64,000 nucleotides of DNA from an uncultured Gemmatimonadaceae bacterium (GCA_963740355.1 CAVUDW010000003.1:1184001-1248000), one strand, 5' to 3'; shown: positions 1 through 64,000, counted from the stretch's first letter. Numbers and translations: made by a program. Notes: generated from the letters alone by a model not told the origin.

Positions 1-536
1 GCGGGCACCGGCGCCCCGCTGGCACTCGGCAATGGCCGCAACTGACCGCCTGCCAACTCGAGGATCGCCCAGGGCCACTCCGCCGGTGTGACCGGCGCCG
101 CCACCAGTGCCGCACCACCCGCCGACAGCCAGGGCGACAGCAGTTGCACCATCGCTCGCACATCAGGTTCGGGCGCGCGTTCGATCAAGGCGGCATCGAG
201 AATCACGAGGCCCGGCGGTACGCCGTCGCGCCGCTGCACCGCGCGTGGGGCATCACCCGCAGGCGCATACCGCACACCCGTCAAGCCGCGCGGGCTCCAA
301 CGCACACTCCCGGAATCACAGCGCGCCACGCCAGCCGCGATGGCACAGAGCATCGAGCGAGCCAGTGGCAACGCACCGGTGACCGCCAACGCCTCACCCG
401 GCAAAAGCTGCAACGAGACGCCACCCAAAACCGTGACCCGCACTCGACAGGCGCCAGCGCCTGCGGTGATCACCTTGCGAACATTCTTCAGGACGAGCTG
501 CGGTCCTGTGACGAACTGAAAACCAGCGTGCGACAT
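1..536 (-). CDS. Degenerate ABC-ATPase-like protein (3' partial, runs off window)
   Basis: Not in ORF track. Manual translation from ATG at 536: MSHAGFQFVTGPQLVLKNVRKVITAG...VTVLGGVSLQLLPGEALAVTGALPLARSMLCAIAAGVARCDSGSVRW, following the ABC NBD N-terminal pattern but with Walker A replaced by GALPLARS; open to the window edge. Confidence 0.6.
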   Translation of the reverse strand, partial: MSHAGFQFVTGPQLVLKNVRKVITAGAGACRVRVTVLGGVSLQLLPGEALAVTGALPLARSMLCAIAAGVARCDSGSVRWSPRGLTGVRYAPAGDAPRAVQRRDGVPPGLVILDAALIERAPEPDVRAMVQLLSPWLSAGGAALVAAPVTPAEWPWAILELAGGQLRPLPSASGAPVP

Positions 537-645
537 GTGGCACTCCGATGGCTGATGACGCCACCACTATTGCACACGTCGCAGCCTGCACCGTCACCGA
601 AACTCGCCAGCACTCATCATTCTTGCGCGTGTGGCCGAAACGAGA

Positions 646-670
646 ACGGGGCCCCACCGCAGGGCCCCGT
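646..670 (-). terminator. Hairpin/likely intrinsic terminator downstream of phosphoesterase
   Basis: ACGGGGCCC-7nt-GGGCCCCGT followed by a pyrimidine-rich tail on the minus strand. Confidence 0.55.
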
Positions 671-723
671 CCCACCATCGTTACTCAGACTTTCGACTTT
701 CACTCAGCTCGATTCACGCCAGA

Positions 724-1875
724 TCACGGAACTGGAACGAACACCTGCGCCCAGCTGAAGACCGCAGGCGACTTCGGGTCGATCGTGAGCTTCACCCAGT
801 CGATGTCCGCCTCGATGCTGCGGTCCACGACGAGCTGCGTGACGTTCGGCACCGGCGCAACGCCATAAAGGCTGAACCAGGGCACACCTGCGTCGACGCG
901 AAACTCGTGGCTGTCGCCGCTGATCATCAGGACCGGCTTGCGGAACCGCGTCGCGAGGGTGGCGATGCGCTGTACGAATGCCGTGTGGGCGCTGAAGTCT
1001 GCACCAGCGGCTCGATCGTCAGGTGCCCACAGGTCGGCCTGCAGGATCAGGACGACGCCTTTCGCATGCTCTTCACGCGCTTCCTCGAAGGTGCGCTCCA
1101 GCCAGCGGAGATTGGCCGCATCACGTGCGGCCCACTCGGCTTCACGCGCGGCGCCTTCCGCCGCTGTTTCCGGCCGAGCCACCGTGACGAGCGGCGTCAA
1201 CGAGGTTGTGTCCTTGCGGTCGCCAAACCAACTCGCACGACCATTGTTCGACCCAATCACATGGAATGTCGAAAACGCCACACCCGCGGCCATCCACGAG
1301 GCATTTTCGGGATAGTTTCGCTGCGCATCGATACGCTTCGGCGCCGCGCCAAGCGTGAACCCTGGGCGAGAAAAGAACAGCTCGCGGATCTTCGCCAGGC
1401 GATTGATCGGGTTGTACCCGCCATTGTTGGCGCGGTGGCAATCCGTCCACTCATTGTCACCGATGCTGTACACGAGCGGATCGCGGAACGTCCGGAACTG
1501 GTCGGCAATCTGCTGGAACCATTCGTCAGAGCACTTTGTGCTGCCCGACTTGATGTCGCCAACGTGAATGGCACGGCTGACATTCGCATCGGCATTGATC
1601 GAGCCGATCAGGGTCGGCATCAGCGACAAAGCCGTCTGCGGCGTGCGCGGCTCGTACGGAACGTCGCCAATCACGGCGTACGTCACCGCGCGATTCTCGT
1701 CGTCGTCATCGCGATCATCGCCGCGATCGTGCTTGTAGCTGCCGTCAACGCCGCCGGACTGGGCTCGGAGGTCGACCTGGTTCGCCGCCGTGAGAGGCGT
1801 GCCGTCCTGCGCGCAGCCGGAGGCGAGGACGCCCATGGCGAGGGCGAGCCATAGGCCCGTGGTGGTACGCTGCAT
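724..1875 (-). CDS. Calcineurin-like metallophosphoesterase, lipoprotein
   Basis: Start trimmed to MQRTTTGLW; lipobox LASGC; motifs GDVPY, HVGDI, IGDNEW, GDSH. Confidence 0.8.
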   Translation of the reverse strand: MQRTTTGLWLALAMGVLASGCAQDGTPLTAANQVDLRAQSGGVDGSYKHDRGDDRDDDDENRAVTYAVIGDVPYEPRTPQTALSLMPTLIGSINADANVSRAIHVGDIKSGSTKCSDEWFQQIADQFRTFRDPLVYSIGDNEWTDCHRANNGGYNPINRLAKIRELFFSRPGFTLGAAPKRIDAQRNYPENASWMAAGVAFSTFHVIGSNNGRASWFGDRKDTTSLTPLVTVARPETAAEGAAREAEWAARDAANLRWLERTFEEAREEHAKGVVLILQADLWAPDDRAAGADFSAHTAFVQRIATLATRFRKPVLMISGDSHEFRVDAGVPWFSLYGVAPVPNVTQLVVDRSIEADIDWVKLTIDPKSPAVFSWAQVFVPVP

Positions 1876-1990
1876 CGTGCTTCCCGGGAATGGAATGGAG
1901 TGGAGTATCGTGCCAGTCCATTCAGCCGGTCGTCCAACACGGGCGACTTCACAGAAATGTCCCCGAAGTGTCACGATCCGTCGGGCACCC

Positions 1991-3052
1991 TCAGCGTAAG
2001 GCGACCCTCGCCTCGTGCACGGCAAGGATGGCGTCAGCAATCGGCGACGGATCGAATCGCACGGGGTCAGTGGCCGGCAACCGTGTCTCGGCCATGGCCC
2101 GCTCGATGGCGTCACGCGCCGCCTCATCGCTGAGATCGTAGGTATTCATCGCGACCGCAATCGTCGGCGCAAAACGCAATGGCGTGGTCACCGCATCGTG
2201 CAATGCGATCAACGACTTCAGCGACGGGATCTTCACCCACTCGTTGTTGCGGATCGCAACCCGTGACGGCTGCGTGCACAACACCAGCGCATGCGGCAGC
2301 GAGCCATGGATCAGGCCATACGTCACGCCGGAGAAGCCCGGATGAATCAGGCTGCCCTGCCCTTCCACCAACACGATGTCAGCATCCTTCGCGGATTCCA
2401 GTACCAGCCGTTCCGCCGCGCCACCGATGAAGTCTGCAACCACGGCGTCGACCGAAATGCCCTTGCCGTCGATGAAGATGCCCGTCTGCCCTGTGCCGGC
2501 GAACGCCACACGGACGCCGCGATCCTTGAGCGCTTCGCGCACCGCGAGCTGCGTCGTCATCTTGCCGATGTTGCAGTCGCTGCCGACCGTCAGGATCACC
2601 GTCGCGTCGCACTCGCGCACACGTCCCGATGACACCGGAAGATCCGTGGGCGGCTTGCGCACATCGAGAATGTCGACGCCGCGCTCCTGCGCCATCGCCT
2701 TGAATTCCGGATCGTCGCCGATGAAGACGTGCAACCCGCTCCAGATGTGCAGTCCCGCATCGATCGCCGCACGCAACACCGGACGCCAGGCATCCGGCAG
2801 CTGGCCACCCGCAGGCGCGATGCCGATCAGCAGGATGTTCGGGTCGAGCGGCAATCCCGCAGCCACCGATGCCACCACTGGAATGGCGCCGCCAAAGCCG
2901 AGCACATCCTGCACCGTCTTGCCGGCATTCACCGTGTCCAGCACACCGACCACCTGCTCCGGTGTGAAGCGAATGCAGCCAACGGCGGTCTTCGACGAGT
3001 GTACGCCGAACGCGCCGTCAGCGAGGATCAGGTAGCGGGGGGTGAGCGTCAT
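1991..3052 (-). CDS. DUF1611 domain protein (DgcN-like, P-loop)
   Basis: SKTAVG N-terminus, TVGSDCNIGKMTT, GTGQTG, DAVVADFIGGA, VEGQGSL are characteristic of DUF1611. Confidence 0.85.
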   Translation of the reverse strand: MTLTPRYLILADGAFGVHSSKTAVGCIRFTPEQVVGVLDTVNAGKTVQDVLGFGGAIPVVASVAAGLPLDPNILLIGIAPAGGQLPDAWRPVLRAAIDAGLHIWSGLHVFIGDDPEFKAMAQERGVDILDVRKPPTDLPVSSGRVRECDATVILTVGSDCNIGKMTTQLAVREALKDRGVRVAFAGTGQTGIFIDGKGISVDAVVADFIGGAAERLVLESAKDADIVLVEGQGSLIHPGFSGVTYGLIHGSLPHALVLCTQPSRVAIRNNEWVKIPSLKSLIALHDAVTTPLRFAPTIAVAMNTYDLSDEAARDAIERAMAETRLPATDPVRFDPSPIADAILAVHEARVALR

Positions 3053-3084
3053 GCTCCCAACCTAAAGCCCCGGGGAAATCCGGG

Positions 3085-3192
3085 AATCCGGTGACAGAAA
3101 TCCGGTGACAGTGCACACTTTTCCGGCCTGTGGCCGAAAAGTGTGCACTGTCACCGGATTTCCACCAATTGTGTGCACTGTCACCGGATTCC
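3085..3192. repeat. REP/REPIN-like palindromic cluster
   Basis: Perfect 26-bp inverted repeat AAATCCGGTGACAGTGCACACTTTTC (3098-3123 / 3136-3161) plus partial copies at 3085-3097 and 3171-3192. Confidence 0.85.
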
Positions 3193-3226
3193 GCGACCGC
3201 GACCGCACCAGAAACTGCAACAGCAA

Positions 3227-3374
3227 TGGGGGGGAGGCCACGGAGCTCACGGAGTGCGTTGAGGGCCGCCGTCAGCGCAGCGCGACCTTCCGAGCTGTTG
3301 AAAACAAGAGAGTGGGGGCGCTGAAGAATTGGTTGCCACTGGAGCACTCCGTGAGCTCCGTGGCCTCCCCCCCA
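3227..3374. repeat. Second REPIN/MITE-like element, 31-bp perfect inverted repeat
   Basis: TGGGGGGGAGGCCACGGAGCTCACGGAGTGC (3227-3257) and its exact reverse complement (3344-3374) enclosing 86 bp. Confidence 0.85.
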
Positions 3375-3450
3375 ATGCAGTTGCTTTTAGCAGTTGCTCT
3401 GAAGGCGTGCTGTGGCAGTCGCCTTCCGCGGCACCGCGCGCGAAACGCAC

Positions 3451-4632
3451 TTAAGCGACTGCGGCCCGCTCCGCCATCGCGATCAGGTCCGGCAAGGTGC
3501 CAGCGGGCAGGATCACGCCACCTTCAGGCGCGGGCACGCGCAGGACCATCGTGCGATCGACCGGCAAGGGCCGCTCGGCGGCGCCCTGGTAGATGCGGTT
3601 CACCAGCACGCGGCGCACGATGACGGTCAGGACCACCAGCAGCGGCACAGCGACCACCAGACCGACGGGGCCGAGCAACTGGCCGAAGATCAGCACCGAC
3701 ATGATGCTCAGCACCGGCGGCAGCTTGACCTGGTTCTGCGTGATCAACGGCAGCACCAGGTTGCTCTCGATCAGGTGAATCACCGTGCCGAGGATGATCA
3801 CGCCGAGCACACGCCACGGATCGCCGTCGCTGGCGAGGACGAACAGTGCGGGGATCGTCGTGCTGATCAACGTGCCGAAGAACGGCACGATGGCGACGGC
3901 GCCGGTGAAGATGCCGAAGGTGAGCCAGTACGGGACCTGCAACGCCGCCAGGCCGATGGCCGTGAGCACAGCAAGAATCACCATGCCGAGCAATTGACCC
4001 GTGATCCATGACCGCAGGTCACGCGCGATCTCGAGCAACACGTCGCGCACCAATTCGCGCTGCGTCGGCGGGAAGAGCGCGATCAACCATTCGCGATAGT
4101 CGGCAGGCCGGCGCGCGAGGTACAACGACATCACCATCAGCGCGAACCCATCGATCGCAAGATGGAGCAACCCGAAGACCTTCGGCAGCAAGCCCTCGAG
4201 CTGCGAGCTGGCCTGCTCGTAGAGGACCGACAGGGCCTTGTGGTCTTCCGTCGCCAGATACGCCTTCAGCGGCGGAATGCGCTCGCCGAGCTTGACGATC
4301 TGATTCTCGAGGCCGGAGATGTATTTCGGCAACTCGAGCGCGAGCGCACGTGTCTGCTCGGCAAAGGGCGGCACGAGAATCGTGATCAGCCCCACCAGCG
4401 CACCAAGCGACAGGACCACGGCGCCGAGCAACGCCAGCGACGACGGCATGCGCAGGCGCACCGTCAGCACATCGGCCACGGCACGCAGGAAGAGCGACAG
4501 CAGGACGGCGATGAAGAGCAGCAGGAAGACGTTCGATGCCTTCACCACCAGCCAGAGCAGTGCCACGGTGACGATCGTGCCGAACAGCACGGGCGCGAAC
4601 CGCAAACGTGGCACTGCCTTGCCAGCATTCAC
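3451..4632 (-). CDS. AI-2E family transporter
   Basis: Multi-TM protein with IVPFFGTLIS, IESNLVLPLI, FGQLLGPVGLVVAVP motifs. Confidence 0.9.
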   Translation of the reverse strand: MNAGKAVPRLRFAPVLFGTIVTVALLWLVVKASNVFLLLFIAVLLSLFLRAVADVLTVRLRMPSSLALLGAVVLSLGALVGLITILVPPFAEQTRALALELPKYISGLENQIVKLGERIPPLKAYLATEDHKALSVLYEQASSQLEGLLPKVFGLLHLAIDGFALMVMSLYLARRPADYREWLIALFPPTQRELVRDVLLEIARDLRSWITGQLLGMVILAVLTAIGLAALQVPYWLTFGIFTGAVAIVPFFGTLISTTIPALFVLASDGDPWRVLGVIILGTVIHLIESNLVLPLITQNQVKLPPVLSIMSVLIFGQLLGPVGLVVAVPLLVVLTVIVRRVLVNRIYQGAAERPLPVDRTMVLRVPAPEGGVILPAGTLPDLIAMAERAAVA

Positions 4633-4675
4633 TGCGACACGCTCACGACATCGCAGTGATTGTTCGACAGACTGT

Positions 4676-5467
4676 TCATGACGCCGGTGAGGTGTCGTCG
4701 AGGTGTTCGTAATCGGCTTCGGTGATGTCCGATGTCCCGGCAGCGCCCTTCGGCAGCTGCTTCGCCTGCGGAGACGAACCCGCCGGCAACATCCCCATCT
4801 TCTGCTTCAGCTCGAGCAGGCGTGCCTCGGCGCTGAGGCCACCGGCGGCCTTCTCCAGCTTCTTGAAATCCGACTGCAGGCGATCGCCGCTGAACTCTTC
4901 CTCGATCTCGGCGCTGGCCGTGAGGCGGCGTTCGTTCTGCTCGATCTTTTCTTCCATGCGGGCGAAGGCTTCGAAGGCACTCTTCTCGCTCAGCCCCGAC
5001 ATCGTGTTCTGGATGCGGGCCTGGGCCTCGGCGCGACGGGCGCGCGCGAGCAGCAGGTTCTTCTTGCGCTTCGCTTCCTCGATCTTGTCATTCAGGTCGC
5101 GGAGCAGCGACTTCAGCTTCTCCGTCTCGGCCTGATGCGTTTCCCACGTGCGCTGCAGCGTCGTCGCATGTTCGGCGTGTTCACTCTGCCGCATGAGGGC
5201 CTGACGGGCGAGGTCGTCGCGGTTCTGCTGGATGGCCAGCATGGCGCGCTGTTCCCACTCGCCTGCCTGCTTGAACTCCTGATCGGCCTGGTCGCGAAGA
5301 CGCTTCTCGTCGGCGATCGCGGCTGCGACCTGCTGCTTGGCCTTGGCCAGCTGCGAGCGCATGTCGAGGATCGACTGCTCGAGCAGCTTTTCCGGTTCCT
5401 CAGCCTTCGAGATCAGGTCGTTCAGGTTCGCTTTGATCAGCGATGAAAGGCGGTCGAAGAGTCCCAT
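4676..5467 (-). CDS. pspA: PspA/IM30 family protein
   Basis: MGLFDRLSSLIKANLNDLISKAEEPEKLLEQ N-terminus; long coiled coil; AFEAFARMEEKI. Confidence 0.93.
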   Translation of the reverse strand: MGLFDRLSSLIKANLNDLISKAEEPEKLLEQSILDMRSQLAKAKQQVAAAIADEKRLRDQADQEFKQAGEWEQRAMLAIQQNRDDLARQALMRQSEHAEHATTLQRTWETHQAETEKLKSLLRDLNDKIEEAKRKKNLLLARARRAEAQARIQNTMSGLSEKSAFEAFARMEEKIEQNERRLTASAEIEEEFSGDRLQSDFKKLEKAAGGLSAEARLLELKQKMGMLPAGSSPQAKQLPKGAAGTSDITEADYEHLDDTSPAS

Positions 5468-5471
5468 TGAA

Positions 5472-5879
5472 TCAGTGGACCTCGCGGAACGGGGCGAGCT
5501 CGCGCATGGAGTGCGACGCGAGGGCGAGCGTCATGCTCTCGTAGGAAGCGAGGAACTCGGAGTAGTCGAGGTTCGCCAGGTCGAGCGTATCGGTGAGGAT
5601 GATGTCGTTGCCCGAGATGCCGTACGCCGCGTGCGAGAGATCGGTGGCGTTCAGCTCCAGCAGGCGACGAAACAATCCGCTGGCGCTCGACGCGTCATCC
5701 GGGACTGGCATGACGTTCATGCGCATCAGGAGCACGGGCGGGGTCAGGTTGACGACCACCTGTGCGTCCGGCGTACCGCCCGGGCGGACGACGTACATGC
5801 CGGGCTCGACTTCAGAATAGCTGGCGCCTTCTGCGCCCAGACGGACGAGAAAGCTTTCCAGATCTTCGCGACTGACCAT
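5472..5879 (-). CDS. YbjN/CesT-like chaperone-fold protein
   Basis: Start trimmed to MVSRED; small acidic protein with LFRRLLELNATDLSHAAYGI; tightly coupled to pspA. Confidence 0.7.
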   Translation of the reverse strand: MVSREDLESFLVRLGAEGASYSEVEPGMYVVRPGGTPDAQVVVNLTPPVLLMRMNVMPVPDDASSASGLFRRLLELNATDLSHAAYGISGNDIILTDTLDLANLDYSEFLASYESMTLALASHSMRELAPFREVH

Positions 5880-5961
5880 GTGGTGCCTCGGGTTGGGTGC
5901 CGTCTCACCGTACGCAGGCGAGGTCGACATGTTTCGGTACGACACGCGAAGCTACGGCTTC

Positions 5962-5998
5962 GCGGGAAGGGACGGCAACCACGAGCCGCCCTTCCCGC
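5962..5998. terminator. GC-rich hairpin at left edge of protease island
   Basis: GCGGGAAGGG(A)CGGC...GCCGCCCTTCCCGC just downstream of the M48 gene stop. Confidence 0.45.
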
Positions 5999-6030
5999 CG
6001 ACTTCGCGCCTCGGATGTCTACCCCAGCCC

Positions 6031-8088
6031 CTACTGGTCCGACCGCGCCGTGATCGACGTGATGGTGGTTCCGTCAGTCACCACCCGCACCAGATGTCCC
6101 GTCACCACATACACATAGGTGTCGCCATCGCGGTCCACAGCTCGGCCGAGGCGCGACAGGGCGCTGATGGGCTGCCCAGGGGTGACACCGGCCAGTGACC
6201 ACGGGCCGGATGACATGATGCCGACGATGCGCTGACCGCCAGCCGGGTCCGGCTCGACGAGGAAGGCCACACCGGCCTCGTCGCTCTGGATGGTCTGGCC
6301 GGCGCCCACGGCACCAGGCAGCACGGTGCGGGCGTCACGCGGACGCATGCCCGTGCCAACCTTCTTCAATCCATCAGGCGACACGAGCTGGATAGAGCGG
6401 AAGCCCAGGTTGCCGATCTTGCTGTTGGCGCCGGGTGACGGGGCCACCGGGCGCGGCGCCGTGGTCGGCGTCGTCGGGGATGCGGAACCGGCGGGCAGCG
6501 TGGTCGGCGTACCGGCGCGGGCGGCCATCACGACCCGCCCCGCTTCCTGTCCCCACGGCTGCTGGCCGTAGATGTCGCGGTAGGCGGTGAGCAACGTGAG
6601 GCCGGTGGTCTTGTCCTTCTCGAACACCGAGCGTGCGTAGTTGAAGCAGACGCGCGTGCTCATCGGCTTGGTCTTGTCGCTGAGACAGTTGGTGCGCCAG
6701 GCCGTCTCCGAGGGCTGCGTGTTGCCGCCGGTGAGGATACGACCGAACACCGCGCGTGCGGAGTCGAGCTGGCCAGCCTGGTAGTACGCGATGCCAAGTG
6801 TGTTGAGCACCGACGCATCGCCGCTCGCGAGTTGCACGGCACGCTTGGCACGGGTCAACGCACGCGCCGAGTTGCCGGTGTACGCATCGAGCAATGCGAG
6901 GTTCGACAGGCTTGCGGGTCGATTGTCCACATCGGGAATCGCTTCCAGTGCCGTTCGCGCACGCGCCAGCAGCGAAACGTCACCGGTGCTGTTGTCACCG
7001 CGCAGTCCTTCCACGAAGCGCGTGCGCACGACACCGACCGTCGGCCGCACACCGAGCGCCCCGACCGGCACCGTCGACAGCCACTGCGTGAGCAACGCTG
7101 CACCCATCGCTTCATCGATGAACGGAGCGCCCGGCAGCGCACGACGCACGGAGTCGAGCATCGCGATGCCGCGATCGACTTCGACGTTGGCGCTGATCAA
7201 GCCGATGGCGCTGTCGTAGCGATCCTGTTCCTCCAGCATGCTGGCCCAGAGCCGCATGTAGAGCGCCGCGCGACGCACGGCGGACGGATGCGTGCTCATC
7301 ACACGCTCGCCCCAGAAGGCGTTCTCGCCTGATGCACGCTCCTCGGCCGCATCCATTTCCCACAGGCGCACCAGTTCACCGGCGTCGCTGAAGACATTCG
7401 TCTTGCGGGTGGCGAACATGATGTAGGCGCCGAGTGAGTCGGCGGCGAGTTCCTTGCCCTGCGAATACGAACGGCAGGCCACCACACCTGGTGCGGCGAT
7501 GCGCGTGCCCTCGGCCCTGCTGGCGGTGACGTCACCACCGGCTGCGAGGTTGTTCGAGCCGCGGCAGTTCGTGTCCTGGGCATGTCGCAGGATGAGATGC
7601 GACATCTCGTGCGCGATCACCGTCGAGAGGAAGACATCGCTCAACTCGGCCGCATTGCGACCGGTGCGCGGTGCCGCCTGGGCTGCGCGGCGATCGAGTG
7701 CCTCGATCATGCCCGTGTAGACGACGATCAGGTGATAGCCGTTGGACGGCCAGCCGGTCGCGAAGGCGTTCTGCTCGTTCTTGTTGAGCACGAGGAACCG
7801 CGTGGACCCGCCGATGTCGCGTGCGGCAGCGGCGATCGGGCGAATGAGGCGGGCGACGCGCTGGAAGCGGGCCGTCGTCAGTTCGCAGTTTGGCTTCTGG
7901 AAATCTTCGTTTTCGCGCAGCATGGTTTTCACCTGCGCTTCGAAGGCACTCTTGACCGCCGTTTCCGGGATGGCGGGCGACGGGTCGCAGGGTGCCTGCG
8001 CGCCGGCGGTACGAGCAACACTGCTGCCGATCACGAGCGTCAGGGCGACGGCGGCGCGGCGGAGTCCTGGGGAGAGGATCGTATGCAT
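6031..8088 (-). CDS. Secreted M48 family zinc metallopeptidase with TPR region
   Basis: Start trimmed to MHTILS; signal peptide ending AGA-Q; QNAFA, HEMSH (HExxH), ELAADSLG, STHPS motifs; TPR-like VLNTLGIAYYQAGQLDSARAVF. Confidence 0.85.
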   Translation of the reverse strand: MHTILSPGLRRAAVALTLVIGSSVARTAGAQAPCDPSPAIPETAVKSAFEAQVKTMLRENEDFQKPNCELTTARFQRVARLIRPIAAAARDIGGSTRFLVLNKNEQNAFATGWPSNGYHLIVVYTGMIEALDRRAAQAAPRTGRNAAELSDVFLSTVIAHEMSHLILRHAQDTNCRGSNNLAAGGDVTASRAEGTRIAAPGVVACRSYSQGKELAADSLGAYIMFATRKTNVFSDAGELVRLWEMDAAEERASGENAFWGERVMSTHPSAVRRAALYMRLWASMLEEQDRYDSAIGLISANVEVDRGIAMLDSVRRALPGAPFIDEAMGAALLTQWLSTVPVGALGVRPTVGVVRTRFVEGLRGDNSTGDVSLLARARTALEAIPDVDNRPASLSNLALLDAYTGNSARALTRAKRAVQLASGDASVLNTLGIAYYQAGQLDSARAVFGRILTGGNTQPSETAWRTNCLSDKTKPMSTRVCFNYARSVFEKDKTTGLTLLTAYRDIYGQQPWGQEAGRVVMAARAGTPTTLPAGSASPTTPTTAPRPVAPSPGANSKIGNLGFRSIQLVSPDGLKKVGTGMRPRDARTVLPGAVGAGQTIQSDEAGVAFLVEPDPAGGQRIVGIMSSGPWSLAGVTPGQPISALSRLGRAVDRDGDTYVYVVTGHLVRVVTDGTTITSITARSDQ

Positions 8089-8337
8089 GGGCGGAGATAT
8101 AGTCGTGGAGCGAGGTCGGCAGGCAGGAAACGGATGAACGCCTGTCGCTCCGGGCTTCGGTGGCGAGACGTCTGCCCTGATGGACACGTCACGACCGATT
8201 CCGTGTCCATTCCAGCAGGGTCACCCGAACGGGTCAATTGCCCCGGGGCGACCCCGACCGTATTGCTTCCCCAGCGCGCCCACCGGTCATGTTCTGACTT
8301 GCGGGTCGGCACCTCCCTTATCGAGCGCCAGACGCAC

Positions 8338-10780
8338 ATGTCCTCCACACGTTCTTCCTCCCCGCTCGCCCTCGCGGCGTTGGCTCGGGTTTCCGGATTC
8401 CGCCGCCTCGGTTCTGGGCTGTCGGCGTTGCTGCTCTGCGCGCTGCCGATGATGACGGCGACGCCGCTCGCGGCGCAGGTTCGGCGCGCCTTGATCGTGG
8501 GGGTGAACGACTACGAGGCCTTCATTCCCGCGACGGCCGTGCGAACCGCGGTGGCCAGCGCGGCACGCCGCACACCGGCGCCGACGACCGGCGCACGTGG
8601 GGTGAGCGCGCGCGGCACGATCAGCAATCTCGAAGGCTCGGCCAACGATGCGCAGGCGGTGGCGCAGGTGATCACGGCCCGCTTCGGCTTTCAGCGGCCG
8701 AACGTGCGCGTGCTGATCGACAAGGCTGCCACCCGACAGGCGATCATCGATTCACTGACCGCGATGCTCGGCCGATCCAAGCCCGGTGACATCGCGTTCT
8801 TCAGCTTTGCCGGCCACGGGGCGCTCCGTCGCAACACGCTCACCCCAGGCAAGCAGGTCGACCAGACGCTGGTGCCGGTGGATGCCAATGCCGGTGCTGA
8901 AGACATTCGCGACAAGGAACTGGCCGCCATCATCGCACCGGCGGCGGCGCGTGGTGTGGTGATCACGGTGGTCATCGATGCCTGCAATTCCGGCTCCATC
9001 ACGCGCGGTGGCGTGCCGCAGTTGTTGAAGGAACGCTGGGCGTCGATCGATGAGCGCGACAAGGCAGAGCGCTACACTGGGCAGTTCCCGGCCGACGTTG
9101 GTGCGCTGGTGATTTCCGCGGCTGAGGACACGCGTCCGGCCAAGGAAGGCATCGACGAGAACAACGTGCGGCATGGCTTGTTCACTTCGGCGTTTCTGCA
9201 TGCGCTGATGTCGAATTCGACCAACGCCTCCGCACGCCAGATCTTCCAGAGCACGAAGGCGATCATGCAGGGGCGTGCGCCGGATCAGGTGCCGTCGATC
9301 GACGCGCAGCAGGCGCGGTTGCGTCAGCCGCTGTTCGGTGGCGCGAGCGGCGATGCCGCAGTGCGCACCACGGTCGCGCTGACCGGTTTGCGCGGCGAGC
9401 AGGCCGAACTCGATGGCGGCCTCGCGCTTGGCCTGCGACCGGGCACTGAGCTGGCGCGCCTGGTGAATGGCAAGCTGGATACGACGATGGTGGTGAAGGT
9501 CGAGCGCAACACGAGCATCGCGCGCAGCCTGGCGTCGATTGTGCGCGGTAGTGAAGACTCGCTCAAGATCGGTGACCTGTATGCGATCACACGGTGGGTG
9601 GCGGCGGATGAACCACTGCTTCGCGTCTGGGTGCCGGCACCGTTGGCGACGGAAGCGGATCGCGATGCGGCCGTGGCTGAAGCCCGGATCCTGAAGGCCA
9701 GCACCGCGATCACATGGATCGATGATCCGACGAAGATGCCCGCCGGCAATGCACCGCTGGTGACCGTCGCGTTCGAGGGCGGTTGGTGGACGCTGCGCAC
9801 CGGTCGCGAACAGCCGGTGCAGATTGGCGCGACGCTCAAGGCAGCGCGCGTGCTTGTCTGCGATCAATCAGCTCGGCGTGGCAAAACCCGCAGTCTGGCT
9901 CTCGATTCCGCCGACACGGGCGCTGGACAATGCGCTGGCGATCGGCGGCACATCGCAGGCCGCCGGCATCACGCGGGAAGGGGCGCCGGAAGGCGGGTTC
10001 TACGTGCTCGCAGGCCGCGTGACCGACACCGATGTCTCGTATGCCTGGGTGCGAGCGAACGCCTCGGCCGCCGACAGCGCGACGAGCGCCTTCCCGGCAC
10101 GGAGCAACTGGTTCCCGATCAGTTCGGCCCCATCAGCCGCCGCGGCTGGTGACTCGCTGCGCATGCGTGCCGAGGCGCTGGGGCGGGTGCGGACCTGGCT
10201 GACGATCGCCACGCCCCCGGATGAGGGGCAGTTCCCGTATCGCCTTGTGGTCGTGGATAGCGTGAGCGGCAAGCCGATCACCACCGATTCGATCACCGCC
10301 GGCACCGTGATCCAACTCCGCCTCGATGCGGACACGGCGCGGATGGCTGCGGCGGCTACCCGGCAACCACGGTTCGTCTACGTCTTCGACATCGACAGCA
10401 AAGGCAAGGCGACGCTGCTCTTCCCGTCGGACGGCACCAATGCCACGAACCGGGTGCCCTACTTCATGGGCAACAAGGAAGTCTGGCCGGACGCGATCCC
10501 CGTCACCGATGGCGGCGGGCGCGTGGCGTCGTTCGGAGCCACCGATGTCGGCGTGGAGTCGTTGCTGCTGGTGACGTCGGAGCAGGAACTGCCGCGGGAT
10601 GTCTTCGAGTGGGACGCCGTGATCACGACCGAGATCACCCGAGGCGGCAACGAATCGCAGATCGGCGGGCTGTTGCGGAGCCGAATGGGGGCGTCCCGCG
10701 GCCTTGGCGCCCGGCCGGGGTCGGCACCGGCCACCTGGTCGCTGCAGCGTGTGCAGGTCCGGATCGTCCCCAGCCGGTAA
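8338..10780 (+). CDS. Secreted caspase-family (C14) protein with C-terminal DUF4384-like domain; frameshift near 9853
   Basis: Signal peptide ending PLAA-Q; RRALIVGVNDY, LEGSANDA, FAGHG (His), IDACNSG (Cys), HGLFT; coding continues in ORF 9824..10780 (FVYVFDIDSKGKATLLFP). Confidence 0.8.
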
Positions 10781-10934
10781 ACCTCGCGGCATCTTGACCG
10801 AGGTCGTGTTCAGTCGTCTTGCCGAAGGACAGATTGTGGACGGTATTGTGTCAGATCGAGGTGTTCGAGTCTGTGATCGAGTGTTCGTGCGTGTCACGTT
10901 GCCGGCGTTCAGTCACGCCACCGAGGACAGTTCC

Positions 10935-13028
10935 ATGAGCCGTACATCGCTGCGTCACCGGATGCGTCAGGCCGCTCAGCTCGCGCTGACGACCGCGCTG
11001 GCAGGGCTGCTGGTGTCACCACTGACCGCGCAGGGCACGCGACGAGGGTTGGAGCCACGATCCGCATCGGGCTCCGCTGGCGCGGGATTCGGCACCTATC
11101 ACGCGATCATCTTCGCCGTCGGTGAACAGCAGCCAAGCAGTGGGCTGCCGTCGCTGCGCTTCCCGATCAAGGAAGCCGACAGCCTGCGCGCCGTGATCAC
11201 GCGTGAGTACACGTTCGATCCGAAGAATGTGCAGGTCGTGAAGAACCCGACGCGCGAAGCGATCCTCGACTCACTCGAGGCCGTGGCGCGCCGTCTCGGG
11301 CCGGAAGACAACCTGCTGGTGGTGTACAGTGGGCATGGTGGTTTTGACGAAGCCGGTCGCGAGGGCTACTGGCTGGCGGCCGACGCGGCGAACGCACGCA
11401 AGAGCACCTGGATTCCCAACGAGTCGATCCGCACCTGGCTGCGCACGCTGAAGGCGCGCTCGGTGCTGCTGATCACCGATGCCTGCTTCAGCGGTTCACT
11501 CAATCGCAGCAATGATGATCGCGTGGTGCTGCCCGCCGATAACCAGCGGGCGATTGCCGGAGCGCTGATGTATGCGCGCCGCAGCAGTCGCCAGGCGATG
11601 ACGGCCGGGACCGCGAAGGAGACGGTGCCGCAGGTGAGCATCTTCTCGATGGAGATCATCGCCGCACTGAAGGCCCGGCGCGCACCGGTGTTCATGGCGC
11701 AACAGCTTGCCGGTGAGATCAATCCGCGAGTCGCCGCCGTCGCACACACCACACCGACGTTCAGCGCAGTCCCCGGCATCGAGAGTGACCAGGGCGACTT
11801 CGTATTCGTGCGTCGCACCACGCCGACCGATGGTGGCGTGGTGGGCATGGATGATGTGTCGCGCAACAACACGGTCGGTGCGGCCACGGTGGCGCAGGGT
11901 GCAGGCGGCGTGCAGCGCGGCGCGACCGGCGCGGGCAACAGCACACCGCAACGCAATGTGGGCGCAACAGCGCCGGTGACGCAGCCTGTCACGACGCCAC
12001 GGGCTTCCTCCGGCAGCGGCAGCGGCAGCGGCAGCAGCGACCCGGGATCGAAGATGGGCAACATCGGCACCGGTACGCCGAGTACGACAACCGCGCGACC
12101 GGACGCGGCGCGCGCCGCCGCGGGTATCGAGGCGGCGCCAGTGATCGCTGCACCAACCCGACCGGCATCGAAGGCCGCACCAGGCTGCGATGGTGGCGTT
12201 GCATCCGGCTGCATCACGCTGGCGCTGAACCTCGAGTATGGTCGCAACAGTGTCGCGAAGAACGTGCCGCGCGCGGTTGGGCTCTACCGACTGGCGTGTG
12301 ATGCGAAGGATGCCGACGGCTGCATGAATCTTGGCCGCATGTACGACTCGCCGCACGAAGGGGTGTCGATGGATCGCGGCAAGGCGCGTGCATTGTATGC
12401 GCAGGCCTGCGATGCCGGCTCCGGCGACGCGTGCACATTCCTCGGCCTTGCCGCGTCGAAGGGTGAGGGTGGCCCGGTCGACGATGCGAAGGCCGCAGTG
12501 CTCTGGGCGAAGGGCTGCGATGCGGGACACATGCAAGGCTGCGCGCTGCTGGGTGTCGCGTACGCCAACGGCAAGGGTGCACCGAAGAATGAAACTCGTG
12601 CAGCCCTGCTGCTCCAGCGTGCATGCGCTGCCAATGAAGCGGTGGGTTGCGCCGCACTCGGCACCATGACCGCTGGTGGCAAGGGCGGACTGACGCGTGA
12701 CTCGGTGAAGGCGATCGGCTACTGGCGCCAGGCCTGCACCGCACCCGTGAGCGTGGCGGAAGGCTGTGCCTACCTCGGCGCTGGTTATCTGCGCGGGTCA
12801 GGCGTGATGCGTGATGACGTGCGCGCCGGCCAGTACCTGAGCCAGGGATGCGAAGGCGGATTCGCCTTCGGCTGCTCCTCGTTGGCCAGCATGTACGAAG
12901 CCGGCACGTCAGTCACCGCCAAAAGCATCACGCGAGCGGCGGAGTTCTACAAGCGCGGCTGCGATGGTGGCGACCAGAAAGCCTGTGCGTGGGTTACCGC
13001 GAACCCGCAGCCGGCACCGAAGAAGTAG
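10935..13028 (+). CDS. Secreted caspase-family (C14) protein with C-terminal Sel1-like repeats
   Basis: Start trimmed to MSRTSL; signal peptide ending LTA-Q; YSGHG, TDACFSG; G/S/T/A-rich linker; multiple Cys-paired Sel1 repeats (ACDA...GCxxLG). Confidence 0.88.
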   Translation: MSRTSLRHRMRQAAQLALTTALAGLLVSPLTAQGTRRGLEPRSASGSAGAGFGTYHAIIFAVGEQQPSSGLPSLRFPIKEADSLRAVITREYTFDPKNVQVVKNPTREAILDSLEAVARRLGPEDNLLVVYSGHGGFDEAGREGYWLAADAANARKSTWIPNESIRTWLRTLKARSVLLITDACFSGSLNRSNDDRVVLPADNQRAIAGALMYARRSSRQAMTAGTAKETVPQVSIFSMEIIAALKARRAPVFMAQQLAGEINPRVAAVAHTTPTFSAVPGIESDQGDFVFVRRTTPTDGGVVGMDDVSRNNTVGAATVAQGAGGVQRGATGAGNSTPQRNVGATAPVTQPVTTPRASSGSGSGSGSSDPGSKMGNIGTGTPSTTTARPDAARAAAGIEAAPVIAAPTRPASKAAPGCDGGVASGCITLALNLEYGRNSVAKNVPRAVGLYRLACDAKDADGCMNLGRMYDSPHEGVSMDRGKARALYAQACDAGSGDACTFLGLAASKGEGGPVDDAKAAVLWAKGCDAGHMQGCALLGVAYANGKGAPKNETRAALLLQRACAANEAVGCAALGTMTAGGKGGLTRDSVKAIGYWRQACTAPVSVAEGCAYLGAGYLRGSGVMRDDVRAGQYLSQGCEGGFAFGCSSLASMYEAGTSVTAKSITRAAEFYKRGCDGGDQKACAWVTANPQPAPKK

Positions 13029-13854
13029 GCATGGCCGTGGCAACGGATGACGCTCGCCGCACATTGCGCGCTGCGACGTCGTCCTGCCAGGGCTGCGCCA
13101 ATTCGCGCAACACCGACTTCGCCACCACCGGATGCATGGCACCGGTGCGCGACAACATGCGCGCGAGCAATGCGCTCATCACCGGCGCGGCATAGCTGCT
13201 GCCGGTGACGGTCTTGGTGCCGCCACCGATCCACGGTGCCTGCACCCCCTGCCCTCCCGTCGCGAACTCGACGAGGTGGCCCGGCAGGTGATGAAAGACG
13301 CCCGCAACCGTGCGAGCCATGTTCACGGCGACGACCGTCGGAAAGTGCGACGGCCATTCGCGTCGATCGATGTCGACGTTCGAGCAGGCGGAGACGACGT
13401 GCACGTGACGCAGGTAGGCCTCGTCGACCCAGTCCTTGAACGGCAGCACGAACGCCGCATCGCCGCGACAGCCGAAGCTGCAGTTCAGGATGTGATAGCC
13501 GCGTTCCATCGCCAGTCGAGCACCGGCGGCGATGATCACGCTGCGACTCGCGAGATCCGCACCCAGGACACGAAAACTCCCGATCTGCGCGGCAGGTGCA
13601 ATGTCGTGAATGATCCCCGCGATCGCGGTACCGTGCCCGTACGCATCTTCGCCCGCTCCATCGCTGACGCTGACCCTCGGCCCCTCGCCGACGAGGATCA
13701 CATCGTCCGCGAGCGTCAAGCCATGCAGTGCGGGATGCGACGATTCGATGCCGGTATCGAGGACTGCGACGCGTATTCCGGCGCCGTCGCCGTCACGCAA
13801 CGCGGCACGTGGGCCGTCGAGGCGCAGGACGGCATCCTCAGCGCGCTCAGGCAC
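12994..13854 (-). CDS. S8 (subtilisin-like) serine peptidase, short, no signal peptide
   Basis: Triad motifs VAVLDTG, GHGT, GSSYAAP; 3' end overlaps the caspase-Sel1 gene. Confidence 0.88.
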   Translation of the reverse strand: MPERAEDAVLRLDGPRAALRDGDGAGIRVAVLDTGIESSHPALHGLTLADDVILVGEGPRVSVSDGAGEDAYGHGTAIAGIIHDIAPAAQIGSFRVLGADLASRSVIIAAGARLAMERGYHILNCSFGCRGDAAFVLPFKDWVDEAYLRHVHVVSACSNVDIDRREWPSHFPTVVAVNMARTVAGVFHHLPGHLVEFATGGQGVQAPWIGGGTKTVTGSSYAAPVMSALLARMLSRTGAMHPVVAKSVLRELAQPWQDDVAARNVRRASSVATAMPTSSVPAAGSR

Positions 13855-14425
13855 CCTGCAACCCCAGCACCGAGTCGAGCAGCGTGAGGTCGATCAGGCG
13901 ACCAGCCACGTTGACATCCCGTTCGAAGTTCTCGAGATCCGCGGGTGAAAATCCTGGCGCCGCCGCCCCACCGGCCAATTGCACGCAGGAAACGACACCG
14001 CGCACGCCGCCGGCAAACACCAGCGGTACCGCCATCATCGCGACCGTCTGCAGCCCCAGCATGGTGTCCAGCGTCGAGTCACGCATGGCATTGCTGGCGA
14101 CGTCGTTTTCGCAGAACGCCTGCTCGGTGACCGCCACCATCCCGATGATGCCACGATCCAGTGGCTGCTCGAAACGGTCCACCAGTGTCTGTGCATGCGG
14201 GCCGCTGTTAATTGCCGGCACGAGCGAGTTTCCGCGAACCAGCCAGAGCGTGCCTTCATGCGCGCCAGAACGGACGAAGGACGTGAGGATCACGTCGCGC
14301 GCGGTCGCGGCCTGAGCGCTGCGCAGCCAGGGGCCATCAATCAGTGCACCGTACTCCTGCAGGCGGCGCTGCAACAGCGGTGCGCTGGCCGACAGTTCGG
14401 GGTCTGGGCGAAATCGATTCGGCAT
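13847..14425 (-). CDS. Stand-alone GAF domain protein
   Basis: Start trimmed to MPNRFR; RGIIGMVAVTEQAFCENDV, TVAMMAVPLVFAGGVRGVVSCVQ, GFSPADLE. Confidence 0.8.
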   Translation of the reverse strand: MPNRFRPDPELSASAPLLQRRLQEYGALIDGPWLRSAQAATARDVILTSFVRSGAHEGTLWLVRGNSLVPAINSGPHAQTLVDRFEQPLDRGIIGMVAVTEQAFCENDVASNAMRDSTLDTMLGLQTVAMMAVPLVFAGGVRGVVSCVQLAGGAAAPGFSPADLENFERDVNVAGRLIDLTLLDSVLGLQGA

Positions 14426-14436
14426 CGTGGTCTCTA

Positions 14437-16248
14437 TCAGGGAGCGGAAATCTGGGCGCTGCGCAGGCGGAATGCCTGTACCGGTTGCGAGCGTCCACTG
14501 AGCGACAACTCGCCGAGGTCGTCCACGGCCGGTGGCTTGCCTCCCAACAACAGCATCGTCGCGCCGGAGACGATGATGCGACAACGCATTGGTGCGCCGG
14601 AATCGTCCGGCAAGTCCACCGATTGCAGGCGTGCGGCCACGTTCACGACGTCACCCACCACGGTGTACTTGAGTCGTGTCGCGCCACCGATGGTACCCGC
14701 GACGGCGACGCCGCTGTGGATTCCGATGCGCGCCTGTGTGCCCGCCTTGCCGATTGACGCAGGCAGCAGGCGTTCGATGGTGGCAGCCAGAACCACCGCA
14801 CAGTTCACGGCGTTCTCGGCGTCACGTTCGATGTCGCGCGTATCGCGACGTGGCACCGGCACGCCGAAATCCGCCTTGATGCCATCACCGGCGAAGTCGT
14901 CGACCAGCCCACCGAATGTGGCAATGTCGGCCGTGCAGGCAGCCGTGACGTCGGTGAGGAGTTGCATCACCTCACTAGCAACGTGGCTTTCACTGAAACG
15001 CGTGAAGCCGCGCAGGTCGACGAACAACACCGTGACAGGCAGCTGCAGAGGTGCCGGACGTCCCCCCTCCAGGTACAGATGTCGTTCGCTCCACGCCGCA
15101 GTCGCAAGTTCCGGGGTCACGAAGCGAGAGAAGAGGAGTGTGGTGAGCCGCTGGCGTCGGCGCACTTGCCAGAACGACACCGCCTCCACGCCAAGCAGTG
15201 CCGCCACCCAGACGAGGAGCGTCGAGCCAAGCGGGAGCCACATGCCAGAGCCATCGACCAGCCAGAGCACCAGCGCCGCTTGCAGGAGAATTCCACCGAC
15301 AGCAAGAACTGGCGTCACTCGAATGGACGTCAGCGCGGCGCCAACCGCGCCGATCAGGACCCAGCTCGCGAGCCAGAGCACGACCAATGGCCATGATGCG
15401 TCGCGCACTGCCTGCCGTTCACCACGGGCGATCTGTATTCGATCGTTGATGTCGTGCGCAAGGATCGCCAGTGCCGGCATGGCGCCGACGCTGGTGGGAA
15501 CGGTGCTGCCATCGTCGATGCCGAGCAGCGCCACGGTGCCTGTCACGCGCTGACGCAGCGTCGCGAGATCGAGCGCCAGCACACTGTCGATCGACATGGC
15601 ACGAATGCCGTACCAGTCGCTTCCGGCGTCAGCGAAGCGTAGTCGGAGCGGTCGGCTGTCAGCCGGCTCCTTCGTCACCGGTGCTCGAGCGAGTCGGGCT
15701 GCGACTTCGTCGTCGAGCCAGCGCTCGCCAGTCGCGGCACGAGGCATCGTCCGTACGACACCATCGGGGTCACGCAACAGCGCCGTGAGCCCGATGCGTG
15801 GGCCAGTGTTCCGTCGTACTCGCAGTGCCTCGGGCACGAACCACGGCCACGCCACCGAGTCACCCGCGAGCGTGACGCCGACGACGACTCGCGGCGATGT
15901 CGCCAGCAAGTCTGGCAGCGAGCCAGCCGGTGCCACCGGCACCGACATATCGATGGCGATCGCGGCCGACTGTGCGCCGGCGGAGTCGAGGCGAAGCACG
16001 GCATCGGACACCATCCAATCGCCGGTGCGCGATGCGGCACGCACAACGAGCAGTTGGGGCGTGACTGGGGTATCAGCCAGTGCAGTGGCCACACGATCCC
16101 AGGCGGCGCGATCGAGGGAATCGCGAAGGCGAAGTCCCGACACCACCCCAATCGCCACCAGTGCCGCGAGAATCCCACCAGCGATCGCGAGGCCCTGCGC
16201 GTCAAGGAAACGTTCCCGTGTCGACGGGGTGTCGATCACTGGCGGCAC
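14437..16248 (-). CDS. CHASE2-domain class III nucleotidyl cyclase
   Basis: N-terminal TM, DPDGVVR CHASE2 motif, 3 TMs, LFVDLRGFT, GDGIKADFG, RIGIHSG, YTVVGDVVNVAARLQ. Confidence 0.88.
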   Translation of the reverse strand: MPPVIDTPSTRERFLDAQGLAIAGGILAALVAIGVVSGLRLRDSLDRAAWDRVATALADTPVTPQLLVVRAASRTGDWMVSDAVLRLDSAGAQSAAIAIDMSVPVAPAGSLPDLLATSPRVVVGVTLAGDSVAWPWFVPEALRVRRNTGPRIGLTALLRDPDGVVRTMPRAATGERWLDDEVAARLARAPVTKEPADSRPLRLRFADAGSDWYGIRAMSIDSVLALDLATLRQRVTGTVALLGIDDGSTVPTSVGAMPALAILAHDINDRIQIARGERQAVRDASWPLVVLWLASWVLIGAVGAALTSIRVTPVLAVGGILLQAALVLWLVDGSGMWLPLGSTLLVWVAALLGVEAVSFWQVRRRQRLTTLLFSRFVTPELATAAWSERHLYLEGGRPAPLQLPVTVLFVDLRGFTRFSESHVASEVMQLLTDVTAACTADIATFGGLVDDFAGDGIKADFGVPVPRRDTRDIERDAENAVNCAVVLAATIERLLPASIGKAGTQARIGIHSGVAVAGTIGGATRLKYTVVGDVVNVAARLQSVDLPDDSGAPMRCRIIVSGATMLLLGGKPPAVDDLGELSLSGRSQPVQAFRLRSAQISAP

Positions 16249-16315
16249 GGATGCATCATACGGAAGTCACGATTCACGACGCGTTGCGTACAGACAAGGG
16301 GTGGTGTTGCGCTTC

Positions 16316-17038
16316 ATGAGACTCTCGTTCGGTTTTCCGCCGGCAGTGCTGCTGGCCGCTCCAGTGTTGCTGGCGTTGCTGGGTACGCGCCTGCAGGGGC
16401 AGGATACCACCCGATCCGCACCGCCGCCGCCCGCCGCGTCGCGCATCGCGGCGCGTTTGCTGGTGGTGTTCCGGCCACCCGTGCGCGGGGTGCGCCGCGA
16501 ACGAGCGCTCACGCGCGGTGGTGACGGCGCTCGCGCCCTGATTCCCGACGCACGCGTGGACACACTGGTACCGCAGACGCTCCGCGACACGCCGCATGTC
16601 GCGGTCTGCGCCGCCGGCGAGCCCGACTCGGCCCGGCTCACGGTGCGCATCACCGACAGCACGACCTCCACATCCGCCGATGGCATCACCTACGGGGCGA
16701 CCAGCGGAACCAGTCGGAGCGTGATGATCGGCCTTCGCGCCGGACTCAATCGCATCCCGCTCGCCTCCACCGGCCTCACGCTCGCCGACGGCGCCCTTGC
16801 CGAGTGGTCGCTCAGCACACGCTCCGGCGAGGTGTTCCTGCAGGAGTTCATTCAGCGGCACGTCGTACGCAGCACGCCAACGATCAATGCGCTGGCCACC
16901 AACGGCATCTGGTACGATGCCCTCGACCTGTTCGTGGTTGACGCGCTGCGCGGCATTCCACTGGCGAGCGAACGCCTCGATGCGTTCCTGACCAGCGTGG
17001 GTGCGATGCCATGCGCCGAGCCACCCGCCAGGCCATAG
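16316..17038 (+). CDS. Secreted DUF928-like protein
   Basis: Start trimmed to MRLSFG; signal peptide; FRPPVRG...TRGG N-terminus and LATNGIWYDAL motif typical of DUF928; divergent from the CHASE2 cyclase. Confidence 0.7.
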   Translation: MRLSFGFPPAVLLAAPVLLALLGTRLQGQDTTRSAPPPPAASRIAARLLVVFRPPVRGVRRERALTRGGDGARALIPDARVDTLVPQTLRDTPHVAVCAAGEPDSARLTVRITDSTTSTSADGITYGATSGTSRSVMIGLRAGLNRIPLASTGLTLADGALAEWSLSTRSGEVFLQEFIQRHVVRSTPTINALATNGIWYDALDLFVVDALRGIPLASERLDAFLTSVGAMPCAEPPARP

Positions 17039-17072
17039 GGATCATAGGAATGCACATGGCACGCGGCTGAAG

Positions 17073-17111
17073 CACACGGGGGATGCGCCATGTCGGTGCA
17101 TCCCCCGTGTG
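17073..17111. terminator. Hairpin between convergent genes
   Basis: Perfect 14-bp stem CACACGGGGGATGC / GCATCCCCCGTGTG. Confidence 0.7.
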
Positions 17112-17175
17112 TCTTGTGCGTTGGTTCCTTCACTCGTGCGCCGCCCGACGCCAGACTGCGCGCCGAGCGAGTGGC

Positions 17176-17646
17176 TCAGTTACGAACCGTCCAGCGGAAG
17201 CCAGACGTCGCGTCGCCAGTGACCGGGCCCCATGACGAGTAGCTGCCATCGGTGAACACGGCGCGCGCATACAAGCGATGATCGCCAGCGCCGTAGTAGC
17301 CGCAGGCATCGCCCCACGGCGACACGGTGCCGACGAAGTTGCCGTCGACGTAGATCTTCACATACAGGTCAACGCGGCTGTCGATGCAGATCTGGCCCGG
17401 CTCGACGGCTGATGCGCCGCGCGTGCTCTTGCCAGCGGGTTCCGGCGTGGCCGGCTTGTTGAGCGCGTTCGGCGCGTCGTCCTTGCGGACGTTGGCATCG
17501 GCGCTGCCGCCGCGGCTCTTGGTGCTGTTGGAGGTGGCGCCAGCCTGGCGCTTGGCGGCCTGTGCCTGCACGTCAGTGGCAACGAACATCGTTGCTGCGA
17601 CGAGGCCAAGTCCGAGGAGAGCGGCACGAATCGTGGGAGTACGCAT
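17176..17646 (-). CDS. Small secreted protein of unknown function (disordered N-half, beta-rich Cys-containing C-domain)
   Basis: Start trimmed to MRTPTI; signal peptide ending VQA-Q; SRGG and TRGA in linker; YVKIYVDGNFVGTVSPWG. Confidence 0.75.
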   Translation of the reverse strand: MRTPTIRAALLGLGLVAATMFVATDVQAQAAKRQAGATSNSTKSRGGSADANVRKDDAPNALNKPATPEPAGKSTRGASAVEPGQICIDSRVDLYVKIYVDGNFVGTVSPWGDACGYYGAGDHRLYARAVFTDGSYSSWGPVTGDATSGFRWTVRN

Positions 17647-17863
17647 GGTTCGGTTCACCGTCAAAGTGAGGAGGAGTCTGGCAGCCCTGGGTAGGAGCTG
17701 CGCAATGATCTGACGCGGGGCACGACATTGTCAAGCAAACAAACGACATCCAGCTCCAGCGACCGCAGGCACTGCAACCAACACGTCACGAGCACACTTC
17801 AGGAACAGGCTGCAACAAGGACGTTCAACACCGGCTTCCATCACGTCAGACACGCCGAGACGC

Positions 17864-19309
17864 TCAGCTTGTCCATGCCGCCTGGGTCCGCCCAACCAGC
17901 ACCGAGAACCGATGGTCGGAGCGCAATCCATCCCACCGCGGGTCCACCAGCAGTTCGACGGTCCACGGCGCACGCTGCTCGATCGCGGCGGCAATCGCCC
18001 GCAGCGCGCGGCTCTGCGCTGCGGGTGAAAGCGATTTCGCTGTCCCATGCGCTACCGCCACCTGACCCGCCGCGAGGATCACCGGATCCACCACTCCTTT
18101 CGCACGCTCCGCCACACTGACCAGCGATGCGAGGTCGAAAGCGCGGGTGAGCAAAAGTGCCATCGTCAGTGAGCGGAGCGCCGAGAGGTCCATAGCGACG
18201 TCATCGAACCAGGCGCGCACCGCCAGACTGCGTGCCTCGGCGGCGCGACCGAGTGCTGCCAGTGCCCGGGCCCGATACGGCAGCACCGCAGCCGCATACG
18301 GCGCGTGGTGCGTCACGCCGAGGGCGCCGATCGGATCGCGATCTGCCAGCAGGCGCCAGCGACACTGCAGGGCAACCAGACGCGCATCGTCATGCGCCAC
18401 CTGCTGCTCGGCGCGTTCCCAGCACCGTTGCACCAGCGGATCGTCTGGCTCGGGCGCATGATCCGCCACCTCGGCCCGATCCAGCAGCGCGTGCAGCACC
18501 CGCAGTGAGCGATCGGCACCTTCGCTGAGCGGAAGTTCTTCGAGCAGCTCCAGATCGAAGGCGTCGCGCGCCGTGACTTCATCCTCAGCCACCAGCGCGT
18601 TGTCGCGCACACCGCAGACCGCCTGGGCAAATGCGATCGCGGAGCTGAAGCGAGCCTCCTGATTGCCGCCCAGCGCCCGGTGCAGCAGCAGTGTCAGTTC
18701 GTCGGGAATCTCCCCAGGCATCGGCGAGCCAACGCGCCACGGCGTGCCTGTCAGCGACTCGAAAAGTGTGCAGGCCAATGCGAAGACATCCGCCGACACT
18801 GCGCGTCGTCCCGCTGCATCGTCGAGCACTCGGCCGGTGCGCTGAAAGCCACCAAGCACCGGCTGCTGATCGATGAACGCGATAGACGCCGCCGAAATCG
18901 ACCCATGGACGATGCCGATGCTATGCGCGAAATGCAGCAGGTCTGCTATCGCGATTGCGTTCGCAACCGCAGACTCCACCGGCATCTTGCCATCGCGTTG
19001 AATTGCGTCGGCAAGCGACACCTCGATCCACGGCGTGACCATGTAGAGCCAACCGGCCGCGCGTCCCGAGTCGAGCAGCGGAAGCACTGCGGACTGGTGC
19101 GCGAGGCTCTCCAGCGCACCGATCTCGCGCGCCAGGCTGGCCGTGGCCATGCCGTCGGCGGCGCACTCGACCGCCGCAATGCAGACCGACGCACCGGAGG
19201 ACACATCCAGTGCCTGGACGACCTGCCGCGGGCCCACGCTGGTCCAGGGACCTGCGGGCTGCCAAGCGGCTGTCAGCGCGGATTCGAGCGAGGAAAGGAT
19301 CTCAGACAC
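17864..19309 (-). CDS. Ser/Thr protein kinase-like protein (probable pseudokinase) with helical C-terminus
   Basis: Kinase fold cues LAREIGALESLAH, LLDSG, LYMVTPWIE, GIVHGSI, ADVFALAC; catalytic motifs degenerate; C-terminal DPRWDGLRSDHRF. Confidence 0.75.
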   Translation of the reverse strand: MSEILSSLESALTAAWQPAGPWTSVGPRQVVQALDVSSGASVCIAAVECAADGMATASLAREIGALESLAHQSAVLPLLDSGRAAGWLYMVTPWIEVSLADAIQRDGKMPVESAVANAIAIADLLHFAHSIGIVHGSISAASIAFIDQQPVLGGFQRTGRVLDDAAGRRAVSADVFALACTLFESLTGTPWRVGSPMPGEIPDELTLLLHRALGGNQEARFSSAIAFAQAVCGVRDNALVAEDEVTARDAFDLELLEELPLSEGADRSLRVLHALLDRAEVADHAPEPDDPLVQRCWERAEQQVAHDDARLVALQCRWRLLADRDPIGALGVTHHAPYAAAVLPYRARALAALGRAAEARSLAVRAWFDDVAMDLSALRSLTMALLLTRAFDLASLVSVAERAKGVVDPVILAAGQVAVAHGTAKSLSPAAQSRALRAIAAAIEQRAPWTVELLVDPRWDGLRSDHRFSVLVGRTQAAWTS

Positions 19310-19494
19310 GGCGTCGTCAGTTGAGGCGGCGGGGAGGCACAGATGCGGTCGCTCTCCCGATAGACACGCTATTCGCTGTTGTTGTCCGTGCCATCACCCA
19401 AAGGGGTGAGCACCTCCGGTCGCAGCGCGTGGCCAGACTCACCGACAGGTGTCATTCTTGTGCTGTCACACACTCCTCGCACACTTCCCGACCC

Positions 19495-20385
19495 ATGCCA
19501 GACTCCTCCGCCGCCATCACGCTCCTCACCAGTCGCGCGCTGGATGGTGAGCTGACAGCCGCGGAATCCGCTCAACTGTCCGAGGCCCGCGCCGCGTCCG
19601 CCCGCGTCGATGCAGTGGCGCGCAAGGTGGAGGCAGCGCACGGTCAGATGGCACACCTTCGCGACGTTGCATCGCGTGCGGCTACCGTACCTGCCGAGTG
19701 GGCGGAAAACCTGTTCGTCACGCTGCGTGCGCAGTTCACCGCGCCACGAAAGATTCGCTACGTCGGCGGAGAAGTCACTGCGCGCGAGGCCACGCATGCC
19801 GAGGATCTGGATCTGGCGCAGGCCGCTCTCGCCGGCGAGGAGCACGCACAGCGAGAGATCTACTTCGGCCATATCGCGCTGGTGCAATACCTGTTGCAGT
19901 CACGTCGACTGGCTGCGTATCGCGATGACATTGCGCAGGACATCTTCTTCCGTGTCTTCAGCCGCCTGCACACCTATCGGGGCGACTCATCGCTCAAGAC
20001 GTGGATTCATCGCGTCGCGATCAATCACATCAACAACGTGCTCACCCGTGAGATGCCGAAGCGGGCGAAGGAGTTGAGTGAGTCACAGCTCGAGACGCCC
20101 GAGGGGAGCGTGAGCGTGATCGACGCGGCGGTGGACCCCGACGCGTTGCAGGACTCGCGGCTCGAAGGTGCCGAGCGGCGTGCGATCGTGAATGCGGCGC
20201 TGTCGCGGCTTCCGAGCGCGGCGCGGGCCGTGGTCGAAATGAAGGAGATCGACGGCTTGACCTGCGAGGAGATCGCCGAAGTGCTGGCGGTGCCGATGGG
20301 CACCGTGCAGTCTCGCCTGGCCCGGGGGCGGGCGAAGCTGGCGGAATTCCTGGTGGCGGACTCACGCACGATCAGCGCACGATGA
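19495..20385 (+). CDS. ECF sigma-70 factor with N-terminal anti-sigma-like extension
   Basis: Start trimmed to MPDSSA; sigma2 DIAQDIFFRVF..YRGDSSLKTWIHRVAIN; sigma4 GLTCEEIAEVLAVPMGTVQSRLARGR; about 100-aa N-terminal extension. Confidence 0.85.
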   Translation: MPDSSAAITLLTSRALDGELTAAESAQLSEARAASARVDAVARKVEAAHGQMAHLRDVASRAATVPAEWAENLFVTLRAQFTAPRKIRYVGGEVTAREATHAEDLDLAQAALAGEEHAQREIYFGHIALVQYLLQSRRLAAYRDDIAQDIFFRVFSRLHTYRGDSSLKTWIHRVAINHINNVLTREMPKRAKELSESQLETPEGSVSVIDAAVDPDALQDSRLEGAERRAIVNAALSRLPSAARAVVEMKEIDGLTCEEIAEVLAVPMGTVQSRLARGRAKLAEFLVADSRTISAR

Positions 20386-20609
20386 TGGATCCGGTCTGCC
20401 GTTGTATGAGACTTGCGAGGGTTGATCAGCGCCTCATTGCCATAGCAAGCTCTACCATAGAAGTGGGCAACCTTTTCGGCTCGAGGAACGACACAACCAG
20501 GGGCCTGCTCGCGTAGGTCCTCGCGAGGCGGCGATTCCGCGCCTCCCAGAGCCCGCGATTCGGTTCCCCGAGTCGTCCGGTCCCGAGGCGTCCCGCACTC
20601 CGCACTGCC

Positions 20610-22534
20610 ATGCGCATCACGATCACGAAGCGACGTGCCCTGGTGCTGCTCGGCCTGACCACCGTCCTGCCGATGATCCTCTTCTACCCGTTCTACGGCC
20701 ATGCGCCGTGTCGGGTCGGGGCGCGAGTGGTGAAGCTCAAGAACGGCACCGAACTGCTGGATGCAAATGGGCAGCGGCTTGGCTACATGGACCCCACGCG
20801 CGACCGCTACATCACGCTCGCCGCGCTGCCGAAACATGTCCCGATTGCGTTCACCGCCGTCGAGGATCGCCGACTGAATTCGTGGTACCATCGCGGTGTC
20901 GATCCGGTGGGCACCGTCGCCGCGGCATTCAACAACCTGAAGCCGGGCGACGGGCAGCGTCGTGGCGCAAGCACGATCCCGATGCAGCTCGCGCGCGCCT
21001 TGTGCGCTGATCGCATGCCGCTCGATCACAGCTGGACCGGCAAACTCGCTGAAGCTGGGCTGGGGATGTACCTGACCACGCGATTCGGCAAGCGCCAGGT
21101 GCTGGAGCTGTACCTGAACAGCGTATATCTCGGTCGCAATCGCAACGGCATCGACGCGGCGGCGCGCTCGTACTACGGCAAGTCGGCAACGGCGCTGACG
21201 CCGGCCGACGCGGCGGAACTGGCGCACCTCGTTGCCAATCCGCGCGATCGCGATCCTGCGCAGAACGATGTCGACACCCGTCGCGCGGCGATCAATGGCG
21301 TGTTCGAGCGGATGAAGAAACTCGATGCCACGTTCACGATCACGAAGAAGCGGCTGGTGCCGTCCCGCACGCGCATCGCCGCCGCAACGCCGGTCATGTA
21401 TCGCGGCTACATCTCGCGTGTGCACGACGGCTTCGCGACCTGCCAGCCGTCGGTGACCTGTCCGACCAGTGTGCGCACCTTTCTCGATGCCGGCCTGCAG
21501 AAATCCGCCGAGCGCGAGCTGACGGCGCTGGTGAAGCGACTGCAGGGGCCAGATCGCAAGCGGGCCAGGAGCGACACGTCACCACGCGACGTGAAGTGGC
21601 CGGCATCTTCGTCGCGATGCGTGTGTCGACCGGGGAAGTGGTGAGCTACACCGGCCGGCATGGTCGCACGCTGGCGGGTGCCGACCTGCTGCGTATCGGG
21701 CGGATCCAACCCGCCAGCACGTTGAAGCCGATCCTGCTCGCGACTGCGATCGATGATGGCAATGTCTACACCGACGAGACACTCGGCGAGTTGATGGACA
21801 GTCACTGTCGCGATCCGAAGGTGCACGAATACCTGGCCACGCTGAGCGGCGCGGATGCACCGGAACGCACGCTGGCCGAAGCGCTCTACCGAAGTGACAA
21901 CGTGCTGGGCGCCTGCCTGATGGCGGGGCTGAGCCCACAGGCACGACAGCGGCTGGTGTCGGCCGGCCTGCTGCGCACCGTGAACGCCACGCCGGCGGAT
22001 GGGTTGGGGCTGCAGACCGTGGCGCCACTCGACTTGTTGACGGCATACGCCGCGCTGCGCACACGTGATCGGGCGTTGCTGCCACGCTTCAGCGGATACG
22101 ACCCCGCTGGAATTGCGGCGCCGCTGATGTCGCCGATGTCGGCCGAGATGACGTATTCGCTGCTGCAGGGTGTGGTGCAGCAAGGCACCGCGTGGCGTGC
22201 GGCGAGCGTGTTGAACGACGACTACGCGCTGGCGGGCAAGACGGGCACGGCGGGGCGCGGTCGCGAGCTGGTGTTCGTTGGTTTTGCGCGCGACCTGGTG
22301 GCGTTGCTGTGGGTCGGCGTCGTCTCGGGCAATGGTGCGGTGTCACCGCAGCATGCGTCGGACGTGGTGGTGGAGCCGTGGGCGCGGATTCTGCGGGCGT
22401 ATGCGCCGCGCGAGGACGAGATGGAGATGGGGCCGCAGGAGGATGAGGCGCCGAGCAACATCGAGATCAACGCGGAAGAGATGCGGCGGTGGATCGCGAA
22501 GCTGGCGCGGCGGGTGGAGCGGCAGACGTTGTGA
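20610..22534 (+). CDS. Class A penicillin-binding protein (transglycosylase + transpeptidase); frameshift near 21590
   Basis: GT51 motifs VEDRR, HRGVD, RGASTIPMQLAR, ELYLNSVYLG in 20610..21644; transpeptidase motifs STLK (SxxK), SDN, KTG in 21596..22534. Confidence 0.82.
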
Positions 22535-22544
22535 TGCGCGATCG

Positions 22545-22778
22545 AGGGGTCAGAGATCTTGGTCGGTGGATTCTGGCCGTAAGCTCTTGGTGGGCAAGGG
22601 TTTACGCTCGGATCAAGGGGTCAGAGATCTTGGTCGGTGGATTCTGGCCGTAAGCTCTTAGCGGGCAAGGGTTTAGTCTCGGATCAAGGGGTCAGAGATC
22701 TTGATCGGAAGATTTTGGCCTTAAGTTCTTGATGGGCAAGGGTTTAGTCTCGGATCAAGGGGTCAGAGATCTTGGTCG
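22545..22778. repeat. 71-bp tandem repeat, 3 full copies plus a partial
   Basis: Units start at 22545, 22616, 22687 and 22758 with AGGGGTCAGAGATCTTG; each full unit contains the imperfect palindrome TAAGCTCTTG-N5-CAAGGGTTTA or a close variant. Confidence 0.92.
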
Positions 22779-22797
22779 AGACCTCGGCAGGGTACGG

Positions 22798-23682
22798 CTA
22801 CCCGTCCGCCCGCTTGATCTGCACCAGCCGCTCTTTCGCCAGCCGTCGACCGGTTGGCGTCGCCGCCAATCCACCGCCGGCGGTTTCGCGATAGCGCACA
22901 TCCATCGCCTTCCCGATCTCGCCCATGGTGTCGATCACTTCGTCGACCGGAATCGCGAAGGTGATGCCGGCCATGGCCATCTCGATCGCCGCCAGTGCAA
23001 TGGCGGCGCCGGTGGCGTTGCGGAAGACGCACGGCAGTTCGACGAGGCCGCCGAGCGGATCACAGACCAGTCCCAGTGTGCCTTGCTGCGCAAGCGCGGC
23101 AGCGTGACCGCACTGGGCCGGCGTGCCACCAAGCATTTCGACCGCGGCACCGGCCGCCATACCGGCGGCAGCACCTGTCTCCGCCTGGCACCCGCCTTCA
23201 GCACCACTCAGCGACGCACGTTCCGCGACGACGGCGCCGATCAACCCAGCGGTGGCCAGCGCGTCGATCACTTTGTCGTCGGGGATGTTTTTCGCCAGTG
23301 CAAGACCGGTGAGCACCGCCGGCAACACACCCGCGCCGCCTGCAGTCGGTGCCGCGACGATCACTCCCATGGCGGCATTCACTTCCTGCACCGCCAGCGC
23401 ACGCATCAGCACATCGCGGAACAGCGTGCCAGCCAACGGACCTGCAGGTCCGTTGATCAACTTTGCCGCATCACCGCCGACGAGGCCCGACGCTGATCGG
23501 AGGTCGGGATCCTGCCCCTGCGTGATGGCGCCGCGCATGATGGTGAGCGCGCGCGACAATGCATTGCGGATATCGGCGATCGAGCGGCCGCCGTCCGCCG
23601 ACTCGGCTTCGAGGGCGACGGTCGACAGCGACACACCGCGTGTTTCTGCGTCCTTGATGGCTTCGGCCAGGGAGCGATACAT
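22798..23682 (-). CDS. sdaAA: L-serine dehydratase, iron-sulfur-dependent, alpha subunit
   Basis: Start trimmed to MYRSLA; IVAAPTAGGAG, SGAEGGCQAE, LGLVCDP, ELPCVFRN, YRETAGGGLAATPTG. Confidence 0.95.
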   Translation of the reverse strand: MYRSLAEAIKDAETRGVSLSTVALEAESADGGRSIADIRNALSRALTIMRGAITQGQDPDLRSASGLVGGDAAKLINGPAGPLAGTLFRDVLMRALAVQEVNAAMGVIVAAPTAGGAGVLPAVLTGLALAKNIPDDKVIDALATAGLIGAVVAERASLSGAEGGCQAETGAAAGMAAGAAVEMLGGTPAQCGHAAALAQQGTLGLVCDPLGGLVELPCVFRNATGAAIALAAIEMAMAGITFAIPVDEVIDTMGEIGKAMDVRYRETAGGGLAATPTGRRLAKERLVQIKRADG

Positions 23683-23683
23683 G

Positions 23684-24361
23684 TCAGGCCGCCCCCACCT
23701 TGTCGAGTCGGAACGCCCAGCGAACCCATGGCAATGCACGAATCGTGTCGCGCACTTCCTCGCCCGGTTGTTCGTCGATCTCGATCACCATGAACGCGTC
23801 ACCACCCCGCTGTTTCCGCGTCAGGCGGAGCGTCGCGATATTCAACTCAGCCTCGGCCAGCATGGTCGCGATGGCGGCGACACTGCCCTTCACATCTTCG
23901 GCCACCAGCACGATGGTGTGCAGGTTGCCGGTGACTTCGACAGGGTAGCCGTCGATTTCCGTGACCAACACGCGACCGGCGCCGAGTGACGATCCCTGCA
24001 TCACCGCGGTGCGGTTGTTACGCGTGACTGTGATGCGCACGGTGTTCGGGTGCACCGTGCTGTCTTCGCCGAGGGTCGTCTTCTCGAAGGTGTAGTCGAG
24101 GCCTTCACGCTCCATGATGTCGAGCGCGGTGCGGAGGCGTTCGTCGTCGGGCTTGAAGCCCATCAGGCCCCCGACGATGGCCTTGTCGGTGCCGTGGCCT
24201 TCACCGGTGCGGGCGAAGGAGCCATGGAGTTCGATACGCGCCGACTGCGGCGTCCCACCCACGAGGCAGCGGGCGAGGAGCCCGAGGCGGCAGGCGCCGG
24301 CCGTGTGCGAGGACGAGGGGCCGACCATGACGGGCCCGATGATGTCGAGGAGAGAGACCAT
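23684..24361 (-). CDS. sdaAB: L-serine dehydratase beta subunit (with ACT domain)
   Basis: DIIGPVMVGPSSSHTAGA, GSFARTGEGHGTD, HPNTV. Confidence 0.95.
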   Translation of the reverse strand: MVSLLDIIGPVMVGPSSSHTAGACRLGLLARCLVGGTPQSARIELHGSFARTGEGHGTDKAIVGGLMGFKPDDERLRTALDIMEREGLDYTFEKTTLGEDSTVHPNTVRITVTRNNRTAVMQGSSLGAGRVLVTEIDGYPVEVTGNLHTIVLVAEDVKGSVAAIATMLAEAELNIATLRLTRKQRGGDAFMVIEIDEQPGEEVRDTIRALPWVRWAFRLDKVGAA

Positions 24362-24535
24362 GGGGAAAAGCTATGCCGGTGCGCACCACGCGGTCACGGT
24401 GTAACGTCGCCTGATGACGCTGGTGTGACAGGGGAGCGCAGGTTGTTGGTGGGGTCTGGCGGCGCAGCCTGACCAGGAGGGTGCGGGAGGCTTCGGAGCC
24501 GAGCCGGTGGCCGGCACCATCCCGGGGGACGGCAA

Positions 24536-27500
24536 ATGTCCGATCGTTCGAGGAGTATCGCGCGGGTGCAGTTCCTCGGGGCTCAGCGGATCGAGATCGG
24601 GAGCGACGAGGTGACCCCGGAAGCCGAGCGGCTGTTCGGCATGATCGTGCGCCTTAGCGTGCCGCTGGGGCGGATCACGTCACGGCAGACGATGATGGAC
24701 ACATTGTGGCCTGGCGCGGGCGATGCGAACGCGCGGCACAACCTTCGGCAGACGGTCTACAAGGCACGCGAGATTGGGCTGGTGGTGGAGTCAGGCGAGG
24801 ACGGCCTGCGGCTCGATCCCCGTCACTGGTCGTGCGACTGGGACGATCCAGTCGGCGACGTGGGTGGCGAGTGGCTGCCTAACTACGTGCCGGAGTTTTC
24901 CGAGGAGCTGGCGGCCTGGATCACGGCGCAGCGGGTGGGCGTGCACGCCCTGATCCGACCGCGGATCATCCGGTCGTTGCAGACGGCGCGTTCGGCCGGC
25001 GATCTGGCGATTGCGGATCGATATGCGGCGCAGCTGCTGCGGATCGACGAGTTGAACGAGGAGGCGACGCTCACGCGGGCGGAGTTGCTGGCGATGCAGG
25101 GCGCGAAGATCGACGCGCTTCGGCTACTGGATGCGTATCTGGCCGAGATCGGGCGTCTGGGGTCGGGCAAGGATGCGGCGTTGCCGGCGCAGTTGCTGCG
25201 GCGCCGGATCGCCGAGAAGCTGCCGACGGTGGCGTACCAGAGTGGCGCCAAGCATCACGGGCCGTTGGTCGGCCGGCAGCGCGAGTCGAAGAAGCTGTTG
25301 GCGGGGCTCTTCGATGCGCGGGCGGGGAGGGGCCAGGCTTTCCTGCTTCAGGGTGGTGATGGCAGCGGCAAGACGCGGCTGTTGTACGAGACGCGGAAGT
25401 CGGCGGCGTTGCAGGGGATGCAGGTGTTCGAGATGGCGTGTGACAGCACGCCGAGTGCGATGCCGTTTGCGGCGATGCGTTCGTTGGTGGCGCGGATGCT
25501 GACCTATCCGGGTGCGCTGGGTATCGCGCCGGAAGCGATGGGCGTGTTGCGGGCGTGGCTGTCGAGCAACGAGTTCGCACCGGACGATTGTCCGCTGGCC
25601 GAGATCGAGGACTTGCTGGCGTCGGTGTCGGAGGAGACGCCGTTGTTGTTGCTGGTGGAGCATGCGGAGCGCATCGATGCCGAGTCGTTGGGGCGGTTGG
25701 ACCGGGTGTATCGGAAGGGGGTGCTACGGCATCACATGATGGTGCTGACGACGTCGACGCAGGCGACGCCGACGGAGAGTCCGGTGGAGGTGCAGTGGGT
25801 GGAGCGGGTGGCGTTGCGGCCAATGTCGACAGTTGACGTTCGCGCGATTGTGTCCGCCTATGCCGCAGCCGAGCAACGTCGTGCGACTCAAGACGAAATC
25901 GCGTGCGCCGCCGTGTTCGCAGAGGGTGTTCCGATGTTTGGAATTGAAATGCTCGGGCTAATACTCGATTCTGGATCACCAGACCTTATTCCATGGCGCG
26001 TTCAAATCGCGGTCGATCGGTCGCTTCGAGAGCTGAATGAACTTCAGTGGCGCATACTCTCGCTCTGTAGCGCTCTCAGAAAGAGCGCTCGCCAAGCACT
26101 GGTAGCAGCGGCACTCCATCTGCAGGAGAACGAATTCGCTGCGGCTGCTTGATGGCCTCGAGGATCCCGGCTACCTGCAGTACGAAGACGGGATTTTGAA
26201 ATCTTACTTGGCTCATGGCAGACAAAGCCAGCGAACGAGTTCGCGCCAATGTACTACGGAGCGACGCTTTGTCAGCCGCGAATGAGATGTTGCGCGATGC
26301 GGCTGGATTCACGAATCCCGCAGATTTCTACACGTGCATTCGCCTTACTGTAGTGGCCGGTGAGGAGGGGCGGGCAAAGTTTCTCCTAGACTCGGAGGTT
26401 GGCGCGCTCGTGCGAAGGGACACCGCGCTGGAATCGTGTTTGAGCTGGGCCAGCTGCGAAAGCTAGCACAATCGCGCGCCTTTAGCGTTCTCGTTGATGA
26501 AGTAATTGCGCAGATCCGCGGAGGAGCCGAGAGCAAACGCCCTAGTCGGCGGGCGGCAAGCTACCGCTCCAAGCCTTCATCGCTACCATCGATATCTGAT
26601 GCGTCCGTTGAGGTAGAGTATACGCTGTCATCAACGCAGTCCCTGGTCGCCACACTCAGTGAGTCTCGAAATCCCAATTCTGCACCCGAGAGACGCCTTG
26701 CAGAGGCGGTGATGGCTCTCTTTGTGGCGTCGAATCTGGCGACAAAGCGGGCTGACGGCGTCCTTTCAGCCGTAAACGCGGTCAGGTATTCGAAGGATGT
26801 GAATCCATTTGACATACACCGGGCGGATCTGATTTTCTTCGCCTCAGTGGGGCTTCGAGAGAAAGCGCTAGAGGCCGCGCATCAACTATCCGCTAAGTCT
26901 CGTACCGTGCACGACGTTCAGCTGGCGTGCAAGGGACTGAGAAATGCGGCGGAGGTGCACTCGACTTTCGGCGATGAAAGGCAGCTCATTCGCTACTTCT
27001 TGAGTCGCGTAGCCTAGCGGCAACATTGAAGTATCACGCACAAATCGTGTGGGCCGACATCCGCCTTGCGGATCTCCGATTGGAAGCAATGGATCTTGAG
27101 GGGGCGAATGCTTATCTGACGAGTGCGATGATATCGTCGATAGCATACCGCCTATAGCACCGCTGCTCTCGCGGACCTCAATGTCGCAGACAGTGCTGGG
27201 AAGGTGCTAATGCGCGGCGCATCGGCCAGGCGACAGAAGGCCGCGCGAATTGTAGCAAGAACTCGGTGCACGCCTCTAGAACCGGCACTGCACTCTGGAC
27301 TCGTTCTCGGTGTCAGACTCGCGACACACGCAGGACCTTTCGCCAGAGACACAGCTCGGGACTATTCGTTGCTTAAGGAGAGTATTGCCAGCAGACCATT
27401 CTATCCGAACGAACAGTTGAGCCTCGCTGCGTTGGTGCTCTACAGAGCACTTCCGCGGGCACCAAGAAGTCTCAAAATTCGTGCGTGCGCAGCTTCCGCG

Positions 27501-27600
27501 CATTGAAAGCACCGGGAGGATCGCATTCTTGAGTTCTCCTTTCGCGGACGTAGAGAAAATGTCGCGAAAGACTCGCACCATAAAGCACCCCTATTTTGAC
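24536..27600 (+). pseudogene. BTAD/SARP-like activator + P-loop (STAND-like) ATPase + helical C-terminal sensor; multiply frameshifted after 26150 (pseudogene or assembly error; 3' end approximate)
   Basis: LWPGAGDANARHNLRQTVY, IDELNEEA (BTAD-like), LVGRQRE, Walker A GGDGSGKT, LLLLVEHAERID; helical coding continues in ORFs 26215, 26436 and 27204. Confidence 0.7.
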
Positions 27601-27601
27601 T

Positions 27602-28909
27602 CTATCCGTTTGCGAGCAGTGAAAGAGTTGGTTCTGCTGCAAAATCGTCCTCATGCGAAGCGCAGGCAAGCCTCAATACTGTGTCGATTGTTCCTGCAGC
27701 GAATAGCGTTGCCAACATCTCGGGATCAAACTGAATGCCACTCATCCGCAACATCTCTGCGCGAATCTTATCCGCTGCAAGGCCTCGACGGTACGGTCGG
27801 TCACTCGCCATGGCGTCGATCGTGTCTGCAATCGCAATGATCCGAGCAAACACTGGGGATTGCTTCACCCGCCAACGCATCTGGATAGCCAGAACCGTCC
27901 CATGCTTCGTGGTGATGCCGAATCGGATCTACCGTATCACGCAGGTGCGAAGAAATTCGAACGAGTTCGGCGCCCTTGATCGGATGCGACTCCATGATCG
28001 CGCGTTCTTCGGCTGTGAGCTTTCCCGGCTTCGCCAGAATCGGAGCGAACACTTCGTGAATCTTCCCTACATCGTGCAGAAGACCAGCCACTGCAAGCGT
28101 TCAACCTGCTTCGCCGAAAGCGAGAGTGCCTGACCCATCATCGTTGAATACTGCGAGACACGCCTAGAGTGACCCGAAGTATAGGGATCACGAGCTTCAA
28201 GCGTCGTAACGGTGAGCTCGAGAAGCTCTTTGTTCGAAACGTGCAGCTCTTCATTCGTGCTGTTCAGCTGACGAACGATTAGCACCAACGCCGCCGCAGC
28301 AGACGTCGCAAGCACGCCGAACTTCACGTACACCGTTACGAAGACGAAGACGAACGGCAAGGCAACGAGATCGAAGAAAAATCCACGCTGCCCTTCCTTC
28401 CAAATCGAAATGTATTTCGTCTGCGTCTCTGCGCTCACCACTGCTGCAACCGCAGCTGAATTGGTGAGGACGAAGGCTAGGAATGCAGCGAGTACCGAAA
28501 GTGGACGTATATCACCACCGTAAACAGCTCCCGCCGCACCCGTCAGCCGATAGGCTACGACGGAGAAGGAAAGTGTGACGGCATGCTGGGCAACGTTGAA
28601 AACAAGCTTTGCTGTCTCCTTCCGCATCAGCAGCTGTGCCAACAGAATGACACCTACGGCGCTGAGTACAGAGACCCAAGAAGGGACGAGAACGACACTG
28701 GCTAGGAACGTGACGAATGTTGCCTGGCCATTCACGCGATCGGACAGCGCGTACGGCATAAGAGCGCCAAAGACAGAAAACACCGCAAAGGCGATTGCGG
28801 CGTTGAGCTCGACTGGATCTACGCGTGGTTCGAAAGCGTAGAGAGCAACAAGACTCCCCGCTCCGACCAGCGCGGTCAGCGTTACTATCGTCTTCGTGGC
28901 CTTTCGCAA
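27602..28909 (-). pseudogene. Membrane-anchored HD-GYP phosphodiesterase, split by two frameshifts (about 28090 and 27880)
   Basis: Multi-TM N-terminus, then ARDPYTSGHSRRV / AGLLHDVGKI, HHEAWDGSGYP / ARIIAIADTIDAMASDRPYR across three overlapping ORFs. Confidence 0.85.
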
Positions 28910-28944
28910 GCAGATCCCCCCGCCTCGGACTTCAAACTAGTTCT

Positions 28945-29013
28945 TCAGTTCCACGTCTGCGTACCGCCAAAAGCTGCGGCGATAAGACCTGCGAATGCGG
29001 CCCAGAAACCCAT
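28945..29013 (-). CDS. 22-aa hydrophobic peptide MGFWAAFAGLIAAAFGGTQTWN
   Basis: Manual translation from ATG 29013 to TGA 28945; perfect SD GGAGGTGA (29027-29020) 6 nt upstream; stop lies 35 nt before the HD-GYP start. Confidence 0.75.
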   Translation of the reverse strand: MGFWAAFAGLIAAAFGGTQTWN

Positions 29014-29161
29014 CTTGCGTCACCTCCCTTCCGTCGTCAGTCCTCCGCTCTCGCGTCAGACTGCCTCCATCGGTGGGCTCCGCTCGTACTACTGGCCGTA
29101 CCCGCTCAACTCCGCTCTGCCGAGGACGGGGGGATTACTAATTCTGCTTTCCACTAACACA

Positions 29162-29177
29162 CGCGTCTTTCGTGCCA
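29162..29177 (-). promoter_or_regulatory. Putative sigma54 (-24/-12) promoter for the peptide/HD-GYP operon
   Basis: TGGCACGAAAGACGCG: exact TGGCACG and GG-N10-GC spacing; the -12 box is ACGC rather than TTGC. Confidence 0.55.
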
Positions 29178-29272
29178 GTGACCGACAGTTTGTCTTTCCC
29201 GCCGCCCGCGGTGACTTCGTCACCACCACACGCAACGCCCGCCGGTCACCTGCAAGGCCTGACCACCCTCCC

Positions 29273-30112
29273 CTACCGGTCAGCCTCCAACCACCGATTC
29301 GTTGCGTCCAACACTGCCAGTGCGCCCGCCACCTCGGCACTGTCGCGGATCACACAACTCCCGCTCAATAGCACCGATTGACGCCCCTGCCGCACCGTCA
29401 CACCAACCAACACGAACTCCGTCCCGAAGGCGTCCACCCGCTGCGCACCCGCCAGCGCCAGGCTCCCCGCCTTCCCTTCCGCAAATGCAATCGCGAGGAC
29501 CGTCGCCCGAGCCGCCAGCTCCAACCGCGCGGCCTCAGTCTCCAGCCCTTCCGCTTCTCCCTCAAAGGACTCCTCACCCCGCCGCAGCGTCACGCGACAT
29601 CCCAGGCCGCTGCGACTCCGCTTCACCTCGACGTCGTCGAAGATGTACCGGCGCACCCCGCTCACCTCGGGCGCGCTGACCGGCGTCACAGCCGGCGCGG
29701 CGATACCAGGGGCAGGCGCAGGGGCAGCCATCGGAATCGGCGCCGGACCAGCGATCGCGTCGACCGCCGATGGCGTCAGACGAATCCGCGGAGCATCCAC
29801 CGTCGTCGCGACACTGATCTTCCGGTGGTCGACACGCATGCCGAGATGCGCCAGCAACGCACTCTCGATGTTGCGCACGGTCTGCTTCGGACCGATTTCG
29901 ACCGACGTGAGTACATGAATGGCATCGACCTCGCCGCTGGGCGACGCCTCGATGCGCACGCTCACCACACCAGGCAACGTGCCGAGCAACTCCTCAGCGC
30001 GCGCGATGTGAATCGCGGAGGGACGGCTCGAACCGCCGCCAGCGCCGGCTGCTGTTGTGAAGACAGACACGGTCACGTTCTTTCGCGGGTGGAAGTGCAA
30101 AAGAGCGAACAC
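29273..30112 (-). CDS. Hypothetical protein (start uncertain, possibly GTG at 30076 or 30070)
   Basis: Two globular-looking domains (IHVLTS..PKQTVRNIESALLAHLGMRVDHRKISVA; LLSGSC..ALAVLDATNRWL) joined by a Pro/Ala linker. Confidence 0.75.
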   Translation of the reverse strand: MFALLHFHPRKNVTVSVFTTAAGAGGGSSRPSAIHIARAEELLGTLPGVVSVRIEASPSGEVDAIHVLTSVEIGPKQTVRNIESALLAHLGMRVDHRKISVATTVDAPRIRLTPSAVDAIAGPAPIPMAAPAPAPGIAAPAVTPVSAPEVSGVRRYIFDDVEVKRSRSGLGCRVTLRRGEESFEGEAEGLETEAARLELAARATVLAIAFAEGKAGSLALAGAQRVDAFGTEFVLVGVTVRQGRQSVLLSGSCVIRDSAEVAGALAVLDATNRWLEADR

Positions 30113-30185
30113 AAGCTCCGGCAGAGGCTGCGAATCAGCCCCGACCGTTAATCGAAGTGCAAGCTGGACCGCAGGTTAGCATAAA

Positions 30186-31724
30186 TCAAGAGTCAGCGTC
30201 CTCAACCGTTTCGCCACCCTCGATTTCCCTGATCTTCCGGTACAGCGTCCGCTCCCCGATTCCCAACAATTCTGCTGCCCGCCGACGATTGCCGCGCGTC
30301 TCCCGCAACGTCGCCTCGATCACGGCCCGCTCGATCTGTGCCATCGTCATCCCCGGCACCACTTCGACCGAATTGGGCAACCGCGCACTCATCGGCTCAA
30401 CCGCACCGCCCGCCACCAACGCCTCAGGCACTGCCGCCGCCGGAGACTGGTCCAGACGACGACGCAAGTCTTCGACCTGAACCTTCAACTCGACCAGATT
30501 CCGCAAGATGAACTCGAGCTCAGCCGCACCGAGCACCTGATTCGTATCAGGAGTGTTCCGATTGCCCGGCACCGGCGGCAACCGCACCGGCAACATCCGT
30601 GTCAGCCCGTCCCGGATCTGCGGTGGAATGTCCGCCACGCCGATCTCATGGCCGGGCGATAACACCACCATGCTCTCGATCAGGTTACGCAGCTCTCGAA
30701 CATTGCCCGGCCACGAGTATCGCGCCAGCATCTCCATGGCCTCGGCCGAGATGCCATGGAACGCCTTGTCATGCCGGCGCGAAAATTCGGCGATGAAACG
30801 CCGCACCAGCACCGGGATGTCCGACTTCCGCTCGCGGAGCGGCGGCAGGTACATGCTGAGGACGTTGAGCCGGTAATAGAGATCCGACCGGAACGCCCCC
30901 TCCTCCACCAGCTCGCGCAACGGCCGGTTGGTGGCCGCGATGACACGCACGTTCACTGGAATGCTGGTCACGCCACCAACACGCGTGACTTCACGCTCCT
31001 CCAGCACCCGCAGCAACTTCACCTGCGTCGAGGGCGGGATGTCACCGATCTCGTCCAGAAAAAGAGTGCCGCCGTCCGCCAGCTCGAAGCGCCCCAGTCG
31101 ACGCTCGGCGGCGCCTGTGAACGCGCCCTTCTCATGGCCGAAGAGCTCGCTCTCGAGGAGCGTCTCGGCCAGCGCGCCGACGTTCACGCCGATGAACGGC
31201 TTGTTCCGGCGAGGGCCGAGGCGATGGATGCCGCGCGCCACCAGCTCCTTGCCCGTGCCGCTCTCGCCCTCGATCAACACCGTGCTCGATACCGGCGCGA
31301 TCTGCTCGATCTTCACCAGGACTTCGCGCAACGCCTCGGTGTCGCCGCTGAGCCCCGTCTCCTGACTCAGGCGGCGGCGCTCGAGAAGGCGGCGAACGAC
31401 GGGCGCCACATCTTCCGGAACGACCGGCTTCACCAGAACATCAGCGTAGCCAATGGTGCGCAGCCGTTCGCGCATCCCTGGCTCGTCGACGTCGGCCAAG
31501 CCGACGACCGGTACCCCGGCCCACAGTTCCTCGCGCACCACCTGCACGTTGCCGGTATCGAGCAGCGCCCCCGTGATCACCACCACGTCCGGCTCGAAGC
31601 GCTCGAGCGAACCGCGGATGTCATCCAGCGGCGACACCATTTCCGTGGTGATGCCCGAATGCTCGAGCAGCGCGTTGAGACGCACGGCCGGCTCGACGTC
31701 GGTGAGCGTGATGAGAACCTTCAC
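30186..31724 (-). CDS. Sigma54-dependent enhancer-binding activator (pseudo-REC, AAA+, Fis HTH)
   Basis: GESGTGKE, ESELFGHEKGAFTGA, LFLDEIG, WPGNVREL, GNRRRAAELLGIGERTLYRK. Confidence 0.95.
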   Translation of the reverse strand: MKVLITLTDVEPAVRLNALLEHSGITTEMVSPLDDIRGSLERFEPDVVVITGALLDTGNVQVVREELWAGVPVVGLADVDEPGMRERLRTIGYADVLVKPVVPEDVAPVVRRLLERRRLSQETGLSGDTEALREVLVKIEQIAPVSSTVLIEGESGTGKELVARGIHRLGPRRNKPFIGVNVGALAETLLESELFGHEKGAFTGAAERRLGRFELADGGTLFLDEIGDIPPSTQVKLLRVLEEREVTRVGGVTSIPVNVRVIAATNRPLRELVEEGAFRSDLYYRLNVLSMYLPPLRERKSDIPVLVRRFIAEFSRRHDKAFHGISAEAMEMLARYSWPGNVRELRNLIESMVVLSPGHEIGVADIPPQIRDGLTRMLPVRLPPVPGNRNTPDTNQVLGAAELEFILRNLVELKVQVEDLRRRLDQSPAAAVPEALVAGGAVEPMSARLPNSVEVVPGMTMAQIERAVIEATLRETRGNRRRAAELLGIGERTLYRKIREIEGGETVEDADS

Positions 31725-31733
31725 GTCGCGCGC

Positions 31734-32849
31734 CTACTTCTTCGCTGAGCCGTTCGGCCAGAACGGGAGCGCAGCCACCGTGGCCGCGACGCGACTTCCG
31801 CGAATCTCGACTTCAAAGCAGGTGCCGGGCTTCGCCAGTTCGGTCGGCAGATAGCAGGTGCCGATCGGGATCCCGACGCTCGGCCCAACTGTTCCGCTGC
31901 ACACGACGCCACTCGCCTCGCCATCGATGAACACCGGCATGCCGTGGCGCGGGACATTGCGCACCGGCAACGTGAAGCCAACCAACTTGCGCGGAATGCC
32001 CGCCATCTTCTGCGACACCAGCGCCTCACGTCCGACAAAGCGCTCCTTGGCGGTGAGCTTCACCAACCACGCCAGGTTCGCCTCGTATGGCGTGACGGTA
32101 TCATCGATGTCGTTGCCGTAGAGCGCCATGCCCATCTCGAGACGCAGTGTGTCGCGCGCACCGAGACCAGCCGGCGTCACGTCACCCGCCGACATCAGCG
32201 CGGCCCACATCGCCGGTGCATCGGTGTCGTTGAAATAGAGTTCGAAGCCATCTTCGCCGGTGTAGCCGGTGCGACTGATGATGACGTTCTCGATGCCAGC
32301 GACGGTGCCAACTGTGAAGTGGTAGTACTTGATCGACGCCAGGTCGACATCCGTGTGGCGCGCGAGGATGGCGGGGGCAAGTGGTCCCTGCAACGCCAGC
32401 AACGCGGTCTTGCCGCTCACATCCTCGAGCTGCGCGTCGAAGGTCAGCAATCGCGGTTCGATGTGCGCCCAATCCTTCGCGATGTTGGACGCATTGACCA
32501 CCAGCATCAGGTGATCCTCGAACCGATAGACGAGGCAATCATCCTCGATCGTTCCGCGTTCATTGCAGAAGGTCGAATAGTGCGCCTGCCCAACCGCCAG
32601 CTTGGAGACGTCGTTGGTGGTGACGTAGTTGACGAAATCGACGGCGCCCGGCCCGGTGACGAGAAACTCGCCCATGTGGCTGACGTCGAAGAGGCCACAG
32701 GCCTTGCGCACCGCATGGTGCTCCGCGGTGATGCCGCCTGGGTATTGCACCGGCATCTCGAACCCAGCGAACGGCACGATCTTGGCGCCAAGGGCAACGT
32801 GGGTGTCGTAGAGCGCGGTGCGCTGGAGCGTGGAGTCTGGGGCGGACAT
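31734..32849 (-). CDS. gcvT: Glycine cleavage system aminomethyltransferase T
   Basis: [45 protein letters not shown]. Confidence 0.97.
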
Positions 32850-32939
32850 GGCGGGAAGGCAGAAGTAGGTGCCGAACTGGCAGAATCGAAAACTACCACA
32901 GGATCTGCCCGCCGTCAGGACGTCGTCAGCGCCACATAT

Positions 32940-35066
32940 TCAGGTCCCGTCCGGCAGTCGCTGCCGAGCCGCGCCATCGTCCTGCCGAGCCATGTGCGCC
33001 GCGCGCCTGAGGCCGGCAATGGTGGTCAGGATCTGTCGATCGTCGACAGGCTTCACGAGGTGGGCGTCGAAGCCGGCGGCAAATGACTGTGTCCGGTCGT
33101 CTTCCCGCCCCCAGCCCGTCAGCGCGATCATGATGGCGCGACTCGCAGCACGACTCTGCGAGCGAATCCGGCGACAGGCCTCGTACCCGTCCAGCACCGG
33201 CAATCCGATGTCGAGGAGTATGACGTCCGGATCGAGCTGCAACGCACTGTCGACTGCGTGCTGACCATCGAACGCTGTGTGGGTGTCGTGGCCCGACAGG
33301 CTCAGCATCATCGCCAGCGAGAGGGCGGCGTCCCGATTGTCATCAACGATCAGGATGCGGAGCGGCGGCAACGTGCCGGCGTCCTCCGCCGACGGCGCCC
33401 CTCCGACCGCGGGGATCGGCTGCTGCAGCGGAAGCGTCACGACGAATTCACTGCCGGTGCCGTTCTCGGCTGCTCGCGCCTCCACCGTGCCATGGTGCAA
33501 CTCGATCAGGCTCTTCACGACCGTCAGTCCAATGCCAAGCCCACCTTGCGAGCGATGCTTCGATCGATCGAGCTGCGTGAACATTTCGAAGATGCTGCCA
33601 CGCATTTCCGAGGGGATGCCAACCCCTTCATCACGCAGGGTGACCACCACCTGACCATCGAGGACCTCGGCCGAGAGCCAGATGGTGCTGTCGTGCGGGC
33701 TGAATTTCGAGGCGTTGCCAATCAGGTTGCTGAATACCTGCGAGAGGCGCACCACGTCGCCATCGATCGTGACTGACGGCGGCACGAGGGACGAGTGAAA
33801 TTTCTGGTTCGCCGCCTCGAGCATCGGTCGACAAGCATCCAGTGCCTGCTCGACGATGGCGTGCAGTTGGACTTGCTCCCACCGCAGCGCAATCGTGCCG
33901 CGATTGATGCGACTGACATCGAGCAGGTCGTCGACCAGGCGCACCATGTGCGTGACCTGCCGCTGCAGCATGGCCACCGCCGTCTGTCGCGCGACCGGAT
34001 GCATGTCGGACATCTCGACGATGCGGAGGCCGCTCATGATCGGCGCCAAGGGATTGCGCAGCTCGTGCGCCAGCATCGCGAGAAACTCCGTCTTGCGTCG
34101 ATCGGAATCCGACAACTCCGATGCCACTCGACGCACCCCTTCCTCGATCTGCTTGCGGGCCGTCACGTCGCGCGACGAACCGGCCACCGCGATCACCGCA
34201 CCATTCGCGTCGAAGACAGGGACGAAGATGAAGTCGTAGACATGGAAACCGCTGGCGCCGGCGAGAGACATCTCCCCGCGAGTCGCGGCCCGAGACGACA
34301 CGACGACGTCGATCTCATGTTCATGCAGGGCAGCGGTGTCCGCCGCATATCCGAGCTCACGACAGGTCTGGCCGAGTGCGTTCGCTGGCGTGCGGCTGAG
34401 GGATTCAAGCAGCACGTTGTTCGCGTACAGCAATCGGTAGGACAAATCGAAGACGTATACCAGGTCCGGCGTATTCGAGAGGATGGCCTCGTACAGGCGC
34501 TGCTGCTCCATGTTCGCCTGGACGGTGCTCGCACGTACCGACGCCGCTTCGCGCTCCTGAGCGGCGCTGGCGTGTCGATGCATCGCTTCGCCGACCTCTG
34601 GTGTCTGCGCGGCGGCGACGAAAAGGCCTTCGACCGTGACGCCGTCGAGGTCGAGTATCGGACTCAGGCTCCATGCCATGCGGCGCGCCTGGGCTGCGCC
34701 GTTGACGGAGTCTTTCGGCGCCGACACGATCGCGAGATCGCCGACGCTCTCACGACTATCACAAACGTGATCCACGACGGGGCCCACTGATTCCCACACC
34801 TCAGGCCAGAGCAGGTGTGCGGGCGTTCCAGGCGTCGAGTCGCGCGCGCCGGGACTGAGCAACGGCAGGCATGCGTCGTTGTGGAAGACCTGATGCTGCG
34901 GTCCCCACCAGATCTGCAGCGGCGCAGGCGAAAGCAGGAGGAGACGGATCGCAACGCGAAGCGTCGTCGGCCACTCTGCTGCTGCGAGGTCGCCCTGTCC
35001 AGCCCACGTTGTAGCACGCATCCGGCGCGCCATGATGCTGTCACCGGGAAAATACTGCGAATCCAT
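32940..35066 (-). CDS. PAS hybrid sensor histidine kinase/receiver
   Basis: PAS, FLAMLAHELRNPL, NLIGNASKF, DEGVG, GGLGIGL, C-terminal REC LLDIGLP. Confidence 0.92.
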   Translation of the reverse strand: MDSQYFPGDSIMARRMRATTWAGQGDLAAAEWPTTLRVAIRLLLLSPAPLQIWWGPQHQVFHNDACLPLLSPGARDSTPGTPAHLLWPEVWESVGPVVDHVCDSRESVGDLAIVSAPKDSVNGAAQARRMAWSLSPILDLDGVTVEGLFVAAAQTPEVGEAMHRHASAAQEREAASVRASTVQANMEQQRLYEAILSNTPDLVYVFDLSYRLLYANNVLLESLSRTPANALGQTCRELGYAADTAALHEHEIDVVVSSRAATRGEMSLAGASGFHVYDFIFVPVFDANGAVIAVAGSSRDVTARKQIEEGVRRVASELSDSDRRKTEFLAMLAHELRNPLAPIMSGLRIVEMSDMHPVARQTAVAMLQRQVTHMVRLVDDLLDVSRINRGTIALRWEQVQLHAIVEQALDACRPMLEAANQKFHSSLVPPSVTIDGDVVRLSQVFSNLIGNASKFSPHDSTIWLSAEVLDGQVVVTLRDEGVGIPSEMRGSIFEMFTQLDRSKHRSQGGLGIGLTVVKSLIELHHGTVEARAAENGTGSEFVVTLPLQQPIPAVGGAPSAEDAGTLPPLRILIVDDNRDAALSLAMMLSLSGHDTHTAFDGQHAVDSALQLDPDVILLDIGLPVLDGYEACRRIRSQSRAASRAIMIALTGWGREDDRTQSFAAGFDAHLVKPVDDRQILTTIAGLRRAAHMARQDDGAARQRLPDGT

Positions 35067-35422
35067 CGAGTCTTTGGCAGGTCAGTGCACGGACCGCGCG
35101 CCATCACTACCGCTCTTCGAGGCTTGCTCGAGAATTGCTGGAGCGGTAAGGTGCAGCGTGCAGTCTTCCGTGTGGCGCGGCAACGACCCGCTGAAGCACG
35201 GCACTGGTTCGGTCGAAGACCGCTGCCTGTGCCCGCACTTCCAGCCCACGCGCAGAGTCTCGATCAACGCATGGCACTGCAACGATCATAACGCCGTGTC
35301 GCATCTGCCGCTGGCGCCGCCGGAATTTCCGGTGGCGCCAGCGGTGACCAACGCAACGGGCAGCGATGACAGGCGATTACCGACCAGCCGCGTTCGTGCC
35401 GTACTGGTCGGGGCGATCCGGC

Positions 35423-36019
35423 TCAGGACCAGGAGGCACGCACATTCTTCGCCACATCGGCGAGGACGCTGCTCTGCGCCGGCAGACCTTCACTCTGCAG
35501 GAAGGTGACGGTCGCAGCTGGAATGGCCTTCTGCAGTGACATCACAGACTCGGCGTGCTGCGCGAGGTGGGTGTGCGCAAGGTCAGCCACGCTGTCGTCG
35601 CCCAGGGAGAGCGCGGTGGTGTGCAGCATGACATAGCCGATGTACGCGAGCGAGACGGCGGTGTAGTCGTCGCGGAGATCCTTGGGCAGCTTCTCTGAGC
35701 GCACGAAGTCGACCGCGGCCGCGCCGGCGCCGAGCACGGACGAGACGGCCTTCTTCAGGACCTTCGACACACCGCCGGCGTTCTGCTCGCGCCGGTTCGA
35801 CAGCGCCTCGAGCGCCTGCAGGTGGGCCTCAGTCGTCGCATGAATGCGTAGCAGGACGCCCTTGAACTCGCTGTGCTCGTCCAGATCCTCGATCTGCCCG
35901 GCCAACGCGGTCTGAATGTGCGATTCCAGCGCAATCATGTCCGTGACATAACTGTCGATCGTTTCAGTGACGTCGTCACTGGTTGCGTGCTTCACTGCAT
36001 CGGTCATATCGACGCTCAT
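35423..36019 (-). CDS. DUF892/ferritin-like stress protein
   Basis: Start trimmed to MSVDMT; YVTDMIALESHI, KDLRDDYTA, YVMLHTTALSLG four-helix pattern. Confidence 0.75.
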   Translation of the reverse strand: MSVDMTDAVKHATSDDVTETIDSYVTDMIALESHIQTALAGQIEDLDEHSEFKGVLLRIHATTEAHLQALEALSNRREQNAGGVSKVLKKAVSSVLGAGAAAVDFVRSEKLPKDLRDDYTAVSLAYIGYVMLHTTALSLGDDSVADLAHTHLAQHAESVMSLQKAIPAATVTFLQSEGLPAQSSVLADVAKNVRASWS

Positions 36020-36569
36020 GGCTGAGGTGTGACTGCTGATTTCGACCACTTACCTGTTTCCCAACGCGACCGCAGGACACGCGTGTCGAGGCACCGGTGT
36101 TGCGCCAGCGCGCGCGACGTGCGTGGTACCGAAGACGAAAAAGCGGCACGCAAGCACACCGAGCCGGTGTCTCACGCGCCGCAAACGAGGATCCTGACGA
36201 TATCCACGCTTCAGCTTCCTTCTGCTGTTGTCCTTTGTACCCTTGCTGCAACACTTTCGTATGCTGCGCCAGGGTGCTCTCTGTTGCAGCTGATGTTGGA
36301 CACTTCATTTGCAAGTCGTGTTCCACACGTTGCCAGCGTTCGGCGTGGAATATCTGCAGTTATGCAGGCAAGTCCCGCATGTGACGGAGACGACTCTACG
36401 TCGCAGGCCAGCGCCAGCTCATCGTCAGGACGACAAGTGACGATACCGAGGTTGTGGGCGCCGCACCTTGCGCCGCCCCGTTTCAGCGCATAGTGTCTTG
36501 AGAAGAACAAAAGAATGCGCGAACGCAGCGCATGCCTGATCGAACGAGCACTTGGCTCGTCAGATGATG

Positions 36570-36605
36570 GCGCGAGTGGCCCTTGAGGCCGCCCGCGCTT
36601 TTTTT
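36570..36605 (+). terminator. Intrinsic terminator with no upstream + strand CDS
   Basis: GCGCGAGTGGCC-CTTGA-GGCCGCCCGCGC-T7. Confidence 0.7.
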
Positions 36606-36656
36606 GTGCCCTTCATTTTGCTCGCGACTCGACCCGAGACGCAGGGAGCTCGATCC

Positions 36657-37013
36657 ATGTTTTCGGAACTTCGCGGGCACACCGATCCTGACGCGCTCCC
36701 GCACCTCACGCTGAGCGCAGCCACGAGCAGTGGGCCTTTGCAGATCCAGACGGAAGAGCCGACGCTCGAAGTGTGAGTGTTGGAGACGCAGCGTCAGCTG
36801 TACCGGCTCGAAGAAATTGTGCATCGACTCACGTCCGTCGCCGGCAAGGGTGGCGAACCGGCGGCGGGCGTGATGTCGCTCATTCAGGAGAGCAACCGGC
36901 GGCTACGCCGCGAAGTCGATGAGTTCACGCTCGATTCGCACGCCGTGCTGAGACTGGTGCGGCCGACCGGCCGAACTGTCCGGCCTACGGCGTCAGTGCC
37001 GCCAGCAAACTGA
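36657..37013 (+). pseudogene. Small hypothetical protein interrupted by in-frame TGA (36774-36776)
   Basis: ATG with GGGAG upstream; ...TLEV*VLETQRQLYRLEEIVHRL... continues in the same frame. Confidence 0.35.
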
Positions 37014-37335
37014 CCATGTTCGGCGGCTTCGTCAGGTGCGCGTCGAAGCCGGCATCGAACGCGCGCTGACGATCTTCATCCTGGCCCCAGCCGGTGAGCG
37101 CAATCAGCCGCAGATGCTCACCGCCGGCTCGAGCCCTCATCGCACGCGCGACATCGTACCCGTTCAAACGCGGCATCCCGATGTCGAGCAGCACGACATC
37201 GGGGTGAAATGTCGTGACCGCACCGAGCGCCTGCTCACCGTCCGTCGCCACGAACACATCGTGGCCATGAATGGAGAGCAATAGCGCCAGGCTCTCCGCG
37301 GCATCCTGATTGTCATCGGCGATCAGGATGCGCAT
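36985..37335 (-). CDS. Single-domain response regulator
   Basis: MRILIADDN, VLLDIGMP, HLTKP. Confidence 0.9.
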   Translation of the reverse strand: MRILIADDNQDAAESLALLLSIHGHDVFVATDGEQALGAVTTFHPDVVLLDIGMPRLNGYDVARAMRARAGGEHLRLIALTGWGQDEDRQRAFDAGFDAHLTKPPNMVSLLAALTP

Positions 37336-37379
37336 TGAGACTGCCTCACCGTCGCCACGCGGAATCGCGCTGCTCGCGC

Positions 37380-39765
37380 TCACCCGATCAGGTGCCTCAG
37401 CGTCCGCTGCAACGCTTCATGATCCACTGGCTTGACGAGGTGCGCGTCGAAACCCGCTTCCACCGACTTGCGACGATCATCCTCCTGCCCCCAACCGGTC
37501 AGCGCCACGACGACGAGTCGGTTCGTCCGCGGAGTCAACCGAAGCTCACGGCACACTTCATAGCCGTTGAGCTTGGGCATCCCGATGTCGAGCAGGACCA
37601 CGTCGGGGTGAAATTCAGCCGCCACAGCGAGCGCTTCTTCGCCGTCAAAGGCGGTGGCCGTCTCGTGCCCGGTGAGGCTCAACAGCACAGAAAGCGAATT
37701 CGCGGAGTCGCGATTGTCGTCCACCACCAGGATGCGCAGCGCAGGCGACATGGCGACGGCCGCCACCAACGTCACCGATTTCGGGCTCCGCTACCGGCAC
37801 ACGCGGCAGGCTGACGAGGAACGCGCTTCCGGTTCCTGGACCGTCGCTCCGTGCCACCACCGTGCCGTCATGTTGCTCGATCACACTCCGAACGAGCGTG
37901 AGACCGATACCGAGCCCCCCATGCTCTCGCTCGCGCGTGAGTTCGACCTGGGTGAACATCTCGAAGATGCTGGTGAGCATGTCCTGAGGGATGCCAACGC
38001 CGTAATCCCGAACGGTTACGTCGACCCTATCAGCCGTTGCCGCGACGAGAACATCGATGTCGGCCGAAGCAGAGCTGAACTTGCTGGCGTTGACGACGAG
38101 GTTGGTAAAGGCCTGCACCAGCCGGACCGCATCCCCGTCTACGACGATTGACGGATCCATGCCTCGCACGTTCAGCCGCTGATTCAGCGCCGTGATCGTT
38201 GGCTCGACGGCCTCGGTCACGAGATCGAGCACCTCACCCAGTGCAACCGGCTCGCGTCGCAGCTCGATCGTGCCTCGACTGATGCGACTCACGTCGAGCA
38301 GGTCGTTCACCAGGCGAACCATGTGCATGACCTGGCGCTCCATCATCCCCGCCGCTGACAGGCGCGAGACCCGATCACCATCTGCGCGCTGGATGATCTG
38401 AATGCCATTCAGGATCGGCGAGAGCGGATTGCGCAGCTCGTGCGCCAGCATCGCCAGGAACTCATTCTTGCGGCGATCCGACTCGGACAGTCGAGCCGCC
38501 AACAGCCGCAGCTCCTCTTCACGCTCCTTGATCTCAGTGACATCTCGCGTGGTGCCGGCAACGGCGACCACGTCGCCTTGCGCATTGAACACCGGCACGA
38601 GGATGTAGTCGTACATCCTGCGGCCGAAGGCACCGGAAAAGGGCACTTCGCCGCGCACGGTCTGCCCGGTCGCGACGATGTGGTCGATTTCACGGTCGTG
38701 CATGGCGGCGTGCCATGGCTCGTAGCCGAGTTCGAGGCAATTGCGGCCAATGGCCTCGTCGTACGTCCTGCCCCACATGCGCAACAACACTTCGTTGGCG
38801 TAGGTGAACCGATGATCGAGATCCCAGACGTACGCGAGATCGGGGGTGTTCGTGAGGATGGCTTCGTAGGTGCGCCGCTGCGCCTCACGATCACTGGCCG
38901 TCGTGCGCAAGGCGGCATCGGTAGCCTTCTCGGCCGAGACGTCGCGGAAGTAGAGCATCAGGCCAGAGGTCGCCGGGATGCACCAGACTTCATACCAGCG
39001 CGCGTGGTCGGGATAATACGAGGTCACCGACCCTCCCACCCGCTCCGACATCGACGACCGCATCAGGGTCTCGAACTCGCTCCCGATCACGCCCGGAAAG
39101 ACCTCGAAAGCGGTGCGTCCGAGTAACTCTCCTTCTGCGACAGCCAGCAGCTCGTAGGCCTTGGGATTGAGGAAGGTGAAGCAGAACTTTGCGTCCAGCG
39201 TGAGGAACGCATCGGGCAGCGATTCAAGGAATCGCGTCAGATCACCAACGGCTTCAAAAAACGCGTGGGTCGGCTGATCTGCGAGGCGTTCCCTCGCATC
39301 CTCGATTTCCGGCTCAGCGACGATGGTGCTCAGCACCCCTTCAACTCGGCGCATCTCGGCGTCGAAGATCGGTTGCAGCAGCAGCGTCGCGGTCTTGCTC
39401 AGCCGCTGTCTGGTCGAGACGAGCGGCAGGGGGATGTCATGCAGCACCGCGCTCACACCATCACGCATGAGGGCGCTGATCGTGGGCTCCATGGCAGGCC
39501 ATGTGGGCCCGTACAACGTCTTCGCAGGCGCTGGGGGCGCCGGTCTCCGGTGATCGCCGCCCCGAGCGCGATGGCTCGCGGCATTCTCGAACACGAGGAG
39601 CGGGCCACCCCCACTCCACCAGACCTGCATTGGCGCGGGCGATTGCCATGCGTTGCGAAGGTTCGCGCTCAACACCGTCGGCAATTCCGATTCGGCACCG
39701 ATCCCAAGCGCAGTCTTGACATCCGCGTCACGAAACTCGCCCCTCACGAGGCTGGCATCACGCAT
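37380..39765 (-). CDS. Multi-PAS hybrid histidine kinase; receiver domain separated by a frameshift near 37780
   Basis: Two PAS, FLAMLAHELRNPL, HATPase in 37645..39765; REC (LRILVVDDN, LLDIGMP) in overlapping frame 37380..37775, placed as in paralog 32940..35066. Confidence 0.85.
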
Positions 39766-40298
39766 GCATCCCTCCGGCGATGCTGACGCACGCGGCGCAC
39801 GTCGTCAGGCTGCTGCCTGCGCCCGTGTGTCCGCGAGAAACTTGGCATCGAAGTGATATATCGAACTCGCGTTCGGAATGGCTCATCGTGATCAACCGGT
39901 TGTTGTCAGCACCGAGGAGCGTTGAATGCACAAAGGCGGCCAGATCACATCGGGTGTGACCGTCGCCGCCTTCGGGCTACAACAGCATTCGTTGCAGGAC
40001 AAGGAACGCGCCTTCGCCATGTCAGGGCACACAGCGAGCTGGGAGTGCATCCGCAGCTCTCTCGACCCCGCAACACGCTCGAGCGTCTGGCTTCAGCCTA
40101 CCCAGGGCATCCGCTGTGTGCAAGCGAACAACGCGACCATTTCGTATCGATGCTGGCGGCCTCTGGCTTGCGCACACACATCCCTGCGCGTACCCCTGCG
40201 AGCAATTTCAGACTGATCACATTTGAGGCTGCCGGTTCAACGCACGCACGCACGACGACAGCATTCATGCGACACACTCTCACCGAGGACGGACGACT

Positions 40299-41228
40299 AT
40301 GGCTCGTGCAATCTGGAAGGGCACACTCGGCTTCGGCCTGGTCAGTATCAGCGTGGAACTCCTCTCCGCTGAGTCGGCGGATGAACTCGACCTCGACCTG
40401 TTGGATCGCCGCGACAATGCGCGGATCGGCTACCTGAAGATCAATAAGTCTACGCAGGAGCCAGTCCCTGCCGAGGAGATCGTGCGCGGCTTTGCGGTAT
40501 CCGACGATCGGTATGTGATCCTGACGGCGGACGATCTCAAGTCGGCGAATCCCAAGGCGACGCAATCGATCGACATCTTCGGTTTCGTTCGCGACGCGGA
40601 GGTGCCGCGCGTGTTCTTCGCCAAGCCGTACTTCGTTTCGCCGTTGAAGGGCAGTGATCGGGCCTATGCGCTGCTCCGTGATGTACTCCGGAAATCTGAG
40701 CAGCTGGCGCTCGCGACCGTGGTCATCCACACGCGCCAGCACGTCGCGGCCGTGTACCCACATGATGGCGCGCTGGTGGTGCAACTGCTTCGGTACGCGG
40801 CAGATCTCAAGTCGCCGGACGACGCCGGCGTAAAATCAGTGCCATCACTCTCTGGTGGCGCGTCGGCGAAGGAGATCGCGATGGCCCAGCAGCTGTTGAC
40901 CAGCATGCAGGAAACGTGGCAGCCGGAGAGCTACCGCGACACGTACCGCGACGATGTGATGAAGTTGATCGCGCAACGGTCGAAAAAGGGCTCGAAAGCC
41001 TCACCCGGCGCAGCCAGCGCGCCCGAGCCCGCCACGAAGGTGCTCGATCTCGTTGCGGCGCTTCAGCGGAGCCTGGCATCCGGCTCAGGGCGGACGCCTG
41101 TTCGGGCATCCCGGAAGCGCGAGCCCACGCGGCGGTCGGACACACCGACGCAGGTGAAGAATACGGCGTCTACGCGCAAGTCGGCAAAACGCGGGACCGT
41201 CAAGAAAAGCCGCGGACGCGTCGCCTGA
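40299..41228 (+). CDS. ku: Non-homologous end joining protein Ku
   Basis: MARAIWKGTLGFGLVSISV, KPYFVSP, YRDTYR, DLVAALQRSL, basic tail. Confidence 0.96.
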   Translation: MARAIWKGTLGFGLVSISVELLSAESADELDLDLLDRRDNARIGYLKINKSTQEPVPAEEIVRGFAVSDDRYVILTADDLKSANPKATQSIDIFGFVRDAEVPRVFFAKPYFVSPLKGSDRAYALLRDVLRKSEQLALATVVIHTRQHVAAVYPHDGALVVQLLRYAADLKSPDDAGVKSVPSLSGGASAKEIAMAQQLLTSMQETWQPESYRDTYRDDVMKLIAQRSKKGSKASPGAASAPEPATKVLDLVAALQRSLASGSGRTPVRASRKREPTRRSDTPTQVKNTASTRKSAKRGTVKKSRGRVA

Positions 41229-41860
41229 CGCCATCAGTACCAGCCTCAGGCGAGAGCAGTGGCACACCTACCAGATCATCACACTGCCTTCGTAAAAGGC
41301 GCGTTCCACACCGCTGCAGGACGGTTCTGGATGCGACTCGGTGATGGCTGGCAACGCAAGGGGGAATGGAAGTGATCGATCGACCTTCGGGGCCGACGTT
41401 CGCTTGCCACCTGACCGCCGCAGAAGTCGCGCAAGTGCTGTCCGCATAAGTCCTCCAGAAAGACAAAATGGCGACGCACGCACACCACTCGGTGTGTTTG
41501 CGCCGCCGACCAGGGAATCAGAACATTCCGTCGCCACGACTTCACTCATGTGTCGCAAAGAGGCGACTCGGCAATCTTAGAGCATTGCAACAACCACGCC
41601 AAGTCCTCAATTCTGGCGCTCACATCAGTTGTCGTCGACGCAACTACTGAATCGCGAAGAAATATCCACTCCGCCGCAGCGCGTGGCAGCGTACTCGAGT
41701 ACAGCGTGATGCGCTGCGTCAGGTGCGGCGAGCGGTTTCTCCTTCAACGATGCGACAGCCAAGCCCAGCCACACTGAACGATCACGCACGGATCTTCACG
41801 TCGCGTGATGGGTTTGACGACGTTCGCTCCTTGCCGTGTGTCAACTGAATCACAAGGCGA

Positions 41861-41899
41861 AGGCGTGTGCGGCCACCTTTGGCCTCGCGCGCCTTTTTT
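41861..41899 (+). terminator. Intrinsic terminator immediately upstream of ligD
   Basis: AGGCGTGTGCGGCCA-CCTT-TGGCCTCGCGCGCCT followed by a T-run. Confidence 0.65.
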
Positions 41900-41957
41900 G
41901 CATGCGAGCAGTTGGTGATCTTCGCCATTTCCACGATCGGCGCAACTCGACGAGACC

Positions 41958-43829
41958 TTGACCGTGCAACGATCGCCTCGCCAACCACGATCGGCTCAAC
42001 TGCTGCCGCCCGCGCTCGCCACTCGCGTGACGGCGGTCCCGACCGGAGTTGACTGGCTGCACGAATCCAAGCTCGACGGCTATCGCATCCAGTGTCACCT
42101 CAGGGAAGGCCGCGTCGTGCTGCTGACCCGCAATGGTCTCGACTGGACCGAGAAGTTTCCCACGATCGCGAAGGAAGCGAGCGCATTCCTCGATGGCCGC
42201 GACTTGATTCTCGACGGCGAGGTCGTCATGCCAGCGCGGCACGGTGAATCAGCGTTCCAGTCGCTCCAGCAGGCGATCAACACCCGGGCGACGCAACGCG
42301 TCACGTTCTGGGTGTTCGACCTGCTGCGGTACGACGGCATGGATCTTCGCGGACTACCGCTCGACGAGCGGCGCGAGGCGCTGCGCGCGGTGCTTCGCAA
42401 GTCGAAGGCGCATCCACGTATCCGGCTCACTCGTGAGCAGAAGGGCGCGCCGGATCAATTGCTCGCGGCAGCGTGCGCGAAGGGTGAGGAAGGCATCATC
42501 AGCAAGCGGCGCAGTTCGACGTATCGCGGTGGTCGCACGATGGATTGGCTGAAGATCAAGTGTGATCGTCAGGACGAATTCGTGGTCATTGGCTACACCG
42601 AGCCCCGCGGTTCGCGCGAGCACCTTGGCGCGCTGCTCGTGGCGACGAGGACCGGGCACGCCGGACCTCTGCAGTATGCAGGGCGCGTCGGCTCCGGCAT
42701 GGATGTCGCAACACTGGCAACGATTCGCCGGCGATTGCGCGCGCGAGATGAACAGCCCGCCGGCCTCAGCACGAAGGCCGCACTGCCGCGCGGAGTGCGG
42801 TGGGTCGAACCGACGCTCGTGATCAACGCCACATTCGCCGAATGGACGTCAGACGGTCTGCTGCGACAGGCCACCTTCGGCGGTATTCGAGAGGACAAGA
42901 CCATGCCGGACGTGCAGCGCGAGCGGATTGCGCCGACACCCGTTGTTGCGATCTCGCATGCGGACCGAATCGTGTACCCCGACAGTGGCATACGAAAACG
43001 AGACATCGCAGCCTACTTCGAGGCCGTCGCGCCGTTGATGCTGCCACACATCAAGGGCAGGCCGCTGTCCCTGCTCCGCTGTCCAGGTGGTGCCACGAGC
43101 GCCTGCTTCTTCCAGAAGCACTGGACGGCAGCACAGGGACATGCGGTCGCCACGCGCGATGTGCAGGAGAGTGATGGCTCCACGGACCCCTACGCCGTTG
43201 CGGCAAACACTCGCGACCTGCAGGCACTCGTGCAGTCCAATGCACTCGAGATCCACTGCTGGGGATCGAAGTTTCCGTCGATCGAGAAGCCCGATCGCTT
43301 GATCTTCGACCTGGACCCGGGACCGGGCGTCACATGGCCGGATGTTCGTGATGCGGCTCGCACCATACGCGCCCTCCTGGAGACTGCGAGCCTGTCGAGC
43401 TGGGTGAAGCTGAGTGGTGGCAAGGGCCTCCACGTCACGGTTCCGCTCACGGGCCCAGTCTCGTGGGACCAGGCGACACTGTTCAGCAAGCTGGTGGCCA
43501 CGCGCCTCGCAGCCATGCACCCAAAGCGTTTCACGAGTACGGTCGCGAAGCGCGCTCGTGACGGGAAGATCTTCATCGACTGGATGCGCAACACACGCGG
43601 TGCGACCGCCGTCGCGCCATGGTCGCTGCGTGCACGAGCTGGGGCGCCAATCGCAATTCCGGTCGGCTGGGAGGAACTGGACGGCATTCCACGTGGCGAC
43701 CTGATGTCGATTGCCGACGTGCTCCCGTATCTCCGTTCAATTCCGGAAGATCCGTGGCGCGACTTGCTCATGTGCAAGCAGCGGCTGACGGCAGCCATGG
43801 TACACACCGTTGGCCACGGCATCGGATAA
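41958..43829 (+). CDS. ligD: DNA ligase D (ligase + primase/polymerase domains, no phosphoesterase domain)
   Basis: WLHESKLDGYR, LDGEVV, EGIISK, WLKIK; polymerase DRLIFDLDPG, KLSGGKGLH, IFIDWMRN. Confidence 0.93.
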   Translation: MTVQRSPRQPRSAQLLPPALATRVTAVPTGVDWLHESKLDGYRIQCHLREGRVVLLTRNGLDWTEKFPTIAKEASAFLDGRDLILDGEVVMPARHGESAFQSLQQAINTRATQRVTFWVFDLLRYDGMDLRGLPLDERREALRAVLRKSKAHPRIRLTREQKGAPDQLLAAACAKGEEGIISKRRSSTYRGGRTMDWLKIKCDRQDEFVVIGYTEPRGSREHLGALLVATRTGHAGPLQYAGRVGSGMDVATLATIRRRLRARDEQPAGLSTKAALPRGVRWVEPTLVINATFAEWTSDGLLRQATFGGIREDKTMPDVQRERIAPTPVVAISHADRIVYPDSGIRKRDIAAYFEAVAPLMLPHIKGRPLSLLRCPGGATSACFFQKHWTAAQGHAVATRDVQESDGSTDPYAVAANTRDLQALVQSNALEIHCWGSKFPSIEKPDRLIFDLDPGPGVTWPDVRDAARTIRALLETASLSSWVKLSGGKGLHVTVPLTGPVSWDQATLFSKLVATRLAAMHPKRFTSTVAKRARDGKIFIDWMRNTRGATAVAPWSLRARAGAPIAIPVGWEELDGIPRGDLMSIADVLPYLRSIPEDPWRDLLMCKQRLTAAMVHTVGHGIG

Positions 43830-43847
43830 CGCAGCGACCACCATCGA

Positions 43848-43887
43848 TCCCCACCCTGTTCCCCACCCTACTCCCCACCCTGGCCCC
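43848..43887. repeat. 12-bp period TCCCCACCCT x3 (G-run rich on minus strand)
   Basis: Copies at 43848, 43860 and 43872. Confidence 0.7.
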
Positions 43888-43922
43888 GGCGCGGCCTTTC
43901 ACTCTTTGACTTCAGGCATCCC

Positions 43923-44459
43923 ATGGATTCGATCAACAACAATCAGGCAGAAGAGAATCGAGCTGACCTCAACAATGCCGCAGCGGTCGAGCGGATCCGC
44001 GAACTCGTGGACTCTGCCAAATCCTGCTTCTTCCGCACTCGCGCTGGCGGGAGCTCATCGACCGGCATCCGCCCGATGAGTGTCCAGCGGGTCGATGACG
44101 ACGGCAGCATCTGGTTTCTCAGCGCGAAGGACAGCCACAAGAATGCGGAGCTGGCCGTAGACCCCGCAGTCGAGCTGTTCTTTCAGGCATCAGCCCATTC
44201 CGGCTTTCTGCACCTGCGCGGCCAAGCCAGCGTCACCACGGATCGTCACGTCACCGACGAGTTGTGGGAACCGCTGGCCAAGGTGTGGTTCACCGAGGGC
44301 AAGGATGACCCGCGCATCACGGCCATCAAGGTGACACCGACCGATGGCTACTACTGGGACACGAAGCACGGTGCGGCCATCGCTGGCATCAAGATGCTGA
44401 TTGGTGTCGCGACCGGGCAGACGTTGGACGATTCGATCGAGGGAACGCTGCGCGTCTGA
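43923..44459 (+). CDS. Pyridoxamine 5'-phosphate oxidase-like general stress protein
   Basis: RPMSVQ, IWFLS, SHKNAE, WFTEGKDDPRI, GYYWD. Confidence 0.88.
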   Translation: MDSINNNQAEENRADLNNAAAVERIRELVDSAKSCFFRTRAGGSSSTGIRPMSVQRVDDDGSIWFLSAKDSHKNAELAVDPAVELFFQASAHSGFLHLRGQASVTTDRHVTDELWEPLAKVWFTEGKDDPRITAIKVTPTDGYYWDTKHGAAIAGIKMLIGVATGQTLDDSIEGTLRV

Positions 44460-44462
44460 GCG

Positions 44463-46121
44463 TTATCGCGCCTGCGGCAGCATGATCTGCAGGCGCGATG
44501 CCTCACCCTTCCCGGCACGCGACACGGTCAACTGTCCGCCGTGCGACTTGAGCAGCTCCACTACGACCATGACCGCCACCGTGAGGATGTCACTGCCTCC
44601 ACCAGGCGCATGCGCGTCATCGAGATCGAGCGCTTGCGCGGTTGGGTCGTGCGATGCCGAGCCGCCATGGCCTTCGGCGATCGCGAGCACGAGATTGCCT
44701 TCGTGGTCATAGAGTGACGCCGTGACGGTAGCACCATGCTTGAGGCTCGCCGAGAGACGTTCCAGCAGGGTTGCCACGACCTGCGTCAACCGGACCTTGT
44801 CCCCTCGAATCACCGGCGTGTCGGTCTCGACCTTCACGACTACATGATGGTCGCGCTTCGAAAAGGCTGTCGTCAGCTGCAAGGCAGCTGTCTCGACGAT
44901 CTCGCCAAGATCGACAGGTTCGAGGTCGATGGTCAGTCGGCCCATGTTCAAGCGCGAGACATCGAGCAAGTCCGTGAGAAGCGTGAAGATATGCCCGATC
45001 TGCCGCTTCAGGACGAGCTCGAGGCGCTGCATGAGCGTCGGATCCATGCGCACCAGCGACAAGACATCAGCCGCAGACTGTAGTGGTGTGAGCGAGTTCC
45101 TCAGCTCGTGGGCGACCACGTTGAGCAGGTGTGACTGGTACTGCTTCGCCTCGTTCGCCTTCACCTGCTCTCGCTCGGCGTTGAGAATGTCGAGCTCGAG
45201 CCGTGCATTCGTTGCCTTGAGGTCGGCGAGGCTGGTCTGCGCCTCAGCCAGCGCGATCTCGAGCAATCCAATGGGGTCGCTCGGTTCAGCCGCGACACCG
45301 GTGTCATGCGTCGAGCTCAGAGGCTGGTGTTGCGCCGAGGCGAAGGCAACGCCATTGCCATTCCGCTTGGCCACGTACATCGCGGCATCCGCGCGCTGGA
45401 TCAGCACTTCCTGATCCTCGCCATCATCGGGGTAGAGACTGATGCCGATGCTGGCCGAGATGGCAAAGGTGGAGTCACCGATCCGCACGGGCTCGCGCAG
45501 CACCGTCGTGACCTTGTGGGCAAAACGGGCGGCGCTCTTCGCGTCACCGACTTCGCTCAGCAGGATGAGGAATTCGTCACCACCGTGGCGGCACACCGTG
45601 TCCACGTCGCGGCCGGCATCCTTGAGGCAGTTTGCGACGTAGCGGATGATCATGTCGCCCACTGCATGGCCGTGGGTGTCGTTGATCTCCTTGAAATGGT
45701 CGAGATCCACGAACATCACCGCGACCCGCGACTTGCGACGACGAGCGTGCGCCAGCGCTTGCGAGAAGCGGTCGCGGAAGAGCACGCGATTCGGCAGGCC
45801 CGTCAGCGCATCGACGTCAAAAGGCCGCGCTGCGCGCTCGAGGTGTTCGCGCGATTCCTCGGCGACGGCCGAGGCATGCAGCGCAGTGACGGCGAGCAGC
45901 TCCGATGCTTCGAGGATCTCCTCGGTGACGATGACCGGCAGTTCCTGTGTGACCACACGAATGCGACCGAGCAGTCCCTGCACCAAAGCCGGTACGTCGG
46001 CCGACGGTTGTGGGTCAGGCCTGCCGCCACTCGCGGCCGATTCATCGCGTTGCGGTGACGAATCCAAGGGTGTCGGCGGTTCGATGACGTCCAAAACGTC
46101 CGGGAGAGGGCTCACACGCAT
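44463..46121 (-). CDS. GGDEF domain fused to HisKA and degenerate HATPase
   Basis: DALTGLPNR, DLDHFKEINDTHGH, RHGGDEF, ADAAMY; then AHELRNSLTP, LLDVSR, GDKVRLTQV. Confidence 0.85.
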   Translation of the reverse strand: MRVSPLPDVLDVIEPPTPLDSSPQRDESAASGGRPDPQPSADVPALVQGLLGRIRVVTQELPVIVTEEILEASELLAVTALHASAVAEESREHLERAARPFDVDALTGLPNRVLFRDRFSQALAHARRRKSRVAVMFVDLDHFKEINDTHGHAVGDMIIRYVANCLKDAGRDVDTVCRHGGDEFLILLSEVGDAKSAARFAHKVTTVLREPVRIGDSTFAISASIGISLYPDDGEDQEVLIQRADAAMYVAKRNGNGVAFASAQHQPLSSTHDTGVAAEPSDPIGLLEIALAEAQTSLADLKATNARLELDILNAEREQVKANEAKQYQSHLLNVVAHELRNSLTPLQSAADVLSLVRMDPTLMQRLELVLKRQIGHIFTLLTDLLDVSRLNMGRLTIDLEPVDLGEIVETAALQLTTAFSKRDHHVVVKVETDTPVIRGDKVRLTQVVATLLERLSASLKHGATVTASLYDHEGNLVLAIAEGHGGSASHDPTAQALDLDDAHAPGGGSDILTVAVMVVVELLKSHGGQLTVSRAGKGEASRLQIMLPQAR

Positions 46122-46219
46122 GTCATGCTCCTGACATTCCTGCCGAATACGAAAACCACATCACGGAGTGATTCAGGGAACTTCTGGTAGTGTTTCAGCA
46201 ACAGGCCTCGGACAGGGGC

Positions 46220-46265
46220 AAAAAAACGCGATGAGCCTGGCGCTTGAGGCGCCACACCCATCGCG
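46220..46265 (-). terminator. Intrinsic terminator between DUF883-like gene and GGDEF gene
   Basis: CGCGATGGG..GGCGC-CTCAA-GCGCC..CTCATCGCG-T7 on the minus strand. Confidence 0.65.
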
Positions 46266-46414
46266 AACGGAGGACCAGATCTTCCTCCACTCCGACCCTT
46301 TCGCTTGTCGCGGTAAGCAAGGGCAACTCCCGCGCCACCGCAATGAGGAAACGCAGTCAATCGGACCCTGACCGCTCAGGATTCATCAGCTCGGCACACG
46401 AGTGCCGCTGCGAA

Positions 46415-46777
46415 TCACCTGCGGCGCTTGAAGCCGAGTCCGATGAGCACGCCCACCGCCGCCACGGCCAGCAGCGCCTTGCCCGGATGTTCGCGCACGA
46501 GATCCTCGACATCACGCATCACGCCGCGCGGGCCGTTGGTACGGAAGTATTCGCCGGAATCGGACACGGCGCGTGCGGCGCGGCGGGTGGCGCCGTCGAC
46601 ACGCTTCCGCGCACGTGAGAGGCCTTCCTCAACTGCCTCGCGGCCATCGTCGAGCTTCTCCGACGCGCGCGCGATGCCATCGTTCAGGTGCCGCGCGGCA
46701 GTATCGGCCTGCTCGCGCAAGTCGCGGCCGAGGGTGGCGGCGCCATCCTCGAAGGCATCCAGAATCGAATCACTCAT
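46415..46777 (-). CDS. DUF883/ElaB-like tail-anchored stress protein
   Basis: Start trimmed to MSDSIL; helical body with C-terminal VREHPGKALLAVAAVGVLIGLGFKRRR. Confidence 0.8.
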   Translation of the reverse strand: MSDSILDAFEDGAATLGRDLREQADTAARHLNDGIARASEKLDDGREAVEEGLSRARKRVDGATRRAARAVSDSGEYFRTNGPRGVMRDVEDLVREHPGKALLAVAAVGVLIGLGFKRRR

Positions 46778-46877
46778 GTGGCAGTTCTCCAGCGGGGAAG
46801 GTGAAGCCTCACGCTCAGTCGCAGCCTCGTGCGCTGCAAAGCGCACTCGAGGTTCCGCGGCACCGAACGACAATCGC

Positions 46878-46920
46878 AAAAAACGGTACGATGAACAGAT
46901 GACTGTGTTCATCGTACCGT
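46878..46920 (-). terminator. Intrinsic terminator of argF-bcp
   Basis: Perfect 15-bp stem ACGGTACGATGAACA / TGTTCATCGTACCGT with a T-tail on the minus strand. Confidence 0.8.
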
Positions 46921-47021
46921 CAACAGGGGACCCAATGTTCCCCCTATTTCACTTCACAACCTGATTTCGAGAAACATCACCGCTCGCGAGCCGCACTCAT
47001 CCACGGTGGGAGCAGTGTCTC

Positions 47022-47483
47022 TCAGAGCGCGGCGAGCGCGGCTGCAACTTCCTCCGCATGTCCCGCCGGCTTCACCTTCTCGAACACCTGACGCAGCACA
47101 CCCTTGGCGTCGATCAGGAAGGTCGTGCGCTCCACGCCCATGTACTTGCGCCCGTACATGCTCTTCTCCTTCCAGACGCCGTACTTCTCGGCAATGGCAT
47201 GTTCGGTGTCTGCCAGCAGTGTGAACGGCAGGTCGTACTTCGCCTTGAACTTCTGGTGGCTCTTCACGCCATCGGGACTGATGCCGAGGATCACGGCTCC
47301 GCCCTTCTTGAATCGCGGCATCGAATCGCGGAATTCACAGGCTTCGGTGGTGCAGCCCGAGGTGTCGTCCTTCGGATAGAAATAGAGAACGACGTTCTGA
47401 CCCTTGAGGTCCTTCAGCGCGAGCTTCTCACCGGTGTCGGTTTCGAGGGAGAAGGCGGGCGCAGCTTTTCCGATGGTAGGCAT
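47022..47483 (-). CDS. bcp: Thioredoxin-dependent thiol peroxidase (BCP/PrxQ)
   Basis: Start trimmed to MPTIGK; YFYPKDDTSGCTTEACEFRD, MYGRKYMGVERTTFLID. Confidence 0.95.
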   Translation of the reverse strand: MPTIGKAAPAFSLETDTGEKLALKDLKGQNVVLYFYPKDDTSGCTTEACEFRDSMPRFKKGGAVILGISPDGVKSHQKFKAKYDLPFTLLADTEHAIAEKYGVWKEKSMYGRKYMGVERTTFLIDAKGVLRQVFEKVKPAGHAEEVAAALAAL

Positions 47484-47561
47484 TGGAGCGGGTGTGGGCG
47501 TGTGAGGTCGAGTCTTCCAGTCAGGCAAACAGCAATCGCCAGCTCGGTGTTTCTGGTGCGC

Positions 47562-48506
47562 CTACGCCCGCACCTGCCCCGTGTGCAACGTCTCGCCACC
47601 CAGCAACACCGCCATCACCGCTTTCTGCACGTGCAGCCGGTTCTCGGCTTCGTCCCAGACGCGGCTTTGCGGGCCGTCGATCACGCCAGCGCTCACCTCC
47701 TCGCCACGATGCGCCGGGAGGCAGTGGAGGAAGATCGCACCGCTGGTCGCACGCTTCATCACCGCCTCGTCGACGATGAATCCCTTGAATGCCTTCACGC
47801 GCTCGGCGTGCTGTGCTTCCTGGCCCATGGAGGCCCAGACATCGGTTGTGACGACGGTCGCACCATCGGCGGCTTCGGCGGGATCGCGCATCAGGCGCAC
47901 ATCGGTCTGCTTCTGCGCGCGCGCCAGCAGGACAGGATCGGGGTCGTACCCTTCCGGGCAGGCCAGTCGCAACGCAAAGCCGAATGACGCCGCCGCATCG
48001 ATCCAGGAGTTGGCCATGTTGTTGCCATCACCGATCCAGGCCACCGTCTGCTTGCGTTCGTCATTCAGGTGCTGACGCACGGTGAGGACATCGGCCAGTA
48101 CCTGGCAGGGATGCTGCAGGTCGGTGAGGCCATTGATGACCGGGACCTGCGCGTGCTTTGCGAGATTGAGCACGTCATCATGGGCGAAGGTCCGGATCAT
48201 GATGCCGTCCACGTACCGGGTCAGCACCTGCGCGGTGTCCGATAGCGGCTCTCCACGACCGAGCTGCACATCGCGATCGGAGAGGAACAAGGCATGGCCA
48301 CCGAGCTGGAAGGTGCCCACCTCGAACGAGACTCGCGTACGGGTGGACGACTTCATGAACAACATCGCGAGCGTCTTGCCGCGGAGTGGCCGTCGATCGT
48401 AGTCACTGCGGCGCATCCGGTCCGCGAGGCGCAACAGGGCATCGAGCTCGAAACGGTCGAAATCCGTGATGGCAATGAAGTCGCGATGATGGCGCTCAGC
48501 GGACAT
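47562..48506 (-). CDS. argF: Ornithine carbamoyltransferase
   Basis: SSTRTR, HPCQ, DVWASMG, HCLPAHRG. Confidence 0.96.
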   Translation of the reverse strand: MSAERHHRDFIAITDFDRFELDALLRLADRMRRSDYDRRPLRGKTLAMLFMKSSTRTRVSFEVGTFQLGGHALFLSDRDVQLGRGEPLSDTAQVLTRYVDGIMIRTFAHDDVLNLAKHAQVPVINGLTDLQHPCQVLADVLTVRQHLNDERKQTVAWIGDGNNMANSWIDAAASFGFALRLACPEGYDPDPVLLARAQKQTDVRLMRDPAEAADGATVVTTDVWASMGQEAQHAERVKAFKGFIVDEAVMKRATSGAIFLHCLPAHRGEEVSAGVIDGPQSRVWDEAENRLHVQKAVMAVLLGGETLHTGQVRA

Positions 48507-48866
48507 GGCAGCCTGGCAGGAAGACAGATGTCGGGGCCGGTAGGACCGGGAAAGAGGTGAACCTAGCGCACCTGTCCAGACAGCGGCTCGACAGGAAGCG
48601 GCGACACCCCATCGGACTCGGAGTCCAAAATCTGCCTGAGATATTATCTTCTCATTTCACTCGCACCCTGCCTGGCCGTTGGCGTGTGGGGGTGAGTCCC
48701 GACGCTCGAGTGGACGCGCGTCGGCGGCACGGGCGCCTGGCGTCACGGCCGTCGAGCTAGCGGACTCAGGCATGGAGTGCTACGGGTCCCTGTTGCCTCG
48801 GTTGTACAGCTGACGTGCGCCAATGGCGGTGCCGCGTCGAGGCCGATCACTCCCTACAAGAGCCGG

Positions 48867-51392
48867 ATGCCTATTTCGCCAGCGGGCGATCGCTTGTCGC
48901 ATGAGACACTCAGAAAGATTTTCGGTTTTGCCGCCACGTCGCTGGTCTTTCTGCTGTGCGTCTGGGTGGTCGATCGCAACACGCAGCGGTTGCATGCGTC
49001 CAGCCAGACAGTGGCGCACTCGTACCAGGTCGGCAACGCGCTCGAGTCGATGCTCTCGACGCTCAAGGATGCGGAATCGGCGCAGCGCGGGTACACCATC
49101 ACGGGTGATGAAGCGTTTCTGCAGCCGTATGCGGCGGCGACGATTCGTGTGTGGCGCAATTTCGAGTCGCTGCAGACGCTCACCGCCGACAACTCGGTTC
49201 AGCAGGCACGCCTGGTGGACGTGCGCACGCGACTGGTCACGAAGCTGGCGGAGATGGACAGCGTCGTTCGCGTGCGGCGCGTGAATCCGGATGAGGCCAG
49301 CGCGCTGGTGCGAAGCGGCCGCGGGAAGCGTTTCATGGATTCGCTGACCGCCACCGTGGCGACGATGCAGAAGGAAGAACAGCGACTGATGGCGCTGCGC
49401 ACCGAGCAGAACGACGGTGTCGTGCGACAATCCGCCATGGTCGCGATCCTCGCGGGGCTGTTGAGCGTCGGCATCGTCGTGCTGCTCTACCGCTTCGTGC
49501 GCCGAAGTGAGCGGCTGCAAGAACAATCAGCGGAGACGATTGCCGCGCAGCGCGAACAGCTGCAGATCACATTGACGAGTATCGGCGACGGCGTCATCGC
49601 CACGGATGCCCAAGGGAATGTCACGTACCTGAACGCCGTGGCGCAGGAACTGACCGGCTGGACGACCGAGACCGCGGCCGGCAAGCCGTTGACGGAAATC
49701 TTCTCGATCGTCAACGAATCGACGAGGCTTCCGGTAGAGAATCCCGCGCTGCGTGCGCTCCGCGAGGGGCGCATCGTGGGGTTGGCCAACCATACGATCC
49801 TCCTCTCGCGCGACGGCGCAGAACGCCCGATCGATGATTCGGCCGCGCCGATCCGTGCGAAGGACGGCAGCATCACTGGCTGTGTGCTGGTCTTCCGCGA
49901 CATCAGCGATCGTTACGCTGCCGAACGCCGGGAACGGGAAGCGCAACAGGAGATGGCCGCGACACTGGAAAGCATCACCGATGCCTTCCTGCGGATCGAC
50001 GGCGATTGGCGTGTCCGGTACCTGAACGCCGAGGCTGAACGTCTCACGCGCCTGCCGGCGAGCGATACGCTGGGCGAACCGTTCTGGGAGCTGTTCCCCG
50101 ACCTCAAGCACACACCGCTGGAAAAGAACCTGCGAGAGTGTGCCGCCAGCGGAGCGGCTCGAGACTTCGAGCACCACAGCGAACGCTGGGATCGCTGGTA
50201 TGCGGTGCGGTGCTACCCGGGGCGCAACGGCGGCGTCAGCATGCACTTGCGCGACACCACTGCGGCGCGACGCGCAACCCAGGCGCTACGGGCGAGTGAA
50301 GATGACCTGGACTTTGCGCTGGCGTCTGCCGATCTCGGGCACTGGTCGTTCAATCTTCGCGATGGATCGTCACGTCGGACGCCACGGCACGACGAGATCT
50401 TCGGTTTCGATGCGCAGCGCGACTGGACGTACGAGGTCTTCCTCGAGCATGTCCATCCGACCGAACGTGACGCCGTCGACCGCGCGTTTCAGCAGGCGGT
50501 CGCCACTGACGGCATCTGGGACATCCAGTGCACGATCCGCCGCGGCGATGGCGTGGAACGACAGATCTGGAAGACGGCGCGGATCAAGCGCGGGAGCGAT
50601 GGCAGGATCGAGAAGATGCTCGGCATCGTTGGTGACGTAACAGAGCAGCGTCAGGTCGAGACGGAGCGAACACGTGCCGAACTCGCGCTACGCGACGCCG
50701 ACCGCCGGAAGGACGAGTTTCTCGCCACGCTGGCTCATGAGCTGCGCAATCCGCTGGCCCCGATTCGCAATGGTCTCGAAATCATCCGGATCGCTGGGGA
50801 AAATCCGACCATCGTGGAGCGGACACGCGTCATGATGGATCGCCAGATGAATCAGATGGTTCGGCTGGTGGACGACCTGCTGGATGTGAGTCGTGTCACC
50901 AGCGGCAAGCTCGAGCTGCAGCGCGAGCGATTCGAGATGCACCTGATGGTCGACATCGCCATCGAGACATCGCGCCCGTTGATCGATGCGGCCGGGCTGA
51001 CGCTCTCCGTGCTGATGTCGAACGAGCCGATCATCATGCAGGGCGATGTGACACGCCTCGCACAGGTCATCTCCAACCTGCTCTCGAACTCGTCCCGCTA
51101 CACGCCACGCGGCGGCAGGATCGTCTTGCGCGTCGAGCGCGAGCCGGGCGTGGTCGTCGTCTCGGTGACGGACGACGGCATCGGCATTCCGCAGCCGATG
51201 CTGGAAAGCATCTTCGGCATGTTCACGCAGGTCGACCGACGCCTCGAGAAGGTGTCCGGCGGCCTGGGACTCGGCCTGTCATTGGTGAAGGCAATCGTCG
51301 AAGGGCATGGAGGCACCGCCGAGGCACGCAGCGATGGCGAAGGCCACGGCAGCGAATTCGTGATCCGACTTCCATTGGAGTCGGGGGAATGA
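48867..51392 (+). CDS. CHASE3 multi-PAS sensor histidine kinase
   Basis: Start trimmed to MPISPA; TM-CHASE3 (DAESAQRGY)-TM, three PAS, FLATLAHELRNPL, HATPase. Confidence 0.92.
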   Translation: MPISPAGDRLSHETLRKIFGFAATSLVFLLCVWVVDRNTQRLHASSQTVAHSYQVGNALESMLSTLKDAESAQRGYTITGDEAFLQPYAAATIRVWRNFESLQTLTADNSVQQARLVDVRTRLVTKLAEMDSVVRVRRVNPDEASALVRSGRGKRFMDSLTATVATMQKEEQRLMALRTEQNDGVVRQSAMVAILAGLLSVGIVVLLYRFVRRSERLQEQSAETIAAQREQLQITLTSIGDGVIATDAQGNVTYLNAVAQELTGWTTETAAGKPLTEIFSIVNESTRLPVENPALRALREGRIVGLANHTILLSRDGAERPIDDSAAPIRAKDGSITGCVLVFRDISDRYAAERREREAQQEMAATLESITDAFLRIDGDWRVRYLNAEAERLTRLPASDTLGEPFWELFPDLKHTPLEKNLRECAASGAARDFEHHSERWDRWYAVRCYPGRNGGVSMHLRDTTAARRATQALRASEDDLDFALASADLGHWSFNLRDGSSRRTPRHDEIFGFDAQRDWTYEVFLEHVHPTERDAVDRAFQQAVATDGIWDIQCTIRRGDGVERQIWKTARIKRGSDGRIEKMLGIVGDVTEQRQVETERTRAELALRDADRRKDEFLATLAHELRNPLAPIRNGLEIIRIAGENPTIVERTRVMMDRQMNQMVRLVDDLLDVSRVTSGKLELQRERFEMHLMVDIAIETSRPLIDAAGLTLSVLMSNEPIIMQGDVTRLAQVISNLLSNSSRYTPRGGRIVLRVEREPGVVVVSVTDDGIGIPQPMLESIFGMFTQVDRRLEKVSGGLGLGLSLVKAIVEGHGGTAEARSDGEGHGSEFVIRLPLESGE

Positions 51393-51443
51393 CGGTAACG
51401 CAGTGATGCCGTACCGTCACTCATCACCCATCGACGGCGTTCG

Positions 51444-52913
51444 CTACAGCATGTAGCGTCGCAGATCCTCATCCTGGCTCACCGACTCCAGGCGCGACCG
51501 GACCATCGCAGCGTCGACGACGATGCCCTCCTTGCCTGACTCGGGCAGGCCGAACAACAGTTCCTCGAGCAGCGTCGTCATCACAGTGTGCAGGCGGCGC
51601 GCCCCGATGTTCTCCATCCGCGCGTTGCAGATGGTGGCGACACGCGCGAGTTCCGCGATGCCGTCAGGTGCAAAGGTGAGCGTGGCGCCTTCCGACGAGA
51701 CGAGTGCAGCGTACTGACGCGTCAGCGCATGTTCCGGCTCCGTCATGATCCGAACGAAGTCCGACTCCGTCAACGGCAACAGTTCGACGCGGATCGGAAA
51801 GCGGCCCTGCAACTCGGGGATCAGATCACTTGGCTTCGACACATGGAACGCGCCGGCTGCGATGAAGAGCACGTGATCGGTCTTCACCATGCCGTACTTG
51901 GTCTGCACTGTCGATCCCTCGACGATCGGCAGCAGGTCGCGCTGCACACCCTCACGCGAGACATCGGGTCCGCCAGAACCGCCACGCTGCCCCGCGATCT
52001 TGTCGATCTCGTCGAGGAAGACGATGCCCGTCTCCTCGGTGCGCTCGATCGCCTCGGCGATGACCTCGTCGCGATCCAACATGCGATCGAATTCCTGCTG
52101 CAGCAACACACGGCGCGCCTCGGCCACCGACATGCTCCGCTTGCGCGTGCGCTTCGGCATCAGGTCGGACATCATCTGCGTGAACTGCTCCATCCCTTCC
52201 TGCTGGCCCGGCTGGTTAACCATGCCGAACATCGGCGCCGCTGACACAGGCACGTCGAGATCGACGTTGCGCGTCTCGAGCTGCCCATCCCGGAGCAACG
52301 TGCGGAGCTTTTCGCGGGTGCGCTGATGGCGATCCTTCTCGGCATCGCTGATCGGTGCCGTCGTGGCTGCCCCCGACGCACCCACGAGAAAGATGTTCGG
52401 GGCCGGCTCGTCAGATCCGGGAGCATTGGGGGTCGACGTCGCGGAAGCATTGGCTGCTACGGGTGCCGGCAGCAACGCATCGAGCAACCGCTCCTCCACT
52501 CGCTCCCCTGCCTCGACCGTGATTTCCTGCTCACGTTCGCTGCGCACGAGGTCCATGGCGGCTTCGACGAGGTCGCGCACCATCGATTCGACATCGCGAC
52601 CGACGTAGCCCACTTCGGTGAACTTCGATGCCTCGACCTTTACGAACGGCGCGGCGGCCAGTTTCGAGACACGGCGCGCGATTTCCGTCTTGCCGCAGCC
52701 GGTCGGACCGATGAGGATGATGTTGTTCGGCGAAATCTCGGTGCGGATCGCCTCGGCGGTGTGCTGCCGGCGCCAGCGATTGCGCAGTGCAATCGCCACC
52801 GCCTTCTTGGCGGCCGATTGCCCGATGATATAGCGATCCAGCTCGGCGACGATACGCGTCGGCGTCAGGTCGGCGAGGCGCGCGAGCGCCCGGGTTGTAC
52901 GCGGCGACGACAT
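51444..52913 (-). CDS. hslU: ATP-dependent protease ATPase subunit HslU
   Basis: GPTGCGKTE, TEVGYVG, FLDEIDK, NIGARRL. Confidence 0.97.
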   Translation of the reverse strand: MSSPRTTRALARLADLTPTRIVAELDRYIIGQSAAKKAVAIALRNRWRRQHTAEAIRTEISPNNIILIGPTGCGKTEIARRVSKLAAAPFVKVEASKFTEVGYVGRDVESMVRDLVEAAMDLVRSEREQEITVEAGERVEERLLDALLPAPVAANASATSTPNAPGSDEPAPNIFLVGASGAATTAPISDAEKDRHQRTREKLRTLLRDGQLETRNVDLDVPVSAAPMFGMVNQPGQQEGMEQFTQMMSDLMPKRTRKRSMSVAEARRVLLQQEFDRMLDRDEVIAEAIERTEETGIVFLDEIDKIAGQRGGSGGPDVSREGVQRDLLPIVEGSTVQTKYGMVKTDHVLFIAAGAFHVSKPSDLIPELQGRFPIRVELLPLTESDFVRIMTEPEHALTRQYAALVSSEGATLTFAPDGIAELARVATICNARMENIGARRLHTVMTTLLEELLFGLPESGKEGIVVDAAMVRSRLESVSQDEDLRRYML

Positions 52914-52916
52914 CGC

Positions 52917-53465
52917 TTAGGCGGTGGGTTCGAGGACGGTGATGTTCGTATTCGTGTAGACGCAGATCTCGCCGGCGATCTGCATGCCGTGCTGCACGAT
53001 CTCACGCGCACTCATCTCGGTGTGGCGCACCAGTGCGCGTGCGGCCGAGAGTGCGTAGATGCCGCCGGAGCCGATGGCCATGATGCCGTCGTCGGACTCG
53101 ATCACGTCACCATTGCCACTGATGGTGAAGAGTGTGTCCCTGTCACCGACGATGAGTAGCGCCTCGAGGCGACGGAGGACGCGATCACTGCGCCAATCCT
53201 TGGCCAGCTCGACCACTGCCTTGGGCAGGTTCTCGCCGTAGCGCTCGAGTTTCTCCTCGAACTTCTCGAACAGTGTGAACGCATCGGCCGCGGCGCCCGC
53301 AAAGCCGGCCACGAGTTTGCCGTTGCCGAGTCGCCGCACCTTCTTGGCGGTCGCCTTGGCCACGGTCTGTCCCATCGACACCTGGCCATCGCCGCCAATG
53401 GCGATTTCGCCATTGCGCCGGACGGCGAGGATGGTCGTAGCGTGAAACACGGTTGAATCAGTCAT
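52917..53465 (-). CDS. hslV: ATP-dependent protease subunit HslV
   Basis: [26 protein letters not shown]. Confidence 0.97.
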
Positions 53466-53531
53466 ACCGGAATTTCAGGTGAAGTCGAACAGCGGTCAGG
53501 CGGAGCGTGCGAACCCATGCGTGCCGAGGCG

Positions 53532-54518
53532 TCAGGCACGCGGGTGCGCCTTCGCGTAGGCCGCCTTCAGCCGCTCGACGCTGGTGTGCGTGTAGATCTG
53601 CGTGGTACTGACACTGGCGTGGCCCAGCAGTTCCTGCACCGCCCGCAACTCGGCACCGGCATCGAGCAGGTGGGTGGCGAAGGTATGGCGCAGGGCATGC
53701 ACACTGGCACCGTCCGGCGCGTCGACCAGCGACAGCAGCCCCGTCATCGCGAGCTGGATGCCGCGGCGCGACAGCCGCCGCCCGCGCGGATTGAGGAACC
53801 AGGCGCTGCGATCAGCCTTCGGCCCCACCATGCGGACGAGTTCCTCGCGGCGCGACTCGTAGTTGATGTTCGCGAGGCGCGCCGGTCCGCCGAATGGAAT
53901 GATCCGCTCCTTCCGACCCTTGCCGCGCACCTTGGCCCGCAGCGACACGAGGTCGATGTCCTCCCGGTTCAGCCCGTGTAGTTCCGAGAGACGCATACCG
54001 GTGGCGTAGAACAGCTCGAGCATCGCAAGGTTGCGCACGTCGGCATAGGCGCCACCCTGCGCTCGCGTCGAAGCCGCATCCATCAACGTCTGCATCGTGC
54101 CGCTGTCGAGATGCGCCGGCAGGTGGCGCCCGATCTTCGGCGTGCGCACACTGCGCGCGGGGTTGGCCGAGACGTGCTCGTCGCGATGCAGGTACCGATA
54201 GAATCCGCGCACGGCCGAGAGGGTGCGGGCAATCGACCGTCGCTCGAGCCCCTGGCGCGAGAGGTAGCCGAGGAAGCTGCGGATCGTGTTGCGATCGACG
54301 GTACCCCAGTCCCACTTCGCGCCCTGCGCCTTCGCGCCAAGAAAAGTAACGAAGCGCGACAAATCAGAGGTGTACGCCGTGATGGTGTGCGACGACATCT
54401 GCTTCTCCTTCTCCAGATACCGCAGCCACTCGGCGACCAGCGCCGGTGTCACGACCGCCTCCGGTTCAGCCTTGGTCTCGTCGGCAACGTCCGCCTGCAC
54501 CGCCGCCTTTCGCGCCAT
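53532..54518 (-). CDS. xerC: Tyrosine recombinase XerC
   Basis: Start trimmed to MARKAA; GMRLSE, GKGRKER, HALRHTFATH, LLGHASVSTTQIYTH; topA-trmFO-xerC-hslVU synteny. Confidence 0.88.
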   Translation of the reverse strand: MARKAAVQADVADETKAEPEAVVTPALVAEWLRYLEKEKQMSSHTITAYTSDLSRFVTFLGAKAQGAKWDWGTVDRNTIRSFLGYLSRQGLERRSIARTLSAVRGFYRYLHRDEHVSANPARSVRTPKIGRHLPAHLDSGTMQTLMDAASTRAQGGAYADVRNLAMLELFYATGMRLSELHGLNREDIDLVSLRAKVRGKGRKERIIPFGGPARLANINYESRREELVRMVGPKADRSAWFLNPRGRRLSRRGIQLAMTGLLSLVDAPDGASVHALRHTFATHLLDAGAELRAVQELLGHASVSTTQIYTHTSVERLKAAYAKAHPRA

Positions 54519-55858
54519 CAGACCGTCAGGCCCGCGAGCGAGACACTGCTGGTCCAAGCCGCGAAATCGACCAGCGCACGATCGGCCATCGCCTGCTTGC
54601 GCTCCATCTTGTCACGCGGCGGGTTGGGCAGGTCATCCACCAGGCCGTAGTTCGCGTTCATCGGCTGGAAGTGCTTCGGGTCGGCCTCGCGCAGATAGCG
54701 GTACAGCGCACCAATCATCGTGGTGGGCGGCGGAATGACGGGCGCTTCGCCGCGCAGCATCCGCGAGAGATTGATGCCCGCCATCAGGCCAGTGGCACTG
54801 CTCTCGGTGTACCCCTCGACGCCGGTGAGCTGGCCGGCAAACATCGTCATCGGCGCGTCGCGCAGCGACAGGTGCGGCGAGAGCGTGGCCGGCGCGTTGA
54901 GATACGAGTTGCGATGGATGCTGCCGTAGCGCAGGAACTCGGCGTCGGCCAGCCCCGGGATCATGCGGAAGACACGCTGCTGCTCGCCGATCCGCAGCCG
55001 CGTTTGGAAGCCGACCAGGTTCCACATCCGCCCCGCGCGATCTTCCTGCCGCAACTGCAGCACGGCCCACGGTCGCTTGCCGGTGCGCGGGTCGCGCAGT
55101 CCGATCGGCTTCATCGGCCCGAAGCGCAGCGTCTCACGCCCACGCTTCACCATCTCTTCGGCAGGCATGCAGCCCTCGAAGTACGGCACGGCGTCGAACT
55201 CGTGCGCTGTGAACTGGTCGCCAGCCGCGAGTGCGTCGATGAAGGCTTCGTATTCGTCCTTGTTGAACGGCGCGTTGAGGTACGCCCCTTCTTCCGCCGC
55301 GCCTTCCATCGTCTCCTTGTTCCAGCGACTGGCGCGGAACAGGAGCGAATGATCGAGCGACTCGTAACTCACCACCGGCGCGATCGAGTCGTAGAACGCC
55401 AGCGACTCGATCCCGAGCCGAGTGCGAATCGACTCGGCGAGGACATCGGAGGTGAGTGGGCCGGTGGCGACGATCCCGACCTCCGGCAACTCACTCACTT
55501 CTTCGCGCACGACCGTGATGTTGGCGTGCTCGCGGACGCGCGCATCGAGGGCCGCGGCAAAGATCTCGCGATCGACGGCCAGCGCCGAACCACCCGGCAC
55601 ACGTGCCTGATCCGCAGCCCAGAGCACCACGCTGCCAAGCTGCCGCATCTCGGCCTTCAGCAGCCCGTGCGCGTTCGCGACTTCGGTGCTCTTGAAGGTG
55701 TTGGAGCACACCAGCTCACCAAGACGATCGGTCTTGTGCGCGGCCGTTCCTCGCACGGGACGCATCTCGTGCAACACCACCGTGTGCCCACGCTCGGCGA
55801 GCTGGAACGCGGCTTCACTGCCGGCCAGCCCACCACCCACGATATGAATTTCCTTCAC
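54518..55858 (-). CDS. trmFO: Methylenetetrahydrofolate--tRNA-(uracil-5-)-methyltransferase
   Basis: GGGLAGSEAA, ELVCSN, FGPMKPIGL, GQLTGVEGY. Confidence 0.97.
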   Translation of the reverse strand: MKEIHIVGGGLAGSEAAFQLAERGHTVVLHEMRPVRGTAAHKTDRLGELVCSNTFKSTEVANAHGLLKAEMRQLGSVVLWAADQARVPGGSALAVDREIFAAALDARVREHANITVVREEVSELPEVGIVATGPLTSDVLAESIRTRLGIESLAFYDSIAPVVSYESLDHSLLFRASRWNKETMEGAAEEGAYLNAPFNKDEYEAFIDALAAGDQFTAHEFDAVPYFEGCMPAEEMVKRGRETLRFGPMKPIGLRDPRTGKRPWAVLQLRQEDRAGRMWNLVGFQTRLRIGEQQRVFRMIPGLADAEFLRYGSIHRNSYLNAPATLSPHLSLRDAPMTMFAGQLTGVEGYTESSATGLMAGINLSRMLRGEAPVIPPPTTMIGALYRYLREADPKHFQPMNANYGLVDDLPNPPRDKMERKQAMADRALVDFAAWTSSVSLAGLTV

Positions 55859-55860
55859 GG

Positions 55861-58650
55861 TCAGCCCTTGGCGCGAGCCGTCTTCTTGCGAGCGGGCTTC
55901 TTCTTCACGATCGGCTTGCCAGCCTTTGCCTCCAGCAGTTGCACTGCCTGCGCCATCGTCACCGACTCCGGCTTCACATCGTTTGGCAACGTCGCGCGAA
56001 TCGGTTTCGCCTTGCGATCGCTGGTGTTCGGGCCAAGCTGGACATACGGTCCGTACCGACCGTCGAACACCAGCACGGCGCGACCATCTTCCGGATGCGC
56101 GCCAAGCTCACGCAATGGCGTGACCACGCTGCTCGATGCACCGCGTCGTCCCTTCGGTTGTGCGAAGAGTTCGAGCGCGCGCGGCAGTGCGATCGTCAGG
56201 ACGTCGTCAGTGGCCGGGATGCTGCGGTACTCATCCTTGCCACCCTCGCCGCCCTTCACATGCACCACGAATGGCCCAAAACGCCCGAGACTAGCGCGGA
56301 TCGCATGGCCAGTTTCAGGATGTGTGCCGAGTTGGCGCGGCAGCGAGATCAGGCCCTTTGCAATCTCGAGCGTGATGTTCTCTGGCGTGACACCCTTCGG
56401 CAGCGAGGTGCGCTTGGGCTTCACCTTGCTGCCTTCCACCACATCACCGAGCTGCACGTACGGGCCGTATTCACCACGCATCATGTAGATCGGCACGCCA
56501 TCATCGTCGGTGCCGATGACTGGAGGCCCTTCCTGACGCGTGCGCAGCAGTTCCTGCACGAGATCGTCGGTGAGATCGCCCGGCGCCATGTCGCTCGGCA
56601 ATGATGCCCGCAACGGTGTGCCGTCTTCCATCACTTCGACGTACGGGCCATACCGACCGATGCGGATCTCGGCGTTCACCCCTTCGAGCACAACACGACG
56701 CGCACCACCGGCTTCCTTCTTCAGGTCCGACGCACTCTGTTCGACCATCGGCTTCAAGCCAGGATGCTGCTTGTCGCCGAAGAAGAACTGCTTCAGGTAC
56801 GACAGCTGGTCCTGCTCGCCGCGAGCAATCTCGTCGAGCTGGTCTTCCATCTTGGCCGTGAACTGCGTGTCGACGAGTGAAGTGATCCGCTCCTCGAGCA
56901 ACGCCGTGACCGCGAAGGCGGTAAAGGTCGGCACCAACGCCTTGCCATCCTGCCGCACGTAGCCGCGCGCCTGGATGGTGTCCATGATGGAGGCGTAGGT
57001 GCTTGGGCGACCGATGCCCAGTTCCTCGAGTGCCTTCACCAACGACGCTTCGGTATAACGCGCCGGCGGCTGCGTTTCGTGCTTCACCGCATCCAGTGCG
57101 CGACAATCCGGCGTGTCACCGACCACCAACGCCGGCAACACGACTTCCTTGTCGTCCAGCGCCGCCTCGGGATCGTCCGACCCCTCGACATAGGCGCGAA
57201 TGAAGCCCGCGAAATCAATGCGCTTGCCGCTGGCGCGGAATTCCGCGTTGTCGGCCGCGATGGTGACCACCATGCGCGTCTGCTTCGAGTCCGGCATCTG
57301 GCTGGCGACGGTACGCTTCCAGATCAGGTCATACAGGCGCAGCTCGCGACCGCTCAAGCCAGTTTCGTCAGGCGACTTGAACCGCTCGCCCGACGGACGA
57401 ATCGCCTCGTGCGCTTCCTGCGCGTTGGCCGACTTGTTGGCGTAGTAACGCGGCTTCTCCGGCACGTACTCGGCGCCGAACTCGCGTGCACAGGCGCGTG
57501 CGGCATCGATCGCCTGTGCGGAGAGCGACACGGAGTCGGTACGCATGTAGGTGATGAAGCCGCGCTCGTACAGGTCCTGCGCCACGCGCATCGCTTCTCG
57601 CGCGCCAAGTCCCAGCTTGCGGTTCGCTTCCTGTTGCAGCGTCGAGGTCGTGAACGGCGGCGACGGGCGGGTGGTGAACGGCTCTTCGGTGCGGTCGGTG
57701 ACCTTCCACGTCGCGCCCTTCAGTCGAGCGACCAGCGCCGTGCCCGCCGCTTCGTCCAGCAGCACCAGGTCGCGCGGCGATGCGCCTTCGGCACCGGTCA
57801 AGCGACCGGTGGTCTTGTCGAAGTCACGGCCGGTCGCGATGCGCTTGCCACCGACGGCGACGAGCTTGGCTTCGAACTGCGCGTCGAGATGCGCCAACTG
57901 CGCCACCAGATCCCACCAGGTGCCACTGCGGAAGGCGCGGCGTTCGCGCTCACGCACCACCACCAGCTTCACCGCAACGCTCTGCACGCGGCCCGCTGAG
58001 AGACGCGGCGCGACGGTCGTCCAGAGCAACGGCGACACGGTGTAGCCGGTGAGGCGATCGATGATGCGACGGGCTTCCTGCGCCTTGACGAGGTTCTCGT
58101 CCACATCGCGCGTTTCATCGAGGGCACGCAGAATCGCGCGCTCGGTGATTTCGTGGAACACCATGCGCCGGACCGGCACCTTCGGCTTCAATTCCTGCAG
58201 CAGGTGCCAGGAGATGCTTTCACCTTCGCGGTCTTCGTCGGTCGCGAGGTAGAGGCGGTCGACGTCCTTGAGGGCAGTGCGGATCTCGGTCAGCACCTTT
58301 CGTGAGCCACCGGGCACGACGTAGAGCGGCGCGAAGTCGTTGTCGACGTCGACGCCGATGCGGGCCCAGGCGTCCTTCTTGTACTTCTCCGGGATTTCGC
58401 TCGCGTTCTGCGGCAGGTCGCGCACATGCCCAACCGAGGCCAGCACCTTGTAGCCCGCCGGCAGGAATCGACTGATCGTGCGCGCCTTGGTCGGCGATTC
58501 CACGATCACGAGGGTGCGCCCGCTGCCACTGTCGCCACCAGCGCTGCGGCCCGTGGGCGCGCGCTTGGTGGCGGTCTTGGTCGCGGTCTTGGTCGCCGTC
58601 TTTTTCGCCGCGGTCTTCCGGGCGGGAGTCTTCCGAGTCGAACCAGCCAT
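55861..58650 (-). CDS. topA: DNA topoisomerase I
   Basis: IVESPTKA, ATDEDREGE, SAGRVQS, ITYMRTD, AHEAIRP, C-terminal GRYGPY repeats. Confidence 0.98.
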   Translation of the reverse strand: MAGSTRKTPARKTAAKKTATKTATKTATKRAPTGRSAGGDSGSGRTLVIVESPTKARTISRFLPAGYKVLASVGHVRDLPQNASEIPEKYKKDAWARIGVDVDNDFAPLYVVPGGSRKVLTEIRTALKDVDRLYLATDEDREGESISWHLLQELKPKVPVRRMVFHEITERAILRALDETRDVDENLVKAQEARRIIDRLTGYTVSPLLWTTVAPRLSAGRVQSVAVKLVVVRERERRAFRSGTWWDLVAQLAHLDAQFEAKLVAVGGKRIATGRDFDKTTGRLTGAEGASPRDLVLLDEAAGTALVARLKGATWKVTDRTEEPFTTRPSPPFTTSTLQQEANRKLGLGAREAMRVAQDLYERGFITYMRTDSVSLSAQAIDAARACAREFGAEYVPEKPRYYANKSANAQEAHEAIRPSGERFKSPDETGLSGRELRLYDLIWKRTVASQMPDSKQTRMVVTIAADNAEFRASGKRIDFAGFIRAYVEGSDDPEAALDDKEVVLPALVVGDTPDCRALDAVKHETQPPARYTEASLVKALEELGIGRPSTYASIMDTIQARGYVRQDGKALVPTFTAFAVTALLEERITSLVDTQFTAKMEDQLDEIARGEQDQLSYLKQFFFGDKQHPGLKPMVEQSASDLKKEAGGARRVVLEGVNAEIRIGRYGPYVEVMEDGTPLRASLPSDMAPGDLTDDLVQELLRTRQEGPPVIGTDDDGVPIYMMRGEYGPYVQLGDVVEGSKVKPKRTSLPKGVTPENITLEIAKGLISLPRQLGTHPETGHAIRASLGRFGPFVVHVKGGEGGKDEYRSIPATDDVLTIALPRALELFAQPKGRRGASSSVVTPLRELGAHPEDGRAVLVFDGRYGPYVQLGPNTSDRKAKPIRATLPNDVKPESVTMAQAVQLLEAKAGKPIVKKKPARKKTARAKG

Positions 58651-58708
58651 CAGGGTCGGTGCAATAGCAGGAGAGTGGCAAGCGCCTGCACGACGCTCGC
58701 ACGAACAG

Positions 58709-58945
58709 TCAGTGGATGGTCATCGGCTCCGGACCGGAACCATGATCCTCCAGTCCAGCGCCTTCCAGCAGGGTGCGAACGTCATCCAGCGCAATGCGCC
58801 CATCGATATGCGCCAGCGCCCGATCGATCACCTGCTCCAACTCGGCCGGACTGAGAAAGCCGGCACCGGTGAGCGAGAGCAGATGCCCCCACGCCTCGGT
58901 CGAAAACCGGCCCCGCTCGTGCGGACCCAATACGCGAAAACCCAT
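58709..58945 (-). CDS. Short DUF494/Smg-like protein
   Basis: Start trimmed to MGFRVL; FRVLGPHERGRFSTEAWGHLL..ELEQVIDRAL resembles the Smg C-terminal half; directly upstream of topA. Confidence 0.7.
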   Translation of the reverse strand: MGFRVLGPHERGRFSTEAWGHLLSLTGAGFLSPAELEQVIDRALAHIDGRIALDDVRTLLEGAGLEDHGSGPEPMTIH

Positions 58946-59102
58946 GCTACGCTCCCCGCGGTGTGACGAGGCGAGTGTCGGCGTGCCCGGATGGGACCAG
59001 CCACTCCGGCATACTATAACGTCTTGTGGCGGGCAGGCCGCCGATGGCGGTGCGGCCCTCCCGGCCTCGTCCGTGTACCCCGAAGGGACAGGGAGGGCGA
59101 AC

Positions 59103-59657
59103 CTATCCCCGGGTCGGCAGGGGGGCAAGCGCGGCGATCGCGTCCACAACCTCTTGCCAGTCAAGGACTTCCGTGTCGATGACGGCGTCAGCCGTGGCAT
59201 AACGCTGAGCCCGTCGCTCCAGCAGACGCTGCAGATTTTCGATCGGATTCCCCTTCGCCAGCAACGGACGGAGCCGGATCCGCGCCCCCATTCGCTGCAC
59301 CGCCACCCGGGGCGAGACCTGCAGCCAGACGATCATGGCGGCGGGTTTGACGAGCTCGACATTGGCAGGGTCCATCATCCATCCACCACCCGGCGCGACG
59401 ACGCTGGCGGGCTCGATGGCGAGCGAGGCAGTCGCCTTCCGCTCCAGTTCGCGGAACGCAGGCTCACCCGACTGCCGAAAGATCTGGGCGATGGAGCGAC
59501 CCTCGAGCATCGCGATCCGCCGGTCGAGGTCGATGAAGGGTCGCTTGAGCTGCTTCGCCGCTCGCCGGCCATGCGTCGACTTGCCAGCGCCTGGCAGGCC
59601 GATCAGGACGAGATGTGCGGGCAGGGTGTAGCCGTCGTCGCGCGCCGCGCCGCTCAC
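59103..59657 (-). CDS. aroK: Shikimate kinase
   Basis: GLPGAGKST, FIDLD, GEPAFRELE, PGGG, RPLL. Confidence 0.95.
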   Translation of the reverse strand: MSGAARDDGYTLPAHLVLIGLPGAGKSTHGRRAAKQLKRPFIDLDRRIAMLEGRSIAQIFRQSGEPAFRELERKATASLAIEPASVVAPGGGWMMDPANVELVKPAAMIVWLQVSPRVAVQRMGARIRLRPLLAKGNPIENLQRLLERRAQRYATADAVIDTEVLDWQEVVDAIAALAPLPTRG

Positions 59658-60850
59658 CCCAGGCGCTGCGCCACGTGCGCGAGATAGGCGTCGTAGTTGC
59701 GCCGCATCTCCCCCAACGAGTCACCACCGAACTTCTCGAGCATCGCGTCGGCCAATACCAGCGCCAGCATCGCCTCGGCAATCACACCCATCGCCGGCAC
59801 CGCCGTCACATCGCTCCGCTCCACCACGGCCTCGGCGGGTGCCGAGGTGGTGGTGTCGATGGTCTGCAGCGGCTTCATGAGCGTCGCGATCGGCTTCATG
59901 GCCACCCGCACGACGACCGGCTCGCCACTGGTCATGCCGCCGTCCAGGCCACCGGCTCGGTTGGTAGTGCGCCGAACATTCGCCGCGATGGTGCGCCCGG
60001 GCTCGATCGCGATTTCGTCATGCACTTCGGCGCCGGTCTTCCGCGACGACTCGAAGCCCATCCCGATCTCGACGCCCTTCACGGCGGGAATGGACAACAT
60101 CGCCTGACCGATGCGGCCGTCGAGCTTCCGATCCCAGCTGACATGCGATCCGAGGCCAACCGGCAGCCCGCGCGCGACGACTTCGCAGATGCCGCCGAGG
60201 GTATTGCCATCGGCCTTCGCTTCATCGATGCGGGCGATGATCCTCGCTTCCGAGGCGCGGTCGAGTGTGCGTACCGGGCTCAGGTCGGACGCCGCGTTGA
60301 GGTCGTCCGGAAGCTCGACGTCCGCAGCGTCGATGCCGCCCAGATGCACTAGGTGGCTGCCGATCGAGACGTTGAAGGCCTTGAGCAGCGCACGGGCGAT
60401 GGCTGCGCCTGCCACGCGAGCCGTGGTCTCGCGAGCCGACGCGCGCTCGAGGATGTCACGCGCGTCTTCGCGATCGTACTTGAGAATGCCAGTCAGGTCG
60501 GCATGGCCAGGGCGAGGCCGTGTGACCGACCGCTTCCGCAATCCATCGACATCTTCGTCGCGCGGGGCCGCATCCATGATCTCGACCCAGTTCTTCCAGT
60601 CGCGATTGCGAATGAGCATGGCGATCGGTGAGCCGAGCGTCTCGCCAGCGCGCACACCGCTGAGGAATTCGATCTCGTCTCGCTCGATCTGCATCCGTCG
60701 GCCGCGGCCGTAGCCTTGCTGGCGACGGAACAGGTCGGCGTTGATGTCTTCGGCACGCAACGGGATACCCGCTGGCATGCCCTCGATCGTGCAGACGAGC
60801 GCGGGGCCGTGGGATTCACCGGCCGTGGTGAGGCGGAGGAGACGGAGCAT
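59654..60850 (-). CDS. aroC: Chorismate synthase
   Basis: TAGESHG, PRPGHAD, ERASARET, MKPIAT, RSDV. Confidence 0.98.
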   Translation of the reverse strand: MLRLLRLTTAGESHGPALVCTIEGMPAGIPLRAEDINADLFRRQQGYGRGRRMQIERDEIEFLSGVRAGETLGSPIAMLIRNRDWKNWVEIMDAAPRDEDVDGLRKRSVTRPRPGHADLTGILKYDREDARDILERASARETTARVAGAAIARALLKAFNVSIGSHLVHLGGIDAADVELPDDLNAASDLSPVRTLDRASEARIIARIDEAKADGNTLGGICEVVARGLPVGLGSHVSWDRKLDGRIGQAMLSIPAVKGVEIGMGFESSRKTGAEVHDEIAIEPGRTIAANVRRTTNRAGGLDGGMTSGEPVVVRVAMKPIATLMKPLQTIDTTTSAPAEAVVERSDVTAVPAMGVIAEAMLALVLADAMLEKFGGDSLGEMRRNYDAYLAHVAQRLG

Positions 60851-61020
60851 GATGAGAGCAATCTATCCCAGCTCGCCAACACCGAGATATGGAGCTATCT
60901 CAGCGGGGAGGGTGTTGAGATACAGGTAGGTTTTTCATGTGATCAGCGTACGGACGACAGCTCAGTTGGCAAATCATGCCGGGGCCGGGAAATGCGACCT
61001 TGACGTGATGGGAGCTGGGC

Positions 61021-64000
61021 ATGCAGGAGCAACACGATCGGCCGTCGGGGCACGATGCGCTCGCCTTCCTTTCCGGCGGCGGCGAGATGGGGACACTCAT
61101 CCGTGCATTCGACTGGTCGCACACGCCCCTCGGGCCGATCGAGTCGTGGCCCGGCAGCCTGCGAACGACCGTGAGCATCTGCCTGGCCTCGGACCTGCCC
61201 ATCTGCATCATCTGGGGCGTCGGGCTGGTCCAGATCTACAACGATGGATATCGGGCGATTTGCGGCGGCAAGCATCCGCGATCACTGGGCCAGAACTTTC
61301 CGGAATGCTGGCGCGAGGCGTGGCCGGTGATCGGAGACGCGCATGATTCCGCTCTCGCCGGCGACACGGCCTTTTTAGAGACACAACGCATCTTTCTCGA
61401 TCGGTACGGCTACACGGAGGAGTGTTTCTTCACCTTCTCGTTCAGCCCGATCCGTGATGAGGCGGGTCGCGTGGGCGGCCTCTTCCACCCCGTCATCGAG
61501 ATGACGGCCAAGATGCAGGGAGAACGGCGCACACACGCACTGCGCGATGTCGCATCCCGCACGGCCAACTCCACCACGGTCGACGAGGCCTGCGCGCTCG
61601 CCGCGCACGCCATGGCAAGCCACGACCGGGATGTTCCCTTCGCCTTGATCTACCTCTTCGACGCCCACGACAAGTCGGCCCGACTGGCCGCATCGATTGG
61701 ATTGTCTGACACGGATCTCGCGAACATCGCCTCCGTCACGAGCGACGGGTCATCACAAGCATCGTGGACGCTGTCCGAAGTCCAGCGAACTGGTGAGACC
61801 CAGACGATCGATGACCTCGAGACGCGGTTCGGCATTCTCGCGTGCGGTCCGTATCCGGAAGGCCCACGCACCGCGCTGGCACTGGCGCTCAAGGCGCCAG
61901 GTTCCGAGCGCCCAGTGGGCGTGCTCGTCGCTGGGGTGAGCAGTCGACTCCGCCTGTCGCAAGGCTACCGCGACTTCCACGAACTGCTGGCGGCGACCGT
62001 GTCGACCGCGGTGACGAATGGGCGCGCCTTCGAGGACGAGCGTCGGAAGGCGGAAGCGTTGGCGGAGCTCGATCGGACGAAGACTGCCTTCTTCTCGAAC
62101 GTCAGTCACGAGTTCCGCACCCCGTTGACGCTGATGCTTGGCCCGGTCGAGGACATGCTCGCGCACAGCCAGACCGACTTGTCGCCCGCAGCGAAGAGTC
62201 AGTTGGAGGTCGTCAACCGGAATGGAATGCGGTTGCTGCGCCTGGTAAACACACTGCTGGATTTCTCGCGCATCGAGGCGGGACGAGTGCGGGCGGCGTT
62301 CCAGCCGACCAACCTCACCACATTCACGACGGAACTGGCCAGTGTCTTCCGGTCAGCCTGCGAGCGTGCGGGGCTGGTCCTCACCGTTGAATGTGAGCCA
62401 CTCGGCGAGCCGGTGTTCGTCGACCGAGACATGTGGGAGAAGGTCGTGCTGAACCTCCTCTCGAACGCGTTCAAGTTCACGTTCGCGGGAGAGATCGCCG
62501 TCACACTGCGGAAAGTCGGCAACGCTGCCGAGCTCCGGATTCGGGATAGCGGCACCGGCATTCCCTCGAGCGAAATGCCGCGCCTCTTCGAGCGCTTTCA
62601 CCGCGTCGAGAATGCCCAGGGTCGGACCCACGAAGGGAGCGGCATTGGGCTCTCGCTGGTGCAGGAACTGATCAAGCTGCATGGCGGCTCGATCACGGCC
62701 GAGAGTGTGGTAGACGAAGGAACGACCTTCATTGCGTCGCTGCCGCTCGGATCGGCGCACCTGCCGAGTGACCAGATCGCCGAGGGACGCAGAACCGAAT
62801 CCGCCGGCATCGGTGCGATGCCATATGTGGAAGAGGCACTGCGATGGCTCCCAGACGCTATCGCCGTCGACATCGACCCGCCGATGTACAGCGAGCCATT
62901 GCCTGTGCCCTACCTCGGCAATGAACGTGATGGCGACGAGCGGCCGCGTGTGCTGGTGGCGGACGACAATGCTGACATGCGGCAGTACCTCGTTCGGTTA
63001 TTGGCCGAGCATTTTCGCACTGAAGCCGTACCAGATGGGGAGGCCGCGTTGGCGGCGGCCCGCGTCAGCGTTCCGGACCTCATCCTGTCCGACGTGATGA
63101 TGCCACGTCTCGATGGTTTCGGTTTGTTGCGAGCGTTGCGTGCCGACCCGCGCACCGGTGGCGTGCCGGTCATCATGCTCTCGGCCCGCGCTGGTGAGGA
63201 AAGCCGGGTGGAGGGCATGGAGGCTGGGGCTGACGACTACCTGGTGAAGCCATTCGGTGCCAGGGAGCTGCTGGCCCGCGTGCGAGCGCACCTGCAGATG
63301 GCGCGAATGCGGCAGGAAGCAAATGCGTCGCTGCGAGAGGGTGAGGAGCGGCTGCGCATGGCATTGACGGCGGCTCGCATGGTGGCATGGGAACTGGACT
63401 TCGCCACCAGCGCCATCGTTCTCTCGGACAATGCCGCCGACGTCTTCGGTCTTTCTCCGGCCACGCAGCTCGCGCGCTGTGAGCAAGTCTTCGCGCTCGT
63501 ACATCCGGATGACGTGGACCACCACCGTGCCACCGTGATGAAGGCGGCGGCTGAGTGCAGCAGCTACATCAGTCAGTTCCGACTCGCGCGCGATGCCGAC
63601 GAGCCGACGATTTGGCTGGAGGACCGAGGCCACTGCATCGGAGACGCTGCCGGGAAGACCGTGCGCATCGTCGGCGTCGTGATGGACATCTCGGCGCGCA
63701 AGCGGTCGGAGGCCGAGATCCAGATGCGTGAGCGACAAACGCGCACGATTCTGGAGTCGATCACGGATGGGTTCTTCGCTCTCGACCAGGAGTGGCGATT
63801 CACGTACATGAATGCGGCGGGCGAACGCTTCCTCAATCGTGCGCCAGGCGATTGGCTTGGCAAATGCGTGTGGGACGAATTTCCAAGCGTGGCTGGAACC
63901 GATTTCGAGCGCGTGTATCGGAGCGTTGCGAGTTCCGGCGTGGCCGAGTCCTTCACGGCACACTACTCGGACTTCGATCGATGGTACGAGGTCAGCGCGT
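61021..64000 (+). CDS. Large hybrid sensor kinase (PAS/GAF-HisKA-HATPase-REC-PAS...), 3' partial
   Basis: Absent from the ORF track because there is no stop in the window. Manual translation MQEQHDR..GGGEMGTLIRAFDWSHTPLGPIESWP, FFSNVSHEFRTPL, GSGIGL, VLVADDN, SDVMMP. Confidence 0.9.
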   Translation, partial: MQEQHDRPSGHDALAFLSGGGEMGTLIRAFDWSHTPLGPIESWPGSLRTTVSICLASDLPICIIWGVGLVQIYNDGYRAICGGKHPRSLGQNFPECWREAWPVIGDAHDSALAGDTAFLETQRIFLDRYGYTEECFFTFSFSPIRDEAGRVGGLFHPVIEMTAKMQGERRTHALRDVASRTANSTTVDEACALAAHAMASHDRDVPFALIYLFDAHDKSARLAASIGLSDTDLANIASVTSDGSSQASWTLSEVQRTGETQTIDDLETRFGILACGPYPEGPRTALALALKAPGSERPVGVLVAGVSSRLRLSQGYRDFHELLAATVSTAVTNGRAFEDERRKAEALAELDRTKTAFFSNVSHEFRTPLTLMLGPVEDMLAHSQTDLSPAAKSQLEVVNRNGMRLLRLVNTLLDFSRIEAGRVRAAFQPTNLTTFTTELASVFRSACERAGLVLTVECEPLGEPVFVDRDMWEKVVLNLLSNAFKFTFAGEIAVTLRKVGNAAELRIRDSGTGIPSSEMPRLFERFHRVENAQGRTHEGSGIGLSLVQELIKLHGGSITAESVVDEGTTFIASLPLGSAHLPSDQIAEGRRTESAGIGAMPYVEEALRWLPDAIAVDIDPPMYSEPLPVPYLGNERDGDERPRVLVADDNADMRQYLVRLLAEHFRTEAVPDGEAALAAARVSVPDLILSDVMMPRLDGFGLLRALRADPRTGGVPVIMLSARAGEESRVEGMEAGADDYLVKPFGARELLARVRAHLQMARMRQEANASLREGEERLRMALTAARMVAWELDFATSAIVLSDNAADVFGLSPATQLARCEQVFALVHPDDVDHHRATVMKAAAECSSYISQFRLARDADEPTIWLEDRGHCIGDAAGKTVRIVGVVMDISARKRSEAEIQMRERQTRTILESITDGFFALDQEWRFTYMNAAGERFLNRAPGDWLGKCVWDEFPSVAGTDFERVYRSVASSGVAESFTAHYSDFDRWYEVSA

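Follow-up and report, generated by a model that had tools for sequence, protein, structure and literature searches.

Gene content and conservation of the locus

We analysed a window of 64,000 nucleotides of DNA from an uncultured Gemmatimonadaceae bacterium, in which the genes and RNA features of Table 1 lie next to one another; every part named in the initial annotation was found at its place. The genes run in the order gcvT, sigma54-dependent activator, 279-aa protein gene, micro-ORF, HD-GYP gene, convergent regulator and serine-dehydratase subunit. This full order is kept in the family, in the order and in those loci of the genus that are long enough to show it. A core of the 279-aa protein, the micro-ORF, a MASE9-type HD-GYP gene and a convergent wHTH-BTAD-ATPase-TPR regulator is kept in other classes, in whose loci the window's sigma54 activator had no match beside the core. 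The locus sample comprised 74 loci, 59 of which hold the enzyme gene, and a micro-ORF was called in 58 of these 59. Linkage of the regulator to the HD-GYP locus holds in the genus and in its relatives at the level of family and order; of 6 loci from other classes, 4 have it. Both arrangements had been anticipated for relatives, and both extend to them.

Table 1. Features of the module and its leader RNA, in window coordinates.
Feature	Position	Strand	Basis
Sigma54-dependent activator	30186-31724	minus	Pfam Sigma54_activat 232 bits and HTH_8 51.4 bits
279-aa protein gene	29273-30112	minus	without Pfam or NCBIfam family
Palindrome GGTGAC-N3-GTCACC	29210-29224	none	read from sequence, 5′ of the promoter
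Sigma54-type -24/-12 element TGGCACG-N4-ACGC	29177-29163	minus	read from sequence
P1 5′ arm (C-run)	29120-29135	minus	duplex scans, arm comparison, window fold
Repeat cluster A (GAG-NN-GAG-NN-GAG)	29105-29117	minus	repeat count
Repeat cluster B (UAG-NNN-GAG-NN-GAG)	29072-29091	minus	alignments and repeat count
Hairpin P3	29037-29066	minus	compensatory changes and per-sequence folds
Micro-ORF ribosome site GGGAGGTGACGC, the 3′ strand of P2	29017-29028	minus	alignments A1 and A4; predicted P2
22-codon micro-ORF MGFWAAFAGLIAAAFGGTQTWN, stop TGA	29013-28945	minus	ribosome site GGGAGGTGA
P1 3′ arm (G-run), containing the HD-GYP ribosome site	28914-28928	minus	duplex scans, arm comparison, window fold
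Membrane HD-GYP gene	28909-27602	minus	HD_5; MASE9-type N-terminus by orthology
Convergent STAND-type regulator	24536-27519	plus	AAA_16 54.8 bits; wHTH-BTAD-AAA_16-helical/TPR in orthologues
Lower-GC stretch	about 25800-29000	none	GC 0.53-0.59 against about 0.62-0.70 in the flanks

Judged from sequence, the gene set is a conserved chromosomal module of Gemmatimonadota with a predicted role in c-di-GMP control, and the 279-aa protein and the SARP-like STAND regulator are members of the same conserved set. It looks like an undescribed control module instead of the swappable, foreign peptide-signalling cassette first proposed. A mobile cassette was rejected on the chromosomal synteny conserved across genus, family and order and on the core conserved across classes. 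The lower-GC stretch had been taken as compositionally foreign. The GC content of the HD-GYP ORF (0.52-0.62) is under that of its neighbours in 20 of 20 orthologous loci, and low GC extends over the strongly conserved catalytic domain (GC3 0.57, pN/pS 0.10). Shared by all of these loci, low GC is a property conserved with these genes and not a sign of foreign DNA.

Predicted products of the module

The HD-GYP gene is predicted to encode a c-di-GMP-degrading phosphodiesterase. Its fragments in the window score 56.1 and 22.6 bits for HD_5 (116.3 bits in an intact orthologue), and the HD and GYP motifs are present in the window translations as LLHDVGK and HHEAWDGSGYP. The gene begins at a TTG start (28909-28907), separated from the micro-ORF by 35 nt. 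As in the MASE9-HD-GYP phosphodiesterases, the N-terminus of its product is a membrane domain with multiple passes, joined to an HD-GYP domain bearing both motifs, and the available part of the account of those proteins makes no mention of an upstream micro-ORF or leader RNA such as is present here (10.1101/2021.11.05.467447). Against the Pfam cut-off of 24.3 bits for MASE9 (PF20972), the orthologues L027 and L032 score 27.5 and 30.4 bits and L207 falls short at 22.5 bits, while neither the window piece nor the genus orthologue L018 was matched. The orthologues over threshold all belong either to a sister family or to genera of this family outside the window's own, and the genus copy, unlike MASE9-HD-GYP proteins, stays under it, so that its predicted MASE9 membership rests on orthology.

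In SARP/AfsR-type large regulators, wHTH, BTAD, P-loop ATPase and TPR are combined in one protein. The convergent regulator probably shares this architecture, at about 1000-1100 aa, with the P-loop STAND ATPase domain (AAA_16, 54.8 bits) detected in the window copy and the other domains in orthologues: Trans_reg_C at 26.7 bits (cut-off 26.2) and BTAD at 43.9 bits in L203, BTAD at 33.7 bits and TPR_12 at 69.9 bits in L032. In the window copy, Pfam searches at E 0.01 gave no match to an OmpR-type winged helix or BTAD, and the C-terminus, which is in pieces, had no Pfam match at all. Unlike SARP/AfsR regulators, this one belongs to Gemmatimonadota and keeps a convergent position to an HD-GYP operon, and its C-terminal half is hypervariable, with only 34-66% identity between congeners where the flanks have 83-99%.

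The 279-aa protein always adjoins the leader. It consists of a small alpha/beta N-domain, a Pro/Ala linker and a C-domain resembling the regulatory domain of LeuA/citramalate synthase. Besides an unassigned N-terminal domain, the activator carries a Sigma54 interaction AAA+ domain and HTH_8, and no phospho-receiver (Response_reg, E 0.01) was matched in its residues 1-120. The genome encodes RpoN, and the palindrome upstream of the promoter is a possible activator site.

Reading frames of the window's copy

Both the HD-GYP gene and the regulator are present at the places first annotated, but neither is a single open frame in the assembly, which the initial annotation had not noticed. The HD-GYP gene is split into three ORFs (28909-28067, 28091-27801 and 27880-27602), the frame changing near 28091-28093 and again near 27855; in 12 same-genus orthologues the frame stays open over 442-448 aa. 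The regulator begins as one 538-aa ORF (24536-26152) and continues as homologous pieces in other frames, giving a homology chain through frames 2, 1, 3, 2, 3, 1 across 24536-27519 with most of 11 orthologue queries; its orthologues are single ORFs of 1016-1042 aa. Together the two genes contain at least 7 frameshifts as assembled.

One possible explanation is that the module is a decaying pseudogene pair in this strain, its low GC resulting from decay. At least 7 frame changes fall within about 2 kb, and there is no like fragmentation elsewhere in the window, the rest of which has long intact ORFs, 26152-29273 being the sole gap of more than 3 kb in coding-like ORFs; another genome (G296) likewise has a split HD-GYP gene, together with a micro-ORF lacking the usual stop. 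We nevertheless consider decay unlikely. Low GC is common to intact orthologues, and the HD fragments are still 94-99% identical to 10 of the 12 same-genus orthologues (the remaining two have 88% and 91%), which is unexpected after time enough for 7 indels. Short-read contigs cover two of the frameshift sites and remove both: they differ from the window in a single base at 26147 and carry one extra base after 28093. From these contigs and the retained identity of the enzyme fragments, we conclude that the frameshifts are probably consensus errors of the assembly and that the window's copy is probably intact in the cell. If they were real, the module would be dead in this strain.

A predicted structured leader RNA around the micro-ORF

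The micro-ORF lies immediately 5′ of the enzyme gene, has a ribosome site of its own and is enclosed by a conserved leader RNA that had escaped the initial annotation. Three helices are predicted; for the window leader, which folds to -101.9 kcal/mol (z -3.24), all three are found in the centroid as well as in the minimum-energy fold. The long-range helix P1 is predicted to bracket the micro-ORF and to bury the enzyme's ribosome site, with a 3′ arm that begins about -3 to +17 nt from the micro-ORF stop. Scored by purpose-written duplex scripts, without a covariance model, 19 of 20 loci gave a duplex z-score no higher than -2.1. Arm sequences vary between clades, and cognate arms pair more strongly than swapped ones (means of -28.4 and -21.5 kcal/mol); none of 2000 permutations reached the observed sum, a count that overstates independence because arms are common to related sequences. 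For 4 of 52 leaders cognate pairing came out weaker than the swapped mean, since the arm lay outside the fixed 5′ window. These predictions suggest that the enzyme's ribosome site would be held in a conserved helix that a translating ribosome must enter.

In hairpin P3, compensatory change is seen in 5 of 6 pairs, each altered on both sides in 6-20 of 37 sequences. Helix P2, which is predicted to bury the micro-ORF's own ribosome site, has one compensatory change in 1 of 8 pairs, and it is so nearly invariant that covariation cannot support it. Alignments A1, of 20 rows, and A4, of 37, show no change in the core of the ribosome site (GG, GGT) and none or almost none in the remainder. The opposite strand of P2 is formed by the last two units of repeat cluster B and includes a GAGCGGAGC block, which is invariant in A1 and has a single exception among the A4 rows. 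In all, the leader carries six (N)AG repeats with spacers of 2-3 nt, arranged as two clusters of about three, and over 52 leaders a mean of 5.9 repeat units per leader fall in runs, where shuffled sequences have 1.1.

Searches against Rfam 15 returned only a chance microRNA match (E 0.27) in window positions 24000-32000 and nothing at E up to 5 in 18 further loci. The Bacillus TRAP and HutP leaders, with 11 (G/U)AG repeats and two XAG-rich sites respectively, are the nearest in repeat type, sharing triplets of the (N)AG kind and short spacers in the available parts of their accounts (PMC4027176, PMC2425495). Unlike the leaders described there, this one has spacers of 2-3 nt, and its last two repeats double as the anti-ribosome-site strand. 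No match to the TRAP and HutP families (PF02081, PF09021) was found in this 94.5% complete genome, in a search whose control, Bacillus subtilis, was matched. Titration by CsrA, acting on GGA in the invariant block and the ribosome site with no dedicated factor, is an alternative that we hold to be quite unlikely. The genome encodes one CsrA homologue (71.3 bits), and GGA does occur within the GAGCGGAGC block and the ribosome site; however, the first repeats read GAGCGAAG, lacking GGA, in many clades, and by the general rules for CsrA sites the two strongest GGA sites would be misplaced, being predicted to pair with each other outside hairpin loops.

The micro-ORF peptide

The micro-ORF ranges from 14 to 30 codons and is exactly 22 codons long in 14 of 14 genus sequences, where pN/pS is 0.54 in frame and 0.91 and 1.66 out of frame. 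The peptide is hydrophobic or amphipathic with an aromatic C-terminus, and most of its 48 distinct forms end in Trp (last or penultimate in 41). Because this character and the C-terminal motif G-[GT]-x-x-W are conserved, the peptide is more than a spacer.

The initial annotation proposed to test whether the peptide co-varies with the HD-GYP membrane domain and with the regulator C-terminus, and the two halves of this idea fared differently. Peptide distances correlate with membrane-domain distances (Mantel r 0.82, or 0.78 as a partial correlation controlling for the neighbouring protein). Where peptides are identical, the membrane domains share 84-97% identity, and a second peptide allele occurs with a 95%-identical membrane-domain pair. 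As had been proposed for the specificity-setting parts, peptide and membrane-domain alleles do cross species lines, and are mosaic between species. The surviving half of the idea is that the peptide is a trans-acting micro-protein that would bind the MASE9 domain of the enzyme as a subunit or intramembrane ligand. It is compatible with control through the leader, and the hydrophobic or amphipathic, aromatic-ended character of the peptide would suit it, as would the suggestion by the definers of MASE9, in the available part of their account, that binding of a ligand takes place within the membrane (10.1101/2021.11.05.467447). The genes are only 35 nt apart, however, so linkage alone can yield the correlation, and 31 of the 48 peptides have a charged core residue, while forms of 14-16 residues are too short for a membrane span. 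We regard such binding as possible but doubtful.

With the regulator C-terminus, no co-variation is left after correction for shared history (partial Mantel r 0.07, p 0.33), and one species has a peptide identical to that of three others with a regulator C-terminus only 36-38% identical. These results weigh against a secreted pheromone sensed by the TPR end of the regulator, in an RRNPP- or ComRS-like quorum or kin-recognition system. Such a reading draws on the adjacency of a short hydrophobic, aromatic-ended peptide to a TPR-bearing regulator, on the linkage of that regulator across classes, on its hypervariable C-terminus and on the allele mosaicism. Known peptide pherotype cassettes, agr and ComRS/Rgg-SHP, similarly have a short hydrophobic peptide gene adjoining sensor genes, with alleles that cross species lines. 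Unlike in those cassettes, none of the annotated module genes was identified as an exporter, a processing protease or an oligopeptide importer, co-variation between the peptide and the TPR regulator is lacking, and the ORF is buried in a predicted RNA structure that would also control translation of the next gene. A pheromone role is very improbable.

The peptide could instead be a ribosome-arrest sensor of the TnaC/ErmCL kind, in which a ribosome held at the Trp-proximal stop would keep P1 open. The frequent terminal or penultimate Trp and the position of the stop codon at the foot of P1 are consistent with arrest, and all of the peptides are short enough to fit inside the ribosome exit tunnel. 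We think arrest unlikely, as the stops are mixed (TGA 27, TAG 16, TAA 15) and so show no release-factor specificity, the peptide sequence varies widely, and none of the generally known arrest motifs was recognised.

Proposed mechanism and related systems

We favour, as a moderately probable reading, a conserved c-di-GMP module of Gemmatimonadota in which HD-GYP synthesis is gated by micro-ORF translation through the leader RNA. The mRNA from the sigma54-type promoter would comprise a structured leader of about 125 nt, the 22-codon micro-ORF and the MASE9-type HD-GYP gene. P2 would hold the micro-ORF ribosome site against the last two of the six (N)AG-NN repeats, and P1 would pair the C-run 5′ of the repeats with the G-run that forms the enzyme's ribosome site. 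Some factor, protein or ligand, that engages the repeats would free the micro-ORF ribosome site. Ribosomes reaching the micro-ORF stop would then open P1 and uncover the weak TTG start of the enzyme gene, so that enzyme synthesis would be gated by micro-ORF translation. This gating model is incomplete, because a pure coupling device needs no conserved peptide; the peptide may have a further action, on the membrane domain of the enzyme or within the ribosome. The promoter counts against the model, since only 8 of the 13 genus sequences aligned carry its sigma54 element exactly, as TGGCACG-N4-nnGC, and so does the lack of a match to the window's sigma54 activator beside the core in the loci of other classes.

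Release of a hidden ribosome site through translation of an upstream ORF is known from the ermC, cat and secM-secA leaders. Another such case is mgtQ before mgtB in Salmonella, where the available part of the account describes a very short ORF that is served by a separate ribosome site and lies just 5′ of a gene whose site is held in a stem that translation of the short ORF is expected to open (PMC8092293). The present arrangement, known from sequence and prediction, resembles it in these respects and differs in that a predicted long-range helix surrounds the entire ORF, whose own ribosome site would be sequestered as well, the leader carries six (N)AG repeats and the peptide has a conserved Trp-ended C-terminus. 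It is, furthermore, conserved in the phylum together with the 279-aa protein and the STAND regulator.

A more elaborate hypothesis, speculative and in our judgement improbable, would assign a role to each of these parts. Acting like TRAP or HutP, an oligomer of the 279-aa protein, whose C-domain is like the regulatory domain with which LeuA binds amino acids, would bind the six (N)AG repeats and so free the micro-ORF site, and the Trp-ended micropeptide would unmask the HD-GYP start in cis and dock to MASE9 in trans, with peptide and membrane-domain alleles diversifying together like pherotypes. If this were true, a phylum-wide, three-layer riboregulator would set c-di-GMP turnover across Gemmatimonadota.

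Gene content and conservation of the module

The locus contains every part listed in the initial annotation, namely a sigma54-dependent activator, a 279-aa gene, a promoter element, a peptide ORF (hereafter the micro-ORF), a membrane HD-GYP enzyme gene and a convergent regulator of BTAD-ATPase-helical type (wHTH-BTAD-AAA_16-TPR in orthologues), and all of them could be located (see the table below). The activator gave no receiver-domain match, and sigma54 is encoded in the window's genome. The window carries a perfect palindrome, GGTGAC-N3-GTCACC (29210-29224), ~35 nt ahead of the sigma54-type element; most sequences of the genus keep it, and it is a candidate site for the activator. The genes that flank the module, for a serine-dehydratase beta/ACT subunit and for GcvT, both belong to glycine/serine metabolism.

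Features of the module in the window
Feature	Position	Strand	Evidence
gcvT	31734-32849	-	
Sigma54-dependent activator	30186-31724	-	Sigma54_activat 232 bits, HTH_8 51.4 bits
279-aa gene	29273-30112	-	no family match in Pfam or NCBIfam
Sigma54-type element TGGCACG-N4-ACGC	29177-29163	-	sequence
22-codon micro-ORF	29013-28945	-	very strong ribosome site ahead
HD-GYP gene	28909-27602	-	
Large regulator	start 24536	+	AAA_16 54.8 bits
Serine-dehydratase beta/ACT subunit gene	23684-24361	-	upstream of regulator start

The order gcvT, activator, 279-aa gene, micro-ORF, HD-GYP gene, convergent regulator and dehydratase subunit gene is the same in 13 loci of the genus and, with minor losses at contig ends, in 7 loci of other genera and families of the order. 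The core (279-aa gene, leader with micro-ORF, HD-GYP gene) is kept in other classes too, where a convergent regulator of ~1100 aa is found in 4 of the 6 loci long enough to show it, so that the proposed linkage of regulator and HD-GYP gene holds in relatives. The gene upstream of the core differs there, being a GGDEF protein with Fe-S domains in one class and an unknown 485-aa protein in another, and the sigma54 activator is therefore a trait of this order only. At one other-class locus (L203, 9749-11707, minus strand), the 652-aa protein upstream of the 279-aa gene combines 4Fe-4S/Fe-hydrogenase-like domains with GGDEF (138.7 bits), and a predicted c-di-GMP synthase adjoins the module. In one distant family (locus L207, 7338-8684, plus strand), a B12-binding radical SAM gene directly 3′ of the HD-GYP gene, on the same strand, replaces the convergent regulator.

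The 279-aa protein is encoded by the most tightly linked gene of the module and was found in 230 of the 301 genomes sampled from the phylum; its nearest Atlas clusters are hypothetical proteins that are commonest in Gemmatimonadota. A DNA pattern scan of genome contigs, a weak guide to distribution, gave at least six true loci among the matches listed, where 6 of 80 loci carried the real module and the others were chance matches. Four of these six are named Gemmatimonadota-type MAGs, titled Gemmatimonadaceae, Gemmatimonadales or Gemmatimonadetes. The other two are short contigs binned as Propylenella (L110, 4969 nt) and Acidobacteriaceae (L097, 2932 nt), each with a full leader, micro-ORF and HD-GYP gene and the former also with the convergent regulator; either mis-binning or spread outside the phylum would account for them.

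Base composition had suggested that the core of the locus, with GC of 0.53-0.59 between about 25800 and 29000, was foreign. Across the genus and order, GC of the HD-GYP ORF (0.52-0.62) is lower than that of its neighbours in 20 of 20 loci. Mean GC3 is 0.59 in the membrane part, 0.57 in the catalytic part and 0.61 in the C-terminal half of the regulator against 0.77-0.87 in the flanks, a contrast absent in one other-class locus (L205), and the catalytic part is strongly constrained (pN/pS 0.10). Lower GC is therefore an old trait common to these genes, including the most conserved domain and not only the putative specificity parts, and the stretch is not foreign DNA.

A folded leader RNA precedes the enzyme gene

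Between the 279-aa gene and the enzyme gene, conservation is highest not in the promoter but in a leader of ~125 nt with three predicted helices. In the long-range helix P1, a C-run just upstream of a set of repeats pairs with a G-run that contains the ribosome site of the enzyme gene and begins about -3 to +17 nt from the stop codon of the micro-ORF. In 19 of 20 loci the z-score of the P1 duplex is at or below -2.1, and its arms vary in sequence by clade while keeping complementarity. Cognate arms pair at a mean of -28.4 kcal/mol and swapped arms at -21.5 kcal/mol; the observed sum was reached in 0 of 2000 permutations, although the fixed window missed an arm in 4 of 52 leaders and relatedness inflates the significance. 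Helix P2 is predicted to pair the ribosome-site block of the micro-ORF, GGGAGGTGACGC, with an anti-site, GCGGAGCC(A/C)ACC, around two purine-purine loops; since P2 is almost invariant, covariation neither supports nor refutes it. Hairpin P3 shows two-sided changes in 5 of its 6 pairs (6-20 of 37 sequences). The minimum-energy fold of the window's leader (-101.9 kcal/mol; z -3.24, matched in stability by 0 of 200 shuffles) contains all three helices, and so does the centroid. On the 20-row leader alignment (A1), RNAalifold recovered only the invariant helix, with distant rows misaligned; the 37-row alignment (A4) was better, with P1 still unalignable. Genome G185 (locus L180), which is unpublished, supplies 1 of the 37 rows of A4, 1 of the 58 micro-ORF loci and 1 of the 52 leaders counted for P1 and the repeats; none of the claims depends on this genome by itself.

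The repeats, situated between P1 and P2, are (N)AG triplets in two clusters, spaced by 2-3 nt; leaders average 5.9 units versus 1.1 in shuffles, and the last two units form the anti-site strand of P2. We also considered the GAGCGG repeats as a DNA operator for the SARP-like regulator. The spacing between repeats ranges from about 8 to 35 nt by clade, and covariation links the P1 arm on the 5′ side of the repeats to the arm on their 3′ side; both observations led us to reject an operator. Because co-varying arms lie on both sides, the repeats are transcribed. A simple pattern search found a single copy of the element in the window's genome, and neither the window's leader nor those of further loci matched Rfam 15.

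The micro-ORF and its peptide

The enzyme gene is present in 59 of 74 examined loci, and a micro-ORF behind a strong ribosome site was called upstream of it in 58 of the 59, as the initial annotation would predict. These encode 48 distinct peptides of 14-30 residues, mostly 22-23, with a mixture of stop codons across the 58 loci. Within the genus all 14 micro-ORFs have 22 codons, and the pooled pN/pS is 0.54 in frame versus 0.91 and 1.66 in the other frames, a weak but real constraint. Tryptophan is the last residue in 13 of the 48 peptides, next to last in 28 and in neither position in 7, and across classes the C-terminus reads G-[GT]-x-x-W or D-x-x-x-W. Selection also acts on the peptide itself, as its hydrophobic character and the conservation of the Trp-ended C-terminus indicate. 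Since 31 of the 48 peptides carry a charged core residue and the shortest have only 14-16 residues, the peptide is unlikely to form an obligatory membrane-spanning helix. It may act on the MASE9 domain in trans or within the ribosome in cis.

Alleles recombine between species

The initial annotation had also proposed a cassette with a swappable core, in which the peptide, the membrane domain of the enzyme and the C-terminus of the regulator as receptor would set specificity. Among congeners, identity is 83-99% for flanking proteins, 72-95% for the 279-aa protein, 73-96% for the catalytic domain and 40-97% for the membrane domain, and it falls from 55-89% in the N-terminal half of the regulator to 34-66% in the C-terminal half. 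Allelic groups of peptide and membrane domain cut across species: one identical peptide occurs in four species with membrane domains 84-97% alike, and a second in two other species with membrane domains 95% identical. In one of the latter species, the N-terminal half of the regulator is 86-89% identical to that of the first group, but the C-terminal half only 35-38%. The tree of the 279-aa protein recovers a four-species clade (SH-aLRT 97.7) that the membrane-domain data reject (p-AU 0.005), in a post hoc test of a group chosen after the identity tables. Over 10-14 species, peptide distances track the membrane domain as had been expected (r 0.82; 0.78 as a partial correlation on the 279-aa protein), a correlation that linkage alone could produce, since the two genes are 35 nt apart and the association could be mere adjacency. 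For the C-terminal half of the regulator no tracking was seen in the same 10-14 species (r 0.31, partial 0.07, p 0.33), so that the proposed pairing of peptide and regulator is not supported. Synonymous divergence gave no dates for the alleles, as sites are near saturation in all segments. From the identities, the tree conflict and the distance correlations, the alleles are mosaic and the sensor end of the regulator is hypervariable.

Reading frames in the present assembly

Both large genes are broken in the present assembly. The HD-GYP gene is split into three overlapping ORFs. Near 28091-28093 and again near 27855 the frame changes, and the orthologue alignment switches frame there too; in 12 congeners the open frame is 442-448 aa. 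Regulator homology runs from 24536 to 27519 through frames 2, 1, 3, 2, 3 and 1 with most of 11 orthologue queries, implying at least five shifts plus one stop within a piece, where 11 congeners have one-piece regulators of 1016-1042 aa. The breakage is local, as long unbroken ORFs fill the rest of the 64-kb window outside 26152-29273. At least seven frame changes fall within ~2 kb (26147-28093), the most variable part of the locus, and the other ~60 kb look clean.

Of genuine decay and assembly error, we consider the latter probable. Short-read contigs, from the only public run sharing words with the stretch (share 0.12) and leaving 26387-27905 uncovered, have one base fewer at 26147 and one extra after 28093, differing at both covered shift sites at low depths of 2 and 5.6; no RNA run containing the stretch was found. 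Past 26147 regulator homology goes on in the next frame, and the HD fragments still show 94-99% identity to 10 of the 12 orthologues in the genus. Seven indels should not accompany such identity, which disfavors an old pseudogene. That the errors cluster because the source sample held mixed alleles of a hypervariable locus is only a guess. A second damaged-looking copy occurs in another genome of the family (L213, G296:C2:132401-135400), where the micro-ORF (386-478) has lost its usual stop and extends to 30 codons, and the HD-GYP gene (514-1814) falls into two ORFs that overlap, 514-879 and 543-1814.

Proposed control and relation to known systems

From the anatomy of the leader we infer a possible function. 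Both ribosome sites are predicted to be paired, so that the leader should be off by default. Any factor engaging the repeats would free the ribosome site of the micro-ORF, and a ribosome at the micro-ORF stop would then cover the 3′ arm of P1, exposing the enzyme's ribosome site and its weak TTG start. The same unmasking logic has been demonstrated for mgtQ-mgtB in Salmonella (PMC8092293).

The (N)AG layout also resembles the targets of TRAP, which recognizes (G/U)AG repeats, and HutP, which recognizes two XAG-rich sites (PMC4027176, PMC2425495). No homologue of either protein was found in the window's genome, which is 94.5% complete. A single CsrA homologue is encoded there (G000:C2:175467-175622, L212; 71.3 bits), and the GGA motifs of the leader make it relevant. 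Speculatively, the 279-aa protein itself might read the repeats. In its model (mean pLDDT 77.9), a disordered linker joins an alpha-beta-beta-alpha-beta N-domain to a C-domain built from two beta-beta-beta-alpha units. By Foldseek, this C-domain matches the regulatory domain found in LeuA and citramalate synthase (E 1.7e-4 to 8e-4; TM 0.58 on a 121-residue target). Together with the glycine/serine genes that flank the module, this amino-acid-binding-like domain raises a possible metabolic link.

MASE9-HD-GYP is a described architecture (10.1101/2021.11.05.467447). Literature on MASE9/HD-GYP and on Gemmatimonadetes RNA motifs, in a coverage excluding most subscription journals, yielded no published description of the micro-ORF or leader.

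Membrane-sensor HD-GYP enzymes are common, and to our knowledge their controls are mostly unknown. The locus offers a concrete and testable control logic that combines a folded leader, a translated micro-gene and a ligand-binding-like protein, conserved across a poorly studied phylum of soil and sediment. It also illustrates that what looks like a foreign and swappable cassette for a peptide can in fact be a resident module of long standing, with recombination of its alleles between species.
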